Positions 1-64,000 of a stretch of DNA of 64,000 nt are shown here, piece after piece. The notes below the pieces were generated by a model that made no database searches, was not told the DNA's origin, and saw nothing but the letters and a program-made list of their open reading frames with translations. The DNA is from Candidatus Micrarchaeota archaeon (GTDB lineage Archaea > Micrarchaeota > Micrarchaeia > Anstonellales > Bilamarchaeaceae), in assembly GCA_014727975.1 (NCBI GenBank), contig WJMK01000017.1, forward strand, positions 3,926 through 67,925, given 5' to 3'. The first letter of the stretch is position 1. Every line of letters starts with the position of its first letter. The translations under genes were made by a program, and so were the position numbers.

Positions 1-447
1 GACAATGTTCCGGTCAAGCTCAGCGAACTGGCATACAGCGTAAGGAAGAACATTACTGATGGCGCAGATGTGCTGGACGGGGACCTTGAAGCAATACTCA
101 AGGCAATGGAAAAGAAGGGGATTGTGGAAAGGTACGGGGACTACTACCAGCTCAAGGGCTGGGGCGATGTGAAAAACGGAATGCTTATGCGGAAGGCAAG
201 GGACACCCTGGTAAAGAACGGGGTAAAATTCAAGGAAACAAAACATGGGTTTGACACCGGCTCAAAAATAATTTCGGCAGAGTATGCGGACCTGAAGAAA
301 AAGCTCCTGCTTGTGTTCGATGGGGAGGAGGACGCAAGGAGGTTCATGAAATCGCTGAAGGGAAGCGAAAGGGCAAGGCTTGAAGTAAAGAAGGCAAATG
401 ACATGATAACCCTTGTGCCCATCGACCGGCTGGAAGATCTGCTATGA
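1..447 (+). CDS. hypothetical protein, 5' end cut by window edge
   Basis: Frame 1 is open from nt 1 (DNVPVKLSELAYSV...) into the listed 70..447 ORF. Its stop overlaps the next start (ATGA). No family recognised. Confidence 0.5.
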   Translation, partial: DNVPVKLSELAYSVRKNITDGADVLDGDLEAILKAMEKKGIVERYGDYYQLKGWGDVKNGMLMRKARDTLVKNGVKFKETKHGFDTGSKIISAEYADLKKKLLLVFDGEEDARRFMKSLKGSERARLEVKKANDMITLVPIDRLEDLL

Positions 448-1661
448 TTAGGGAGTGTTTCCTCCTCCTCCTTGTTCTTTCTGTTTGCATTGGGCTTGAG
501 GACCCCCCGGTGGATGACGTTGTGCAGCACAACCAGGGCATTTCTGCAAGCATGGCGAGGAACCCGGCACTCACTACAGGGGAGCTTACAAGGCAGGACC
601 CTGCAAGGGTTAACATGAGCATTGTTACTGTGCTCCCGTGCGTGGACAGCAGAATACCGGAAGATGCGGAGGAGCTGCTCTGGGGATGGAATGAAAACAA
701 CGCAGACGGAATGCACCTCACAGAAGAGGACCCTGATGGCTGCACGGACAGGTACAACCCCACGCTGATAAACCATACAGAGCAGGCAACAATAGCATTT
801 GAGTTCAGGGGCGAGAGGCGGGAATCTGCCCTGAACATGAACGATGGGATTGCAGATATTCCTTTCAGCCCGGAAGAGCTCTCTGAATCAAATGGCACCG
901 AGAATCTTACAGTAACCATTGAGTGGAACTTCTGGTATTATTTTGAGGTAGTTGTAACCAACAATGTAATGAAGAACGGGAGCTGCGAGAGCCAGGTTGG
1001 GACCCCCCTGGAATACTGGGACATCTACATAATCGGAAACACAAGCAAAGAGTTCATAGTGGAGCCAGGAGAAGCAAGCTTTTTCCTGGCAAGGCCTGTG
1101 CTGGGAGAGCAGTGGTACAAGAACAACCATTTTGATACGCTGGTTTTTTCCAGAAAAGGCATCTACAAGGCAGAGATAAGCATGGACGGGGAGGAAACCG
1201 CATATGCAAGGATATATGAGTTTACAGTAATGGAGGACCCCTTGGGCGCATGGCACATCACTGCAAACAAAACAGAAGACTTCAGAAACGCGAGCATGGG
1301 AAACCACGAGATTTCATACTGGGCAAACCCTGTAGTGAAGGAAAACAACTCATTCTCCCATCTCTATGAAATCAACCATAGCTATGGGGCATGGGGGCCC
1401 AGGAACATGAGCATAACTGTCACTGATTTCTTCACGGGGGAGCACAGATATAGCAGGGAGATACTCAGCAGGAAACTTACCAAAGGGGGAATGAGCGAAA
1501 CAGGGGAGCCTGCCGGGAATGAAGGACATTACCGTCCGGGAGAGCCGGCAACAGAAGAAGAAGGGATAACGCACAGGATTCTCCCTTCAAACGAAATGCT
1601 GGTAATCTTCATGATTGCTTCGCTCTGGATGTTCTGGCATTATGCAAGAAGCGGAAAATAA
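444..1661 (+). CDS. secreted protein with C-terminal TM anchor, rich in N-glycosylation sequons
   Basis: N-terminal hydrophobic signal-like segment (CFLLLLVLSVCIG). C-terminal TM (MLVIFMIASLWMFW) followed by a basic tail. Many N-x-S/T sites. Confidence 0.6.
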   Translation: MIRECFLLLLVLSVCIGLEDPPVDDVVQHNQGISASMARNPALTTGELTRQDPARVNMSIVTVLPCVDSRIPEDAEELLWGWNENNADGMHLTEEDPDGCTDRYNPTLINHTEQATIAFEFRGERRESALNMNDGIADIPFSPEELSESNGTENLTVTIEWNFWYYFEVVVTNNVMKNGSCESQVGTPLEYWDIYIIGNTSKEFIVEPGEASFFLARPVLGEQWYKNNHFDTLVFSRKGIYKAEISMDGEETAYARIYEFTVMEDPLGAWHITANKTEDFRNASMGNHEISYWANPVVKENNSFSHLYEINHSYGAWGPRNMSITVTDFFTGEHRYSREILSRKLTKGGMSETGEPAGNEGHYRPGEPATEEEGITHRILPSNEMLVIFMIASLWMFWHYARSGK

Positions 1662-1785
1662 GGTTAAATGGGGCAAATGCTGTTGGATTGCGGGACGCAG
1701 AAACATTTAAATATATAAGTAGGCTAAATATTGGAACCTAGAGTATCCAGCTTTTTATTGAAAAAGCAACAAAACAGGTGAAAAT

Positions 1786-2196
1786 ATGGTTAGGGTATAT
1801 GATGCTGATGCAAACGCGCTGATAGAAAAAACAGCAGGCAAGCTCAAGAAAATGGGCATAAAGAAGCCTGAATTTGTAGGGCTTGTGAAGAGCGGTGCGC
1901 ACACAGAAAGACCCCCGCAAAGCGAGGATTTCTGGTATACAAGATGCGCCTCACTGCTGAGGCAGGCCTACGTAAACAGCAATGTAGGAGTGCAGAGGAT
2001 GAGAAGGCACTACGGCGGGAAAAAGAACCGCGGGGTAAAACCTGAAAAGCATGTTCCCGCAGGGGGCTCAACCGTGAGAAAGGCGTTCCAGGCAATGGAG
2101 GAAGCAGGACTCATGGAAAAGGGGCCCACAGGCAGGAAGCTGACTGCAAAGGGAATGTCCCTGCTGGACAGCGCAGCAAGCGAGCTCAGCGGGTGA
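1786..2196 (+). CDS. rps19e: 30S ribosomal protein S19e
   Basis: Translation matches the S19e pattern (VYDADANALIEKTAGKLK...FWYTRCASLLRQ...GGSTVRKAFQAMEEAGL). Confidence 0.95.
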   Translation: MVRVYDADANALIEKTAGKLKKMGIKKPEFVGLVKSGAHTERPPQSEDFWYTRCASLLRQAYVNSNVGVQRMRRHYGGKKNRGVKPEKHVPAGGSTVRKAFQAMEEAGLMEKGPTGRKLTAKGMSLLDSAASELSG

Positions 2197-2498
2197 AGGG
2201 TTTGGCTGAAGGCCTCGAAGAGGCAAGAAAGAAAAAGCTCGAGCAATACCAGCAGGAAGCAGAAGCGCAAAAAAAAGAGGAGCAGGTAAAGGCCATGCTC
2301 CGGATGGCACTTTCGGAAAATGCGTATGAGCGCCTTATGAACGTGAAGCTGGCAAATGCGCAGCTCTATGGGGCTGCAGCAAACCAGGTGTTTGGGCTCT
2401 ACCAGAAAGCCGGGAGGAAGCTGACGGAGAAAGAGCTGATCGCCATCCTCAAGGCAATAAAGGGCTCCCAAAGAGAGCCGAAAATAACATTCAAATAA
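2193..2498 (+). CDS. PDCD5/TFAR19-like DNA-binding protein
   Basis: About 100 aa with a coiled N-terminus and the ...AYERLMNVKLANAQLY... pattern. Lies in the conserved position after rps19e. The start overlaps the rps19e stop. Confidence 0.8.
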   Translation: MKGLAEGLEEARKKKLEQYQQEAEAQKKEEQVKAMLRMALSENAYERLMNVKLANAQLYGAAANQVFGLYQKAGRKLTEKELIAILKAIKGSQREPKITFK

Positions 2499-2516
2499 AG
2501 CAAAACGGTGGTTTTA

Positions 2517-2681
2517 ATGAGCAAGCACAAAAGCTCGGAAAAAAAGAAGAAATTGGGTAAGAAAACCAGGCAGAATAAAAGGATGCCTGTTTTCGTAACC
2601 GTAAGGACCAAGAGGAAGATAATGTGGAACAACCAGAGCAGGAACTGGAGGACCGACAAGATCGGCCATATCGGTGATTAA
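2517..2681 (+). CDS. rpl39e: 50S ribosomal protein L39e (below the ORF-track size cutoff)
   Basis: Hand translation gives MSKHKSSEKKKKLGKKTRQNKRMPVFVTVRTKRKIMWNNQSRNWRTDKIGHIGD, the typical L39e basic pattern. Lies in the conserved position before rpl31e. Confidence 0.85.
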   Translation: MSKHKSSEKKKKLGKKTRQNKRMPVFVTVRTKRKIMWNNQSRNWRTDKIGHIGD

Positions 2682-2682
2682 G

Positions 2683-3174
2683 ATGGCTGACCTTGAAAGG
2701 ATTTACGTTGTTCCGTTCAGGAGTGTGTATGATTCCCCGCGGACTAGGAGAAGCAGGAAGGCAGTGAAAACCCTGAGGAGCTTCATTTCCAGGCACATGA
2801 AAGCAGAGGAAAGCGAGGTTGCAATAAGCGAAGGCGTAAACCGCCTTATCTGGAAACGCGGGATACAGAAGCCCCCAAGGAAAATCAAGGTGCGTGCAGT
2901 AAAGAGCGGGGACAGAGTAGTTGTTTCCCTCCTTGATGAAAAAGTGGATGAAAGCAAGGCTGAAGTGCCGAAGACAAAGGAGAAAAAAGAGCAAAAACCC
3001 CCGGAACAGGCAAAAGAAAAGGGGGAAACGCCTGCTGAGAAAAAGGAGAAAAAACCCGGGCCTGCAAAAGAAGAGAAGGCGCCTGAGCCCAAAAAGGAAG
3101 AAAAGAAGGAGCCTGAAAAGAAGCCTGAGGAAGAGGAAAAACCTGCAGAAAAGGCTCCTGAAAAGAAGGAGTAG
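2683..3174 (+). CDS. rpl31e: 50S ribosomal protein L31e with a Lys/Glu/Pro-rich C-terminal extension of about 75 aa
   Basis: MADLERIYVVPFR...RKAVKTLRSFISRHMK...WKRGIQKPPRKIKV is canonical L31e. The ATG at 2683 follows the rpl39e stop. The tail is low complexity (KKEEKKEPEKKPEEEEKPAEKAP). Confidence 0.9.
   Translation: MADLERIYVVPFRSVYDSPRTRRSRKAVKTLRSFISRHMKAEESEVAISEGVNRLIWKRGIQKPPRKIKVRAVKSGDRVVVSLLDEKVDESKAEVPKTKEKKEQKPPEQAKEKGETPAEKKEKKPGPAKEEKAPEPKKEEKKEPEKKPEEEEKPAEKAPEKKE
3091..3160 (+). repeat. 70-nt coding repeat (KKEEKKEPEKKPEEEEKPAEKAP), copy in the rpl31e tail
   Basis: 66 of 70 nt are identical to 4593-4662, in the same reading frame (aligned by hand). Confidence 0.9.
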
Positions 3175-3176
3175 AA

Positions 3177-3848
3177 ATGGCATACAGGAGAGCCGCATAC
3201 TTCGGCAATCCCTTTATCGGGCTGTTTTTCTGCACAAACGGGAAGCATACGCTTTTCCCAATAGACACGAAAAAGAGCCTGGTGAAATCAATTTGCTCCA
3301 GCCTGGGCACAGAGCCCATAATGGTGAATATCCAGCAATACAACCTGAATGGGATGTACGCTGCGATGAACAACAACGGAATCGTGCTCCCCTCACTTGC
3401 TTCAGAAAAGGAGAAGAAGCTCCTGGAGGAGGAAACCGGGCTCGCGGTTTATGTTTCAAAAGAAAAGATGAATGCGCATGGAAACAACCTTGCCCTAAAT
3501 GACATGGGGGGCCTAGTGAACCCTGCGGTTAAACAGAAGGAGAGGATTGAGATGGAAGGCTGCCTGGGCATTGAGCTGGTGCCTTTCAGTGTCTCCGGAT
3601 TCAGCACAATGGGTTCCCTCTGCGTTGCAAACAACAAGGGATTCATAACCCACTATGCTGCAAGCGAGAGAGAGCTTGCAGAAATGGGGGATGTGCTTAA
3701 GGTTAAAGGGCTTCCGGGCTCCATAAACATGGGAACCGGTTTTATTGGCGTGGGGCTGCTTGCAACGGATGAAGGGTATTTTGCAGGGGAGGCAACAAGC
3801 CCATTTGAGCTTGGAAGGGTTGAGGAGGCCCTTGGATTGATTGAATGA
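3177..3848 (+). CDS. eif6: translation initiation factor 6 (aIF6)
   Basis: Pentein-repeat pattern: FGNPFIGLFF..., NGIVLP, GNNLALND, GSLCVANNKG, GTGFIGVGLLATD. Confidence 0.95.
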   Translation: MAYRRAAYFGNPFIGLFFCTNGKHTLFPIDTKKSLVKSICSSLGTEPIMVNIQQYNLNGMYAAMNNNGIVLPSLASEKEKKLLEEETGLAVYVSKEKMNAHGNNLALNDMGGLVNPAVKQKERIEMEGCLGIELVPFSVSGFSTMGSLCVANNKGFITHYAASERELAEMGDVLKVKGLPGSINMGTGFIGVGLLATDEGYFAGEATSPFELGRVEEALGLIE

Positions 3849-3863
3849 AGATCAGGTGGTAAA

Positions 3864-4040
3864 ATGAAGTTTAAGGTAAGTGGAGAAATTAAGGTTGGGC
3901 CTGAAACAAGGCAGTTCAGCAAGGAAATTGAAGCTGAGAGCGAAGCACATGCAAGGGAGAAGACATATGCGCTTTTTGGGGCCCAGAATGGGCTGAAAAG
4001 AGTCAACGTAAAGATTGCTGAAATCAGCAAGGTGGCATAA
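3864..4040 (+). CDS. rplX: 50S ribosomal protein LX (L18Ae family), below the ORF-track cutoff
   Basis: Hand translation gives MKFKVSGEIKVGPETRQFSKEIEAESEAHAREKTYALFGAQNGLKRVNVKIAEISKVA, which fits the LX pattern. Lies in the conserved position between eif6 and pfdA. The stop overlaps the pfdA ATG. Confidence 0.8.
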   Translation: MKFKVSGEIKVGPETRQFSKEIEAESEAHAREKTYALFGAQNGLKRVNVKIAEISKVA

Positions 4041-4423
4041 TGAAACAAGAAGAAATACTTGCAAACGCAAGAATGTACAGCCAGCAAAAGCAGGCGGTTG
4101 AAAGGGAACTTGAGAAGCTGATGGTCTCGCTTATGGAGCTCAATAACTCAATAGCCACGATAAAGGGGCTTGAGGAAAGGGAAGGGCTTGTGCCTATAGG
4201 TGGAGGCGCATTTGTAAAGGCAAAGCTTGAAGGGGAAAAGGTGCTGGTACCCATAGGCTCAGGCTACACAAAAGAATACAGCATAAAAGATGCAAGCGAA
4301 GAAGTCTCAAAAAGAATCGAGCTTACAGAAAAGGCAGTGAAAAGGATGAGGGATGAACTCTCAAAAGTTGACAAAGAAATGGCAAAGCTCGAACAGGAAT
4401 TCAGGAAAATCCAGCAAGGGTGA
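4040..4423 (+). CDS. pfdA: prefoldin alpha subunit
   Basis: Coiled coil, then beta hairpins (LVPIGGGAFVKAKL...VLVPIGSGY), then coiled coil. Conserved operon position. Confidence 0.85.
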   Translation: MKQEEILANARMYSQQKQAVERELEKLMVSLMELNNSIATIKGLEEREGLVPIGGGAFVKAKLEGEKVLVPIGSGYTKEYSIKDASEEVSKRIELTEKAVKRMRDELSKVDKEMAKLEQEFRKIQQG

Positions 4424-4430
4424 GCTCTAA

Positions 4431-5867
4431 GTGTTTGGCCTCCTCAAAAACAAGATTTCTGGTTTTGTAGAGAAGCTTTCAGGGAAGAAAGACCAGGAGG
4501 CCAAGGAGAAGGCTGAAAAGAGCCCGGAAAAGGAAGAAGCTCCAGGGAAGAAAGAGGCTCCGCCTGAAGAAAAAAAGAAGAAGGTGCAGGCAAAAAAGGA
4601 AGAAAAGAAAGAGCCTGAAAAGAAGCCTGAGGAAGAGAAAAAACCCGCGGAAAAGGCTCCTGGGGGAAAGAAACAAAAAAAGGCGGAAAAGAAAGAGCCT
4701 GAAAAGAAGCCAGAGCCGGTTAAGGAAAAGGGGGAGGATCCGGGACCCAAAAGGGAGGAAAAGCCCAGCCCCGGGAAAAAAGAGCAAGCAACGCCCCTGG
4801 GAAAAAAAGGAGGTTTCTTTGAGAAATTTCTCGGGAAGAAAGGGGAAGAAAAGGGGCCTGCTGCAGAGGAGAAAAAGCCGGAACCGGCCAAAGAGCCCCC
4901 TCCAGAGCCTGGAAGAGCTGTTGAAGCAGAAGCAAAGGAAGAAGCTAAAAAAGAGAGGGAGGAGTCCCTCAGGAAAAAAGTAAAGAAAGGGCTGCTTGCA
5001 TCAGTAAGCGAAACAATAAAGGGGGAAAGCGAAATCAGGGAGGCGGAAGTGGAAGAGCTCCTTGAAGAGCTTGAGCTGGGGATGCTGGAAAGCGATGTTG
5101 CCCTCTCTGTTGCAGAGGAAATCAGGGAAGAGCTCAGGAAAAGGATTGTGGGGGCGAAAGTAAAGAGGGGACAGACCGCACCATTCGTGAAAGAAAGCCT
5201 GCGGGAAATCCTTCTGAAAATGTTCAGGGAAACCCCTGGTTTTGAATTCTCTGAAAAATTTTCCGGTGCTGAAAAACCGTACAGGATGATGGTTGTGGGT
5301 CCAAACGGGGCAGGGAAAACAACAACAATTGCAAAAATAGTCAAGCTGCTGCAGAATGAGGGGCACAGTGTCTGCATCGCTGCATCAGACACATTCAGGG
5401 CAGCTGCAGTTGAGCAGCTTGTGCACCACGGGGAAAAGCTGGGTGTTAATGTAATACACGGGGCATACGGGGCGGACCCTACCTCCATTGCATTTGATGC
5501 GGTCAATTATGCAAAATCAAACCGGATAGATGTTGTAATCATAGATACTGCAGGAAGGCAGGAGACAAACCTGAACCTGCTTAACCAGCTCAAGAAAATG
5601 GACCGGGTAATCAAGCCGGATATGAAGATTTATGTGGGGGAAAGCATTGCAGGCAACGCAATGGTTGAGCAGATTTCAAAGTTCAACGGGGACATCGGGC
5701 TGGACGGAGTGATACTCACAAAGCTGGACTGCGATGCGAAGGGGGGCACTGTAATCTCTGTTTCCAGGGTTGCCAGCCTGCCAATACTCTATGTGGGAGT
5801 GGGGCAGGGATACGGGGACATGAAAAAATTTGTTGCAGAGGAGATTGTGGAGGAGATTCTCTCTTGA
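4431..5867 (+). CDS. ftsY: signal recognition particle receptor FtsY with a long Lys/Glu/Pro-rich N-terminal region
   Basis: NG domain motifs: VVGPNGAGKTTTIAK, DTAGRQ, TKLDCDAKGG. GTG start. The first ~200 aa are low complexity. Confidence 0.95.
   Translation: MFGLLKNKISGFVEKLSGKKDQEAKEKAEKSPEKEEAPGKKEAPPEEKKKKVQAKKEEKKEPEKKPEEEKKPAEKAPGGKKQKKAEKKEPEKKPEPVKEKGEDPGPKREEKPSPGKKEQATPLGKKGGFFEKFLGKKGEEKGPAAEEKKPEPAKEPPPEPGRAVEAEAKEEAKKEREESLRKKVKKGLLASVSETIKGESEIREAEVEELLEELELGMLESDVALSVAEEIREELRKRIVGAKVKRGQTAPFVKESLREILLKMFRETPGFEFSEKFSGAEKPYRMMVVGPNGAGKTTTIAKIVKLLQNEGHSVCIAASDTFRAAAVEQLVHHGEKLGVNVIHGAYGADPTSIAFDAVNYAKSNRIDVVIIDTAGRQETNLNLLNQLKKMDRVIKPDMKIYVGESIAGNAMVEQISKFNGDIGLDGVILTKLDCDAKGGTVISVSRVASLPILYVGVGQGYGDMKKFVAEEIVEEILS
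4593..4662 (+). repeat. 70-nt coding repeat (KKEEKKEPEKKPEEEKKPAEKAP), copy in the ftsY N-terminal region
   Basis: 66 of 70 nt are identical to 3091-3160. A shorter third echo (GAAAAGAAAGAGCCTGAAAAGAAGCC) lies at about 4686-4711. Confidence 0.9.
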
Positions 5868-6241
5868 GGAAAGTTTTGCTTGATACCAATTTCCTGCTTG
5901 TCCCGTACCAGTTCAAGGTAGACATATTTACGCAGGTTGAGGAGCTCCTGGAGCAGGCGCATGCATTTATTGTCCCTTCAGGGGTAATCCGGGAACTGGA
6001 AAACCTGGCAAAGGGGAAGGGGAAGGAGGGTGCAGCAGCAAGGTTCGGGATTAAGCTCATACGGCACCACAATCCAGAAAAAGTGGAAAGCAGCGGGAAT
6101 GTGGACGACTGGATACTCAGCTATGCAAAAGAAACGGGCGCAATTGTGGCAACAAATGACCGGAAGCTCAGGGTTAAATTAAAAAAGAACAATGTAAAAG
6201 TGATATCACTCCTTTCCAGGTCAAGGGTAGGGGTAGTGTGA
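5864..6241 (+). CDS. PIN-domain ribonuclease (Fcf1/VapC-like)
   Basis: LLDTNFLL acidic N-terminal motif and a ...VATNDRKLRVKL... C-terminal motif. TTG start overlapping the ftsY stop. Confidence 0.75.
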   Translation: MRKVLLDTNFLLVPYQFKVDIFTQVEELLEQAHAFIVPSGVIRELENLAKGKGKEGAAARFGIKLIRHHNPEKVESSGNVDDWILSYAKETGAIVATNDRKLRVKLKKNNVKVISLLSRSRVGVV

Positions 6242-6591
6242 TAGAAATGCTTGAAAATATAGATATTATGGGGTGGGCCCTGATTGGGGCATTCGCATTC
6301 TTCGCACTAATGGTTTTGCTGATTATTGTTTATCTGGTATGGAAAAAGGGCTCAGGCTCAATTAAATTCAGGAAAAAGATTGTAGAGGGGAAAAGCGAGG
6401 TTCTGGTGCAGCCCTTTGTGAACCTGAAAAGGATAATGGTACAGGACAAAGTAGGGGGGCAGAACATCGTATTTGTAAGGGAAAACCTTGTTTCAGGGGA
6501 AAGGGTGTGGTTTGAGTACCCTGCATCCAACACCCCTGCAAGGCTAACCACCGAGGGGGACATTTCCGTTACGATGGAAGCGAAGCCCTGA
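6238..6591 (+). CDS. small membrane protein, unknown function
   Basis: Single N-terminal TM (WALIGAFAFFALMVLLIIVYLVW). Overlaps the PIN gene stop. No family recognised. Confidence 0.45.
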   Translation: MIEMLENIDIMGWALIGAFAFFALMVLLIIVYLVWKKGSGSIKFRKKIVEGKSEVLVQPFVNLKRIMVQDKVGGQNIVFVRENLVSGERVWFEYPASNTPARLTTEGDISVTMEAKP

Positions 6592-7297
6592 TGGTTTCGG
6601 TTAGCACGAGTATATCTTCTTTTGAAAGCTCCCTTGCGCGCTTTTTGGGAAGCTTGGCATCCGTTTCAATCCCTCCATGCTTAAGGGCATTGCGCACAAG
6701 CTGGTTTTTGTGCTGGAAAAGGATTCGGATTATCCTTTCCTGGAAGGGGTCCATGTCAAAATCTTTCCTTTTCAATAGGATTATTGCTGAATCCACTTTT
6801 GGGGGCGGGGTGAATGAGCCTTTTTTCACTTTCTTTACCAGTTTAGGCTGGAAAAGGAGTTGGGAGGTGACCGAAAGCCTTCCATATTCGCTTGTCTTTG
6901 GCTCCGCAACCATCCTTTTTGCAAACTCCAGCTGCACCATCAGGATTGCCGATTTGAAGGGCATCATTGCAAGCGAAAAGATTATGGGGGAAGAGATGTA
7001 ATATGGGAGGTTCCCGACAATTACGTCTGCAGAAAGGCCTTTCTGCTTAAGGATGTCTCCTTCAATCACAGTTACTCTTTCTCCGAATTTTTCCTTGAGG
7101 GACTCTGCCCAGCGGGAGTCTTTTTCAATTACTGTTAATGATGCGGGTTTCTTCTCAAGGAGCTTTTCCGTGAGCCTGCCGTCCCCAGGGCCAATCTCGA
7201 TAACGTCTTTTCCTTTTGGGTTTGCAAGAGTAGCCTCAAACTCAAGCAGGGAGGGGCTGCTGAGAAAGTGCTGGCCAAGGGATTTCTTCAGTTTCAT
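6569..7297 (-). CDS. rsmA: 16S rRNA (adenine-N6,N6)-dimethyltransferase KsgA/Dim1
   Basis: LGQHFL, VIEIGPGDGRLT, GNLPYYISSP and FTPPPKVDS motifs. Confidence 0.95.
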   Translation of the reverse strand: MKLKKSLGQHFLSSPSLLEFEATLANPKGKDVIEIGPGDGRLTEKLLEKKPASLTVIEKDSRWAESLKEKFGERVTVIEGDILKQKGLSADVIVGNLPYYISSPIIFSLAMMPFKSAILMVQLEFAKRMVAEPKTSEYGRLSVTSQLLFQPKLVKKVKKGSFTPPPKVDSAIILLKRKDFDMDPFQERIIRILFQHKNQLVRNALKHGGIETDAKLPKKRARELSKEDILVLTETIRASLPS

Positions 7298-7539
7298 TCC
7301 GGGAAATCACCTTTCTTGTTTTCGATGATGAGCAGGGCATCAAGCAGCCCGTATGAATAATCCGAGCAGCCAAAAGAACTGAAATAGTCGCCCTTCCCCA
7401 GGTAATGCAGGGAATCCTGTGCATATTGGGAAGCAAGCTCAAAAACCTCAGGGTACCTGGAATCCAGGCCAAGTGAACTGATGTCTTTTAGCCTTGATTC
7501 AAGCTTCTGCAGGCTCTTCTCTGCCCTTTCCTTTTGCAT
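7294..7539 (-). CDS. small conserved archaeal protein upstream of ksgA (possibly DUF357-like)
   Basis: 81-aa helical protein translationally coupled to ksgA by a 4-nt overlap. The family assignment is from memory of KsgA-linked DUF357 and is not verified. Confidence 0.5.
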   Translation of the reverse strand: MQKERAEKSLQKLESRLKDISSLGLDSRYPEVFELASQYAQDSLHYLGKGDYFSSFGCSDYSYGLLDALLIIENKKGDFPE

Positions 7540-7696
7540 GGGGATAGTGTGGTGGGAAAGGCTTAAATTTGCGAGTTTGGGGGGGTATGTGGTAATATGT
7601 GTATATACATACAGGGGGGTTTACGTCTGTGGGGCACTGGGGGTGTGGGAGAAAGAGTTTATAAATGTTTCTATACTATAATATAATCAAATAAAG

Positions 7697-10600
7697 TTGG
7701 AATTGATGGTTATGTCTGAAAAAAATGGGAACCCGAAATCCGGAAAAGGCAGCGGAACTCTTAGAGATGATGCTGCCCCTCACGGAAGGCCTGCAGGGTC
7801 AAGAAGCTGGGGCAGCATTATCAAGAAATCAACAGTGGCAGCCCCCAGCTCAAGCGAGGATTCCAGCGGCGACATTTCTGAAGCAGTCGAGGGGTTCGCA
7901 GAAGAGCACGCAAGGCAAGACGAGGTTTCCCAGCTTTCAGGCCTGGTTCCGCTCAATAGCTTTCTTGAGGCAGTTGAAGGCGACAAGGAAGTTGCATTTG
8001 TTGATTTTGACGGAACTGAGATAACAAACTTGCACATGAGGGTGATGGAAAGGATGGGCCAGCTAAGGGACCTGAGGGAAAACATTGCCATGGAAGAGGG
8101 GGAAGCCGGACCAGTGGTAACGAAAATCGATGAGGAGCTCCTTATGCTCAAAGCACAGGTCCCACAGGGAACAGACAGCATGCTTGACGGAAGCTCTGTA
8201 CTGTTTGATGTGCGCAGGATAGAAGAGGGCAAGGGGCGCATGCCCAGGGAAAGCGGAGCAGAGGACATAGGGCCCGAGCTCGAAGCAGAAGGCCTGGATG
8301 TGCCTGTGGAAGAAGTGGGTGAAGACGGAGTAGACATTGACCTTGAAGAACTAGAGCGCAGGGACGACCAGAGGATGAGGGGGCTTGGAAGCGCAAGGCA
8401 GGAGCCTGGCGGGCTTGCGCGCACAAGCACATGGCAGGCCCCGCAACCGGACAAAGAGAAAAGGGGAGATGAGCTCAATGACCCCTGGTTCCAGGAAGAA
8501 GAAAGGGGCAGCGAAATCCCTGCAAGAGATTCGATGATTATTGAAGAGAGAGATGCTTATGTTGAAGTTGGCGGAATAAAGATTACCCCACTAACTTCAG
8601 GGGAAGAAAAAAAGATTGAAATGATTGGGGAGCTTATGCCGGAAGAGCTTAGGGAAATGGCGCGTGCAAGGATAAGGCACCTGTCAGGGACCGCATATGA
8701 GAGGGACAGCTGGGCAGAAAACACCCATTTCATCCACCAGGCCAAGGCACTGGAGAAGGAAGCAGAAAAAAGAGCAACAAAAAGGGCAAGGGAGCTCTGG
8801 GATGCAAAAAAAGAGGGAGTTGGCAGTGCCACTGTAGTGAAAAAAAGCGGTGAAAGGGGAGAAAGGAGCCTGCCTGGAATGGGCAGCGGGAGGAGAACAA
8901 ATCCCAAAGGCGCCGAAACCATTGTTGGCAGGGAGGGGGCAAAAATTGCCAAGCCCAAAGCAGGGGATGCCCAGAGCGAGGAATCTGGCCTTAGCAGGAC
9001 CGGCCTTTTCGGGGACCTTGATGATACTGGCATACCCGATCCCACAAAGGAAGGGAGCAGTGCAGAAGTGCTTGGAGACCTTCTTGATGAAGGCAAGCCG
9101 AAGAAAAAGGAAAGGAGGATGCCTACAATAGATATGAAAAGGGGTGAATCAAGGGAGCTTTCAGGACTGGAGAATACAGGGACAGGCCTGCCGAAGCCCA
9201 AAGCAGGGGATGCCAGGGAAGAAGACCAGGGAAGGGAACTAACCGAAGAAGAGATGGCAGCCACAAGGCTCTCAACCCCTACCGGAAGCATGACAACTGC
9301 AGTCACCGAAACACTTGAGGACTTCAGCAGGTATGGGGACATTTATTATGCGCTGGAAAAAACATTCGGGGAAGCCGGAATGAAAAGAAGCGGGCTCCGT
9401 GAGCTGGAGGAGGAGATCGATGAAGCAATTACGCTTATTGATGAGTTAATCGAAAGGGAGGGGGATACTGTTTATGATGGCGACCCTGGGAACGTAAGCC
9501 CGGAAGTAAGGAGAAAGCAAAGGCTGAAGGCATTCAAGAATGAATTCCTTGTAAAGAGGGGGGAAAGCACAGAAAACAGTCTGGAAAAATACCGGCTCTG
9601 GCTTGAGGCAAAGGGAGCAGAATACAAAAAAATAGAAGATGTTTTTGACATACTGGAAATTTCCCCTGGGGAGTACAGCAGGAAGGGTGTGCTCAGGATA
9701 TGCGATATGCACCTTGAGACTGGGGCTCTCGATGATGCCCAGGAAAAGAAGGTAAAAAGGCTAAAGCAGATGCTTGAGCCTGAAGAAGGGGATGATGAGT
9801 TTGCCGCAGAAAGGAACGGAGAGCTGATGCACGAGATGGTAGTTGGCCTTGGCACAAAGAGGGAAAGAATGCTCAGGGGGAAGCAGGTAAGGGAAATCGT
9901 CAGGCTCGAGGGGCAGCTCAGAGAACTAAAAATACGCGTAAATGCGTTCAAGGCAAAGGAAAAGCAGCTGGTCGATATTCTTGTAAAACTCCAGACTTCA
10001 GTGAAAACTTCAGAGAGCAAGATGGAAGGCATGGCAAAATACCTCCCTGAAATAAAGAAGGCGCTGATGGAGCTTGAGCCAGACTACAAGGAAAGGGACA
10101 AGTACATGAAAGCGCTTTTCAGTGGAATCAGGGGTGAAGGGGAACTCGGGGAAATGCTCGATGCAAAAGCAAGGGAGAAAATGGAAAGGAAGATCAGGTT
10201 TGCAAAAAAAGAAGCTGCAGAGGAAGCACTTACCGAAGCTGCAAAGCAGAAAATTAAGTCAAAGAGAAAGGACGTTACAAAAGGGATTGCCATTGCAGGG
10301 CTCCCGGTTGTGGGGGCAGCAATACTTGCAGGGGGACTCTGGCTTGGCCAGCATGGGGTAAAGCTCCCTCTTGGAAACAACAGTGCTGGCGCAGAAAAAG
10401 AAGTGGCTGCAGAAGTGCAGGATGCTGCGGCAGAGGGGGACACTGAAACCTCCCTTCCTGCAGGGGTTGCAGAAATGCCTGATGCAGGGCCCCTGATGGA
10501 GGAAGAGCCTGCTGGTCCAGAGCCTAAAGAAAGCAAAGGGCTTGAAAAAGAGCAGGAAATGGATGTGCAGAAAACAGTCCCTGAAGAGCCGGCTGCGGAA

Positions 10601-11659
10601 GAGGAAGAGCAACAGGTCTCTTACCCGAGGACACCAAATGGGGTGCAGCAGGCGCTTGATGACTGGTGTGCACAGAGGGAAGCGGGAATAAAGAAAGTAC
10701 AGGAAGAGATGGAAGCAAAAGGGGAAAAGAGAAGAGTATTTGTATCAACCGGAATGATAAGGGCTGCATACAGGGCAATAGAGCCCCAGCTTAAGGGGCG
10801 CACAAACCCTTACGACATCGGAAGGTGGGAGAAAAGGCTCCTGAAGATGAAATACCCAAACAAGCTTGTGGAAGCAGTAATCATGACAGACCTCTGGACA
10901 ACTGATATTCCGGCAGAAGCAAAATATGCTGCAGGGGTAAGGCTATCTTTCCTCCTGGGCAGAAGGGCAGGCAGGCCAAAATACGATTTCAAGAAGCAGT
11001 GGAAAGAGGCAAAGGAAGCAGGGATTGTGCTTCCGGAACTCGATGAGGGGACCCTCCTGGGTGATGTGGAGAGCACAGGGCGGGCAGTTGCAAGATGCGG
11101 TTCTGCTTCACTTATGAAAAGCGTTGTATCCAAGATGGAAAACATCAAAGAGCAGGCAACCAGGGAAAGCAAGGATGAAGAGCGCAAATTCATGAAAAAG
11201 GTAAGGAAATACCTTGGGAAAAGGGCCCGCAGAATACTGAAACTCTGGGAACACTCAGTGGATGAAGGAAAATTCGAATCAAGAAGGGATGTTTGCAGGA
11301 CGGCCACAAGGGGGAAGAGCGGAAGTGATGCTGTTGAGAGGAGTGTTGAAGTAGACACCTACTGGGGAAAGCTTGCAAAAAAGAGGAGCCAGAAAAGAAG
11401 GAAGGCCAGGGAAGAGGCAGAAGAAATTACTTCTGATGCAATAAGCCCTGAAGCAGAACAGACCGTTTCCCCTCCGCCAAAAAAGAAAAAGAAGGCAAAG
11501 AAAAGCCCTTGCAAAGGGCTTGAAGGCACAGCATACTACGAGTGCGTGCACAGCAGGAACCAGAGGCCTAGAAAGGACAACGGGGAGAAAAGGATGCATG
11601 CGCCCAAAAACAAAGGCTTTGGCAGCGTTTCCAAGGCAAAGCGGCACGTCCGAAACTAA
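7697..11659 (+). CDS. giant (about 1320 aa) highly charged orphan protein with one central TM segment
   Basis: Uninterrupted ORF, E/K/R/D-rich and predicted to be largely disordered or coiled. One hydrophobic segment (GIAIAGLPVVGAAILAGGLWLG). Basic K/R tail. The start may be TTG 7697 or ATG 7706/7712. Confidence 0.6.
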   Translation: MELMVMSEKNGNPKSGKGSGTLRDDAAPHGRPAGSRSWGSIIKKSTVAAPSSSEDSSGDISEAVEGFAEEHARQDEVSQLSGLVPLNSFLEAVEGDKEVAFVDFDGTEITNLHMRVMERMGQLRDLRENIAMEEGEAGPVVTKIDEELLMLKAQVPQGTDSMLDGSSVLFDVRRIEEGKGRMPRESGAEDIGPELEAEGLDVPVEEVGEDGVDIDLEELERRDDQRMRGLGSARQEPGGLARTSTWQAPQPDKEKRGDELNDPWFQEEERGSEIPARDSMIIEERDAYVEVGGIKITPLTSGEEKKIEMIGELMPEELREMARARIRHLSGTAYERDSWAENTHFIHQAKALEKEAEKRATKRARELWDAKKEGVGSATVVKKSGERGERSLPGMGSGRRTNPKGAETIVGREGAKIAKPKAGDAQSEESGLSRTGLFGDLDDTGIPDPTKEGSSAEVLGDLLDEGKPKKKERRMPTIDMKRGESRELSGLENTGTGLPKPKAGDAREEDQGRELTEEEMAATRLSTPTGSMTTAVTETLEDFSRYGDIYYALEKTFGEAGMKRSGLRELEEEIDEAITLIDELIEREGDTVYDGDPGNVSPEVRRKQRLKAFKNEFLVKRGESTENSLEKYRLWLEAKGAEYKKIEDVFDILEISPGEYSRKGVLRICDMHLETGALDDAQEKKVKRLKQMLEPEEGDDEFAAERNGELMHEMVVGLGTKRERMLRGKQVREIVRLEGQLRELKIRVNAFKAKEKQLVDILVKLQTSVKTSESKMEGMAKYLPEIKKALMELEPDYKERDKYMKALFSGIRGEGELGEMLDAKAREKMERKIRFAKKEAAEEALTEAAKQKIKSKRKDVTKGIAIAGLPVVGAAILAGGLWLGQHGVKLPLGNNSAGAEKEVAAEVQDAAAEGDTETSLPAGVAEMPDAGPLMEEEPAGPEPKESKGLEKEQEMDVQKTVPEEPAAEEEEQQVSYPRTPNGVQQALDDWCAQREAGIKKVQEEMEAKGEKRRVFVSTGMIRAAYRAIEPQLKGRTNPYDIGRWEKRLLKMKYPNKLVEAVIMTDLWTTDIPAEAKYAAGVRLSFLLGRRAGRPKYDFKKQWKEAKEAGIVLPELDEGTLLGDVESTGRAVARCGSASLMKSVVSKMENIKEQATRESKDEERKFMKKVRKYLGKRARRILKLWEHSVDEGKFESRRDVCRTATRGKSGSDAVERSVEVDTYWGKLAKKRSQKRRKAREEAEEITSDAISPEAEQTVSPPPKKKKKAKKSPCKGLEGTAYYECVHSRNQRPRKDNGEKRMHAPKNKGFGSVSKAKRHVRN

Positions 11660-11680
11660 TCCTTTTCTTTTTTATAATCC

Positions 11681-11690
11681 TTTTAATTAA
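11681..11690 (+). promoter_or_regulatory. TATA-like box for tRNA-Arg
   Basis: TTTTAATTAA is centred about 27 nt upstream of the tRNA 5' end at 11713. It is embedded in a T-rich stretch that could also terminate the upstream giant ORF. Confidence 0.45.
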
Positions 11691-11712
11691 GGTAGTGCTG
11701 TAAATTAACTAA

Positions 11713-11812
11713 GGGCCCGTGGCGCAACCTGGATAGCGCGGCTGGCTTCGGATGCCTTCTCCTGATTGCAGGGGAAACCAGCAGGTTGCGGGTTCGAATC
11801 CCGTCGGGCCCA
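11713..11812 (+). tRNA. tRNA-Arg (anticodon UCG) with a ~25-nt intron at the canonical 37/38 position
   Basis: Folded by hand as follows. Acceptor GGGCCCG/CGGGCCC. D arm GCGC-AACCTGGATA-GCGC. Anticodon stem GCTGG/CCAGC, interrupted after CTTCGG by about 25 nt (11752-11776). T arm GCGGG-TTCGAAT-CCCGT. Discriminator A. No encoded CCA. Confidence 0.85.
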
Positions 11813-11814
11813 CT

Positions 11815-12387
11815 ATGGAAATCACGGAAAAGGAACTGCAGGAAACTTTCTCCAGGATGAAAATCCCGGAGAATATCCGCCTGTTCATGATAACCGAAAA
11901 GATGTATGTGCGGATATACAGGGGGAAGGTCGCCTGGAGGCTGCTTTCAGAAGAATTTGAGTTTGTGCGGAAGCTGGAGTGTGAAAGGGGGGAGATACTG
12001 GACCTTTTCTCAAAGATGGAATTCCTGGTGAACGAGCTTATCCAGCTGCAGCTGCTGGGGGCAAATTCAGCAGAGGCAGGAAAGCTGGATGACCTGCTTG
12101 GGAATGTTGATTTTTTCAGCAGGCTGAAAATGCTCAGGAAATGGGGTGCCCTAGACAACAAAACAGTGGAAATGGTAAACCAGACCAGGCAGGTAAGGAA
12201 TGGGTTTGCGCATGCGTGGGGAACTGCGGAAGTGCGGTACAAGGAAAAGCCGATAGAAGAAAACTTTGGGAAGTTCAAGCAGGACATGGAAGAAATCTGG
12301 AAAGCGCTGGTGGACGTTTATTCTATAGAGCAGAAGAAATATGATGTTTCAGGAATATTCAGGAGGATAAGGGAGGAGAACAAGTAG
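11815..12387 (+). CDS. HEPN-motif protein (putative RNase/toxin-like), 190 aa
   Basis: The ATG at 11815 lies 3 nt after the tRNA. Helical protein with an Rx4H motif (RNGFAH, nt 12196-12213) in the context TRQVRNGFAHAWG. The upstream extension in the ORF track (from 11752) overlaps the tRNA and is rejected. Confidence 0.55.
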   Translation: MEITEKELQETFSRMKIPENIRLFMITEKMYVRIYRGKVAWRLLSEEFEFVRKLECERGEILDLFSKMEFLVNELIQLQLLGANSAEAGKLDDLLGNVDFFSRLKMLRKWGALDNKTVEMVNQTRQVRNGFAHAWGTAEVRYKEKPIEENFGKFKQDMEEIWKALVDVYSIEQKKYDVSGIFRRIREENK

Positions 12388-12394
12388 CCTATTC

Positions 12395-13069
12395 TTAATA
12401 TTGGAAAGAATAGATGAATTCATCTCCTGTTTCTGAAGGAAGGGGATCATACACAAGGCGGAGGGTTCCATGGATAGGGTCGGTTTCCTTATCGATTTGT
12501 ATCCAGACTTCTCCGGAAACAGCCTGGCCGGGCTGCAGGTACTTTGTGTCCAGCAGTAGCTCCTGGTAGTTGTCCCTGCAGGAATAGTAGGGGAGGACAG
12601 AATCAGGGGAATGTTTGTAGCCTTCGGCATCAAGAAGGTAAAATCTGGGGTAGCTTACGAACTGGCTGCGGTTAAGGGTGTTCTTGGCCTTTGTCTCAAA
12701 AACAAGGTAATAGCTGTAATCCTCGCTGTCTGAAAACCCTATGCAGCGCCTCTCTTCCAGGAAATCTGCCTGAAGCTGCAATCCATTAAGGGAAAGTGTC
12801 TCGCCCAATGGGGCAGCAGGGCAGTCAATATCAGTGATTGCGGTGCACCCATCTGGGCAGCATCCGTCCCCTGGGCTGCAGGAACTTACCTGGGAGCAGG
12901 AAGGGGGGAGAGGCTGTGCAGGAGGGGGCTCCTTGGGCTCGCTTTCTGTGGCATTTCCGGCTGCAGGAAGAGGCGTATCCGGGGGTGTGCTGGGCAGGAC
13001 CAATAGAACTGATGCGGCCAGTGCAAGCAGGAAGAGCATAGGCAATAGTGAATAAGCATCAAACTTCAT
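12395..13069 (-). CDS. secreted protein with Pro/Cys-rich linker and a DUF4352-like beta domain
   Basis: Start taken at MKFDAYSLLPMLFLLALAASVLL (signal/TM). Followed by a PPDTPLP...CSQVSSCSPGDGCCPDGC linker, then a beta-rich C-terminal domain. Confidence 0.6.
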   Translation of the reverse strand: MKFDAYSLLPMLFLLALAASVLLVLPSTPPDTPLPAAGNATESEPKEPPPAQPLPPSCSQVSSCSPGDGCCPDGCTAITDIDCPAAPLGETLSLNGLQLQADFLEERRCIGFSDSEDYSYYLVFETKAKNTLNRSQFVSYPRFYLLDAEGYKHSPDSVLPYYSCRDNYQELLLDTKYLQPGQAVSGEVWIQIDKETDPIHGTLRLVYDPLPSETGDEFIYSFQY

Positions 13070-13113
13070 GATAAGGATTTGGGAAAAAGAAAATAAAAAG
13101 AGTGGGTTTTCCA

Positions 13114-14829
13114 CTAGTTCTTTTTTGCTTTTGTCTTTTCTTCCTTGTCCCCTTTCTTGCGCATAAGGAAGTAAACAACAATGAGCACAACTACAAGCAG
13201 GAGCAGCCCGAGCAGGAGCATCGGGTCAATGCCTTCTGGCTCGAGTATCTCGACCGGTGTTTCCATGCTGTTGTCAAGGAAGCCTTCCCTCCCCCCATAT
13301 TCGGTAAGAACATGCATCTCAATGGTGGGCAGTTCATCCTCAGTAACAAGGAGCCCGGCAACGCGGACCACAGTGCTCTGGCCCGGGTCAAGGGTCCTGA
13401 CTTCTGTATCGTCCACTGTTGAGCTTGAAACATCACTGGAATAAAGCACCGAAGTGCGGAGGTAAACCGGCTCTTCCCCGCTGTTTGAGTATTTTACGGA
13501 AACTGCGTCCGCATCCGGGGAATAAGTTGCAGTGAGGACTTCAAGTGAAGAATCATCCACAAAAGAGACTACGCCCATATCCACATAGGCATTCAGTGCT
13601 TTCTCATAGTTGTACTTTGAAGAGCTGAAATAGGTTGTGAGGTTTCCTGTGAGGGTGCCCGGGTTTTCCACATTGAGCGGATAAGAGAAGCCCTTTGTTT
13701 CATCCCTTGCGAGCAGCTGTGCTTCAGAGTCACCAACAGAGCCTATAAGCTCCCCATCTGAATACACATTAAGCGAGGAAGTGACGTATGTGGCTATGGA
13801 GCCCTTGTTTTCAAGTATTATCTCGACTTCCCCTTTTGCAGTGTTATACTGGATCTTGGAAAGGCCCACATCAAGCACAACTGCTGGAAGCGGATAGCTG
13901 GAGAGGGGCTGGACTTCCCCGGGCTTGGATGAAGCGGCCTGTCCCATCTTCACAAAAACTGAAAACCTTTTTTCTTCAAAGTTTTCATTTATCCTCTTCA
14001 TGAGGTCGTATGCTGCAGAGGTGTAGTCCGGCTTTACAAGAATGGATGATGAAACCTCCCCTGAATTCACCAGGGAGTAAATCAGGTCATAAGTAGAAGT
14101 TGGGATTGTATTGGAGATAAGGAATATGGGGAACTCCCCTTCAGTTACAGATGGCTCAAAGAAAGTGCCGTCTGCAAAAACAATTTGCTTGTTTGCGTCA
14201 TAATTCGCAAAAAAGTTTTCCACAAGCTCATTGTTGTCCAGGTACTTGTCCCCGTTCTCTATCTGCTCGTGGGTGATGCCTGAGGAAGAAAGGGAATCAA
14301 GGACTTCCTGGTCCACGGTGCCGTAAACAAGCACAGGCCCGGAAGCCTGGGAAGAAATGAAATTGGAAACCTCTCCTGCGTTCTTCTTTGTCGCAAAAAG
14401 AACATATGAGCCCGAGTGCTTTGCATAAGAAAACAAAACAACAAGGTTGTAGCTATAGGCGGGGTCGGCAATTATGAAGGAGTCTGTCCCCGAGCGCTCT
14501 GCAAGCTCAAGGTTAAAGGAAAACGAATCGGAAGAAACAAGCTTCTCAGTCACTGTTGCGCCGTTGTTCTGTAGGGCGCTTTGGTAGCTTGCGTGCACAG
14601 GCTGGGTTTCAGACTCAATAAGGATGAGGCTTTTGGGGCCTACCTGGAGGACAGCATCCTGCAGATTTGTGGACGGGTAAACATAATAGAGATCATCTCC
14701 AACAACATTTGCATAAAATGCAGCAGAAGCAACATCCTTGTAATCAAGTGAATTGACCACTACCTGTGTTGCGCTGGAAAAGGCGCACAGAAAAACTAAT
14801 AAACCAAGGAATAAACTATACCTCCCCAT
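13114..14829 (-). CDS. surface protein: signal peptide, repeat/CARDB-like domains, C-terminal TM anchor with Lys-rich tail
   Basis: N-terminal signal MGRYSLFLGLLVFLCAFSSA. C-terminus MLLLGLLLLVVVLIVVYFLMRKKGDKEEKTKAKKN. Middle segments resemble CARDB/Ig-like beta domains. Confidence 0.65.
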   Translation of the reverse strand: MGRYSLFLGLLVFLCAFSSATQVVVNSLDYKDVASAAFYANVVGDDLYYVYPSTNLQDAVLQVGPKSLILIESETQPVHASYQSALQNNGATVTEKLVSSDSFSFNLELAERSGTDSFIIADPAYSYNLVVLFSYAKHSGSYVLFATKKNAGEVSNFISSQASGPVLVYGTVDQEVLDSLSSSGITHEQIENGDKYLDNNELVENFFANYDANKQIVFADGTFFEPSVTEGEFPIFLISNTIPTSTYDLIYSLVNSGEVSSSILVKPDYTSAAYDLMKRINENFEEKRFSVFVKMGQAASSKPGEVQPLSSYPLPAVVLDVGLSKIQYNTAKGEVEIILENKGSIATYVTSSLNVYSDGELIGSVGDSEAQLLARDETKGFSYPLNVENPGTLTGNLTTYFSSSKYNYEKALNAYVDMGVVSFVDDSSLEVLTATYSPDADAVSVKYSNSGEEPVYLRTSVLYSSDVSSSTVDDTEVRTLDPGQSTVVRVAGLLVTEDELPTIEMHVLTEYGGREGFLDNSMETPVEILEPEGIDPMLLLGLLLLVVVLIVVYFLMRKKGDKEEKTKAKKN

Positions 14830-14918
14830 GAATAGTTTTTCTAAGGAAACCTATATAAATATTGTCCGGATCGGGAACGAGAGCAGGAATATAAAGGTTG
14901 GGAGGCAAAAAACAACGC

Positions 14919-15827
14919 ATGGAAGAAGAAGCTCCAGAGGCAAGCATGGAAGAGTTCAGGGAAGCCGGGAAAATAGGGGCAAAGGTCAGGGAAGAAAGCA
15001 AGAAACTGATAAATATAGGGGAGGGAATCCTGGACATCGCCGAGACAATAGAAGGAATGATAAGGGAGGAGGGAGCGGAGCCTGCTTTTCCAGCAAACGT
15101 TTCAGTAAATGAGATCGCTGCGCACTATACTCCTGAATTTGAGGATGGTGCAGTCATAGGGGAAAATGATGTAGTCAAGGTGGATATGGGGGCCGAATTA
15201 AACGGAGCATTGTCGGATACTGCCTACACCATAGACCTGAGCGGAAAGCATGGAAAGCTCGTGGAGGCTTCGGAAAAGGCCCTGGAAAGCGCAATAAGCA
15301 ACATGAGGGCAGGAGTAAGCATAGGCGAGATCGGCGGAATTATAGAAGAGAAGATAAAGGAATATGGGTTTAAGCCTGTTGCAAACCTCACCGGGCACCG
15401 CATAAAAACAGGGATGCTCCACAGCGGAATAGATGTTCCCTCAATCAAGACTGATGACCCTTACCAGCTGCAGGAAGGGGAGGTTTATGCGATAGAGCCA
15501 TTTGCAACAGATGGGAAGGGTTTTGTTTCTGACACTGACCAGGTTGAAATATTCAGCCTCTACATGCCGGGAAGGCTAAGGATGAGGCAGTCAAGGAAGC
15601 TGCTCAACCACATCATTTCAAACTACGGAATGCTCCCTTTTGCAGAAAGATGGCTCATGGGAGAATTCAAGTCCAAGCTGCTGCTGAAAAATGCGCTTAA
15701 GGAGATGTTAAGGATGCAGGTGATAAAGGGCTACCCTGTGCTCAAGGAAGCAGGGGGAGGCCTAGTCTCACAGGCGGAGCATACGCTGCTCATAAAAGAA
15801 GATGGGGCGGAAGTCCTTACAAAATAA
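14919..15827 (+). CDS. map: methionine aminopeptidase, type 2 (archaeal)
   Basis: M24 motifs: AFPANVSVNEIAAHYTP, VKVDMGA, LTGHRI, YAIEPFAT, QAEHT. The ATG at 14919 is preferred over the TTG at 14898. Confidence 0.95.
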   Translation: MEEEAPEASMEEFREAGKIGAKVREESKKLINIGEGILDIAETIEGMIREEGAEPAFPANVSVNEIAAHYTPEFEDGAVIGENDVVKVDMGAELNGALSDTAYTIDLSGKHGKLVEASEKALESAISNMRAGVSIGEIGGIIEEKIKEYGFKPVANLTGHRIKTGMLHSGIDVPSIKTDDPYQLQEGEVYAIEPFATDGKGFVSDTDQVEIFSLYMPGRLRMRQSRKLLNHIISNYGMLPFAERWLMGEFKSKLLLKNALKEMLRMQVIKGYPVLKEAGGGLVSQAEHTLLIKEDGAEVLTK

Positions 15828-15838
15828 TTCGTTTACTG

Positions 15839-17905
15839 CTATTCAGCAGTAGATTCTTCCTGTGTCTGTTCAGGTGGCTTTTTTGGATAAGAGACCTGCT
15901 TTTTCCGCTTTTCATTTTCGTTTTTCCACCACAAATAAAGGAAAGATAGGAACTGGAGCAGGGCAACATTCATCATGAAGCAGGGCTCGAGTATCCATAT
16001 GCCGGGAAGGGCAAGCAGCAATGGGATTGCGGATATGATTGCCTTTCTGGACTGGTTGAGGTTTTCCCTCCACTGTATCAGCTTCCAGTTTGCAAGGAAC
16101 AACAGGAGAAGGAATGCCCAGGGGACGAAGAGGTCTGGGAAATCAAATATGTGGATGAATAGCGGGAACTGGCAGGCAGGGCCTTCAACTTCATAGCCTA
16201 CAATAAGCTTAAGTACGCCTTCTCCAACCAGGCGCTCATTTTCATATACCCTGAATGGAACATAGTAGGTGCCGGGCTCGTAATCAGAAGGGACGGAAAC
16301 AAAAAGAAGGGCTTCCTTGGATTCACCATGGTAGATTGGGCTGGGAGTAGTTATTATGGCAAACATGCTGGATTGCAGGCCTTCTGCCTGGAGGCTGGGC
16401 GCATACAGGTAGGCTGTCCCATTCCCGACATTTGTGAGGTTCAGGGTGAAAAAGTCTTGTTCGCCAACCATCATGCCCAGGGTTTCTTCCTCCACCTCTA
16501 TCCATGGCTTGTTTATCGTCAGGTAAAGGTTGGCCATTGTGGAAAGCATCAGGCTCGGGCCATTTTCTGGCTTTCCCACGCATTGGATACGGCCTTCGTA
16601 GTCCCCATCGTAATCTAGGATTTCGGTTGGGGGCATCTCCACTATGATTTTGCCGGTTATGGTTGAATTGTCAGGGATTTCGGTGGATTCGAGTTCAACA
16701 CGCGCATACTCTGCAAAATCAGCATCAATAAAGCACTCAACATCATTTAGCGCAGTTGTGGAATAAAGGGTGAAATTTGCCTCTCCTGGAAGAGGATAAT
16801 TAATTATTATGTCAATGTCCTCTGGATTTATGGAAAAATGCTCATATGCGGGGGGGACATAAGGAGGGGGCTCAACCGGCTCTTCCGGGGGAATGCCTAT
16901 GTGCGGGCCCCCGGGCCCGCTTGGGGGGGAAGGTGGCCTCTCCCCAACCCTGAAGGTTACCGAGTCAGACCCTACCTGCCCTTCGCTGTCATTTGCATAT
17001 AGCTCAAGCGTATGGGTGCCGTCTTCCACAATGAGTATATACGGTATTGTGCAGTCAGGCATGTCCGTCCTTTGCCCATCAAGGAGGTACCAGCAGGAAT
17101 CCAGAGGATAGTAAGAATAAATCGTATATGTGAAGGGGATTTGGTTTATGGTGTATCCCGTCTCTTCAGGAGAAAGGATTGTGACCATGGGCGGGAAATT
17201 GCCCGGGCCTATTCCGTTTATGTGGATTACGTATCCGCTTGTGTATCCGCCCAGTGAAAGAACAACAGAATCATTTATGGAAGTGATTGCAGTGTCGATG
17301 GTTTCAAGCGTATCATCAGGAAGGGTGCCAACAACAAGGTAATCTACATCAGGGATTATGGGCGAGCCGCCATCATCAAGGGCTTCTGTAACTGTGATGT
17401 TGACTGTATTCCCTGTGCGGTTTTCCACAACAGTATAGTTGCCTGCAAGCCAGCCGTTTGTGGGAAGGAGCTTGACCCTCTCCGGGCTGGAGAGGTCTTC
17501 GGAATCAGAAATGAAAACAAAGGGGATGGAAGGATACCATGCCCTGAAGCTCGAGAGGTCCAGGGGAAGGTAAACACAGTTGGTTGGGGGCACCGAAGTT
17601 ATCTGCAGGGGGTAATGGGATATCTCTAGGTAGTCCCCGGGATTAATCCCGTCTGCATACGCCATTGCGACCCATTTTTCCTGGAGCTCTGCTGCGGTGT
17701 CTGCACAGAGCCTTAACTCTGCATCCGGGTTTTCCAGGGAATTGTCTGCATATGAGTAAGAGCCATTCTGGGGGCCCCAGCCCTGGGCAGAATAATCATC
17801 ATAAACAAGATTGATGACAGAATGGTTGTTTGCATCCACTATGTATGGGTAATAGTAGGAAAAGGAAAGGGAAAGCAGCGCTAGCAAAAATAAAATGCGC
17901 TTCAT
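15839..17905 (-). CDS. membrane-anchored surface protein (688 aa), paralogous N-domain, Pro-rich linker, about 3 C-terminal TMs
   Basis: Signal MKRILFLLALLSLSFS. Its N-domain is shared with the upstream 565-aa protein. Contains an Ig-like segment (LDG...GTHTLELYANDSEG) and the linker PPSPPSGPGGPHIGIPPEEPVEPPPYVPP. The C-terminus is hydrophobic. Confidence 0.65.
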   Translation of the reverse strand: MKRILFLLALLSLSFSYYYPYIVDANNHSVINLVYDDYSAQGWGPQNGSYSYADNSLENPDAELRLCADTAAELQEKWVAMAYADGINPGDYLEISHYPLQITSVPPTNCVYLPLDLSSFRAWYPSIPFVFISDSEDLSSPERVKLLPTNGWLAGNYTVVENRTGNTVNITVTEALDDGGSPIIPDVDYLVVGTLPDDTLETIDTAITSINDSVVLSLGGYTSGYVIHINGIGPGNFPPMVTILSPEETGYTINQIPFTYTIYSYYPLDSCWYLLDGQRTDMPDCTIPYILIVEDGTHTLELYANDSEGQVGSDSVTFRVGERPPSPPSGPGGPHIGIPPEEPVEPPPYVPPAYEHFSINPEDIDIIINYPLPGEANFTLYSTTALNDVECFIDADFAEYARVELESTEIPDNSTITGKIIVEMPPTEILDYDGDYEGRIQCVGKPENGPSLMLSTMANLYLTINKPWIEVEEETLGMMVGEQDFFTLNLTNVGNGTAYLYAPSLQAEGLQSSMFAIITTPSPIYHGESKEALLFVSVPSDYEPGTYYVPFRVYENERLVGEGVLKLIVGYEVEGPACQFPLFIHIFDFPDLFVPWAFLLLLFLANWKLIQWRENLNQSRKAIISAIPLLLALPGIWILEPCFMMNVALLQFLSFLYLWWKNENEKRKKQVSYPKKPPEQTQEESTAE

Positions 17906-19599
17906 GTTGGATCCACCAGCTTCTTGGTGATTGAGTATACCTCGTACATCCAGTCATAGATGTCAAAGATGTAGGTATTCTTGTTTATTACGTCCTTGTC
18001 GTTTGTCCAGCCTGGCCCAACACAAGTTTTGTTTGGTACCAGCAGTGGGTAGTCTTCTATCTCTGAGCCATTGTATGCAAAATCTATTGGATTCGAGCCG
18101 CCGCTGTGGTAGCCGTTCACTATTACTGAATAATCCCCTACGTTCGGGGTTAGGTTTACCGGGGATCCAGGAGAATAGAACTTATTGCAAGTCGGTATCA
18201 GAGTAACCGTAACATAACCGGAAGAATTGCCCGTAGCTGTACCCTTTGATTCGCTGCTAAGGCCCCTGGGGGTGGCCCCGTCAGTCCAGGTCTGTATTGG
18301 GGCAAATGGGTTGAGCCCGTTGGTTTCAGTTATCTCATACCTTGCATTCGGGACTTCGTCTCCGTTGGAATTGTTTATGTAGAATGTTACGTTGTAGGGG
18401 CGGCCCCATTCAGGGAAAACATTGGTATAATTTCCGTCTATCCAAACATGGAGGTACCATACTGGGGAGATTGAAATTGTGGCGGTCCCAAGATTGTCTG
18501 CCTTGGAGCATTCTGCAATCTGGTTTGTGGAATCTGCATAACCCCTCAGGTTTACGTTACCTGCAAGGCCGGTTGCATTGAATATGTAATTCCGGGTGGT
18601 TGAGCCTCCCCCGGAAGCCAGGTCTTCTGTAATTGGATAATTGACAGTGTCAGAATATCCTGAGCCGGAAACATTGAACTGCAGCACAAAATCAGTTGTA
18701 ACATTCACATTTCCGGCATTGGTAATGGTTATTGTTACGTTGCTGCTGCCTCCATAGGGAATGGAGCCAGGGCTTGGGGAAACAGTAGTGCGCAGGTTGG
18801 CCCCTATGCAGATGGGGTCTCCCAGGCCGTCAACAACCACGTAGCGGTTGTGGACGTGCTGGTCATCTACTGTGCCCACAAGGGAAAGGCCCACAGGGAG
18901 GTCTGAAGAATCATTTGCGATTACTGCATCATCGCACTCGTTCCCGAAATCATCATCACAGAGGGCAATGAGCATACTGCGCCCTGTTGTGCTGTTCAGG
19001 CCCCAGTCCGCAGCCCCTGGTCCCCTTGTAATAGAGCCAAGCTCAGTCTGGAAAGTGATTGAATTTACATTGGCATTGACAAGCCCGGTTGCCTGGCTGA
19101 ACGAGCGGGAGACAGAATAGCTTCCCTCAAGCCACCCATCTGCATAATCAACAGGCACCAGGTCAGGGGAACCGGTGCCATCAGAATTATCAGAGATTAA
19201 TGCATGGATCCTCCCAGGAAAGGCGGAAACAAAAACAGGAGGCGTCCGGGTAGAGTCCTTGAACTGGGAAAATGCAAAAGAATCAACAGGAGTGTAGTAG
19301 CAGGGGCCTGTGCCAATAGAAGTGTAAACCATGGTGTTCGTTGAGCCTGAAGTGAGATTCTTGCTTATTGGAACCATTATCCAGGTTCCGCTCACATTGG
19401 CAGTGTAAGCAGCGGCGATATACTTCTGCCCCTCATTGCAGAGCTCAAGGGCAAAATCAGGGTTGTTTCCGAAAGTGTCCACATACACCTTGAAGGCGGC
19501 AGAGGATTCTACATTGGTGGTTACGTTGCTTGCATCCACTATGCTTGCAGATGCGAAAAGAAGCGGAAGGCAAAACAGGAATATTGCTATTTTTTTCAT
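17902..19599 (-). CDS. secreted protein (565 aa) with CARDB-like domain
   Basis: Signal MKKIAIFLFCLPLLFASA. CARDB-like segment (NVTITITNAGNVNVTTDFVLQFNVSG...ECSKADN). Many N-x-S/T sites. Its 3' end overlaps the start of the downstream gene (15839..17905) by 4 nt. Confidence 0.65.
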   Translation of the reverse strand: MKKIAIFLFCLPLLFASASIVDASNVTTNVESSAAFKVYVDTFGNNPDFALELCNEGQKYIAAAYTANVSGTWIMVPISKNLTSGSTNTMVYTSIGTGPCYYTPVDSFAFSQFKDSTRTPPVFVSAFPGRIHALISDNSDGTGSPDLVPVDYADGWLEGSYSVSRSFSQATGLVNANVNSITFQTELGSITRGPGAADWGLNSTTGRSMLIALCDDDFGNECDDAVIANDSSDLPVGLSLVGTVDDQHVHNRYVVVDGLGDPICIGANLRTTVSPSPGSIPYGGSSNVTITITNAGNVNVTTDFVLQFNVSGSGYSDTVNYPITEDLASGGGSTTRNYIFNATGLAGNVNLRGYADSTNQIAECSKADNLGTATISISPVWYLHVWIDGNYTNVFPEWGRPYNVTFYINNSNGDEVPNARYEITETNGLNPFAPIQTWTDGATPRGLSSESKGTATGNSSGYVTVTLIPTCNKFYSPGSPVNLTPNVGDYSVIVNGYHSGGSNPIDFAYNGSEIEDYPLLVPNKTCVGPGWTNDKDVINKNTYIFDIYDWMYEVYSITKKLVDPT

Positions 19600-19601
19600 T
19601 A

Positions 19602-21173
19602 TTACACCGTAGATATCGACTTTCCAATGTTGGAAAGCACCTGGTTGATGTTCTGTAGCGCAGAAGCTATTAAAGCATTTGTAGCAGTGTCCATTGTCGG
19701 CTCTGAGGAAGTCGGGGGCTCAAGCAGTGAATCAACTGCAAAGGTAAGGGTTGCTATGTTGCTCCCCCCATATTCCACAAAGACCGTAAGGTTTGCATCA
19801 TTGTTGTAGCGGGTCGGGATAAGTATGAATGTTTCGTTGCTTGGGAAGGGCCCGGTGTTGTTGTAAAGGGATTTCTCAGGCTGGAGAGGAACAAAAATTA
19901 TGAATCCGTCTGTTTCCTGGACCGTAAGGTTCGCAGTGACCGGAACCCCGCCGTTGGTTACGGTTATGTTGAATATGTTCGGGGCACCTGCCTTAAGGGT
20001 GGGGGAGCCGGTCACGCCCCCAAGGGTGGTCACATTTACAGATGCACCACGGTACTTGCCTGCATAAATCCAGGTGCTTGCAGTTGTTGCAAGCTGGTTC
20101 ATGTTCTGCACAGATGACTTTACCTGGCTTTCATAAGAGGGATTTACAAGTGAGGAGCGATAGGTGGGGGTAAGGGAGTCATATGTTGCAATGGAAAGAT
20201 TTATCCTGCAATAAGACGGGCTGGTAACTTCTGCATATATCTCATGGCCATATGGATCCGGGACATTGTAGCGGGTAGGGGAAAGCGCAAAAACAGCATT
20301 CCCTGCTGCATTTGTTTCCATCAATGCCCTTCCAACATAATCCCTGCCAGGGTAAAGATTTGGGTAAAGGATATTGCGCCCGTTGGTTTCAACCACATTG
20401 ACAACTGCGTGGTCGATTGGTGCGGTGGAGTTTTCATATGTTACCAGAAACTCCACATCATAGGGAACTGCGGTTTTTGGGAAAACATCTGTTGGCACCC
20501 CATCTATCAGCACAGATATCTCGCACTCTTCCGGATAAACGTAGAAAAGGTAGTGGTCTTCCTTTGGGACCATATACTGGAAATCAAAATATGTGCCATT
20601 GTAGCCAAGGACGGTGGAGATATTGGTAACGAATACCGGCTCCTGATGAGTCCCATTGTCGAACTTGAGCACCCCAAGGAAAGAATGGTTTTGCAGGTAG
20701 ATGTAAGCACAGGAATAGGTTACTGCACCAATGGTGCAGGGGGCGGTTGCAAGGGGGTCTGCAAAGGTGCGGAGGGGGCTATCTGAAAAGGTGGAAAAAT
20801 TAAGGCCGCTGAATGCGCTAAAGGAGCTGAACATTCCGGTGGAATTGAAATCAGATGCAGCAGGGGAATAAACGTCAGAAAGGTATGGCTTGTTGCTTAT
20901 GCGGTCAGAAACCACAATCATTGATTCATTATAGTATGTGCCATTGGGGTAGTTAAGGTAAAATGTATCCGGGGGGCCCACAGTTTGGTTGGATATTGAG
21001 AGATTAGGGTCTGATGGGGAAAAAGGGTCCATCCATCCGACTATCCCTGACCAGTAATGGGTGAGCTCCTGCCCGCCCAAATCAGTATAGGATATGTTGC
21101 CGCCTTCTATATTTACATCGTCTGCAAGGGACAGGGAGGTCGCTAAGAGGAGCGCCAGCAGCAGGTTCCTCAT
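19602..21173 (-). CDS. secreted protein (523 aa), first gene of the surface-protein operon
   Basis: Signal MRNLLLALLLATSLSLA. Sequon-rich. Shares a beta-domain with the 565-aa protein (VLIDGVPTDVFPKTAVPYDVEF...VVETNG versus VWIDGNYTNVFPEWGRPYNVTF...ITETNG). Confidence 0.65.
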   Translation of the reverse strand: MRNLLLALLLATSLSLADDVNIEGGNISYTDLGGQELTHYWSGIVGWMDPFSPSDPNLSISNQTVGPPDTFYLNYPNGTYYNESMIVVSDRISNKPYLSDVYSPAASDFNSTGMFSSFSAFSGLNFSTFSDSPLRTFADPLATAPCTIGAVTYSCAYIYLQNHSFLGVLKFDNGTHQEPVFVTNISTVLGYNGTYFDFQYMVPKEDHYLFYVYPEECEISVLIDGVPTDVFPKTAVPYDVEFLVTYENSTAPIDHAVVNVVETNGRNILYPNLYPGRDYVGRALMETNAAGNAVFALSPTRYNVPDPYGHEIYAEVTSPSYCRINLSIATYDSLTPTYRSSLVNPSYESQVKSSVQNMNQLATTASTWIYAGKYRGASVNVTTLGGVTGSPTLKAGAPNIFNITVTNGGVPVTANLTVQETDGFIIFVPLQPEKSLYNNTGPFPSNETFILIPTRYNNDANLTVFVEYGGSNIATLTFAVDSLLEPPTSSEPTMDTATNALIASALQNINQVLSNIGKSISTV

Positions 21174-21250
21174 GGGAGGTATAACTACCGCATAATTTAT
21201 AAATAAAATATGTGCTTATAATTAGCAGGAATAATGAAAGGTGGATAGTT

Positions 21251-21925
21251 ATGGGTTCTAGAGAATTAGAAATGCCTGGGAAGACAGGCGAAGTTGAAGT
21301 GCTTAAACTGCCTGGGGAAAAGAAGGTACTTAGGCAGTTCGATCGGGCAATGAAGAAGGCAATTAAAGACTTTACTAATGTGGGAAGAGCATCGTTGGAA
21401 AAAAAGGGAGGTGTCCCCACAAATAAAAAGTTGGAAAACATTGCAAAAGACCTTGGGTACTGGAATGATGAAGAGGGTAAGATTGATGATATTAATGAGT
21501 TCATGGCAAAGGTGCAGAAAATCTTGATTGGAGCACATAACGGCATAAAGACTACTGTCCCTGCGCTGTACAAAGAAGTTTCTTCAAAAAACAGGCCCTG
21601 TAGTGCACAGGCATATGCCAATACTGATCACATTGGTATTGATGCAGGGACACTCAAAAAAACGCTTGAGATATTCAATAAATTTTTCAACCAAAAATAT
21701 GGTATAGAGCACAGGACAGGAGGGGAGGAGCATGGGACAGGGGAAAAGGGGAGGGTCCCGATTACCCTGAAAGACGTTTCAATAGATGAGGATACAGAAG
21801 GCATACGCTGGGCTACAGTAGAGCTGGATTGGAGCGATGACAGGTATTTCAAAGAAACACAGGATTACGCTGCATTGGTCCCTAAAAAAAAAGAACCTTC
21901 TGAATTCCGGAAAAAGCATGCATAA
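21251..21925 (+). CDS. hypothetical protein (orphan), immediately upstream of lhr
   Basis: ORF with ATG at 21251 (MGSRELEMPG...). By eye it is more AT-rich than its neighbours. A 5-nt gap separates it from lhr. No family recognised. Confidence 0.5.
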   Translation: MGSRELEMPGKTGEVEVLKLPGEKKVLRQFDRAMKKAIKDFTNVGRASLEKKGGVPTNKKLENIAKDLGYWNDEEGKIDDINEFMAKVQKILIGAHNGIKTTVPALYKEVSSKNRPCSAQAYANTDHIGIDAGTLKKTLEIFNKFFNQKYGIEHRTGGEEHGTGEKGRVPITLKDVSIDEDTEGIRWATVELDWSDDRYFKETQDYAALVPKKKEPSEFRKKHA

Positions 21926-21930
21926 CTCTC

Positions 21931-24465
21931 ATGAAAAAAACCATTTCAGAGCTTTACAGGGAACGCTTTCCCGAGGCCACTGCGGTGCAGAAGAAGGCGA
22001 TTCCGCTTATTCTTTCCGGGAAAAATACCCTAGTGGTTGCTCCCACAGGTAGCGGCAAGACTGAGGCTGCTGTGCTGCCGGTGCTTGAAAAAATTCACGG
22101 GGAAGCGGGGATTGCTGCATTATACATAACGCCACTGCGTGCATTGAATAGGGACATCTGCAAAAGAGTGGAATGGTGGGCTGAGCACGCAGGCATCAGC
22201 CATGCGGTAAGGCATGGGGACACGCCGCAAAGCGAAAGGGCGAAGCAAAGCAGGAAACCGCCACAGCTGCTGATTATTACTCCTGAAACGCTGCAGGCAA
22301 TTCTTGTGGGGAAGGTATTGAGGAAGCATCTTGCAAATGTGAAATACGTAATTGTGGATGAACTGCATGAACTGGTGGACAACAAAAGGGGAGCGCAGCT
22401 TTCAATGGCTTTGGAGAGGCTTGGGGTGGTTGCGGATTTCCAGAGGATTGGGGTAAGCGCAACAATTTCGGATGAGCAGGAGGCAGGGAAACTGCTGTGC
22501 GGAGTGGGGAGGAAATTTGAGGTTGCTGCAGGGGGGAAAAGAAGGAAGATGGACATTTCTGTGGTAAAAAGCTATGGGGGGGAAGAAAAGGCATTTGAAA
22601 AGCTTATTGGGATGATCGGGGACAAGCAGCGCATACTTTTTGTGAACACACGGAGCACTGCGGAAGCCATGGCAACTTACCTGAACCTGAAAACAAAGGA
22701 AATCGATGTGCACCATGGATCGCTTGCTGCAGGGCTGAGAATTAACACAGAAAAGGAATTCAAGAAAGGAAAAGTGCATACGCTTATTGCTACCTCTTCG
22801 CTTGAGCTGGGGCTGGACATCGGGGGGATTGATGAAGTGATACAGTTTGGATCCCCTAGGCAGGTTGCAAGAATGGTGCAGCGGGTAGGGAGAAGCGGGC
22901 ACGGGGTTGGAAGGCTTCCTGTGGGCAAGATCATTGCAGGGGATATTGACGATTACCTTGAGGCGAAGGCAATCGTAGACAAGTGGGGGGAGGGGTACCT
23001 GGAAAAAAGGGAGGCTGTGAGGGGGGCGATGGATGTTGTGGGCCACCAGGTTGTGGGGATGCTGATGGACAATGGAAAAATGAAGCAGGAAAAGATATTC
23101 AGGGTGCTTAGCAGGGCCTACTCTTTTGGGCTGGATAAAGAAGGATTTGAGAAAGTAGTAGAGCAGCTCTGGAGGGAGAAGCTGGTGCTCATTGAATATG
23201 GGAACCTGATCTTGAGGAGATACGGGAGGGAATATTATTTCTACAACCTGACAACAATTCCAAAGGAGAGGAAATTCAAGCTGAGGGACAGGATTACCAA
23301 CAGGATTATCGCCTCCCTAGATGAAGTATTTGTAGTGAACCTTGCACCTGGGGAAACATTCTCATCAAAAGGGAAAGTATGGACAGTTGTTGAGATTGAG
23401 GCAGATGAGCTGATTGCGGAGCCTGCAATGGGCTTTGACTTTGTGATTCCGGATTGGGTGGGAGAAGAGATTCCAGTTGAGTGGGAAGTTGCGAGGGAGG
23501 TTGCGAAGCTCAGGGAAAAGGAAGTGAAGCTGGCTCCTAAAAAGAACGAGATTTACCTGGAGATTGTGGATGATGTAGCTGTAGTGCATTCATGCTTCGG
23601 GAACAGGGTAAACGATTTGTTTGCAAGGATATTTGCAAAGAAACTGGGCGAGAGGCTAAAGTTTGAGGTAATTGCAGTTGCTGATCCGTACAGGGTAATG
23701 CTGAAGTTCCCTTACCCTGTTGCAGAAGAATGGATAGAGGGAATATTTGAGATGGGGGATGTGGGCGTTGAGGCTGAAAGGGCACTGGAAGGCTCTTCGC
23801 TGCTTAGGATGAGTTTCCTGCATGTGGGTAGGCTGTTTGGGTTATTTGGGGAAAATGCAGAGGTAAGCAGCAAGATGGTAAGGTTCATGCGGGAAAGCCC
23901 GGTGTACGAAGAGGCTGTAGAGGCAGTATTCAGAAGGAGGCTGGACATAGAGGGGGCAGAAAAGGTTGTGGAAGGGATTAGAAAGGGGAAATACAGGCTG
24001 AGGGTGGAAAAAAGGAAACGTCTCTCTATGCTTGGAAGGGTCGGGGTCGGGAGGCTGAGCAGGGGAGATGCAATGGGAGCATTCGAGCCAAGGGAATCAA
24101 TGATACGGCTGTTCAGGGAAGAGCTGGAAAACAAGAAGGTAACGCTGAAGTGCCTGAATTGCGGGGCAATTCGGATTACAACGGCAGGAAAAGTTGAGGA
24201 GGGCCCAAAATGCCACAAGTGCAGGCGACAGGCCCTTGCACCCATGATGAAGCATGCAACAAAAGAGGAAGAGAAGTACATGACAGGGATACTCAGGGCA
24301 TATGGGAAGAGGGGGCTTTATGCACTACTTGTATATGGGGTGGGGGCAAAAACTGCAGACAGGGTGCTGAGGAGGCTGCACAGGGACGAAGAGTCGTTCT
24401 TTTTGGATTTGATAGAAGAGCAGAAAAAATTCATAAAAAACAAGAAATACTGGAGCGTGAGGTAG
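21931..24465 (+). CDS. lhr: Lhr-like ATP-dependent DEAD/DEAH-box helicase
   Basis: AVQKKAIPLILSGKNTLVVAPTGSGKTEAA, VIVDELHELV, SATI, and helicase C motifs (LIATSSLELGLDIG, QRVGRSGH). C-terminal Cys4 ribbon (CLNCG...CHKC). Confidence 0.9.
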   Translation: MKKTISELYRERFPEATAVQKKAIPLILSGKNTLVVAPTGSGKTEAAVLPVLEKIHGEAGIAALYITPLRALNRDICKRVEWWAEHAGISHAVRHGDTPQSERAKQSRKPPQLLIITPETLQAILVGKVLRKHLANVKYVIVDELHELVDNKRGAQLSMALERLGVVADFQRIGVSATISDEQEAGKLLCGVGRKFEVAAGGKRRKMDISVVKSYGGEEKAFEKLIGMIGDKQRILFVNTRSTAEAMATYLNLKTKEIDVHHGSLAAGLRINTEKEFKKGKVHTLIATSSLELGLDIGGIDEVIQFGSPRQVARMVQRVGRSGHGVGRLPVGKIIAGDIDDYLEAKAIVDKWGEGYLEKREAVRGAMDVVGHQVVGMLMDNGKMKQEKIFRVLSRAYSFGLDKEGFEKVVEQLWREKLVLIEYGNLILRRYGREYYFYNLTTIPKERKFKLRDRITNRIIASLDEVFVVNLAPGETFSSKGKVWTVVEIEADELIAEPAMGFDFVIPDWVGEEIPVEWEVAREVAKLREKEVKLAPKKNEIYLEIVDDVAVVHSCFGNRVNDLFARIFAKKLGERLKFEVIAVADPYRVMLKFPYPVAEEWIEGIFEMGDVGVEAERALEGSSLLRMSFLHVGRLFGLFGENAEVSSKMVRFMRESPVYEEAVEAVFRRRLDIEGAEKVVEGIRKGKYRLRVEKRKRLSMLGRVGVGRLSRGDAMGAFEPRESMIRLFREELENKKVTLKCLNCGAIRITTAGKVEEGPKCHKCRRQALAPMMKHATKEEEKYMTGILRAYGKRGLYALLVYGVGAKTADRVLRRLHRDEESFFLDLIEEQKKFIKNKKYWSVR

Positions 24466-25728
24466 CTAAAGGTCGATTGTATCCCCGTTCTTGGGTGCAA
24501 CCGCATCAAAGCCCATCCCTGCAAGCTCCTGGGCAAAACCAGGTGTATCGTCCCCATGGTTGAGTATTATCTTTTCCGGGTTGACTTTCTTCACAAAATC
24601 GACTAGCCCGGAGTGGCCAACATGGGCACTGAAATCCAGGTAGTCTGCAGGCACGGAAACCTCAAGCTCATATCCATCAACAAGGGCCTTACTCTGATTC
24701 AGTATCCTCCAGCCATTTGTGCCTTCAACATTATAGCCTGTGAAAATGAGGCGGGATGCAGGGTTGAGGTGCTGGAGGTACCTTAATGCAGGGCCGCCCT
24801 CCATCATCCCTGCGGTGGAAACAATTATGCTGGGCTCTGCAGTTGCATCCTTCTTGTCCCTAATGCTATCTGCAAAAATAGTTTCTTGGGCAGCTTCCCG
24901 GAATGACTTGGGGTCGCGTATGTAATCATCGTTGTTTAGGTAGATGTTGGTTACTGCCTTGGACATTCCGTCAAGAAATACTGGTATGCCACGAAGGCGC
25001 GAATGGAGCACAGAAAGCAGTTCCTGGGAGCGCCCAACTGCAAACGCAGGAAGCAGCACTGTCCCCCCAAGGTCGATTGTTTCCTCTATTGTGGAGATAA
25101 GCTTTTTCTCAAGCTCCTCCCTGTTGGGGTGCTCGCGGTTGCTGTAGGTACTTTCCAGGATAAGATAGTCTGCCTCTTCTGGGGGCACTGCTCCCTTGTG
25201 CATACGCGTGTCCCCCATCTTGAAATCTCCGGAATAGAGGAGCGTCTTTCCATTATGCTTTGCCTTGACCATAGCAGAGCCAAGGATATGGCCTGCGTCA
25301 TGCAGAGAATAGTCGGTGTCGCCAAGCGAAAGAACCTGCTCGTAAAGAAGGGGCGCATAGCGGTTTTCCGCACGGTTTACATGCATCTCCTGGTAGGGGG
25401 AATCCTCCCCCATTATTTTAAGGGAGTCTGCCCAGAGCAGGGAAGCAATCTCCATTGTGGGCGGAGTCCCGAACCAGTGGACAGGCGGGCGTGTGTAAAG
25501 CTCAGGGATGCAGCCGCTGTGGTCCAAGTGGGCATGGGAAAGGACCATTGCATCTATGTCCCCTTGGTAAGGCAGGGGCATCAGGTTTTGCTTTTTTGGA
25601 TTCTGCCTGGAATAAATTTTCAAGCCATAATCAAAAAGGGTGCGCTGGTCTGTTTCTACAAGGAAGCAACTCCTTCCAACTTCCTGGCAGGACCCAAGGC
25701 AATGCACTCGCATGGGAGAGGTATCCAT
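24466..25728 (-). CDS. beta-CASP metallo-beta-lactamase RNase (aCPSF2-like)
   Basis: The HxHxDH motif (SHAHLDHSG) plus beta-CASP-like C-terminal motifs, with a length of about 420 aa. The start may be Met6 (25713). Confidence 0.85.
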   Translation of the reverse strand: MDTSPMRVHCLGSCQEVGRSCFLVETDQRTLFDYGLKIYSRQNPKKQNLMPLPYQGDIDAMVLSHAHLDHSGCIPELYTRPPVHWFGTPPTMEIASLLWADSLKIMGEDSPYQEMHVNRAENRYAPLLYEQVLSLGDTDYSLHDAGHILGSAMVKAKHNGKTLLYSGDFKMGDTRMHKGAVPPEEADYLILESTYSNREHPNREELEKKLISTIEETIDLGGTVLLPAFAVGRSQELLSVLHSRLRGIPVFLDGMSKAVTNIYLNNDDYIRDPKSFREAAQETIFADSIRDKKDATAEPSIIVSTAGMMEGGPALRYLQHLNPASRLIFTGYNVEGTNGWRILNQSKALVDGYELEVSVPADYLDFSAHVGHSGLVDFVKKVNPEKIILNHGDDTPGFAQELAGMGFDAVAPKNGDTIDL

Positions 25729-25766
25729 AAAAAAGGATTAATAGGGGTGGGTTGGCTGACGGTAGG

Positions 25767-25782
25767 TGTAACCATGGTTACA
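25767..25782. promoter_or_regulatory. perfect 16-bp palindrome TGTAACCATGGTTACA (copy 1 of 4)
   Basis: Read directly from the sequence. Lies in the divergent intergenic region between the beta-CASP RNase (-) and acdB (+). Confidence 0.9.
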
Positions 25783-25829
25783 AAGAAGCCGTGCAAATCC
25801 CTCACAATTTAGGCAAAAACACCGGCGAC

Positions 25830-25839
25830 TTTAAATTTA
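25830..25839 (+). promoter_or_regulatory. TATA-like box for the acdB-acdA operon
   Basis: TTTAAATTTA is centred about 26 nt upstream of ATG 25860, which suggests a leaderless transcript. Confidence 0.5.
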
Positions 25840-25859
25840 TTGTAGGATTAAACTGGAGC

Positions 25860-26492
25860 ATGGCGAAAAAAGCCACGCTTCCGGAATTTGAAATGCTTGG
25901 GAAATACAAGATAAAGCCTCTTCCATATGGGATTGCAAAAACCGAGGAAGATGCACTGGAGATTGCAAAAAAGATAGGCTACCCTGTTGCCCTGAAGATC
26001 GTCTCCCCGGAAATAACCCACAAAACAGATGTGGGCGGGGTAAAGGTAAGGATAAAGGATGAAAAAAGGCTGAAGCATGCATATGAAGACATAATGGAGG
26101 GGGCAAAAAAGCACAAAATAACCGGGGTGCTGGTGCAGAAGATGGCAAGGAGGGGGGTGGAGCTGATTATAGGAGGGAAAAAAGACCCACAGTTCGGGCA
26201 CTTAGTGATACTCGGGATGGGAGGAGTATATGTGGAAATTTTCAGGGATGTCACCGCAAGAATCTGCCCGATTAACAAACAGGATGTAAAGGACATGATT
26301 AATGAGCTGGAGTCCCACCCCCTAATAACAGGAATACGGGGAATGAAGCCGATAAAGCTTGGTGCCCTTTACTCATTAATGGTCAAAACATCAAAGATGA
26401 TTGTAAATGAAGACATGGAGGAGCTGGACCTTAACCCGGTAATATTTGATGAAAAAGGGTATGACATTGTTGACGTGAGGTATGCAAAATGA
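25860..26492 (+). CDS. acdB: acetyl-CoA synthetase (ADP-forming), beta subunit (ATP-grasp)
   Basis: ATP-grasp pattern: GYPVALKIVSPEITHKTDVGGVKV...ELIIGGKKDPQFGHLVILGMGG...ELDLNPV. The ATG at 25860 is preferred. Confidence 0.85.
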   Translation: MAKKATLPEFEMLGKYKIKPLPYGIAKTEEDALEIAKKIGYPVALKIVSPEITHKTDVGGVKVRIKDEKRLKHAYEDIMEGAKKHKITGVLVQKMARRGVELIIGGKKDPQFGHLVILGMGGVYVEIFRDVTARICPINKQDVKDMINELESHPLITGIRGMKPIKLGALYSLMVKTSKMIVNEDMEELDLNPVIFDEKGYDIVDVRYAK

Positions 26493-27874
26493 GGGAGGGC
26501 CTTTCCAATCTTAAATATGTATTCGCCCCCAAGTCAATTGCAGTTATCGGGGCATCTGAAAACCCCTCAAAGCTCGGAAATGTAATATTGAAAAACCTGG
26601 TGGATGGCGGATATGAAGGGAAGATATACCCTGTGAATCCAAAATACCAGGAATTGCTTGGGATGAGGTGCTATCCAGACATAAAAAAGCTGAGGGGAAA
26701 GGTGGACCTTGCAATTTTTGCAATACCTGCCCCGCTCATACCAAAAGTTGCAGATGATTGCGGGAAAAATGGGGTAAAGGGGTTGATTGTCCTTTCCGCA
26801 GGTTTCGGGGAGGTGGGAAACAACAAGCTTGAGGAAAAGTTAGGGGCAACTGTCCAAAGGCATGGTATGGCCATGGTGGGGCCAAACTGCCTTGGGGTGC
26901 TGAATCCGGAAAAACGGGTGGACAGTATATTCTTTCCCTTCTTCAAATTCGGCAGGCCAAATGTGGGGGACATATCGATTATAACCCAGAGCGGGGCAGT
27001 GGGAACATGCATAGCGGACCTTGCTTCATATTACCGGGTAGGCTTTTCCAAATTTATTTCATATGGGAACGGCACGACAATAAATGACGCGGACCTTGTC
27101 GAATACCTGGGCGCCGACCCCAAAACAAAGCAAATCCTGCTCTATCTGGAGGGGACAAAGGATGGAAAAGGGCTCCTTAAAGCGCTGGAAAAAGTGAATA
27201 GGAAAAAGCCTGTCATAGTGCTGAAAGCAGGGAAAAGCAAGTCTGCAGGAGAAGCGGCAATGTCCCATACAGGGAACCTTGCAGGGAACTACCTGGCATA
27301 CCAGGCTGCGTTCAGGGAAAGCAGGGCAATAGAAGTTGATTCGGTTATAGAGCTTTTCCAGGTTGCAAACATATTCAGCCAGGCAATGCCAAAAGGAAAA
27401 AAGGTTGCGGTGCTTACGGACGGTGGTGGGTTGGGGGTCCTGGCTGCAGATGCGCTTGAAAAAGAAGACTTAGAGGTAGCAAAATTCAGCAGGGAAACCA
27501 CAAGGAAGCTTAAGAAAGTCCTGCCTTCATATGTGAATGCAGTAAATCCATTGGACATTGTTGCGGACTCCGGGACAGAAACGTATGAGAAAGCACTGAA
27601 GATACTGATGGAGGACAGAGAAATAGATTCTGTGATTGTAATTATATTGTTCCAGGCTCCCGCCGTGGATTCAAGAATAATAGATGTGCTGGTAAAGGAA
27701 TCAGACAGGAAAGTGAAGCCGATAGTTGTTGTCGCTGTTGGGGGGGAGTATACAAAAAACAATATGAAAGTGCTTGACAGTTACGGCATACCTACGTATG
27801 GATATCCTGATGCTGCAGTAAAAAGCCTGAAGAGGTTCACTGACTACTCACTTTTTCTTAAGGACAAGAAATAG
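26489..27874 (+). CDS. acdA: acetyl-CoA synthetase (ADP-forming), alpha subunit (CoA-binding/ligase-CoA domains)
   Basis: SIAVIGASENPSKLGN, YPVNP, GPNCLGV, SQSGAVG and a phosphohistidine-type motif MSHTGNLAG. The start overlaps the acdB stop. Confidence 0.9.
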   Translation: MREGLSNLKYVFAPKSIAVIGASENPSKLGNVILKNLVDGGYEGKIYPVNPKYQELLGMRCYPDIKKLRGKVDLAIFAIPAPLIPKVADDCGKNGVKGLIVLSAGFGEVGNNKLEEKLGATVQRHGMAMVGPNCLGVLNPEKRVDSIFFPFFKFGRPNVGDISIITQSGAVGTCIADLASYYRVGFSKFISYGNGTTINDADLVEYLGADPKTKQILLYLEGTKDGKGLLKALEKVNRKKPVIVLKAGKSKSAGEAAMSHTGNLAGNYLAYQAAFRESRAIEVDSVIELFQVANIFSQAMPKGKKVAVLTDGGGLGVLAADALEKEDLEVAKFSRETTRKLKKVLPSYVNAVNPLDIVADSGTETYEKALKILMEDREIDSVIVIILFQAPAVDSRIIDVLVKESDRKVKPIVVVAVGGEYTKNNMKVLDSYGIPTYGYPDAAVKSLKRFTDYSLFLKDKK

Positions 27875-28498
27875 GTGGTCCTTCTCGTAAGGCTCCAGGT
27901 TTATCTCTTCAACGAGCTCAAGCTCTTTTGAGAGTTCCTCTTTTACCTGTGTGTAGGTTTCTTCAGGTTTTTTTGTAACATCTATGCTCTGGGACTTGAT
28001 TGCAATCATTGCATGCCCCCCTTTTTTCAGGAACATGCGGGAGTTCTTTAGCAGGATGTCTGCCTGCTCGGGTGAAGCCACATCCTCATAGATAATATCG
28101 ACTTCACCTACTTCATGGTAGCTCTGGGGCTGGCGGGCATCGGCAAGAATGGGTATGATGTTGTCCCTTTTTTCACAAAGCCGCAAAAGGGTTTTCATGG
28201 AATGTGCAGAGACCTCAACCGCGTATATCCCACCATCAACAAGGATGTCAGAAAGATGGGAGGGAGTAGTGCCTGTTGAGGCGCCAAGATAAAGGATTGC
28301 GGAATTATATTTTATTGGGTTATTTCTGAGGCCGTTCTTTATTGCTGCGCAGAGCTTGCTCCTGTTGGGGTTCCATGCACGATATTCCTTCCCCCCAATC
28401 TGCATTAGATTCTCTCCATAGACCTGTGATCCTGGAGCCCTGTTTGGGGTGAGGATGCGGCCCTGGTGCTCAAAAACATTTTCAAAAATCTCTTTCAT
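27848..28498 (-). CDS. flpA: fibrillarin (rRNA/tRNA 2'-O-methyltransferase)
   Basis: YRAWNPNRSKLCAAI, ILYLGASTGTTPSHLSDI and DIIYEDVA motifs. Confidence 0.95.
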   Translation of the reverse strand: MKEIFENVFEHQGRILTPNRAPGSQVYGENLMQIGGKEYRAWNPNRSKLCAAIKNGLRNNPIKYNSAILYLGASTGTTPSHLSDILVDGGIYAVEVSAHSMKTLLRLCEKRDNIIPILADARQPQSYHEVGEVDIIYEDVASPEQADILLKNSRMFLKKGGHAMIAIKSQSIDVTKKPEETYTQVKEELSKELELVEEINLEPYEKDHLFLVLKKK

Positions 28499-28523
28499 GT
28501 GCTAAATTAAGAAAAGAAGGAAA

Positions 28524-29555
28524 TTAAAGGTGAGGCTTTCTGAATGCCTTCATGGGAAATAATTCTTCTGCCTTTTCTTCAGAGAGGAAATCCAGGGCAG
28601 TGCTGCAGACAGGGCATTTAAACCCAAAGTCTGTGGCTGAAACAAATTCATGGATGCTTGAGCCCCCGCAATTTGGGCAAAAATAGTATTCTCCGTTGCT
28701 GAAATCAAAATTCTTGCGCTCCTCCTCAATCTTGGAGTTGACCCATCCCTGCATTCTGCCTACATTAAGGCACCAGAAATAGGAAAACCAACCTGTCTCT
28801 GAATCCTTGTGGCGGGTGTAATCAACTATGCCCAGGGAATGGAGCTTATTCAGGGTTGCCCGGACATCACTGATTTTTATTTTCATCTTTTTTGAGATGT
28901 CTTCGTCGCTTGAATTGTTGGAAAAGCCGCGGACAATCTCCAGTGCATGTTCGCCTCCTGCCTCAATGATAAGGTGGCGGGCATAAGCGTCTGAAAGTAG
29001 CCTTGATATCTCTGCCCTGTTGAGCTCCTTTTGCGGAGAATCCCTGGGTTTTTTCTTTTCTTTTATTTTTGGTTTGGGCTTCCTGGCCAGTTTTGGGGCA
29101 GATGGCTTTGTTTTCTTGGTTGCCTTCCTGGCAGGCCTTTTGCTTGCCGCTGGTTTTTTCCTGGGTGTTTTCTTTTTCACTGTTTTGTTTTTGGTTGTTT
29201 TTTTCTTGGGGGATTTTCTGCTGGATGAATTCTTTTTCACCTGTTTCTTTTTCACGGTTTTTTTGCTTGTGGTTTTTTTAGCGGTTTTTCTTGTGGGTTT
29301 TTTCTTGGCTGGCTTCTTTTTCACGGTTTTTTTCTTGCAGGGTTTTCTGGACTTTTTGGTTTTCATGCTCTTCACTCTCTTCTTTGTCGTTTTCTTTGCC
29401 CTTTTTGCAACCGCTTTTCTTACTGCATTGCGCGCAGTGGATTTCTTGAGTTTTTTTGAGGCCTTTTTAGGTGCAGTTTTCTTTTTTGGGGATTTGTTTG
29501 CGGGGCGTTTTCTGGTCTTTTTTTGTGATTTTTTCTTCATTTGCTTCTTCGGCAT
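28524..29555 (-). CDS. tfe: transcription factor E (TFE alpha) with a Lys-rich N-terminal extension of about 170 aa
   Basis: The C-terminal ~170 aa comprise a winged helix (ISKKMKIKISDVRATLNKLHSLGIVDY...ETGWFSYFW) plus a Zn ribbon (CPNCG...CPVC). The N-terminal half is KKxxKK low complexity. Confidence 0.8.
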   Translation of the reverse strand: MPKKQMKKKSQKKTRKRPANKSPKKKTAPKKASKKLKKSTARNAVRKAVAKRAKKTTKKRVKSMKTKKSRKPCKKKTVKKKPAKKKPTRKTAKKTTSKKTVKKKQVKKNSSSRKSPKKKTTKNKTVKKKTPRKKPAASKRPARKATKKTKPSAPKLARKPKPKIKEKKKPRDSPQKELNRAEISRLLSDAYARHLIIEAGGEHALEIVRGFSNNSSDEDISKKMKIKISDVRATLNKLHSLGIVDYTRHKDSETGWFSYFWCLNVGRMQGWVNSKIEEERKNFDFSNGEYYFCPNCGGSSIHEFVSATDFGFKCPVCSTALDFLSEEKAEELFPMKAFRKPHL

Positions 29556-29716
29556 CAGGAACCACCATGAGGCAAGTGTATTTAGGGGCGCCCCACATAT
29601 TTAAATCTTTTTGAGGGCGGAAGGGGCAAAGGGTTTTATTTAGATATGGTGGGGCACCGGAAACCTGGCCTGAAAGATATTTTAAGCTGGAAAACCAAAT
29701 AATTACGGGAAAGACG

Positions 29717-30901
29717 ATGAAGCCGGACAACTACTGCGTAATATGCAAAGGCACCAAAAATATGTGTGGCCTGGGCTATTGCCCAATACTGAAAAAAATA
29801 AACCGGCAGTGCAAAATAAGCAAGGAGGTAAAGCAGGATGTTTTCGGGGCAACAAATGAAGCATTTGTGGGATCAGGCAACTATCCTGATGTTTCCTGGG
29901 GCCCGGTGCTCTCGCTTGAGGCACATAAAGACATGAGGGGGATATATGAAGAAGGATACGAAAAGGTCATTGAGTACCGGGCAGCTATGGTGAAGGGAAG
30001 AAGGTTTGGCGGGATACGCCCAAGCAGAAGAAGCGCTAGGGAAACGCAGGAAGCTGCGCTTTCAGTAAAGCCGGTAGACCTTGAAATAAACTTCTCAAGG
30101 AAGCCAAAGTATGATATGAGATTTTCTTCTGTTGTGCAGCCAACCGGGGCTTCGGCACCCATGCGCAGGGTAAGGGTATGCGACAACCCAAGGATACCAA
30201 AAAAAGTTGATTCGCTTATTGATGAAGGAAGAAAAGCAAGGGAGACTGCAGTGGAGCTTTATGAGCGGGGGCTTGGGAATTACTATATTACCAATGTGCT
30301 TTCAGTAGGGAAGCTTGGTGCGCTTGAGAACAGGATTATGGTTCCGACACGCTGGAGCATAACCGCAACTGATGATATGCTGGGGAAGCACCTTATGGAA
30401 AGGGTGCGGGAATACCCCAAATTAAACAAAGTCTGGCTATTCAGCCATGAATCTTTTTCGAATCACTACGAGATACTGGTTATTCCGGGCGCATGGGAAT
30501 TCGAGAATTTTGAGGCATGGTGCCCGAACACAGTCTGGAACATTGGGGGAAGCGTTGCCCGTGTAAGCGAAGAGTACGAGCCGTTCGGAGGGAGGAGCAA
30601 ATATGCGGCCACACAGGCAGGTGCATATTATGCAGTGAGGCTTGCGGTGCTGGAGTTCCTCGAGCGGATACGGCGGCAGGGGAGGGTTGTTGCAATACGG
30701 GAGGTTTATGAAGGGTACCAGGTCCCGGTTGGGGTTTTCCAGGTGAGGGAGAACGCAAGGGATGCAATGGAAAACCCAAAAATGTACTCAGGCGTAAAAG
30801 AGGCACTTGGGATAGCAGGGGAAAGGCTTAGGTTGCCTGTTTCTGAATACACAAAGCAGAGCAGGGTTATTGGGCAGAGAAACCTGCTTGAGTTTTTGTA
30901 A
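29717..30901 (+). CDS. nreA: NreA-family DNA repair protein with C-terminal PIP box
   Basis: N-terminal CVICKGTKNMCGLGYCP motif typical of the Nre N-domain. The C-terminus QRNLLEFL fits the PIP consensus Qxx[LIM]xx[FY][FYLM]. Confidence 0.75.
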   Translation: MKPDNYCVICKGTKNMCGLGYCPILKKINRQCKISKEVKQDVFGATNEAFVGSGNYPDVSWGPVLSLEAHKDMRGIYEEGYEKVIEYRAAMVKGRRFGGIRPSRRSARETQEAALSVKPVDLEINFSRKPKYDMRFSSVVQPTGASAPMRRVRVCDNPRIPKKVDSLIDEGRKARETAVELYERGLGNYYITNVLSVGKLGALENRIMVPTRWSITATDDMLGKHLMERVREYPKLNKVWLFSHESFSNHYEILVIPGAWEFENFEAWCPNTVWNIGGSVARVSEEYEPFGGRSKYAATQAGAYYAVRLAVLEFLERIRRQGRVVAIREVYEGYQVPVGVFQVRENARDAMENPKMYSGVKEALGIAGERLRLPVSEYTKQSRVIGQRNLLEFL

Positions 30902-30912
30902 CCATGGTTACA
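30897..30912. promoter_or_regulatory. perfect 16-bp palindrome TGTAACCATGGTTACA (copy 2 of 4)
   Basis: Overlaps the nreA stop codon. Lies about 40 bp upstream of the TATA-like ATTATAAATTT (30938-30950) that precedes purL. Confidence 0.9.
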
Positions 30913-30983
30913 TTGAACCCGCGCGTGCCCGCACGCAATATTATAAATTTAGGCGCAGAGTAACCGCAATATTGGTGGGATTG

Positions 30984-33899
30984 ATGCGAAGAATTGAAGT
31001 CAAGCCAAAGGGCAGCCTGCGTGAGCCTGCCAGCTATCCCCTTAAAAAAGAAATAGAAGGCCTCTTCAAAGTCGAAGTTGCAGATCTGATGATAACAAAG
31101 GCGTACACCATCGATGCTGATTTAAGCGATGAAGAAATGGAAAGGCTAGGCAAGGAGCTTTTTGCAGACCGAATTGCAGAAGAATACAGTTTTTCAGGGC
31201 CCTGCTACCCGGGCGCTTGGAGAATAGAAGTGGGGCTCCTTCCGGGCATGACCGACAATGTGGGCAAAACAGCGAAGAAAGCAGTTGCAGATATCCTGGG
31301 AAAGGACCAGGACGTATACTATTCCCGGGTTTACTACATAGATGCAGAGCTTGAGGATGAAGAAGCGCTTGATGAGCTGGCGGGGAAGCTGCTTGCAAAC
31401 AGGGTAATCGAACGCTGGAGGGTCTATCCCCCGAAAGACAGCACATTTGAGCCGTTCCCTGCAAAAGTAGAGCTTGGCCATTCTCCAGAAGTGGAAGAGA
31501 TAAACCTGGACATTGGGGATGATGCATTGGCCAAGATGAGCAAGGAAAGGCTTCTCGCCCTGTCCCTGGAAGAGATGAAAGGGATAAAGGAATACTACAA
31601 ACAGGGCACTGTGCAGGAGCAGCGGGAAAAGGTGGGGCTGGGCAGCCGCGCAACAGATGTGGAGCTTGAGGCCCTTGCTCAATCATGGAGCGAACACTGC
31701 AAGCACAAAATATTCAATGCAACAATTGAATATTCAGAGAACGGGGAGCTGGTGGAGGAAATAAATTCGATTTTCAAGACATACATACGCGGTGCAACAG
31801 AGAAGGCGATGAAGCCTTATGTAATTTCAGTTTTCAAGGACAATGGAGGGATAATAAAATTCAACCTGGACCACGATGTTGCAGTAAAGGTTGAGACCCA
31901 TAATGCTCCCTCAGCGCTTGACCCATATGGGGGGGCAATAACCGGAATCCTTGGAGTAAACCGCGATGTACTGGGCACAGGAATGGGCGCAAAGCCCGTG
32001 GCAAACATGGACATGCTCTGCTTTGGGCACCTGGATGAGAAAGACGTGCCTGAGGGGGTGATGCACCCAAAAAGAATTGCAGAGGGAGTAATCAAGGGGA
32101 TAAAGGACGGGGGGAACCCGGTGGGCATCCCCACTGTGAACGGGTCCATTGTTTTTGAAAAGTGCTATACTGCAAGGCCGCTTGTGTATGCAGGCACTGT
32201 GGGCATAATGCCCAACAAGGTAGAGGACCGGCCCACTGCAGAAAAAAAGATTGAGCCAGGATACCTGGCAGTGATGGTGGGGGGAAAGATAGGCAAAGAT
32301 GGCATACACGGTGCAACCTTCTCTTCCCAGGAGCTTACAACAGGCATAAGCTCAAGCGTTGTGCAGATTGGGGATGCTATAACCCAGAAGAAGGTAATCG
32401 ACTTTGTACTGGAAGCGCGCGACAAGATGCTTTTCGAAGCGATAACAGACAACGGTGCCGGAGGCCTTTCATCAAGCATAGGGGAGCTTGCGCAGCTCTC
32501 GGGCGGATGTGAGATATACCTTGACAGGTGCCCCCTGAAATACCCTGGCCTGGACCCCTGGGAAATCCTGCTTTCTGAGTCGCAGGAAAGGATGACCCTT
32601 GCAGTGCCTAAGGAAAGGTGGGGAGAGCTGGAAGGCCTTGCAAAAAAGCATGATGTTGAGGCCACTGTTGTTGGCACATTCACTGGCAGCGGCTATTTCC
32701 ATATTCTTTACAATGAGGAAACAGTAGGTTACCTGATGATGGAGTTCCTGCATGAGGGAATGGGGAAAATGAAGCTCAGGGCAAACTGGGAGAAGAAGAT
32801 TTATCCTGACCCAAACATAACAGACACCGACCCTAATGATTCCCTTATGAAACTGCTTGCCCAGCCAAATATTGCATCAAAAGAATGGGTCATCCGCCAG
32901 TATGACCATGAGGTGCAGGGGGGCAGTGTTGTGAAGCCAATAATGTGCAACAACAGCACTTCAGATGCGGCTGTGATCAGGCCTATACTTGACTGGGAAG
33001 AGGGCCTGGTGGTTAGCCACGGCATCTGCCCAAGGCAGGTCGAGGATTCTTACCACATGGCACAGCTAGCAGTGGATGAGGCAGTCAGGAACGCAATTGC
33101 AACAGGGGCAATGTTCGGCTACCTTGCATGCCTTGATAATTTCTCCTGGCCCGACCCAATCAAATCTGAGAAAACACCCGATGGGGAATATAAGCTTGCG
33201 CAGCTCGTCAGATGCGTGAAGGGGCTGCATGATGCTGCGGTGGCATATGGCTGCCCATTGATTTCAGGCAAAGACAGCATGAAAAATGAATATACTGTAG
33301 ACGGGCAGAAGTATGCAGTAAATCCCACTCTCCTGGTCACAGTAGTTGGGAAGATACAGGATGTGGAGGAGGCAGTCACAGTGAATTTCAAAGAGCCAGG
33401 GGACCTAGTCTATGTGCTTGGGAAAACAAAGGGGGCAATGGGAGGAAGCGAATACTTTAAGCTCTACGGAGGCATTGGAAACGGGATGCCGACTGTTGAC
33501 CTGCAGGCAAATATCGGCCTGTATTCTGCACTTTCAAAAGCAGCTGCTGCAGGACTTGTCAGCTCAGCGCACGATATCTCAGATGGGGGGCTGGCGGTCG
33601 CATTCGCAGAATGCACAATGGCCGGGCTGAGGGGGGCGGACCTTGACCTTGGATTATGCGAAGCTGAAACAGACGACCCGTATTGCCTCCTGTTTTCAGA
33701 AGACCCTGGCAGGTTCATTGTAACAGTAAGGGCTGAAAATGAGAAAAAATTCGAAAAAATAATGGCAGGGACCCCCTTCAGGAAGGCAGGCAGGGTGAGA
33801 GGCGACAGGAGGATGGTGATACGGCAGGGGGAGAAGGTCCTTGTGAATCAGGACGCATCAGATGTGAAGGCCGCGTGGAGAGGAGGGTTGAAATGGTAG
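30984..33899 (+). CDS. purL: FGAM synthase PurL with two N-terminal PurS-like domains (PurS-PurS-PurL fusion)
   Basis: PurL core motifs: WSEHCKHKIF, ETHNAPSALDPYGGA, AIRS-type domains. The N-terminal residues 1-70 and 78-148 each resemble PurS (…LGKELFADRIAEEY / …LAGKLLANRVIERW). The ATG at 30984 is preferred. Confidence 0.9.
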   Translation: MRRIEVKPKGSLREPASYPLKKEIEGLFKVEVADLMITKAYTIDADLSDEEMERLGKELFADRIAEEYSFSGPCYPGAWRIEVGLLPGMTDNVGKTAKKAVADILGKDQDVYYSRVYYIDAELEDEEALDELAGKLLANRVIERWRVYPPKDSTFEPFPAKVELGHSPEVEEINLDIGDDALAKMSKERLLALSLEEMKGIKEYYKQGTVQEQREKVGLGSRATDVELEALAQSWSEHCKHKIFNATIEYSENGELVEEINSIFKTYIRGATEKAMKPYVISVFKDNGGIIKFNLDHDVAVKVETHNAPSALDPYGGAITGILGVNRDVLGTGMGAKPVANMDMLCFGHLDEKDVPEGVMHPKRIAEGVIKGIKDGGNPVGIPTVNGSIVFEKCYTARPLVYAGTVGIMPNKVEDRPTAEKKIEPGYLAVMVGGKIGKDGIHGATFSSQELTTGISSSVVQIGDAITQKKVIDFVLEARDKMLFEAITDNGAGGLSSSIGELAQLSGGCEIYLDRCPLKYPGLDPWEILLSESQERMTLAVPKERWGELEGLAKKHDVEATVVGTFTGSGYFHILYNEETVGYLMMEFLHEGMGKMKLRANWEKKIYPDPNITDTDPNDSLMKLLAQPNIASKEWVIRQYDHEVQGGSVVKPIMCNNSTSDAAVIRPILDWEEGLVVSHGICPRQVEDSYHMAQLAVDEAVRNAIATGAMFGYLACLDNFSWPDPIKSEKTPDGEYKLAQLVRCVKGLHDAAVAYGCPLISGKDSMKNEYTVDGQKYAVNPTLLVTVVGKIQDVEEAVTVNFKEPGDLVYVLGKTKGAMGGSEYFKLYGGIGNGMPTVDLQANIGLYSALSKAAAAGLVSSAHDISDGGLAVAFAECTMAGLRGADLDLGLCEAETDDPYCLLFSEDPGRFIVTVRAENEKKFEKIMAGTPFRKAGRVRGDRRMVIRQGEKVLVNQDASDVKAAWRGGLKW

Positions 33900-34672
33900 G
33901 AAAAACAAATGCCCTTGTGCTCAATGGATATGGAATAAACTGCCCTGTTGAAACAGCATATGCAATAAAGGCGGTGGGCGGGAATGCTGAGATAAAGCAT
34001 GTCAGCGAGATCCTGGAAAGCCCTTTGCTGCTCGAAAACTACAATTTCCTTGTAATACCAGGGGGTTTTTCTTTTGGTGACGACATAGGCTCTGGCAAGG
34101 TGCTCTCCAACAAACTCAGGTATAAAACAGGTGGGAAGCTGCTTGATTTCATAAGCCAGGGAAAGCTCCTGATGGGTATCTGCAATGGGTTCCAGGTCCT
34201 GGTAAAGATGGGGCTGCTCCCAGAGCCTGATTTTGAGCAGAGGGTTACGATAACATATAACCAATCGGGAAAATTCGAAGACAGGTGGGTAAATCTGCTC
34301 GTAAACCAGAAGTCTCCCTGCATATTTACAAGGGAGCTGGCAGAAATAGACATGCCTGTTCGGCATGGAGAGGGAAGATTCATACCTGCGACAAAGGAAG
34401 TGCTTGATGAAATTACTAAAAGCGACCTGCATGTTATCCAGTACATAGATGACAAGGGCGGCCTTGGAAAATACCCCTGGAACCCCAATGGATCGGTCCT
34501 GAACATTGCGGGAATCTGCGACAAAAGCGGACAGGTCTTTGGAATGATGCCCCACCCGGAAGCCTACAACCACCGCACAAACCACCCCTGCTGGGCAGGG
34601 GGGACAGGGTCGACAGGAAGGGGGCTCTCCCTGTTCAGGAACGCGGTTTCATATATTGAGCAGGAATGGTGA
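33893..34672 (+). CDS. purQ: FGAM synthase glutaminase subunit PurQ
   Basis: Class I amidotransferase: GGFSFGD, GICNGFQVL, MMPHPE. The ATG overlaps the purL stop. Confidence 0.9.
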   Translation: MVGKTNALVLNGYGINCPVETAYAIKAVGGNAEIKHVSEILESPLLLENYNFLVIPGGFSFGDDIGSGKVLSNKLRYKTGGKLLDFISQGKLLMGICNGFQVLVKMGLLPEPDFEQRVTITYNQSGKFEDRWVNLLVNQKSPCIFTRELAEIDMPVRHGEGRFIPATKEVLDEITKSDLHVIQYIDDKGGLGKYPWNPNGSVLNIAGICDKSGQVFGMMPHPEAYNHRTNHPCWAGGTGSTGRGLSLFRNAVSYIEQEW

Positions 34673-34678
34673 GGGCGG

Positions 34679-35164
34679 ATGCCAAAGAGAAAATTGCAGG
34701 TGGTGAAAACAAAGGGGGAAAATTCCCTGAGGCACGTATGGAAGCACCGGGACCCCTTCAGGGTGGTTTTCAATTTCATAATAATTTACTTGGCAAAATA
34801 CGTTCCAAGCATGAGGATGAAAAATGGCCTCTTGCAGCTTACCGGGATGAAGATAGGCAAAAGCGCCTCCATAGGCCTTGCTGCAATGTTTGACATCTTC
34901 TATCCTGAATTGATAGAAATAGGGGAAAACAGCATAATAGGATACAATGCCACAATACTTGCGCACGAGTTCCTGGTAAATGAATTCCGCACAGGGAGGG
35001 TAAGGATAGGGAAGGATGCAATGGTAGGGGCAAATGCAACTGTGCTTGCAGGAGTGGATATAGGGAACCGTGCAACAGTTTCTGCAGCGACCCTGGTGGA
35101 TGGCGATGTCCCTGAAAATGGGTTTGCAAAGGGGAACCCAATGAAAACAGGTGGGAATTCTTGA
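34679..35164 (+). CDS. hexapeptide-repeat (left-handed beta-helix) acyl/acetyltransferase
   Basis: Repeating [LIV]G-x4 hexapeptides (IGENSIIGYNATILAH...IGKDAMVGANATVLAGVDIGNRATVSAATLV) after an N-terminal hydrophobic helix. Confidence 0.75.
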   Translation: MPKRKLQVVKTKGENSLRHVWKHRDPFRVVFNFIIIYLAKYVPSMRMKNGLLQLTGMKIGKSASIGLAAMFDIFYPELIEIGENSIIGYNATILAHEFLVNEFRTGRVRIGKDAMVGANATVLAGVDIGNRATVSAATLVDGDVPENGFAKGNPMKTGGNS

Positions 35165-35739
35165 CAATAGTGAAAGTTCTTTTTGTAGTGTTTTGCTTTG
35201 TTTCATTTTTCTTCGGCTATCTCAGCTATAAAGACATGTTTGGCAGTTTCGGGGCAGAAGCATGGGTTTTCATACCTGACTGCCCACTGTATGTTGCACT
35301 CCTTCTTCTGGTTGTGCTTTTCGACATAAAAAATGACGGGTTCAGGTTCCTGGTTGGTGCGGGGCTGATAAAGTATGGAATCTGGACCTTGATGATTTTT
35401 GCGCTGTACCCTGAATATTACTTTTCATCTCCATATGCAGCGCAGACCACAATATTGGTGCTGGGCCATGCGCTCATGGTGCTGTCTTCCCTTATACTTG
35501 TGCCAAAAAAGGTGGATGCAAGGCTTGTGCTGCTTGTGGTCTGCTGGTTCCTGCTGAATGATTTCATGGATTACTGGGCAGGGACGGCCCCTCTGTTCCC
35601 AGACGGGCACATGGATTTTGTAGTTCCTGCAACAATAGCCTTAAGTGCCCTTTCTGTGTTTGCATTATATGAATTAAGGCATCTGCGGGATTTAGGGATA
35701 ATGGAGTGGCTGCGGATGCAACTGGGTGTATCGAAATGA
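35161..35739 (+). CDS. polytopic membrane protein (possibly DUF1405-like)
   Basis: About 5-6 hydrophobic helices and an FIPDCPLY motif. TTG start overlapping the upstream stop. The family assignment is tentative. Confidence 0.5.
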   Translation: MTIVKVLFVVFCFVSFFFGYLSYKDMFGSFGAEAWVFIPDCPLYVALLLLVVLFDIKNDGFRFLVGAGLIKYGIWTLMIFALYPEYYFSSPYAAQTTILVLGHALMVLSSLILVPKKVDARLVLLVVCWFLLNDFMDYWAGTAPLFPDGHMDFVVPATIALSALSVFALYELRHLRDLGIMEWLRMQLGVSK

Positions 35740-37202
35740 AAGTGGAATTTGAGAAAAAGGCAATTGAGGATGTTTCTGCGGATGCGGTCGTGCTTCCGTG
35801 CATGAAAAAGAGGGTCCCTTCCTGGGTGCTTGAAGAACTGAAGGAAGCAGGGGTAGAGGATGATTTTGATGGTTCAAAGGAAACAGCTTACCTGCTTCCC
35901 GTCCCAAAAAAGCCATATAAACGCATTATGCTGATTGGGATTGGTGATGAGAAGAAGGGTAAACTTGAAGACTTCAGGCTGGCAGGGGGCAGGGCACAGA
36001 AAGCAGCTTCAAAAGGCGGGCTGAAAAGCTGCGCACTCTGGATCAATGAACAAATGGACCTGCCTACGGGGAAAGCAGTGCAGGCATTTGTGGAGGGGTT
36101 TCTGCTTAGGGGCCTAAAGCTGGACATATACAAGACAGAAGAGAAAAATGAAAAAAAGGAGGTTGAAAAGCTTGTTGTGGTTTCAGAAGAAGATTTTTCC
36201 CGGTTTGTAAAGGAAGCTGTGGTGCTTGCAGAATCCCAGAATTATGTAAGGAGGCTTGACCTGGAGCCTTCAAATGTGCTTACCCCTCAGAAAATGGCTG
36301 ATGAAGCATTGGTGCTTGCAAAAAAACATGGAATGGACTGCAGAGTGTACAGCCTGGGCGAATTGGAACAAAAGGGGATGGGGGGCATCATCTCTGTAGG
36401 GAAAGGGAGTGCAAAGCCCCCTGTGCTGGTAAGGATGGCATATAATGAGGGGAAGGACCTTCCGCACATCGCGCTTGTGGGAAAGGCTGTCACATTTGAT
36501 AGTGGGGGGATTTCGCTCAAGCCGGGCAAGGGAATGGCAAGCATGAAATACGACAAGAGCGGGGCGCTTGTCCTGATGGGAGTGATGCGTGCGCTTGCAG
36601 AGCTCAGGGCACCTGTAAAGGCAACCCTTGTTTTTGGGGCAGTGGAAAACATGCCAGACGGGAACGCGACAAACCCTGGTGATGTGGTAAAGAGCTTCAG
36701 CGGAAAAACGATTGAGATAATAAATACAGATGCAGAGGGAAGAGTCTGCCTCGCAGATGCAGTTGCATATGCAGCAACAAAAAAACCCGAACTTATCATG
36801 GATGTTGCAACCCTGACTGGGGCTGCAAATATTGTGCTGGGAAAACAGGGGATTTGCATGATGGGCACTGAGCAGGGTGTGCTGGACCTTTTTGAAAAAT
36901 GCGGAAATGAGACTTATGAGCGAGTATGGCCCCTGCCTACCTGGGAGGAATACTCAGACATGATAAAGAGCGATATTGCGGATGTGAAGAACCTTGGCAG
37001 CGAACAGGGCGAAGCGGGCACGATAACTGCAGGGATGTTCATCAAGGAGTTTACTTCAGGCCTGCCCTGGGTGCACCTGGACATTGCAAGTGTTGATCTA
37101 ATGGAAAACCCAAACGCATACCTGCCAAAGGGCCCCAGTGCAAGAGGAGTGAGGCTAATCACCTCTTTTGTGCGCGAGTGGGCCCAGAAAAGGGGGAAGT
37201 AG
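35736..37202 (+). CDS. pepA: leucyl aminopeptidase (M17)
   Basis: VGKAVTFDSGGISLKP, MKYDKSGA and the signature NTDAEGRVCLAD. The ATG at 35736 overlaps the upstream stop (ATGA). Confidence 0.9.
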   Translation: MKVEFEKKAIEDVSADAVVLPCMKKRVPSWVLEELKEAGVEDDFDGSKETAYLLPVPKKPYKRIMLIGIGDEKKGKLEDFRLAGGRAQKAASKGGLKSCALWINEQMDLPTGKAVQAFVEGFLLRGLKLDIYKTEEKNEKKEVEKLVVVSEEDFSRFVKEAVVLAESQNYVRRLDLEPSNVLTPQKMADEALVLAKKHGMDCRVYSLGELEQKGMGGIISVGKGSAKPPVLVRMAYNEGKDLPHIALVGKAVTFDSGGISLKPGKGMASMKYDKSGALVLMGVMRALAELRAPVKATLVFGAVENMPDGNATNPGDVVKSFSGKTIEIINTDAEGRVCLADAVAYAATKKPELIMDVATLTGAANIVLGKQGICMMGTEQGVLDLFEKCGNETYERVWPLPTWEEYSDMIKSDIADVKNLGSEQGEAGTITAGMFIKEFTSGLPWVHLDIASVDLMENPNAYLPKGPSARGVRLITSFVREWAQKRGK

Positions 37203-37243
37203 GGGCAACGCAAAAAATTAAATAATGAACGAGAAATTATATT

Positions 37244-40200
37244 ATGAAAGCCCGATTTCTTATTCTGCTTGTTTTGGTAGCGGCATCCAGCATAAATGCT
37301 GCAAGCGAAAGCTACCCACGGCCATGGGAAAATGAAACATGGGTGGATGAAAATCCCTATGCGCATTGCTTCTTCGGCATAATGTTCCTGGACATAAGCG
37401 GCTCTCTTGTGGCAGATGAGGACAAGTTAATTGAAAGCAGCCTCAACCAAAGCATCCCGGATTTCCAGGAAAGCCTTGATACGATTAGGCTTGGGGAAAT
37501 ACACTCAGAATTGGCAGTAGGAGGCAAAACAAACAACAACATCGACCGGGCAATTGAAGCAAAGGACAATGCAGATGAAATACGCCTTGGGGTAGAAGAC
37601 ATCGTGCCATTAAAATATTCTTGGGACGTGTGGAGCTACCCCGGATATTGGGGGGATTGCATTGATTATTCGCTTCTTGCACTTGAGGGATACGCAGCAG
37701 AGATCAACCAGAAGCGGGGAGAGTTTGAATCATGGAGGGGGAAGCTGCAATATGCCGGGGTGTGTGACGAGGATTACGCCGGCCAGAGCATTGAATACTG
37801 CAATATGCCTCTTGAAGATGCAAAATGTGTTGCCTCTGGCATATGGGAGGACGTCCCTGATTTTGAATGGTATTATGGGTGCATGCACGAGCACTGGGAA
37901 ACAATAGATTCCCTTGATTCCAGGCTCAATGGGGTAATGCTGGCGTACAATGAAACAGTGGACATGTGCGAAGACGGCAGAGAAGAAGCTGAAAACCGCA
38001 AGGCGGAAGCAGACTCAAAATTCTCAGAGATAGAGGGGGAAGAACTAGGCAGCATCTACCGGAGCTCATATGGTGAAGGGAACAGTGGTGCGCTGGGGGT
38101 AAGGGGCACATACGAACGCCTGGTTGAAACAAAAGATGCTGCAGATGCAGAATATTCCAAAGCAGAGAAAGCAGATGAGGGGGACAGCAAATGGCTGAAA
38201 GACTGCATTGTGGGGAGCGGGAATGCAATTTCCGGGTATGAACTGGTCTTGCAGAGCAGCATACTGGAAGAAGCAGATTCAGTAGTTGAGGAATATGGGG
38301 AGGGTGCATGGGAAAGGCTAGAAGAAGCAAACACCATCGAGAATAAGATGGGGGGACTGGGGAAAGACCGGCTTGCAACCGCCCGGGCCGAGTGCACTGC
38401 AGGGGACGGGGCAGGCACACTCGGGCAGAGGTTTGTGCATTATGGAAAATGCACCAAATATGCTAATATGGCGATTGAATCCGCTGAAGAGGGGGAGGGT
38501 GCCCTGGAGGCATATATATCTGCCGAACTCTCCTGGCTGGATGGTTTCCTTTCCAAGGCAGAGGAGGACTTCATAGATACACATATTGAACGTGCACAGG
38601 AAGCCTTATTGGAGCAGGGAATGCCCGCAGATTTCCTGGAGGTTGTGGAGAATATTGAAGAAAGCATCCTGGCCAAAGCAGAGCACAAATATGGATACCT
38701 TGAAGAGAAAAGGGCTGCGCTCAAAGCAGATATCTTGTTGGGGGGCCAGCAATTCGGGTACCTGAACAGTTGGTTTGAGGTAGGGGAGGAATGCTATTCC
38801 GGCAATGTCCTCGACTATTCCTGCGCACTTGGCCAGCTGAATGAGATGGGCAGCCTCTACCTGGAGATTGAGGGAGAGCTCCTTGCGCAGAAAGACCTCC
38901 TGGTTGAGAGTTCCCTGGTAGTGGATGAAGAGGAGAGGCTTGAGATTCCAAAATTGGATGATCCTAGCGAAGCATACCTTTATGTTGACATCACAAACCC
39001 CACTAAATTCTCTGGGGAGGATGTTGTTGTGGAAATCCCCACAAGCTTTGAATTCAGGAAACTTGATTTGGTTTCCGGCTCGGATTATGTGCGCATGGTT
39101 ACCCCTTCAAGGAATAAAATAGAGATATACCTGACAACAATAGGGCCGGAGGAAACAATCCACCTACAATTCAAAAAAGAGCATGTGGTCTGCAGGTCAA
39201 AAAGCTATGAGGAAGAGGCTTTTGGAGATAGTGAGGGGGGAGCAACCGTATCAAAGACCCTGAAAATTGACTGTGAGCAGGAAGTGGGGGGGATTATCCT
39301 GGGGGAGGGATTTGAAGCGGATGAAGTGTATGTAAATGGCCTGAGAGCGGAGATGGAAGAAGGGTGCCTCCCTTCTGTTTTTGCTGAGGGGGCCCACACT
39401 ATAGAGATGGAGTCATATGAAATAGATGCATATGATGTGGAGAGGGAACTTGCATTTGCAAGCACGCTGGGGCAGACCACCAATATTGAGCTGTTTTTCA
39501 ATTTCGAGCCAAAGAAGGACCTGGAATACATTGCATACTCGAGTGTGGAAGAAGGAAAAGACTTGGACGACCTGGATGTGTTCGGCTATACAGGGGAAAA
39601 AATAACTGAAAAGAAAACAATGGGGGAAAGCACAATCTTCTTCAAGGTGCATGACTTGGTTGAAGGAAAGGAGGCCAAAGTAAGGGTCAGTTATGAAATA
39701 AGCGACCTAGAGGATTACCTTAATGAGCAGATACTATATTACTCAGGGCAAAACCTTACGGAAGAAGAAGAAGTCCTCCTAACACAGGCAAAAAACTACC
39801 TGCTTGCTGATGAGAACACTGGTGCCTACCAAGCAATTGAAGAACTAAGGGGCAAAACCGAAAAAAGGAAAAAGGCAGAGGGCAAGGTGGCCCAGAAACA
39901 TGAAAAAATTTGTGAAAAAATCGAAGAAAAAATAGCCAAGCTAAGTGCAGCGGTCAGCCTGGCAGAAGAGTTGGGCATATCCAACAACATCATAAGGGAG
40001 ATGGTGTCCCGTTTAAGCGAGTTGGAAGATGCGCTTGGAACAGAGGTAGAAAGCGGGGCGCTTGTCGGCCCGCTTGAAAGCTTTGACATGAACTGGGAGA
40101 AGAGGGAACTTACAAAGATATCGAAGGAGCTGCTTAAGCTTGAGAAAGATGTCAAAGAACAATGGTCTGAAACAGGAATGGAAGATGAAGCTGTTGGGGA

Positions 40201-40924
40201 CGCAATAGAAGAAGTTGAGCAGAAAAACAGCCAGTTTTCAGGGAGCCTTGATTTTGAAGATGGTGTGAGGGCGTTTTATGCATTAGGCCTTGCAGAGAGT
40301 GCACTTGAGAAATTAGGGGAAGAGCAGGATAGCTCGGATGCAGAAAACAAGGCACTGTTGGAAAGCGAACTGGAAGATGGATATGATTTGCTGGAAGAAT
40401 ACAGCCGGGAATATGAAGAAGCGGATGGTACGCATCTGGAAGGGCTCTTCATGAAAAAGCCAAGTGAGATAAGCAAGTCGTTCAAGGAGGCTTCCTCTTC
40501 AGAGGATTATGATGGTGCTATCTCCGGAATAACTGAGCTTGAAGAGGAGATGGAAGGGACCATGGAGCTGCTTAAAAAAGAAGCTGAAAGAACAGGGGAG
40601 AATGTAGAAGCACTATATTCAGAAGTAAAGGATGAGATGAAAGAAGCAGATGCGGCTTTTGTTGAGGCATCGATCCAGAATGCAGAAAACTATTATTCCA
40701 ATGGTGAATATGTGCGTGCAATAAAAAGCCTGGAAGATGGAATCAGGAGGCTTCAGAGCTTCGAACGGAAGCAGGAAGGCCTGCTTGTGCTTGCAATAAC
40801 CGGGCTGCTGGTCCTGGGGATAATTGCCCTTTACCTGCTCAGGGACCAGATACCAAAAGACCTGCTTCCAAAAAAGGAGGAGAAGAAATACAAAAAACTG
40901 AAACGGGAGCCGCCTAGCCCATGA
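37244..40924 (+). CDS. giant (1226 aa) very acidic surface protein: signal peptide, coiled-coil regions, C-terminal TM anchor
   Basis: Signal MKARFLILLVLVAASSINA. Very E/D-rich. C-terminus LLVLAITGLLVLGIIALYLL followed by a basic tail. Confidence 0.6.
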   Translation: MKARFLILLVLVAASSINAASESYPRPWENETWVDENPYAHCFFGIMFLDISGSLVADEDKLIESSLNQSIPDFQESLDTIRLGEIHSELAVGGKTNNNIDRAIEAKDNADEIRLGVEDIVPLKYSWDVWSYPGYWGDCIDYSLLALEGYAAEINQKRGEFESWRGKLQYAGVCDEDYAGQSIEYCNMPLEDAKCVASGIWEDVPDFEWYYGCMHEHWETIDSLDSRLNGVMLAYNETVDMCEDGREEAENRKAEADSKFSEIEGEELGSIYRSSYGEGNSGALGVRGTYERLVETKDAADAEYSKAEKADEGDSKWLKDCIVGSGNAISGYELVLQSSILEEADSVVEEYGEGAWERLEEANTIENKMGGLGKDRLATARAECTAGDGAGTLGQRFVHYGKCTKYANMAIESAEEGEGALEAYISAELSWLDGFLSKAEEDFIDTHIERAQEALLEQGMPADFLEVVENIEESILAKAEHKYGYLEEKRAALKADILLGGQQFGYLNSWFEVGEECYSGNVLDYSCALGQLNEMGSLYLEIEGELLAQKDLLVESSLVVDEEERLEIPKLDDPSEAYLYVDITNPTKFSGEDVVVEIPTSFEFRKLDLVSGSDYVRMVTPSRNKIEIYLTTIGPEETIHLQFKKEHVVCRSKSYEEEAFGDSEGGATVSKTLKIDCEQEVGGIILGEGFEADEVYVNGLRAEMEEGCLPSVFAEGAHTIEMESYEIDAYDVERELAFASTLGQTTNIELFFNFEPKKDLEYIAYSSVEEGKDLDDLDVFGYTGEKITEKKTMGESTIFFKVHDLVEGKEAKVRVSYEISDLEDYLNEQILYYSGQNLTEEEEVLLTQAKNYLLADENTGAYQAIEELRGKTEKRKKAEGKVAQKHEKICEKIEEKIAKLSAAVSLAEELGISNNIIREMVSRLSELEDALGTEVESGALVGPLESFDMNWEKRELTKISKELLKLEKDVKEQWSETGMEDEAVGDAIEEVEQKNSQFSGSLDFEDGVRAFYALGLAESALEKLGEEQDSSDAENKALLESELEDGYDLLEEYSREYEEADGTHLEGLFMKKPSEISKSFKEASSSEDYDGAISGITELEEEMEGTMELLKKEAERTGENVEALYSEVKDEMKEADAAFVEASIQNAENYYSNGEYVRAIKSLEDGIRRLQSFERKQEGLLVLAITGLLVLGIIALYLLRDQIPKDLLPKKEEKKYKKLKREPPSP

Positions 40925-42440
40925 ATTGCATAATTGTGTTCTGGCCTCTTGTTTTCTTCTTTTTTGCGGAAAGGGGCTTTCCTGCCCTGAATTTTTCCTG
41001 GAAAGAAAGCAGGACTTCTTTCATCTTTTTTTCGCGTTTTTTTGAGGCCCAATAATAATGCTCATCCCGGGTTGATTTTGTCATTAGGACATATACTGCG
41101 CCTTCCCTGAGCCTTCCTGCCCGCCCCCTTCTCTGGATAGAGCGTATTTCGCTGGGAATGGGCTCGTAAAATATTACTGCGTCCACCTCAGGGATGTCCA
41201 GGCCCTCCTCCCCAATGGAGCTTGCTACAAGGACATCAAATTCCCCTTTCCTGAAGGAGTCCATGGTCTGCTCCTGTATCTTCCTTGTAAATCTTTCCCG
41301 TTTGCCCATAAAGGGCCTGGCTTTTACCCCTTGCTTTTCAAACTCAGAAACAATCTGGGTAATCTGGTCCCGGTATTGCACAAACACTATCAGCTTCCTG
41401 CCCCTAAGCCCAGAAACAAGTGAAAGGAGCTTTTTCATTTTTGGGTGGTCATCGCTAGATGCCAGGAGCGAAAGTATCTTTTGTACTTCCTGGCTTGAGC
41501 TCACTGTTTTGGCTGATTTCGAGTCAGCTTTTGAGAGTTTTTCCAGGTATTTATAAACAGGGGCCTTCCCCTGTGTTTCAAGAAGCTCCTGTAGGTGAAG
41601 GGCATGCAAAAGGCAGGTGTACAGGTAAATAAGGCGATACTTCATAGGGTGCTTTATCTTAAGAATTTTCGGCCTAAGAGCAAGGAAGGCGCGTTTTGAG
41701 ATTATCTGCGGGCGGACCCCCATGTTCCGGAGCAGGGTAACCTGTTTTTTTATATACCTTGAAAGTATTTCCTTTGCTTCGCCATACTCCTTTCCGAGCT
41801 CAACAGGAATCCATGTATAATCCATTTTTTTCATATATGGGCTGACATCAGGGTCTGTTGGGGACCTCACTTCAATATTGGTTATCCTCAGATTTGTAAG
41901 GACCTCCTTTATTTTTGCACGGTCCCCTCCTGGTGAAGCAGTAAGTGCAATTATCTTGGCTTCGGGAGGAATGTGCTCAGCGATCTGCACATAGGCATAG
42001 TCCCCTACTGCCCGGTGCGCTTCATCAAAAACAACAAGGGAAACTTCTTCTCCAGGAAAGATGCCTTTTTGGATATCGTTTCTTATTGTCTGTGGGGTTG
42101 AAGAAATTATTTTGTTTTGATACAATTCTGCGCGTTTTTTTGGAGGGGATTCGCCAGTAACCAAAACCGAGCCTCCGTCTATATTGCCCAAAACATCCAA
42201 TATTGTCTGGGTGTGCTGGCGGGCCAGTGGCTTTGTTGGGGTGAGGAAGATGCATTTGCCAGTGGCCTTTTCCATAAGGCTGAGGGCAATAAGTGTTTTT
42301 CCCAACCCAGTTGGAAGCACTACCAATGTGTTTCCGTTGGCTTGTATGGAGTTAATTATCTGCTCTTGGTATTCCCGTGGTTGGAGATTCATCGTTTTTG
42401 AATATACTTCAGACGATTTAAAAGAGTGAGGGGGGTACAT
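40914..42440 (-). CDS. hef: Hef/FANCM-type SF2 helicase (helicase module only, no ERCC4 nuclease domain), C-terminal PIP-like box
   Basis: REYQEQII...LVVLPTGLGKTLIA, VVFDEAHRAVGDYAY, LTASPG, and helicase C motifs (VASSIGEEGLDIPEVD, QRRGRAGR). The C-terminus is ...KKKKTRGQNTIMQFMG. The start is uncertain (42440 or 42392). The ATG at 42497 lies inside the palindrome and is rejected. Confidence 0.85.
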   Translation of the reverse strand: MYPPHSFKSSEVYSKTMNLQPREYQEQIINSIQANGNTLVVLPTGLGKTLIALSLMEKATGKCIFLTPTKPLARQHTQTILDVLGNIDGGSVLVTGESPPKKRAELYQNKIISSTPQTIRNDIQKGIFPGEEVSLVVFDEAHRAVGDYAYVQIAEHIPPEAKIIALTASPGGDRAKIKEVLTNLRITNIEVRSPTDPDVSPYMKKMDYTWIPVELGKEYGEAKEILSRYIKKQVTLLRNMGVRPQIISKRAFLALRPKILKIKHPMKYRLIYLYTCLLHALHLQELLETQGKAPVYKYLEKLSKADSKSAKTVSSSQEVQKILSLLASSDDHPKMKKLLSLVSGLRGRKLIVFVQYRDQITQIVSEFEKQGVKARPFMGKRERFTRKIQEQTMDSFRKGEFDVLVASSIGEEGLDIPEVDAVIFYEPIPSEIRSIQRRGRAGRLREGAVYVLMTKSTRDEHYYWASKKREKKMKEVLLSFQEKFRAGKPLSAKKKKTRGQNTIMQFMG

Positions 42441-42488
42441 TTCCACTATTCTGCCTTTGTTTCCATAAATGTTATAATTAAAAATATA

Positions 42489-42504
42489 TGTAACCATGGT
42501 TACA
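42489..42504. promoter_or_regulatory. perfect 16-bp palindrome TGTAACCATGGTTACA (copy 3 of 4)
   Basis: Lies in the divergent intergenic region between hef (-) and the 77-aa ORF (+). It flanks an AT-rich TATA-like stretch at 42460-42488. Confidence 0.9.
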
Positions 42505-42508
42505 TAGT

Positions 42509-42742
42509 ATGTTAGTATATTTATACGACCTTAAATCATCTGTTAAGGATTACAACCGCCTAAAAAGAAACTTCTATTACCATCTAAACAAAAATGGATA
42601 CAACCAATATTTCTGGAAAACAAAATCTGTTCTTGTTGCACCTGATGAGATGGAACGCGCACTTGATGGGTTCTTCAAGGATTTCAATAAGTTTGTAGTT
42701 GCTTATAAAATCCATACAGATTCAATAGAAGAGATGGAATAG
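42509..42742 (+). CDS. small AT-rich ORF (77 aa) with a Cas2/VapD-like secondary-structure pattern
   Basis: MLVYLYDL... The residue pattern is compatible with a beta-alpha-beta-beta-alpha-beta ferredoxin-like fold, with Asp after strand 1. It is markedly more AT-rich than its neighbours. No CRISPR or cas genes are nearby. Confidence 0.4.
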   Translation: MLVYLYDLKSSVKDYNRLKRNFYYHLNKNGYNQYFWKTKSVLVAPDEMERALDGFFKDFNKFVVAYKIHTDSIEEME

Positions 42743-42770
42743 TGGAAATGAGAGGCCTCTTCCCATTTCC

Positions 42771-44330
42771 TCAAATCAACTTACTCACATCTATCTCACA
42801 GACCGCAACAGCATGCCCAAGGCCAAATTTTTCCAAGGTTTCCGGATGCACAGAACCAATTATACCAATATCTTCTTTCCCAATGGAGATTTTTGCGCAC
42901 CTTCCTTTTATGAAGCATTTGTCCTCAGCTTCCTTAAGCCTGAATTTCTTTCCCACTTCTTTTATTAGCGTCTGTAGATAGGGCTGGAGAGTTGTGACAG
43001 AGGCACCTTCACCCATAATTCCAAAACAGAGTCTCTCTTCTTCTTTTTTAGTATAAACAGTTCCAATTTCATAAAAAAGCTGGGGGAGCCCCTTCATTTT
43101 GTTTGTTGAGAAGCAACCCATAATGCCAGGAAGAAGACTTGTCCTGAGGAAGGTAAATTCTTCTGAAGCGGAGTTTTTTATACCCAGAGCACCTCTTCCC
43201 CTTCCCACCGCGTTCAATTTTTCCATGTTTGTAAGGAAATAATTTTTTGTTTCCAAAAAACCCATCCCAGTCAAAGCATCATGAAACTGCTCTTCGCTCT
43301 CATCCCCCCCACCAACAGTTGAAATGCTTGGAAGGCTCGGCTCTAGGTTTTCATAGCCATAGCCAATTGCGATTTCTTCTATAATATCAGTAAATGAGAT
43401 AATGTCTGTGCGGTAAGGAGGGACCAGCACTTTCCCCTGTTCTGTGCCCATACCCATTTTTCCCAGTGCGTCGGATGCCTCCTTTTCACTGAGCCCAAGG
43501 CCAAGCACGCGGTTTGCCTCATTTAACTCCATCTTTACCCTGGCTGGGGAGAAATCTGGAAACGTTTTGCACCCAACTTTAACAGCATAGACTCTTCCTC
43601 CCCTGTCTGCAAGTGCAGTTGCAATTATATTAACGGTTTTTTCTACAGTTTCCTGGGAGGTTCCGGTTGATTCAACCAGCACTTCCTTTGTTTTGCTTGT
43701 TACGCGTGTCCTCTCCCCATTTATGATTGGGGGGAACGAGAAAATGCCTTCTTCATCAGATATCAGTACCGCGCCCTTTTCCACAAGGTGGGCGAATGCC
43801 CTTCCTTTCGGGTGCTTTTCCAGGATTTCTGCAACATCCATCTCTCCTTCCATGTCTAAGGGGGAAAACTTTTCTCCATGTGAGACGAAATACCTCATTC
43901 TGCCCTTTATTTTTGAAAGATCATGGATGCCTACTGCGACCTTTTTCCTCTTTCTCCCAATTGTATCATGCAGCTTTTCCTGCATCTGCATCAGGTCAAC
44001 AAGAAAGTCCTCATCAACATCAAGCCCCTTCACAACAGCTGCACAGACCGCGGGCCTGATTTTGGATGTCTCTTTTTCAACTTCCATCACATAGTTTGAA
44101 GGGGCAGCCTTGTATGGAGGCAGCACGTCCCCATAATATGCCTTTACTGCGCGCACAATGCCCTCAATGCAAAACAAGTCCGGCCGGTTTGGGGTAACCT
44201 CCACAACAAGCCCACCTTCTTCCCCTGGTTCTACAGGCATCCCGAGATTGGTAAGACATTCAATTATTTTTTTCTCATTGTGGCCACTAAGCTTTTCCAG
44301 CTTTTTGAAATCAACATTTATGACTGCCAT
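42771..44330 (-). CDS. pheT: phenylalanine--tRNA ligase beta subunit (archaeal type)
   Basis: The N-terminus has a B3/4-like domain (EVTPNRPDLFCIEGIVRAVKAY). The C-terminus has a B5 domain and a class II-like core. Length 519 aa. Confidence 0.95.
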   Translation of the reverse strand: MAVINVDFKKLEKLSGHNEKKIIECLTNLGMPVEPGEEGGLVVEVTPNRPDLFCIEGIVRAVKAYYGDVLPPYKAAPSNYVMEVEKETSKIRPAVCAAVVKGLDVDEDFLVDLMQMQEKLHDTIGRKRKKVAVGIHDLSKIKGRMRYFVSHGEKFSPLDMEGEMDVAEILEKHPKGRAFAHLVEKGAVLISDEEGIFSFPPIINGERTRVTSKTKEVLVESTGTSQETVEKTVNIIATALADRGGRVYAVKVGCKTFPDFSPARVKMELNEANRVLGLGLSEKEASDALGKMGMGTEQGKVLVPPYRTDIISFTDIIEEIAIGYGYENLEPSLPSISTVGGGDESEEQFHDALTGMGFLETKNYFLTNMEKLNAVGRGRGALGIKNSASEEFTFLRTSLLPGIMGCFSTNKMKGLPQLFYEIGTVYTKKEEERLCFGIMGEGASVTTLQPYLQTLIKEVGKKFRLKEAEDKCFIKGRCAKISIGKEDIGIIGSVHPETLEKFGLGHAVAVCEIDVSKLI

Positions 44331-45702
44331 TCCTGTTCCTCCGTTCTTTTGCTTCCTTTGCAGCTGCAGGGGTAAGGTATTCCCCAGTTACGCATGCAAA
44401 GCAGCTTTTTTCTCCAACAACTTTCTTCAACCCGCCAAGGCTTATATAGTGGAGGCTGTCTACCCCCAAGTATTTTTCTATCTCCCCGACACTCTTGTTG
44501 TTTGCAATAAGCTCCTCGAATGTTGGCATGTCCACTCCATAGAAGCAAGGGGACATTATAGGTGGGCAGGTTATCCTCAGGTGTATCTCCTTTGGTTTGC
44601 ATGCGCGCAGCATGCTAATCACTTCTTTTATTGTTGTTCCGCGCACAATGCTGTCATCGAACACAACTATGCGTTTTCCCTCTATTACTTTCTTTATCGG
44701 GTTTATCTTCATCCTGACTGCTCTTATCCGGCTTTCCTGGTCTGGCATGATAAACGTCCTGCCCACATACCGGTTTTTGATTATCCCTTCAGTATATTCT
44801 ATTCCTGTTGCCTGGGCAAAACCAAGTGCAGCGCTTCTTGCTGTATCAGGCACAGGAATGACCAGGTCCGCTTCCACAGCGGACTCTTCCGCAAGCTGCC
44901 TCCCAAGCTCTTTCCTCACATGCTCCACAAGCCTGCCATTTATTATGGAGTCCGGCCGTGAAAAATAAACATACTCAAACATGCAATGCCTTGCCCCCTT
45001 GTCAAGGAGAGCACCATCCTTTCTTTCCCCATTTTCATCTATGATTATAAGCTCCCCCGGCCCAACAGAGCCGCCATAGGGAACACCATTCATGTCAAGG
45101 CTTGTAGATTCTGAGCAGAAGACAAAGTTCCCTTCATTTTCCCCATACACGAGAGGGCGGATGCCGTGCGGGTCACGGAAGACAAACAGTTTCCGGTCAT
45201 AAATCCCAACAACAGAATATGCTCCATCAAGCTTTTCCATCGCGCTGAGCACCGCTTCTTTTATTGAGGCCCCTTCCCTCAGCCTTTCAGTAAGCAGGTA
45301 TAAGATTACTTCAGAATCAACAGTTCCCTCAAACACATATTTCTTTTCTTCGAGCTCTTTCCTGAGTTCCCAGTAATTTGCGATATGTCCATTATGGGCA
45401 ACTGCAAGGCTTCCGGAAACTGAAGGCTGGACATCTTTTATTGTTGCAGTTGCGGTAGTAGGGTAGCGGGTATGTGCAATGCCTGCCCAGTGCGGCTGGG
45501 ACAGGTCCACATCCCCAATGACTTCAGAAACAAGCCCCATCCCCTTCTTTTTGTAAAACGAGCCATCATAGAGGACCATGCCCGCGGCATCCTGTCCCCT
45601 GTGCTGGACCCCGACCATCCCCCTGTAAACAAGCGGCGCCACGGGCTTCTTGTTTTTTGAGATTACGGCCACTACACCGCACTCTTCCCTTTTTTCATCC
45701 AT
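44311..45702 (-). CDS. purF: amidophosphoribosyltransferase
   Basis: N-terminal nucleophile CGVVAV, then VQHRGQDAAG and the PRTase motif VVFDDSIVRGTT. C-terminal Cys residues are consistent with an Fe-S type enzyme. Confidence 0.95.
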   Translation of the reverse strand: MDEKREECGVVAVISKNKKPVAPLVYRGMVGVQHRGQDAAGMVLYDGSFYKKKGMGLVSEVIGDVDLSQPHWAGIAHTRYPTTATATIKDVQPSVSGSLAVAHNGHIANYWELRKELEEKKYVFEGTVDSEVILYLLTERLREGASIKEAVLSAMEKLDGAYSVVGIYDRKLFVFRDPHGIRPLVYGENEGNFVFCSESTSLDMNGVPYGGSVGPGELIIIDENGERKDGALLDKGARHCMFEYVYFSRPDSIINGRLVEHVRKELGRQLAEESAVEADLVIPVPDTARSAALGFAQATGIEYTEGIIKNRYVGRTFIMPDQESRIRAVRMKINPIKKVIEGKRIVVFDDSIVRGTTIKEVISMLRACKPKEIHLRITCPPIMSPCFYGVDMPTFEELIANNKSVGEIEKYLGVDSLHYISLGGLKKVVGEKSCFACVTGEYLTPAAAKEAKERRNRNGSHKC

Positions 45703-45758
45703 TAGCCCACCAGAATATCCTTTTTAGGATATAAGAGTTTTATAATGCTTATAGGTCG

Positions 45759-45774
45759 TGTAACCATGGTTACA
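45759..45774. promoter_or_regulatory. perfect 16-bp palindrome TGTAACCATGGTTACA (copy 4 of 4)
   Basis: Lies upstream of purF-pheT (-), next to the TATA-like TTTTATAAT / GATATAAG (45727-45748). It is 8 nt downstream of the NFACT-R gene stop. Confidence 0.9.
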
Positions 45775-45781
45775 TAAATCT

Positions 45782-46561
45782 TCAATCTTGCCTCTCCACC
45801 AAGGCAAAGGAACCAGAGGGAAGCATATGCACCACTTCACTTTCATCCGCTCCCAAAATCTCCCCAATCTCCTTCCCAATCTTCCCCTTTGCTGTTTTCC
45901 CAGGCACAACCACCACGCTCTTCCCCATCCATCCCGAATTCTCAGCCCCAACAACAACCCTCCCCATTTCATCCAGCCCTACGCGCAGCTTAAGCGGAGT
46001 ATTTGGGTACCATTCTCTTTTACCTGAAATTGCAAATCCCCCTGCTCCGACAAACCCCCCTGAAGCATGCTTGCTCAGCTGTTCTTTTTCCACACAGTAT
46101 GCATCAGCTTGGCTGAATCCCTTCCCCCATGCCTTTGAAAAGCTCGCAGCAATAACTGCAGCAAACTCCCGGTCTTCTTTCTTTGCCCCAGCCCCTCCCT
46201 TCAATATCGTTGCAGACCCGCCCCTTATATCCGCATGGAAAAACAAGTCTCCCTCTTCCATGTGCCTTGCAACTACAACATCATTCTGCTTTGCATTCTT
46301 CCCAAACAAAACCAGCTTCCCTGAATTAGTAAAGCTCCACCCAAACGCCTCATACCATTCCCTCTCCCGCACAACTCGGACTTTTGCCTCTTTCTTTTTT
46401 ATGCCCCGCGCCTCAACCTTCCGTATCTTCTTCTTGGTTTCCCCTATGGCCTTTTCAACTCCCTTGATTTTTTTCTTTATTTTTTTTGCAAGCTGGTGGT
46501 AATACACCGCGCTTTCCTGTGCCTCTTTCCCAAGTTTTATCCTTACGCCCACTCTCTCCAC
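45782..46561 (-). CDS. NFACT-R (DUF814) RNA-binding protein, short form lacking the NFACT-N domain
   Basis: Coiled-coil N-terminus, then WYEAFGWSFTNSGKLVLFGKNAKQND...GDLFFHADIRGGSATILK, which is typical of the NFACT-R domain of RqcH/Rqc2 homologues. GTG start. Confidence 0.75.
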   Translation of the reverse strand: MERVGVRIKLGKEAQESAVYYHQLAKKIKKKIKGVEKAIGETKKKIRKVEARGIKKKEAKVRVVREREWYEAFGWSFTNSGKLVLFGKNAKQNDVVVARHMEEGDLFFHADIRGGSATILKGGAGAKKEDREFAAVIAASFSKAWGKGFSQADAYCVEKEQLSKHASGGFVGAGGFAISGKREWYPNTPLKLRVGLDEMGRVVVGAENSGWMGKSVVVVPGKTAKGKIGKEIGEILGADESEVVHMLPSGSFALVERQD

Positions 46562-46599
46562 ATCCTATTCAGCAATCCTGTGAAAGCTTCTTCTAAAGG

Positions 46600-46609
46600 T
46601 TTATTAATA
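46600..46609 (+). promoter_or_regulatory. TATA-like box for the T4SS-like operon
   Basis: TTTATTAATA is preceded by AAAGG (BRE-like) and centred about 34 nt upstream of ATG 46639. Confidence 0.5.
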
Positions 46610-46638
46610 TTATCTTCTTTATCTTACCGGGTTTTGCC

Positions 46639-46884
46639 ATGGCATATATAGAAACACTTCTCTCAAGCTGGCTAGAGACACTGAAGTCAGCAGGCACCAT
46701 GATTTCAATGCTTTTGATAATACTCGGTGGGCTCCTTTATGGGATTGCGCAACTGCAGCCAGGGGAGACCAGGGGAAAATGGCAAACCACAGGAATTGCA
46801 ATCGTTGTTGGAGGGATACTTATCGCCGCTATCCTTGGTGCAGCGGACCTGATACAGGAAGTCTCCTCAAACCTCTTCAAGTGA
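46639..46884 (+). CDS. small two-helix membrane protein, VirB2/TrbC/CedA1-like pilin candidate
   Basis: 81 aa. Two hydrophobic helices (MISMLLIILGGLLYGIAQL and GIAIVVGGILIAAILGAADLI) are joined by a short charged loop (QPGETRGKWQTT). First gene of the tightly packed module. Confidence 0.5.
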   Translation: MAYIETLLSSWLETLKSAGTMISMLLIILGGLLYGIAQLQPGETRGKWQTTGIAIVVGGILIAAILGAADLIQEVSSNLFK

Positions 46885-46888
46885 AACA

Positions 46889-47830
46889 ATGGCTCTGGAT
46901 CTTACAATAGCCGGGACGATAGTTGCATTGTCTATAGTGCTATCCGGGCTCTTAATCGGAATCGGAAGGGCAATTGGCTCCCACAAGGTGGAGTTCTTTG
47001 GAAGAGAGGAGCTAATCCAGGCAGTCATAAATGCCGCACTTGTAGGGGCGTATGCGACAATTACCCTCACCGCAACAGAAATCAGCAGGGAGATTGCAGG
47101 GGACGGGATTTGTGTCGAAGGGGACGCAATTGAAAACCTTCAATGTGTGTATGGGGGGCTTTCTGACAACATCTACATCCTCCTTGTAGAAAGCCTACAC
47201 CTCCACCAGACTGTTGCATACTACCAGTCCCTTGTGCTGAATTTTTCAACCTTTACCATCCAGCCCCTTGCTTACCTCTCTTCAGTTTCTATAATCCTGG
47301 AAGCCCAGGTCCTTGCCCTCCAGCAGCTCCTGCTGATTTCTGAAATCCATGTCCAGCTCCTTGCATTTTTCGGGCCCCAGCTGCTCACCTTCTTTTTCCC
47401 TCTTGGGCTGATATTCCGTGCATTTTTTTCAACCCGCAAGCTTGGAGGGTTCCTTATCGCCCTCTCAATAGGGCTTTACCTTCTCTACCCCTCCCTGATA
47501 ATGGTTTTCCCCCAGCCGGAGCTCAATGGAACAACAGCCGGCCTTGAATCCATGAACAACAACACAAACTACACGATTACCCCTATACTTGACCTAAATG
47601 ACAATTATGCAATTGCAGGAAAGCTGGACAACATGACCAACACAACCGCGGGCGCAGATTTTACAGGGGACGTAACCACCTCGCTCCAGCAGCTCACCTC
47701 TGCAACATCCTCACTTACAATCTTCATACTCATAGCCCCATTATTTTCAATAATCCTGACCTTGATATTTATAAAGGAAGTAACTGATATATTTGGAGGA
47801 GAGTTCTTCTATTCGGTGGGAATGTTATGA
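46889..47830 (+). CDS. polytopic membrane protein (about 6 TM), VirB6/TrbL/CedA-like candidate
   Basis: 313 aa with 5-6 hydrophobic helices plus a sequon-rich loop (NGTT...NNNTNYT...NMTNTT). A 4-nt gap upstream and a 4-nt overlap downstream. Confidence 0.5.
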   Translation: MALDLTIAGTIVALSIVLSGLLIGIGRAIGSHKVEFFGREELIQAVINAALVGAYATITLTATEISREIAGDGICVEGDAIENLQCVYGGLSDNIYILLVESLHLHQTVAYYQSLVLNFSTFTIQPLAYLSSVSIILEAQVLALQQLLLISEIHVQLLAFFGPQLLTFFFPLGLIFRAFFSTRKLGGFLIALSIGLYLLYPSLIMVFPQPELNGTTAGLESMNNNTNYTITPILDLNDNYAIAGKLDNMTNTTAGADFTGDVTTSLQQLTSATSSLTIFILIAPLFSIILTLIFIKEVTDIFGGEFFYSVGML

Positions 47831-48606
47831 TAGCAAACAGAGTCGTCACATTTGCCGCACTTGGCGGGGGCGTGCTTGCCCTTCTCTTAGCCTTTGTAAG
47901 CGGCCAGGTATTGTTCGCATTGATTGCGTCATTGTTTTTTGCGCTTTCAATCATAATCTGGAAGTATGGATATCTCCTCATCCCGTTTTTCACTTCTGCC
48001 ACAAACATAATTGAAGTCCGGGGCAGCTACAACATTCCCCCTACAAGGGATTGCATCACCAAGAGGACAGGAGGGGGGTTCTACGCGTCCAAATTCCTTG
48101 AAATAAAGTTTTATGAAAGCATGATAGATAAAAGGGAAAACGACCGCTCAAGCATGATAGAGTCTTTTGAAAAGGCCCTGGCATCCCTCAAGAACGTGCT
48201 GAAGATTTCACTCATGGTTTCTTCTGTGGACCTTACCAAGCACATTGACAAGATAAAGGCCAAGAGAAGCGCTGCAGAAAGCAAGAGACGCCGTCTTCCG
48301 CCAAACAGCGAAGAGCTTGTCCGCATAGACAGGGAGATTGCAATGTGGAACCGCCTTCTTGAGAGAATAACCCATGGTGACCGCTCCCTTGAAGTCACTG
48401 CATTTGCCCAGACAACCGCGTTTGGGGTCACAAGGGAAGAAGCAATCTCCAAGGTCAGGAGGCAGGCAAAGGAAGCCCGCACAATTATCTCCTCTACCTT
48501 AGGGGCGGATGTAACTGAGCTCCTTGACACAGACATGATAAAATGCTTTGAGTGGAGCTACTTCATCCCTGCGGACACAGAACAGATGCGGGATGAGGTG
48601 TTCTGA
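47827..48606 (+). CDS. membrane protein with 2 N-terminal TMs plus a soluble domain, VirB3/VirB4 N-domain-like candidate
   Basis: TMs FAALGGGVLALLLAFVSG and LFALIASLFFALSIIIW, followed by a charged helical domain of about 190 aa. Its stop overlaps the ATPase start (TGATG). Confidence 0.45.
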   Translation: MIANRVVTFAALGGGVLALLLAFVSGQVLFALIASLFFALSIIIWKYGYLLIPFFTSATNIIEVRGSYNIPPTRDCITKRTGGGFYASKFLEIKFYESMIDKRENDRSSMIESFEKALASLKNVLKISLMVSSVDLTKHIDKIKAKRSAAESKRRRLPPNSEELVRIDREIAMWNRLLERITHGDRSLEVTAFAQTTAFGVTREEAISKVRRQAKEARTIISSTLGADVTELLDTDMIKCFEWSYFIPADTEQMRDEVF

Positions 48607-50048
48607 TGGACCTGAACGAACACCTTACAAGCCAGATGGCCCAGCGCCTTTTTGTAACACACCCTCCTGAGCCCAGACCCTCACTCCTCCTCTCCAGCCC
48701 CACAGAAGGGATATATGTTGGCAAGACCCGCTGGCTCAATGTCCCGGTTTTCTGGGACTACCACAAGCTCATCAACTCCCATATTGCAATTGTAGGAATT
48801 ACAGGAGCAGGGAAATCATATCTTGTAAAGACTTTTCTCACAAGGGCAGCCCTAGTCTGGAACTCAAATGCCATCATCCTGGACTGGACAGGAGAATACA
48901 ATAAATGGGTCCGCCAGGCAGGAGGGAGGGTAATCACCTTAGGAAGGGAGTCCCTCAACCTCCTTGACCTTGCTGGCCTCAAGGTTGCAGAGCGAATAAA
49001 GCAGATAATGTCTGCATTTGAAATCCTCCTGGACCTCCACAATTTCCCTGATGAGCGCTATGAGATAGAGGAGGCACTTGAAGAAGTTTATGAAAAGGTA
49101 AAGAAGCCTACGCTTGCAGACCTTGTTTCTGTTCTTGAAAAGAAAAAGAAAAAGCATTCAGCGCGCCTCCTCAAGACATTTCTTGTTGAAGGAAGTGATT
49201 TCTTTTCCAGGGAATCCACCCTTGAGCTTGAGAAGCTTGCTGAATCCGGCCTGGTATGCATAGACCTCCATTCCCTCCCAACAGAAGAGATGCGCTCCCT
49301 TACTGGGCTCACAATCCTCCAGTTCCTAAAGGAGAAGATGCGGAGGGAGGAGCTAAAGGAAGCAAAAGGAATCAAGCTTTTCGTGGTTGTTGATGAGGCA
49401 TGGAAGATTGCAAGCGATGAAAGGAGCGATGTAATAACCATCGTCCGTGAAGGCCGAAAATACAACTTCAGCCTGATTGTCGCATCCCAGAACCCTACAG
49501 ACATGCACAAGACCATCATATCGAACGTTGGCACAATGTTCGTCCTCCGCCTCGTCCTCCGCGAGTATAAGGACTACATCCGAAATTCACTGAACTATTC
49601 ACAATACATAGATGATGCAATATCCGGTTTTGGGGTAGGGGACGCTGCAGTAAACATGATTTTTTCAGAGCGCTCTGAACGCGCTCACACATTCCTTCTT
49701 GACAAGATAGACGGGGAAGAGCCTCTCTTTGTCTATACAATAAAGGTGGGCAAAATGACAATTGAAGTAGAAAGAGAACAATTTTCAAGAATGCTTTTTG
49801 AGCTTGGGCTTACAGATGAGCAGATAAACCTCGTGAAAGTTGAGTTTGAGCGGGGGGACGGAGTCCTCGAGGCTTCAGCAATCGTCACTCTTCTGGAAAA
49901 ATTCGGATATTCCCATACTTCCATAATGACATTCCTCCGTCAGCTGGGTGTTGAAGAGAAATTCATCGTGGAGGTATTCTCGCTTACAAGAAGGAGGCGT
50001 GCAACAAAAGGGGTTGTCGACCTTAAGCTGAAAGAAGGTGAGGAGTAA
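48606..50048 (+). CDS. VirB4/TrbE/HerA-superfamily (DUF87-type) ATPase
   Basis: Walker A IAIVGITGAGKSY. Walker B LFVVVDEAWKI. A REGRKYNFSLIVASQNPTDM motif typical of VirB4/HerA-FtsK-class ATPases. An extra C-terminal helical domain of about 100 aa. Confidence 0.8.
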   Translation: MDLNEHLTSQMAQRLFVTHPPEPRPSLLLSSPTEGIYVGKTRWLNVPVFWDYHKLINSHIAIVGITGAGKSYLVKTFLTRAALVWNSNAIILDWTGEYNKWVRQAGGRVITLGRESLNLLDLAGLKVAERIKQIMSAFEILLDLHNFPDERYEIEEALEEVYEKVKKPTLADLVSVLEKKKKKHSARLLKTFLVEGSDFFSRESTLELEKLAESGLVCIDLHSLPTEEMRSLTGLTILQFLKEKMRREELKEAKGIKLFVVVDEAWKIASDERSDVITIVREGRKYNFSLIVASQNPTDMHKTIISNVGTMFVLRLVLREYKDYIRNSLNYSQYIDDAISGFGVGDAAVNMIFSERSERAHTFLLDKIDGEEPLFVYTIKVGKMTIEVEREQFSRMLFELGLTDEQINLVKVEFERGDGVLEASAIVTLLEKFGYSHTSIMTFLRQLGVEEKFIVEVFSLTRRRRATKGVVDLKLKEGEE

Positions 50049-50746
50049 TGGAGGAAATAATAAAGATAAAGGCAAAACGGACCAAACCCCTAAAGGAGCT
50101 AACCCCCCTGCTCGGCTCACTTGGATTCAGCAAGATGAGCTACACAAAAGATACTCTTACGGTTGAAAAAGTAGAATCAGAGGACATCTCCGGAAAGCCA
50201 TACCTCTTCTACAAGATTGAACTTTCCCCTAAATCAATACTGATACGGTACCTCCTTCCTTCCCCTGAGAGGAGGATTGCACGCAGCCTCCAGATGGGGC
50301 TTCTCTCCCTCAATGTTTTCCGGATAATATCAAGCCACTACGATGTCAAGGTTTCTTCAGTTTACCCCTTCTATTATGCTCTGCTGAATTCGCTTTCCGA
50401 TGCACTTGAAAAGGAAAAGCTGGAGGCCATGTCAGAGCTAAATGCGCTGAAGACCAGGCACGTTTCCCTTGACAAGAAGTACAAGGACCTTGTGCGCTCA
50501 AGCGAGCAGAATGCGCGCATCCTTGTGGAGGCAGAGCGCAAAAAAGAGGAGCTTGAGGAAAAGCTCAAAAAGATGGAAGGCATCAACGACGAAGTCCTCC
50601 AGGAGCGCCTCTTTGAATGGATAAGGACTCATGACGGAGAGATTAACACATACGAGTTTGCGAGGATAAACTCCACCCCTGTAGGCAGGGTTGAAGAAGG
50701 CCTAAACCACCTGATAAAAAACGGCTATATAAAGCGGAGGTCATAG
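50048..50746 (+). CDS. coiled-coil protein with C-terminal winged-helix-like domain
   Basis: A central heptad-rich segment (EKEKLEAMSELNALKTRHVSLDKKYKDLV...EELEEKLKKMEG), then LFEWIRTHDGEINTYEFARINSTPVGRVEEGLNHLIKNGYIKR. The start overlaps the ATPase stop (TAATG). Confidence 0.45.
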   Translation: MEEIIKIKAKRTKPLKELTPLLGSLGFSKMSYTKDTLTVEKVESEDISGKPYLFYKIELSPKSILIRYLLPSPERRIARSLQMGLLSLNVFRIISSHYDVKVSSVYPFYYALLNSLSDALEKEKLEAMSELNALKTRHVSLDKKYKDLVRSSEQNARILVEAERKKEELEEKLKKMEGINDEVLQERLFEWIRTHDGEINTYEFARINSTPVGRVEEGLNHLIKNGYIKRRS

Positions 50747-50750
50747 GAGC

Positions 50751-50903
50751 ATGCCCCCAAAGCCCAAAAAAAAGGAAGTTTACCATTTCTCCATTGTGAA
50801 GAATTTCCCAAAATACAAATCATTTGAAATACTGAAGGAGCCGGAAGCGGATTTTCTTTCTGCCTTTGTCAGGACTCTTTCACAATTATTTAAGGGTGAT
50901 TGA
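50751..50903 (+). CDS. possible small protein (50 aa), not in the ORF track
   Basis: Hand translation gives MPPKPKKKEVYHFSIVKNFPKYKSFEILKEPEADFLSAFVRTLSQLFKGD. It exactly fills the gap between the module and purD (4 nt and 1 nt spacers). There is no homology evidence. Confidence 0.25.
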   Translation: MPPKPKKKEVYHFSIVKNFPKYKSFEILKEPEADFLSAFVRTLSQLFKGD

Positions 50904-50904
50904 A

Positions 50905-52200
50905 ATGAAGGTTTTGCTTGTAGGTAGCGGAGCAAGGGAGCATATAATCGCGGAGCAGCTTTCCAGGAGTTCTGAACTGTATTCCATAATGCCAAAGAAG
51001 CATCCGGGGATTGCCTCCCTTTCTGAAGAATTTCTTGTGCATGACCCTGCAGATTCCCCAGTTGTCGGACAATGGGCCAAATCAAAGGGCGTGGATGTTG
51101 CTTTTGTAAGCCCGGATGGGCTACTTGCCCAGGGGGTGACAGACACATTTGCAGACCTGGGCATACCCTGTGCATCCCCTCTCAAAAAAGCCGCAAGGAT
51201 TGAATGGGACAAGGGATATGCACGCAGTCTCATGCGCGCAAAGGAAATCCCTGGATGCCCTGCCATTAAGGTTGCCTCCAGCATAGACGAAGCAAAACAG
51301 GCAATTTCCGAAATCGGGGAAGTTGCAGTAAAGCCAATAGGCCTTACAGGGGGCAAGGGAGTAAAGATTGCAGGGGAGCACCTTAAGAGCGAGCAGGATG
51401 TGCTCAGCTATTGTGCGGAGCTGTTAGAGAAAGACGGAAGCGTGCTCATAGAAGAAAAGCTTGATGGGGAGGAATTTACCCTCCAGGCATTTTGTGATGG
51501 GGAAAGGCTTGCCCTTATGCCCCCTGTCCAGGACCACAAGCGTGCGTTTGAAAATGACGATGGCCCCAACACAGGAGGCATGGGCAGTTATTCCACAGGC
51601 AAGCTCCTCCCGTTCCTTGAGCAGAAAGACCTTGACTCCGCAAAGGAAATAATGGAGAGGACACTGGCAGAGATGAAAAATGACGGCAACCCATTTACCG
51701 GAATCCTCTATGGGCAGTTCATGCTTACAAAGGATGGGATAAAAGTAATTGAGTTCAACGCAAGGTTCGGGGACCCAGAAGCAATGAATGTTCTTTCCCT
51801 CCTCAAAACCCAGCTTTCTGAAGTTTTCCTTTCCATGGCAGAAGGCAAGCTCATTCCTGTGAGTTTTGCCAGCAATTGCACGGTTGTCAAATACCTTGTT
51901 CCCGAGGGGTATCCCACAGAAGGCAAGCGGGACCAGCATGTTGCTGTGGATGAAGAGGGCCTCTGGAACTCAGGTGTGAAGCTCTATTTTGGCTCAGTGT
52001 ATGAGAAGGACGGGGCAATCTATACCACAACATCGCGCACTGCTGCCCTTGTGGGGCAGGCAGAGGACCTGGAGGAGGCCGAAAAAGCCACAGAATCCGC
52101 CACCAGGTTCATAAGCGGCCCGCTCTGGCACAGGAAGGACATAGGCACAAAAAGCCTAATAGGTCGCCGAATGGAGCACGTTAGGCGGTTGAAGGCATGA
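50905..52200 (+). CDS. purD: phosphoribosylamine--glycine ligase
   Basis: MKVLLVGSGAREHII..., ATP-grasp motifs (VKPIGLTGGKGV, EEKLDGEEFTLQAF, EFNARFGDPE). The ATG at 50905 is preferred. Confidence 0.95.
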   Translation: MKVLLVGSGAREHIIAEQLSRSSELYSIMPKKHPGIASLSEEFLVHDPADSPVVGQWAKSKGVDVAFVSPDGLLAQGVTDTFADLGIPCASPLKKAARIEWDKGYARSLMRAKEIPGCPAIKVASSIDEAKQAISEIGEVAVKPIGLTGGKGVKIAGEHLKSEQDVLSYCAELLEKDGSVLIEEKLDGEEFTLQAFCDGERLALMPPVQDHKRAFENDDGPNTGGMGSYSTGKLLPFLEQKDLDSAKEIMERTLAEMKNDGNPFTGILYGQFMLTKDGIKVIEFNARFGDPEAMNVLSLLKTQLSEVFLSMAEGKLIPVSFASNCTVVKYLVPEGYPTEGKRDQHVAVDEEGLWNSGVKLYFGSVYEKDGAIYTTTSRTAALVGQAEDLEEAEKATESATRFISGPLWHRKDIGTKSLIGRRMEHVRRLKA

Positions 52201-53435
52201 GGAACGCCCTGCTTGCATTCCTTTTTATTTTTCCTGTATTTGCATTTTCCTCCGGAAGCGCAGTTATTTCTATAGAGAAGACATGGAGCCTCCATGCAGA
52301 AGAAATGATTACGGATTTAGAGCTGAACGGGACCTTCCTTGTCAAGAACGACTACCAGGAAATTCTCCAGATGAATGTCACGGATGAAGGCGCAAGGTTT
52401 GAAGAGTCCAACGGAACGGTGAGGGTTGTGTTTAATGCAGATAAATTTTCAGGCGAAAAACAGATAACTGCATCCGCGCTTGTCCGCACCGAATATCCCC
52501 TGGAAATACGCACAAACCCCGAGTTCATCCCCAGCCCTGCAAATGCATCCGGACTAATTGAATATGATGAGCACATTTCTTCAACTTCTGAGGCAATCTC
52601 TTCAGGAAAAAAAACCGAGCTGGAGGCGGTTGTGGCTGTTGCCGACTGGGTGCATGACTATCTTTCTTATGACATGGAGTTCTGGGGCAGCCCTTCTTCT
52701 GCCAAAACGGTTTTTAATGAACCGCGAGGTGTTTGTGTTGGTTATGCCCATCTTTTCATCTCAATGCTCCGTTCTCTTGGCTTTGAAACAAGGTTTGTCT
52801 CTGGATATGCATTTGCAGAAGAATGGCAGCCACACGCCTGGGCAGAAGTAAAGATAGGAGAAAGCTGGGTTCCAGTGGACCCTACATTCAGGGAGGTTGG
52901 GGCGCTTGATGCCCGCCATCTTGCTTCCAGTTATTCATCTGACCAGAGCGGGGCGTATGACCTGCTTGTTGCAAGGGGGAACGGGTTCGATTTCAACAGC
53001 ACTGTTTCTGTGTCAACTTCTGAGAAGGAGAAGTTTGAGGAGTTAATTTTTGTACACACTGTCCTCTATGATGATGACCTCAAGGTTACGCTCTATAATC
53101 CAAGCAGCAGCTACATCACCCCGACATATGAGTTCGCAATGCCGGAATTCATCCTTACAAAAGACACACGCATCATAGTAATCCCTCCTTCCTCCTCAAA
53201 GGAGATAACCTATCGCCTGAATACAGGTGAGCTGGAGGCAGGGTATACCCACAATGTGCCCTACTACCTCTCTGTCCAGGGAACCTCTGTAGAAGGAGAG
53301 CATTCTATAATGAAGGGGAGTATTGCGGACGCGGAGCCTGAAGAGGAATATTCTGAGACCCAGCAGCATGAATCATGCCCGCTTATTGCACTTTCCCTTG
53401 CCATGGGCCTTGCAGGCCTGTTCTTAAGGAGTTAA
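52197..53435 (+). CDS. secreted transglutaminase-like (Cys-His-Asp) protein with C-terminal TM anchor
   Basis: Signal MRNALLAFLFIFPVFAFS. Core motifs: GVCVGYAHLFISMLRSLG (Cys), HAWAEV (His), VDPT (Asp). C-terminal TM LIALSLAMGLAGLFL. The ATG overlaps the purD stop. Confidence 0.8.
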   Translation: MRNALLAFLFIFPVFAFSSGSAVISIEKTWSLHAEEMITDLELNGTFLVKNDYQEILQMNVTDEGARFEESNGTVRVVFNADKFSGEKQITASALVRTEYPLEIRTNPEFIPSPANASGLIEYDEHISSTSEAISSGKKTELEAVVAVADWVHDYLSYDMEFWGSPSSAKTVFNEPRGVCVGYAHLFISMLRSLGFETRFVSGYAFAEEWQPHAWAEVKIGESWVPVDPTFREVGALDARHLASSYSSDQSGAYDLLVARGNGFDFNSTVSVSTSEKEKFEELIFVHTVLYDDDLKVTLYNPSSSYITPTYEFAMPEFILTKDTRIIVIPPSSSKEITYRLNTGELEAGYTHNVPYYLSVQGTSVEGEHSIMKGSIADAEPEEEYSETQQHESCPLIALSLAMGLAGLFLRS

Positions 53436-53446
53436 TGGTTTGGCCC

Positions 53447-54196
53447 CTATACATTTTCTATTCTCGGAGCCAAGAAGTATTTTGCGTTTGCACCCACGAT
53501 GCTGTATTCAATCTTAAGCGGCCTGTCACTCTCAATACACATCATGATGTCTGTATCCCCCTTGCTCCCCTTGATAATGTCCTCCATGTAGCTTAGCGGG
53601 TAGGTGGCCTTTGCCCCGCTTTCAATTTCAAGTTCCTTAAGCGCTTCCCCTTCCTTTTCAAATTCTTCCTTTATCTCGCCATCATCTCCCTTTATCTCTA
53701 CCTTTAGCACATTTCCATCAAGCACAAAGCTGATATGTGTGCTTACGAGTTTCGCGTCTTTCAGGACTTCCCTCAGCACATCAGAGCGCATTACTGCTTT
53801 GTTCTTGTATTCTATCTTTGGCTCTCTTTCCAGCCCCTCACCAAGATCCAGCAGTGGGAGCTTGAACACCCTCTTCCTTTTCTTTCCCTTAAACGTGATA
53901 TTCAATCTCCCCTCGTCCACTTCCAGCTCCACGCTCTCCCCTGAGTTCCCCCGTGCCAGTACGCGGGCCAGCTTCCCGATGTCCAGCCCAATCCTTTTCT
54001 GGTCCCCAACCACATATTCACTGAACATGCTTTTTGGCATGCTGAATGAAACCATTGAAATCTGCGAGGGGTCCATGGCCTTTAGGCTCAGCCCATCTTC
54101 ATTCACTTCAAATACGCCTTCCTCAACAAGGTTTACAACTGCTTCAATAGCATCTTTTAGTGCTGGAGCTTCCTCCATGGTAATTTTCATCTGCAC
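53447..54196 (-). CDS. pcn: DNA polymerase sliding clamp PCNA
   Basis: 249 aa with the typical PCNA pattern (...LKDAIEAVVNLVEEGVFEVNEDGLSLKAMDPSQISMV...YPLSYMEDIIK...FLAPRIE). GTG at 54196, or ATG at 54190. Confidence 0.95.
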   Translation of the reverse strand: MQMKITMEEAPALKDAIEAVVNLVEEGVFEVNEDGLSLKAMDPSQISMVSFSMPKSMFSEYVVGDQKRIGLDIGKLARVLARGNSGESVELEVDEGRLNITFKGKKRKRVFKLPLLDLGEGLEREPKIEYKNKAVMRSDVLREVLKDAKLVSTHISFVLDGNVLKVEIKGDDGEIKEEFEKEGEALKELEIESGAKATYPLSYMEDIIKGSKGDTDIMMCIESDRPLKIEYSIVGANAKYFLAPRIENV

Positions 54197-54293
54197 ACCT
54201 CAACCGTCTATTCTCACCAATAATTTATAAACTAAACCACCATATCCAGGCCCTTTTTAACGCCTGTGGTCTATTGCACACTTTTACAATAGG

Positions 54294-54301
54294 TTTATAA
54301 A
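54294..54301 (+). promoter_or_regulatory. TATA-like box for the HEAT-repeat giant gene
   Basis: TTTATAAA is centred about 29 nt upstream of ATG 54327 (leaderless-type spacing). A mirror TTTATAAATT at 54222-54231 serves pcn on the other strand. Confidence 0.5.
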
Positions 54302-54326
54302 CATAATCTGACACAGATAATAGACT

Positions 54327-57300
54327 ATGTCTACTCATAGTAAAGATAAGGCCTCAGAAGAGGGCCCAGATTTTGAAAAAGCGCTGGGAGAGTTCCGCAC
54401 CGCATGGAAAAACGGGAAGGCAGCAGGGGAAAAGGCAGAAAATGCTGCAAAAATCAAACTGCTCACCAAGGGGCGCACAGTAGAGGCAGCACAGGCCATA
54501 ATGGCACTCAAAACTGTAAAAACAGGCGCAGGCAGCGACCTTGCAGGAAACCAGAAATACAGGATACTCCGTGCAGCAGCCCCATTGCTTGCAGAGTCCG
54601 CCAACAAACTAATTGAATCTGCAGAGCATATGGCACTTTTGCCGGTCCCAAAACGGTACTGGAAGCCAAAAAGAAAGCAGTTGCAAGAACAGAGAGACCT
54701 TCTTATCCAGTTTGATGGCTATTACAAGGAACCTGATTTTTCAAGCCCAATCTCAAACGCCTGCTCCCTTTCTGAGCTTGTGCTTTCCTGCAAACATTCT
54801 CCATCCTATCCCCGCCTTACAGGATTGAGGGCAAGGGCCCGCATCTCCAAGCTCCTTAATGCAGCAGAGGGAAATAAGCATAAGGAGGAATGGGCAACCA
54901 ATTATCTTGTTTCTTCAGTAAACTCAACCATTGGCACCGAAGAAAAGGCAGAAGCAATCGCAAATATACTCGAAGCATCCGGCCAGCTCAAGCAATCCGT
55001 CCAGTTCATGAGGGAATTCACTTCCCGCATTTCTGATATGCTTATTGCCCCAGAGCAAGTGCGAACTCCTCTGGCTTCCAGGGTTTCAATCGTGCTCACT
55101 AACAGGGCAAGGGGCAAAAAGCAAACCATGATTTCAGCAATAAATGCAGAGTTCAGGGAAAGCCTGCGCTCTCTCATCGGAGAACAAGAGGATGAAGATT
55201 CCCTGGATTCTCTTCTCAGAAGCCCAGAGGCATGGGCAAGGCGCATGGAAGAAGGCGAGGAGCTAACCCTCCCCAAATCAAGCAGTGCGTTCCTGAAAAC
55301 ACAGCCTGCCCCCAGGCTTATCAATGCAGCAATTGTAGTTGCAAATGCAGATGTCCACCCTGAAATGAGGCTGCCCAGGGGCAAGATTGCCACAAAGCTC
55401 CTGCTTGCAGCCGGTGCGAATCTCCCTTCCCAGGAGGAAGGCGGCAAGCGGCAGATCATGGTTGAGCAGAATCAGGAGAAATTGCTTTCACGGATAAAGG
55501 AAGCAATGGAACAGCCTGCAATCCGCCAGCAAATGGAAGAATTCTTCCTTCAAAGTGAAGATTTTGAACAAAAAGAAAGGCTCCGTTCCCTGTTTGTTAT
55601 GGAACAACAGGAAAGCGAAGATGCGGCAGCAGAACGGCAAGTGCCTTATGCGGATGAGCAAGAGGGCCAGGGGGAAGAACAAACGGCACAGGAGGAACTT
55701 CCCGAGCCAGAAGAGTTCAATATCCCTGGAATGGGCACATTCCCAAGGGAAGAGATTGATGCTCTTGAATTGAGGCAGGCAGCAAGCGAAGCGCCCGGAA
55801 CAACAGATAAAGGCGAGCAACAGGCAGAAGAGGAAGAAGAGCCATTCCTTGATGCTCCCCCACAGGAGATTACGGTGGATGAAAGGGCCCTCATTTTCAG
55901 GAAGCTGGAAGACGCCCTTCCTCTAATCGAAGAAATTGCTTCTGATGGGGTGCCCCTTCCTGACCGCACATATGTGGCAGAGGAGCTTGCAAATCTCCTG
56001 GAAACTCCAGGAGAATCCCCGTGGAAACTTATCCACGAGCTCCACAGCCTTGCGTCTTCAGATAATGAGGAAGCTTCAGGAAAGGCAGTTGCAGCAATGC
56101 TTTCCCTCCCTTATGTTTCAGAATATAACTGGTCCTCAAGGAGGAATTCAAGTGTCCTTGTTTCAGCACTTGCAGCTTCCCTTGATTCAAACCCCGGCTC
56201 CGGGGAAATTGACCAGAAAATTATATCCGGCTTTGAGCAAGAAGCTGATTTTGCAATTGATGCAATTGCCCAATACCTCCGCACTTACACAAGCCTGGAT
56301 ATTCCTGCTGACTTTCCAGTGGAGGATGCAGCACTCCTCTACCTCTCAAGGAACAGGGACCCCTCCAGCTTTGCCAGGGTTGCGCTTTCCCTGCCAGGGC
56401 TCGGGGCATCCAAAACCAAAGTGATGCACTGCCTTGAGGACGCATGGAAGCAGGACGAGAACTCAGTTTACAAAGTGCTCCTTACTGCGCTCAATGACCA
56501 CAGGGCCCAGAAGCCGGGAAGTGCATTCCCCTCCCATTCCGAAAACGAATATTCAGATTCAGAAGCTGAAACAGCAGAAGATTTCTTTTTCTGGCTTGGC
56601 AGGGGAGAGGAAGCCCTGAGGGAAATCTCAATTGCTGCAGGGGTTTCTGAAATCTATAGCCCAGAATCTGCCCAGTTCATTGTGCAGCGCTTCAGCGATG
56701 CAGATAATGAAGATGAGTTTGCAATGTGGGAAGCGGTGCTCCAGGAATTCGAGGGTCCGGAAGCAGACACCATGATTGTGCAGGCATTTGATTCGCTTTC
56801 ACCGGAAAAGAAGGAAAAGGCAATTTCCATTTTATCTGCAAGGGCCCCTTCCCTTGACAACGCTGAGTTCCTTCTTTCCCTATGCATCTCCCCTGACAAA
56901 GAAATTGCAGGGCTTTCCGCAGATGCCCTTTCAAAACTTGATTTCTCAAGAATCGATGAGCAGAGGGAGTTCATGCTACTTTACCGGATGCGCAACCACC
57001 CTTCCCCATCTGTAGTTGAGGTAGCAGGAAAAAAGCTCCCTGCCTTCCTTGCAGAAAACCAGGGCATTCTCTCAAAAGAAACTGCCGAACTTCTTTCCTC
57101 CCTGGACCTTAATGACCCTGACCCAGAGATACGGGGGCTTGCAAAGGAGGCACTCCTGCAAAACCCCGCAGGCCAACTGGAAGGGCAGTTAACTGCAAGC
57201 GGCTTGATTGCTTCCCTTTCAAAACCTGAACCCACAGCAACTCTTGCAACTTATGCCCTTGCAAAGGAAATGCAGCTTGACCCGGACCACCTCACTGAAG

Positions 57301-59240
57301 AAGTTTCAACCGCAGCCCAAGATTATTCGGAAGACCCCCTTTCAATGATGCGCCTGATGGTTGCGGCAACTGCTTCCGATTCAGAGAAGTATGCCGAACT
57401 TGTGCTCGTTCCCCAGCTTGGGGCAGATGACATTTTTTCAAAAGCAGCATCTTCTTTCATCCTCAGGCTGGGAGAGAAAGGCCTGGGAATAGCCGCCCGT
57501 GCAGCAGGCAGGGCAAACCTCCCGGAAGGCATCTCTGCCGAACTTGAAAAAAGAATTTCGGACAAAGCAATCGCAATGCTTTGCAAGAAAAAAGAATTCA
57601 GCAGGCTAGTGCCTTTCCTGAATTCCGCTGACCCAAAAATACGGTCAAGTGTCTACCGTTCACTTGAGGGGGCCCTGGAAAGCCAGGAAAAGGACGAAGC
57701 GCTTCTGGATGCGTTGTCCTCAAGCCAAAGGAACATCAGGCTTGCTGCCCTCAACCTCCTTTCTCATAAAAGCGAACACAGAGAATATGTCACAGAGCTC
57801 GTGGATGATATTGATGAAGAGGTTTCACTGGTTTCTGCAAAATTCGTTGCTCCCCTCTTCTCTACAGAGGAACTTATTGGTTTCCTCAATACTCATGAGT
57901 CTGTTTTTGCAAAGCAAAGAATTGCAGACGCATACCTGAAGCGTTTCCCGGATGCAGTGGGAGAGATGGCTTTCCTTATGGAAGAGGCAGGAAACAAGCT
58001 GGAGACAGTATCTGCACTCAGGTTCTTCAGGGAGCCCAGGACGCTGACCTGCCTGTATGAGACTCAGAAAAACGCGGATGAAAAAGAAAACATGGCAATC
58101 AGAGAGTCTGTGCTTTATCTTTGCCGTTCCCTTGCAATATCTGAAGACCCCACACAGGAACAAATGTTGATGCTCCTGATTGCACAGGAAGCGTTTGGGT
58201 ACGAAAACCTGCGCAGTAATCTGAAAAAGGAGATAAGCCATGCAAACGCATCTTTGATGGCCGATGCGGTGATAGAGAGCAAAGAGCCAAGCCTCCTGCT
58301 TTCAGCAACAGATTTTTTCCTCTCAGCATCCATGGAAGGCCTTGCGGTTGAAACAGCCAAAAGACTTAGGGAAACAGGAGCAGTTTCACACGAGGAACTC
58401 ACAGAGACTTACCAGCAGGTTCTCTTTGGTGGCCAGGCAGACAAGATGCACATGGTCGCCTCCCCCGTACTAGATCCTTCTGCAGACCCTGGCCCATACA
58501 GGCTGGTAAAGGAGATTGCAATAGACCAGATGGTAAACGGCAACGGATCCCCAGAATCCTCCGGACTCTTTTTCCTATTTGCAGATACATTCGGGGACAT
58601 AGAGGGCTTCTTTGATGCCGGCTTTAAATCAGTCTTGGAATTGGTCTGGGCATCCAGGGAAGACGAGGAGAGCAGGGACTATCTTGCAAGCAAGATACCC
58701 AGCCTTGTTGCAGAAGAAATTTCAGAAGACACAAAACACTTGGTTTCCCTCCTCTTGCTGGACGAGCATGGGGAATTGCCCAAGATGCAGGAAAGCCCAA
58801 ACAGCGGAGAGCTCAAAAATATAGTTGTTGAGCATGCGCTCAGGACCCTGGTAGAGGCATCGGTGCTTTTCCCCGACAGGCTGCCTGTTGAAAAGGCAGA
58901 ATCACGCCTCAAGCTGCTTGCGAAGCTTTATTCGTCCGGAATGGTCTCGGAGGGCCAGATTGATTCCATTGGGGAAGAGGGCAACCCAATCGCCCTTGCA
59001 ATAGCCGGAAGGCCCCTGGCACCAGAAGAAGCAGAAAAGGGAAAGGATGCACTGGGCCTTGCGTTGATCGCACTTAAGAAAGAATCCCGCAGGGCAGTGG
59101 ATGAATTCAGGCAAATGTACAACAGCGAAGGCACATTGCCGAAGCCCAGGTTCCGTGCAGACCCACCCCAAAGGCCCGAAGGCTCAATTGAGCCCAAGAG
59201 GCCTGAGAGGCGCCCCAGCTCTCCCCCGACAAGAAAATAG
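54327..59240 (+). CDS. giant (1637 aa) acidic cytoplasmic protein with HEAT/ARM-like repeats
   Basis: No signal peptide or TM seen. Recurrent HEAT-like units (NDPDPEIRGLAKEALLQ, NSADPKIRSSVYRSLEGAL, SSQRNIRLAALNLLSH, SPDKEIAGLSADALSKL). Pro/Arg-rich C-terminal tail. Confidence 0.65.
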   Translation: MSTHSKDKASEEGPDFEKALGEFRTAWKNGKAAGEKAENAAKIKLLTKGRTVEAAQAIMALKTVKTGAGSDLAGNQKYRILRAAAPLLAESANKLIESAEHMALLPVPKRYWKPKRKQLQEQRDLLIQFDGYYKEPDFSSPISNACSLSELVLSCKHSPSYPRLTGLRARARISKLLNAAEGNKHKEEWATNYLVSSVNSTIGTEEKAEAIANILEASGQLKQSVQFMREFTSRISDMLIAPEQVRTPLASRVSIVLTNRARGKKQTMISAINAEFRESLRSLIGEQEDEDSLDSLLRSPEAWARRMEEGEELTLPKSSSAFLKTQPAPRLINAAIVVANADVHPEMRLPRGKIATKLLLAAGANLPSQEEGGKRQIMVEQNQEKLLSRIKEAMEQPAIRQQMEEFFLQSEDFEQKERLRSLFVMEQQESEDAAAERQVPYADEQEGQGEEQTAQEELPEPEEFNIPGMGTFPREEIDALELRQAASEAPGTTDKGEQQAEEEEEPFLDAPPQEITVDERALIFRKLEDALPLIEEIASDGVPLPDRTYVAEELANLLETPGESPWKLIHELHSLASSDNEEASGKAVAAMLSLPYVSEYNWSSRRNSSVLVSALAASLDSNPGSGEIDQKIISGFEQEADFAIDAIAQYLRTYTSLDIPADFPVEDAALLYLSRNRDPSSFARVALSLPGLGASKTKVMHCLEDAWKQDENSVYKVLLTALNDHRAQKPGSAFPSHSENEYSDSEAETAEDFFFWLGRGEEALREISIAAGVSEIYSPESAQFIVQRFSDADNEDEFAMWEAVLQEFEGPEADTMIVQAFDSLSPEKKEKAISILSARAPSLDNAEFLLSLCISPDKEIAGLSADALSKLDFSRIDEQREFMLLYRMRNHPSPSVVEVAGKKLPAFLAENQGILSKETAELLSSLDLNDPDPEIRGLAKEALLQNPAGQLEGQLTASGLIASLSKPEPTATLATYALAKEMQLDPDHLTEEVSTAAQDYSEDPLSMMRLMVAATASDSEKYAELVLVPQLGADDIFSKAASSFILRLGEKGLGIAARAAGRANLPEGISAELEKRISDKAIAMLCKKKEFSRLVPFLNSADPKIRSSVYRSLEGALESQEKDEALLDALSSSQRNIRLAALNLLSHKSEHREYVTELVDDIDEEVSLVSAKFVAPLFSTEELIGFLNTHESVFAKQRIADAYLKRFPDAVGEMAFLMEEAGNKLETVSALRFFREPRTLTCLYETQKNADEKENMAIRESVLYLCRSLAISEDPTQEQMLMLLIAQEAFGYENLRSNLKKEISHANASLMADAVIESKEPSLLLSATDFFLSASMEGLAVETAKRLRETGAVSHEELTETYQQVLFGGQADKMHMVASPVLDPSADPGPYRLVKEIAIDQMVNGNGSPESSGLFFLFADTFGDIEGFFDAGFKSVLELVWASREDEESRDYLASKIPSLVAEEISEDTKHLVSLLLLDEHGELPKMQESPNSGELKNIVVEHALRTLVEASVLFPDRLPVEKAESRLKLLAKLYSSGMVSEGQIDSIGEEGNPIALAIAGRPLAPEEAEKGKDALGLALIALKKESRRAVDEFRQMYNSEGTLPKPRFRADPPQRPEGSIEPKRPERRPSSPPTRK

Positions 59241-59358
59241 CATCCAGCAGAAATACTTGCTCCATCAGACGCTGTTGGCATCATCATCGATTTCTCTCAG
59301 CGGTTGTACATATCATCATCTGGAGGATTAATTCACTCATTTTGGGTATAAAAAGATG

Positions 59359-59430
59359 TGCCTCAGGGCGGATTTGAACCACCGACACCTCGGTCTTCAG
59401 CCGAGTGCTCTCCCCCTGAGCTACTGAGGC
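59359..59430 (-). tRNA. tRNA-Phe (anticodon GAA)
   Basis: The reverse complement folds as GCCTCAG-TA-GCTC-AGGGGGA-GAGC-A-CTCGG-CTGAAGA-CCGAG-GTGTC-GGTGG-TTCAAAT-CCGCC-CTGAGGC-A. No intron and no encoded CCA. Confidence 0.9.
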
Positions 59431-59461
59431 GTAACCTATTCTTCTGCACAGAAATCTTTAT

Positions 59462-60031
59462 TTACCTATCAATTCTCAGGAAATGCTCATGGAATGCGGT
59501 CGAACCTGATAATTCCGGGTGAAAGGTGGTCGCAACATGTTTCCCTTGCTGTACCGCAACCGGCTTTCCCCTATGTTCTGCAAGCACTTCAACTTTTTCC
59601 CCTACCCTCTCAATTACGGGTGCGCGTATAAATACTCCGTCCAGTTTCCCCAGGGAACTCTCAATCGGAGACTGAAACGAATCCAGCTGCCTCCCATATC
59701 CATTCCTTGAAATTGCCATGTCAATGAGCCCGAGAGATTTTTGCCCATTCGCCTGCCCAATAATTTCCCTGGAAATCAGAATCGCACCTGCACAGGTCCC
59801 GAATATTTTCGGGATTTTCCCCAGCCCCTCAACCATCCCCTCTTTCTCTAGAAGCAGTGAATGGGTGGTGCTTTCCCCACCTGGAATAATCAGTCCGTCC
59901 AAACCACCCAGTTCTTCCTTCTCCCGCACAAGGGAAATGTTTTCCGCGATGCCCAGTTTTTCCATTGCGCCCTTAAGGCACGAAATATGCTCAGAGACTG
60001 CCCCTTGCAAAGCAAGAACCCCAATATTCAT
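59462..60031 (-). CDS. pdxT: PLP synthase glutaminase subunit PdxT
   Basis: IGVLALQGAVSEH, IIPGGESTT, GTCAGAILI and FHPEL motifs. Confidence 0.95.
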   Translation of the reverse strand: MNIGVLALQGAVSEHISCLKGAMEKLGIAENISLVREKEELGGLDGLIIPGGESTTHSLLLEKEGMVEGLGKIPKIFGTCAGAILISREIIGQANGQKSLGLIDMAISRNGYGRQLDSFQSPIESSLGKLDGVFIRAPVIERVGEKVEVLAEHRGKPVAVQQGKHVATTFHPELSGSTAFHEHFLRIDR

Positions 60032-60909
60032 TACACTCCCCGCTCAGAAAGCCTCTGCTCCTCAGGTATCTCAGAAATCTCCAGCCCCCGCATTGCTTCC
60101 CCAAGCCCTTCTGAAACTCCTGCAATTTTTTCCGCATCATTGAAATGCGCAACTGCTTCCACAATTGCACGCGCCATCTTCTCGGGGCCTGAGGATTTGA
60201 ATATCCCGGAGCCCACAAACACTCCATCGCACCCAAGCTGCATGCAAAGGGATGCATCCGCAGGGGTTGCAATGCCCCCCGCAGCAAAATTAACAACCGG
60301 GACCCTTTTCTGCCCAATGGTTTTCAGCACAAGGCCTTCAGGGACCCGCATCCTTTTTGCAGCATCCGCAGGCCTTTCCTCCTCCAGGACTTCCAGTTCC
60401 CTGGAAATTGCCCGCATATGCCTTACTGCCTCCACAATGTTCCCTGTGCCTGCTTCCCCCTTGGTCCGTATCATGGAAGCCCCCTCATCTATCCTCCTCA
60501 GGGCCTCCCCGAGGTTCCGCGCCCCGCACACAAAAGGAACATCAAACTCGCGTTTTTCAACATGGAATTCCGAATCAGCAGGGGTAAGCACTTCGCTCTC
60601 GTCTATATAATCCACCCCGATTGCCTGCAGCACCTGCGCTTCAGCAAAGTGCCCAATCCTCACTTTTGCCATCACAGGTATGCTTACTGCCTCCATTATC
60701 CCCTTGATCATCTTCGGGTCAGACATCCTTGCAACTCCCCCATGCGCACGTATGTCTGCAGGTACCCTTTCAAGCGCCATTACTGCGACTGCACCTGCCT
60801 TCTCAGCAACAACTGCCTGCTCAGGAGTAACAACGTCCATAATTACTCCTCCTTTTAGCATCTGCGCAAGCCCTTTCTTCAGTTTAGGGGTAGATGATTC
60901 TTCTTCCAT
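60031..60909 (-). CDS. pdxS: PLP synthase subunit PdxS
   Basis: [13 protein letters not shown]..., [35 protein letters not shown] and [12 protein letters not shown] motifs. Confidence 0.95.
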
Positions 60910-61007
60910 AACAGTTTATTTCCCCCCAATCAGTTAAAAATCTGAGCAGCGCCATGAATAGTAATCTTTATTTAGCTATTCTTGGTAATAGGTCCCGGTG
61001 GAAAGAT

Positions 61008-62396
61008 ATGGCTACTCCAGAAGACGTTTTTGAATATATCACATCCAATAACATAAGGTGGGTTGACCTCCAGTTTTTTGATGTAGAAGGAAGGATGAAC
61101 AGGACAACCATAAATGCAAGGGAGCTTACAAGCGCTTCTTTCACAAAAGGGGTTTATTGCGGGGACCTGAAAGAGGTTTTCGGATGGTCAGATGACGGGG
61201 AGCTCGTGCTCATGCCCGACCCGGATACTTTTGGGAGGATAGCCTGGGAGCCCAGCACCATGCGCATTATCTGCAACGTTGTTGTGAGCCCCCGCGGGGA
61301 AAGGTACCTCAAGGACCCCCGCTATGTACCCGAGCGCGCACTGGTAAATTCCAGGGCAATGGGATTCACGGACGCCACTGCTTCCCAGGAACTTGATTTT
61401 TACGTACTTGACAACGTAAATGTTGACAAGATGACTCCACAGCGCGGACCAAACTGCCTTATCGAGTCGAGAGAAGCCCCCTGGTCACCATCTCCCCTCT
61501 GGAACGGCCCCAGGGGAGCATATTACTCCCAGCCCTTTGATACGCTCTACAGTGCAAGAACCCAGGTTTCAGAAGTGATTGAGGATAATTTCCGCTACAT
61601 AATAACAAAGCACTACCACGGAAGGTCTACCAGCGGCCAGCAGACCCTTGCACTTGCCCCCCTCTCACTGAGTGATTCTGCAGATGCAATAGAGACTACA
61701 AAGTTTGCAGTGCGCAACCTCGCATTCATTGCAAATTCAATGGCCACTTTTATGGCCCTTCCGGTGCTTGGGGAAAGGGGGAGCCAGCTCCTTTCCGGCC
61801 TTACCCTATGGAAAAAAGACGAGAACGTGTTTTATGATTCCACGGATAAGTATGCACAGCTTAGCCAGTCCGGCCGCTATTTCATAGGCGGTCTCCTGGA
61901 CCACGCAGCCGCACTGATGATTTTCACTAACCCGAATACAAATTCCTACAAGAGGTTTGCAACCGACCCACGCCATATTGCCTGGGGAACCCGAAACTCT
62001 TCTGCAATTGTCCGGGTGGAAAACGAAATCAAGAATGACCGCAAGGGCAAGAAGGTAGTTTTCAATCTTGCAGACCCCTCTGCCAACCCCTACATCGCAG
62101 CGGGGGTTGTTGTTGCAGCGGGCCTTGATGGAATCAAGAACAAGAAGGACCCCGGAGACCCAATAGATTCAAACATGGATGACATGGACGAGGACGAGCT
62201 CCAGAAAGCAGGCGCAAGATCCCTTCCCGGAAACATCCTTGAAGCAATTGCTGCCCTTGAATCAGACAACAAGTTCCTGAAGGGAATCCTCTCTTCCGAC
62301 ATACTGGAGAGTTACCTTGAAGACAAGATTGAGGAGCACAAGGAGCAGAGCGCGCGCCCGACCTCATACGAGTTCGAGAAATACTTCAACATGTAG
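61008..62396 (+). CDS. glutamine synthetase-like protein (type I fold) with degenerate active-site motifs
   Basis: GS scaffold motifs are present (VDLQFFDVEG, ATFMA, NSYKR, DPSANPYIAAGVVVAAGLDGI). Canonical catalytic positions appear substituted (see finding). The ATG at 61008 is preferred over 60954. Confidence 0.8.
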   Translation: MATPEDVFEYITSNNIRWVDLQFFDVEGRMNRTTINARELTSASFTKGVYCGDLKEVFGWSDDGELVLMPDPDTFGRIAWEPSTMRIICNVVVSPRGERYLKDPRYVPERALVNSRAMGFTDATASQELDFYVLDNVNVDKMTPQRGPNCLIESREAPWSPSPLWNGPRGAYYSQPFDTLYSARTQVSEVIEDNFRYIITKHYHGRSTSGQQTLALAPLSLSDSADAIETTKFAVRNLAFIANSMATFMALPVLGERGSQLLSGLTLWKKDENVFYDSTDKYAQLSQSGRYFIGGLLDHAAALMIFTNPNTNSYKRFATDPRHIAWGTRNSSAIVRVENEIKNDRKGKKVVFNLADPSANPYIAAGVVVAAGLDGIKNKKDPGDPIDSNMDDMDEDELQKAGARSLPGNILEAIAALESDNKFLKGILSSDILESYLEDKIEEHKEQSARPTSYEFEKYFNM

Positions 62397-62412
62397 AAGG
62401 CATGGTGTATCC

Positions 62413-62667
62413 TTGCTCGACATTGATCTTATCGGCTACCTTGCAGGCATAACGGTAGCAATTTCCCTCACTCCCCAGGTGCTCAAGGCATGGAGAACCA
62501 AATCCACCAGGGACATTTCAGTGACGTGGACACTTATATACATCTTTGGCCTTTTCCTCTGGATTGTCTATGGATTCGGAATCTCCAGCTACCCGGTAAT
62601 TTTTACAATAACTATTGAAGCACTGCTTGCATTCTCCCTGCTGGTGCTGAAGCTGAAGTACGGCTGA
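62413..62667 (+). CDS. SemiSWEET / PQ-loop small sugar transporter
   Basis: About 85 aa with 3 TMs and the PQ motif (ISLTPQVLKAWRTKSTRDIS). The start is uncertain (TTG 62413). The N-terminal part of the listed 62317 ORF overlaps the GS-like gene and is basic junk. Confidence 0.7.
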   Translation: MLDIDLIGYLAGITVAISLTPQVLKAWRTKSTRDISVTWTLIYIFGLFLWIVYGFGISSYPVIFTITIEALLAFSLLVLKLKYG

Positions 62668-62708
62668 GCTCCATTCTCTATTTTAATTTTTCCTTCTTAT
62701 TCTTTCCA

Positions 62709-63215
62709 ATGAGCACCAAGGTAGCAGTTGCAGTGGCTTTCATTGTCCTTTTTTCCCTAGGCCTTGCTTTCCAGGGCGCTCCCCCCTCCACAATCCTTAT
62801 TTGTGCAATAAGCATAGCTATAGGCTCAGCGCTCCCGGACCTGGACCGCCTATTCTTCCCTGTCTGGAAATACCTAAAATATTTACTAATATTAATGGGC
62901 GCCCTCCTTTTTGGATATGTATTCACGATGGCCCCCGCCCTCTGCTATTATATTGCTGTTCCATATTGCACAATCCTCCTCCCTGCACTAGTAGGAATAT
63001 TCATCCTGTTCATATTCCTGTTTGATTTCCTGGACCCCTCCAAGCCCCCGTTCCACAGCCTCATCGCAATGGTTTTCGCAGCCCTCACATACTCCCTGAT
63101 ACTCTCATATGCAGGCTTCGTGGAATCCAGCTTCCTCGCCACGGGCGCTTTCGCAGCAGCCTACACCCTCCACTACTTCCTTGAGTCCGCAAATGTAGAC
63201 CGCTCCCGCCTATGA
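62709..63215 (+). CDS. polytopic membrane protein (possibly DUF457/YdjM-like metal-dependent hydrolase)
   Basis: About 5 TMs. GSALPDLD and PPFHSLIAMV motifs are reminiscent of DUF457. Tentative. Confidence 0.45.
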   Translation: MSTKVAVAVAFIVLFSLGLAFQGAPPSTILICAISIAIGSALPDLDRLFFPVWKYLKYLLILMGALLFGYVFTMAPALCYYIAVPYCTILLPALVGIFILFIFLFDFLDPSKPPFHSLIAMVFAALTYSLILSYAGFVESSFLATGAFAAAYTLHYFLESANVDRSRL

Positions 63216-63315
63216 AGAAATTCCCCAAAAACCGCACTAAAGAACTTTTATAAATATTACTACTTACTAATCACTCCACGTATTTTAGCAACTCTAAAAA
63301 AGGAGTGTGAAAACT

Positions 63316-64000
63316 ATGGGAAAAGTAAATAGTGGAGAAGTAATGCCCGAAGGTTCAAATCGGGTAATTGGAAGAGATGCGATGCGCATAAACATCGCAA
63401 TTGGATACGCGGTTGCAAACATAATCAAGACCACCCTCGGACCGAAGGGGATGGACAAGATGCTCGTTTCCGAGCTTGGGGACATCGTAATAACAAACGA
63501 CGGTGCAACCATCCTCGAGGAAATGAACGTTGACCACCCCGCGGCAAAGCTGATGGTGGAAATTGCAAAGACACAGGACAAGGAAGTCGGAGACGGAACA
63601 ACCACCTCTGTAGTCCTCGCAGGGAACCTCCTCAAGAAGGCAGGCGACCTCCTGGACCAGTCCATCCACCCAACTACAATCATCAAGGGATATGAGCTCG
63701 CAGCCACAAAGGCAGAAGAGCTCCTTGCAAAGCTTGGCAAGGATGTAACTCCGGAAGACAAGGAAATCCTCCTCAAAATTGCGCTTGTCTCAATGGGTTC
63801 GAAAGGGATTGGCAGCGACCAGGAAAAGAAGAAGATTTCCGAGCTTGTAGTTGATTCTATCGGCAAGGTTGCCGAGCAGAAGGATGGGATCTACTACGTA
63901 GACACCGACCTCATCAAGATTGAAAAGAAGGCTGGAGGAGACGTAATGGACACCGAACTTATCAACGGTGTCCTCATAGACAAGGAAATCGTAAACGCAG
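63316..64000 (+). CDS. ths: thermosome (group II chaperonin) subunit, 3' end cut by window edge
   Basis: Hand translation gives [27 protein letters not shown]...[13 protein letters not shown]...[12 protein letters not shown]...[24 protein letters not shown]. It has no stop within the window and so is absent from the ORF track. A GGAG lies 11-14 nt upstream of the ATG. Confidence 0.95.

Follow-up and report, generated by a model that had tools for sequence, protein, structure and literature searches.

Pilins of the conjugation type include the TrbC/VirB2 proteins (PF04956), among which are TrwL of plasmid R388 (8s6h) and VirB2 of the Agrobacterium T-pilus (8EXH). These are hydrophobic hairpins of around 70 residues, in which two helices are connected by a short, polar, basic loop. 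The assembled form is a hollow helical filament, in most cases with lipid in it. The removal of a leader by signal peptidase is typical of the bacterial VirB2, TrbC and TraA, and of the archaeal TedC, but not of CedA1. Before assembly, as in the F and T pili, the loop of VirB2-type pilins is cytoplasmic and both termini lie outside.

In archaea, CedA1 (Sulfolobales and Aeropyrum; 8DFU) and TedC (Thermoproteales; 8DFT) are known as the pilins of DNA-import systems (PMC9905601). CedA1 is unprocessed, whereas TedC has a signal peptide. CedA1 is also related to the N-terminus of CedA, and the components of Ced and Ted share no recognisable sequence similarity (PMC9905601). Similarly, the ultra-small, host-dependent cells of the Patescibacteria carry VirB2-like pilins (PF18895), which are chromosomal, lie near virB4 and are often present in several copies; these were identified with the same Pfam models as were used here, at a threshold of i-E < 0.001 (PMC12102498). 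Another kind of related protein is Mbov_0395 (NF045849), a pilin-like conjugal transfer protein of mycoplasma ICEs, the cognate VirB4 of which is Mbov_0397 (NF045975).

DPANN archaea such as the Micrarchaeota live attached to other archaea. To our knowledge, no machinery for cell-to-cell exchange is known from them. A full-text literature search found no description of the cassette presented below, or of a VirB2-like pilin in Micrarchaeota; the nearest report concerns VirB4-like domains in giant proteins of nanohaloarchaea (PMC10266531).

The locus described here lies in a stretch of 64,000 nucleotides from a Candidatus Micrarchaeota archaeon (contig WJMK01000017.1), and this whole stretch is referred to as the window. 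The gene under study, g1, opens a run of five genes on the same strand, g1-g2-g3-g4-g5, which follow each other with 4-nt gaps or overlaps (Table 1). We consider it likely that g1 is a leaderless pilin of the VirB2/TrbC superfamily and the small subunit of a chromosomal, T4SS-derived cassette of the Ced/Ted-like kind. As such, it is probably a tube or channel subunit of a hitherto undescribed apparatus for secretion or DNA transfer.

Table 1. Features of the g1 locus, in window coordinates
Feature	Position	Strand	Remarks
AT-rich, TATA-like box aaaggtttattaatattatc (putative)	46596..46615	+	about 25-40 nt 5' of the g1 ATG; sequence read by eye
g1, 81-aa leaderless helical hairpin, candidate pilin-like protein of the VirB2/TrbC superfamily	46639..46884	+	ATG to TGA
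g2, 313-aa polytopic all-alpha membrane protein	46889..47830	+	begins 4 nt past the stop codon of g1
g3, 259 aa, N-terminal transmembrane segment(s) and soluble domain	47827..48606	+	stop codon overlapping with the g4 start
g4, 480-aa VirB4/CedB-like (FtsK-HerA superfamily) ATPase	48606..50048	+	NCBIfam, Pfam and PDB matches
g5, 232-aa coiled-coil protein	50048..50746	+	C-terminal end winged-helix-like by eye

The g1 protein has the sequence MAYIETLLSSWLETLKSAGTMISMLLIILGGLLYGIAQLQPGETRGKWQTTGIAIVVGGILIAAILGAADLIQEVSSNLFK. An amphipathic N-terminal segment (residues 1-20; 1 K/R, 2 D/E) is followed by a hydrophobic stretch (21-39), the loop QPGETRGKWQTT (40-51; 2 K/R, 1 D/E), a Gly/Ala/Ile-rich stretch (52-69) and an acidic C-tail (70-81), the loop being the only segment with a net positive charge. 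An earlier note on this DNA had described the same layout, with a basic loop between the first hydrophobic helix and a Gly/Ala/Ile-rich second one, and the segment analysis agrees with it. The note had also held that the class III signal peptide of type IV pilins and archaellins is missing, and on direct reading the N-terminus MAYIETLLSSW indeed carries none. Further, the g1 frame is open from stop to stop for 95 codons only, with no in-frame start (ATG, GTG or TTG) upstream of the ATG at 46639; an N-terminal signal peptide is, therefore, impossible. The putative TATA-like box would imply a g1 transcript that is leaderless or has a very short leader. On the opposite strand, 5' of g1, are found a C-terminal fragment of RqcH and purF.

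The protein collection holds 54 homologues of g1, of 81-85 aa, and those with a named source are from Candidatus Micrarchaeota MAGs. A genome scan returned 73 species loci, all in Micrarchaeota. Of 201 genomes drawn from the whole phylum, 171 have a match to the family at E 1e-5 or better, as have 129 of the 152 high-quality ones; nearly all Micrarchaeota carry the cassette. Many of these genomes have 2-9 copies of the family, while the window's own genome has one. Pairwise dN/dS between g1 and its relatives is 0.012-0.068; g1 is a real gene under strong purifying selection. Five residues (P41, R45, G46, G58 and I65) do not vary across 37 diverse members, and the loop motif Q-P-x-E/D-x-R-G-K-W-Q hardly varies.

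Among the partner proteins, g2 has a motif R-x5-R-x2-G that is invariant (the window's copy reads FFSTRKLGG), and its outer loop is rich in sequons and Cys. The AlphaFold2 model of g2 (pLDDT 83.8) consists of long helices of 35-50 residues. No match to VirB6, TrbL, CedA or any other family was obtained when members were scanned one by one against Pfam and NCBIfam, and a Foldseek search with the model gave nothing below E 0.08 and no T4SS protein. By its position in the cassette, g2 is comparable to VirB6, CedA and TedA, homology not being detected. The N-terminal hairpin of g2 and g1 can be aligned in register by hhalign (E 0.0032, probability 10%). The proposal that g1 is a copy of this hairpin, by analogy with CedA1 and CedA, was dropped, as a probability of 10% is too weak to claim it.

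For the ATPase, g4, the best NCBIfam match is CedB (E 6.8e-30), although it scores 104 bits where the cut-off is 700, and covers only model positions 251-573. The VirB4 family of CD1110 (E 2e-26) and the mycoplasma ICE VirB4 Mbov_0397 (E 2.3e-21) were also matched. All these matches fall under the equivalog cut-offs and are restricted to the C-terminal ATPase part; the HerA families score lower. The Pfam matches are DUF87 and AAA_10, and in the PDB the scores of HerA-like proteins and of VirB4 (4ag5) are much the same. On either side of the ATPase, the bitopic g3 and the coiled-coil g5 are kept in place across the compared cassettes. The Pfam and NCBIfam scans recognised no VirB3, VirB5 or VirB7-11 in the cassette, and a search of the window's own genome found no T4CP coupling protein (PF02534). 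On the 3' side of g5, the operon continues into purD and a transglutaminase-like gene. Contig C5 of the same genome holds a paralogous ATPase operon with g3-, g4- and g5-like genes and an 851-aa protein, and an HMM search found no g1-like domain in it.

The g1 protein may also be a generic two-transmembrane housekeeping protein, for which the adjacency to the cassette is incidental and the pilin matches reflect drift among hydrophobic hairpins. We regard this as improbable, on gene order among other grounds. In 29 of 72 species loci, g2 lies directly 3' of g1. The ATPase was found downstream of g1 within the flank in 19 of 73 loci, several others ending before its position is reached. Three further families of the class were sampled with 12 genomes, and in all 12 the best g1-family gene lies directly 5' of g2-like, g3-like and ATPase genes. 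These g1-family genes code for 100-184 aa with a hydrophobic leader, and the cassette usually ends in a g5-like gene. The same order recurs on the metagenomic contigs L106 and L107, including contigs with the relative P0087. Some genomes of the family to which the window's archaeon belongs contain a second, paralogous cassette, in which the ATPase is ~50% identical and the first gene is a leader-bearing, pilin-like gene of its own. Thus, distant families, metagenomic relatives and paralogous cassettes each have their own small gene in the same place, which speaks against an incidental neighbourhood. Both across the class and in the paralogous cassettes, the gene order that includes the VirB4-like ATPase has been kept. 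It was on this linkage that the earlier note had made its pilin proposal depend, as opposed to orthologues that are generic proteins unlinked to VirB4-like ATPases, and all these comparisons bear it out.

One part of the survey favours the housekeeping explanation at first sight. In at least 25 species loci, the small gene lies just after GAPDH, with RadA 1-2 kb downstream, away from the cassette. These GAPDH-linked genes form one sequence subfamily with the N-terminus MAxGLEV. In 12 of the 12 such genomes tested, an operon of g2-g3-ATPase-g5-purD-transglutaminase is present elsewhere and starts with g2. The GAPDH-linked clade, thus, shows a relocation of g1 and not an absence of the system. 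Overall, the small gene is co-inherited with g2 and usually with the ATPase too. An archaeal contig carrying the TrbC-positive relative P0105 has a small gene followed by an array of g2-like paralogues.

The same explanation draws on the scores of the window's own protein. A direct scan of g1 against Pfam and NCBIfam gave no match at E 0.01. Against PF18895, it (P0001) scores 12.3 bits (E 0.19), below the cut-off of 26.6, and no PF04956 match was returned by the Pfam scan. When its own genome was scanned in six frames with PF18895, g1 reached 10.6 bits and an unrelated stretch scored higher; moreover, 11 of 14 control genomes had matches at E <= 1 in the same scan, so weak PF18895 matches are common. 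By these profile scores, the window's own protein is at noise level (10-12 bits), and the case for a pilin rests on its family.

At that level, the picture is different. Scanned member by member against Pfam, 22 of 25 g1 members have PF18895 (T4SS_pilin) as the top family, the best match (E 4.8e-5; 23.8 bits, cut-off 26.6) covering profile positions 5-64 of 71 and both helices. The second-ranked family is PF04956 (TrbC/VirB2), matched by 11 of the 25. NF045849 ranks first in NCBIfam: it is matched by 19 of 37 members, with a best E of 4.2e-6 and scores below the family cut-off. Two families of Pfam and one of NCBIfam, which are curated separately, thus name pilins first, which counts against drift.

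For a reciprocal search, 37 diverse g1 sequences were made into a profile, which at E <= 1e-3 retrieved 159 proteins from a set of 1.84 billion representatives. Most of them have 100-170 aa, with a signal-peptide-like N-terminus ahead of the hairpin. When 93 of the 159 were scanned (E <= 0.01), PF18895 was found in 34 and PF04956 in 31, with no more than two hits for any other family. Two relatives found at library-wide significance pass curated cut-offs: P0105 (E 1.9e-9) that of TrbC, with 32.2 against 27.9 bits, and P0140 (E 7.2e-6) that of T4SS_pilin, with 28.7 against 26.6 bits. The small protein at the head of an orthologous cassette in another Micrarchaeota family (L119) is matched by the g1 profile at E 1.3e-23 and scores 27.9 bits with PF04956, which is exactly the TrbC cut-off. 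Several g1 relatives would also pass the i-E threshold applied to the Patescibacteria (PMC12102498).

Reversed matches, used as decoys, score far lower against the g1 profile (median 1.6, maximum 18.3 bits) than the real sequences (median 44, minimum 35.9 bits); therefore, composition and the hairpin pattern alone do not explain the matches. When the extended family was made into a profile and run against the PDB, the best match was TrwL, the VirB2 pilin of R388 (8s6h_A; E 0.01), with both helices aligned. TrwL was reached only with this much broader profile (A4), and not with that of g1 or of its close family, for which the search of PDB chains returned no match at E <= 10. Taken at the level of the family, these profile comparisons show that the g1 family is homologous to the VirB2/TrbC and T4SS_pilin proteins.

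The predicted fold is in agreement with such a protein and adds little to the argument. The AlphaFold2 model, built on an alignment of 25 sequences, is an antiparallel hairpin with helices at residues 2-37 and 42-79, a four-residue turn and a mean pLDDT of 90.9. In a Foldseek search of the PDB, it had no match at E < 0.001, the lowest E being 0.68. Generic hairpins make up the top 50, namely the membrane hairpins of ArnC and GtrB, DgkA, ATP synthase c subunits and BAR domains, a point in favour of the housekeeping explanation. The solved pilins 8DFT (TedC), 8DFU (CedA1) and 8EXH (VirB2) are not among them. For a two-helix hairpin, the predicted fold cannot discriminate and carries little information. 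The earlier note had proposed a candidate pilin of the VirB2/CedA1 type, folded as an antiparallel hairpin, and had suggested a comparison of its structure with the hairpins of VirB2/TraA/TrbC and CedA1/TedC. The hairpin is indeed predicted, and VirB2/TrbC kinship emerged from Pfam, NCBIfam and TrwL; the structure comparison did not bring up the solved pilins, and no specific likeness to CedA1 or TedC was seen, either among PDB chains or in the Foldseek top 50. The latter is a weak test, as Ced and Ted are themselves dissimilar in sequence.

The Foldseek matches also raise the question of a proteolipid-like, ion-conducting or rotor subunit, similar to the c/K subunit of ATP synthases. Such subunits are of similar size to g1, likewise fold as hairpins with Gly-rich helices and have a conserved polar loop with Q-P and R, and ATP synthase c was matched with TM-scores of 0.35-0.57 (1l6t, 6fkf). 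This identity is very improbable in our view: no member has a Pfam ATP-synt_C match, the neighbours are not ATP synthase genes, and the family alignment shows no conserved membrane-embedded carboxylate in helix 2, D70 being variable and located at the helix end. The assignment as an ATP synthase c subunit was rejected for want of the carboxylate and of the Pfam match.

Placed beside the described systems, the locus combines features of several. With the TrbC/VirB2 pilins, it shares the size and the hydrophobic hairpin with its polar, basic loop, the company of a VirB4-family ATPase (g4, separated from g1 by two genes) and relatives that reach or pass the Pfam cut-off. It differs from them in that the window's g1 has no leader peptide and its archaeal host has a single membrane, and no sign of cyclisation or C-terminal processing was seen. 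With the Patescibacteria, the resemblance extends to PF18895 as the top family of the g1 relatives, to ultra-small and host-dependent cells, and to multicopy chromosomal genes near virB4. The hosts there are bacterial and not archaeal, and g2, g3 and g5 are without recognised bacterial counterparts. Sec leaders occur in the patescibacterial pilins and, within Micrarchaeota, in g1 relatives from other families, whereas those of the window's order have none.

The Ced and Ted systems resemble the locus in being chromosomal, domesticated T4SS derivatives of archaea, in which a hairpin pilin of small size is combined with a VirB4-like ATPase and a polytopic membrane protein, and it is CedB that g4 matches best in NCBIfam, if far below the cut-off. 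The window's g1 is like CedA1 in being leaderless and unprocessed, while its relatives in other families have a signal peptide in common with TedC. The differences are that nothing similar to g2 could be detected, that g3 and g5 are additional genes here, with purD and the transglutaminase-like gene following in the operon, and that the host is a DPANN symbiont instead of a free-living crenarchaeon. With the mycoplasma system, both the pilin-like family (NF045849) and the cognate VirB4 (NF045975) are matched, by g1 members and g4, respectively, and the host likewise has a single membrane and no cell wall, which we count as a likeness. However, that system is a bacterial mobile element, whereas the cassette here is conserved and chromosomal, and the g1-family scores remain below the NF045849 cut-off.

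The following working model is suggested by these comparisons. The g1 protein would insert into the membrane as a hairpin, with its basic loop (Q-P-x-E-x-R-G-K-W-Q) in the cytoplasm and both termini outside. This orientation is derived from the positive-inside rule, since the loop is the only segment with a net positive charge. An external C-terminus would be consistent with the NxS/T-rich tails in which the leader-bearing relatives end, such tails being typical of an exposed archaeal surface. The leaders of these relatives in other Micrarchaeota families have A-x-A-like ends. A platform of g2 and g3, powered by the VirB4/CedB-like ATPase g4, may then pull g1 subunits out of the bilayer. Membrane lipid would probably be taken along as the subunits stack to form a tube-like filament or a short conduit, the lumen of which would be lined by the loop. 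Such a conduit could transfer DNA or other macromolecules, its presumed substrate, between the small symbiont and another cell, in a direction that is likewise presumed.

The main alternative accepts the homology to VirB2 and differs on the filament. It holds that g1 stays in the membrane as a translocon subunit, either lining a channel or assisting the assembly of g2. Polymerisation is indeed an inferred step of the pilus model, and the adjacency of g1 and g2 persists in four loci with no ATPase within 6 kb (L061, L062, L070 and L072). The weak likeness of g1 to the N-terminal hairpin of g2 recalls the relation of CedA1 to the N-terminus of CedA (PMC9905601), and pili are generally absent from the T4SSs of monoderm bacteria (PMC12102498). 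However, both of the studied archaeal relatives of this kind, CedA1 and TedC, form pili (PMC9905601). The external tails of the leader-bearing relatives are such as exposed surface proteins of archaea have, and the presence of 2-9 copies in many genomes is what is expected of exposed, variable pilins. A membrane-only role for g1 is, on balance, unlikely, though it deserves to be taken seriously.

A near-universal and strongly constrained cassette, in which a conjugation-type pilin is combined with a VirB4-like motor, would be a concrete candidate for the apparatus of exchange in DPANN archaea. If g1 is a pilin of the VirB2/TrbC superfamily, domesticated T4SS derivatives would have a wider reach among archaea than the Ced and Ted systems of crenarchaea, and the situation in Micrarchaeota would mirror that recently reported for the ultra-small Patescibacteria. 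A broader proposal can be put forward only tentatively, and we would not yet bet on it. According to this proposal, the whole phylum Micrarchaeota possesses a T4SS-derived apparatus devoid of a coupling protein, the VirB2-like subunit of which forms a conduit that links the DPANN cell to its archaeal host. The apparatus would be used to take up DNA, lipids or other macromolecules that the reduced symbiont is unable to make. Such an apparatus would be the archaeal counterpart of the patescibacterial T4SS and a third lineage beside Ced and Ted.

Lastly, the g1 family includes both leader-bearing and leaderless forms, as is the case with TedC and CedA1. This split offers a natural experiment on how pilins of this type enter the membrane.

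In the window, just as in distant Micrarchaeota orders (L089-L100), the cassette runs unbroken into purD and a gene for a transglutaminase-like protein (PF01841, 412 aa), which could serve as an envelope-modifying accessory of the proposed apparatus. A small basic ORF also lies in this region, and counterparts of 45-92 aa occupy the equivalent position in other Micrarchaeota orders (L091, L092, L094, L099 and L100). The motif …Y/F-P-x-x-R/K-S/K-F/Y-I/V-V-K-x-P-hK-K-S-F-K-D… is common to all of them, and the ORF of the window is probably a real small gene.

Coordinates of the features associated with the cassette and its relatives
Feature	Location	Strand	Remarks
50-aa basic ORF	window 50751-50903	+	between g5 (coiled coil) and purD; sequence MPPKPKKKEVYHFSIVKNFPKYKSFEILKEPEADFLSAFVRTLSQLFKGD
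purD, then transglutaminase-like gene	window 50866-53435	+	continuous with cassette
Second operon with paralogous ATPase	C5:35588-37084 (L122), contig of the window's own genome		also on L096 and L097
795-aa ORF	L092:3499-5886		insert separating g3 from the ATPase gene
TrbC-positive small gene and g2-like array	L108:9260-16365		archaeal contig, GCA_027318185.1

In one Micrarchaeota clade (L018, L022-L067; about 25 loci), the pilin-like gene is relocated away from its own cassette to a conserved site directly 3' of GAPDH, with RadA following 0.4-4 kb (mostly 0.4-2.5 kb) beyond it. In a few genomes, the spacing between g3, which encodes N-terminal TM segment(s) and a soluble domain, and the ATPase gene is enlarged by an insert of 1.7-2.4 kb; the gap is about 1.7 kb in L008 and L017.

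A second operon was observed in all the Micrarchaeota genomes checked, including that of the window. It carries an ATPase with about 46% identity to its paralogue, g3-like and g5-like genes, and a gene for a protein of about 850 aa, to which L096 and L097 add a two-TM protein of about 160 aa. No g1-like (pilin-like) or g2-like (polytopic membrane protein) gene is found in the second operon of these genomes.

On L108, the TrbC-positive small gene (protein P0105) is followed by an unrelated 244-aa membrane protein and then by six consecutive genes encoding proteins of 367-459 aa. All six match g2-type queries in tblastn, and the R-x5-R-x2-G-G…Y-P motif region is present in each of the three array proteins whose sequences were read. 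No ATPase gene lies within the 8 kb of L108 viewed.

The leader-bearing relatives of g1, the small genes of other Micrarchaeota families (L110-L121), encode C-terminal tails rich in Asn-x-Ser/Thr (e.g., SNLTNATV and NATANASV), and these sequences suggest an exposed, N-glycosylated C-terminus. No sequon occurs anywhere in the g1 protein of the window.

Some metagenomic proteins, namely P0055 (1071 aa), P0057 (632 aa), P0071 (342 aa) and P0086 (278 aa), contain between 2 and 7 pilin-like hairpins fused in tandem. One possibility is that they are precursors of the polyprotein type; another is that they form arrays of covalently joined pilins. In some, a large extracellular N-terminal domain precedes the hairpin units, and Cys residues flank every unit in P0057 and P0071.
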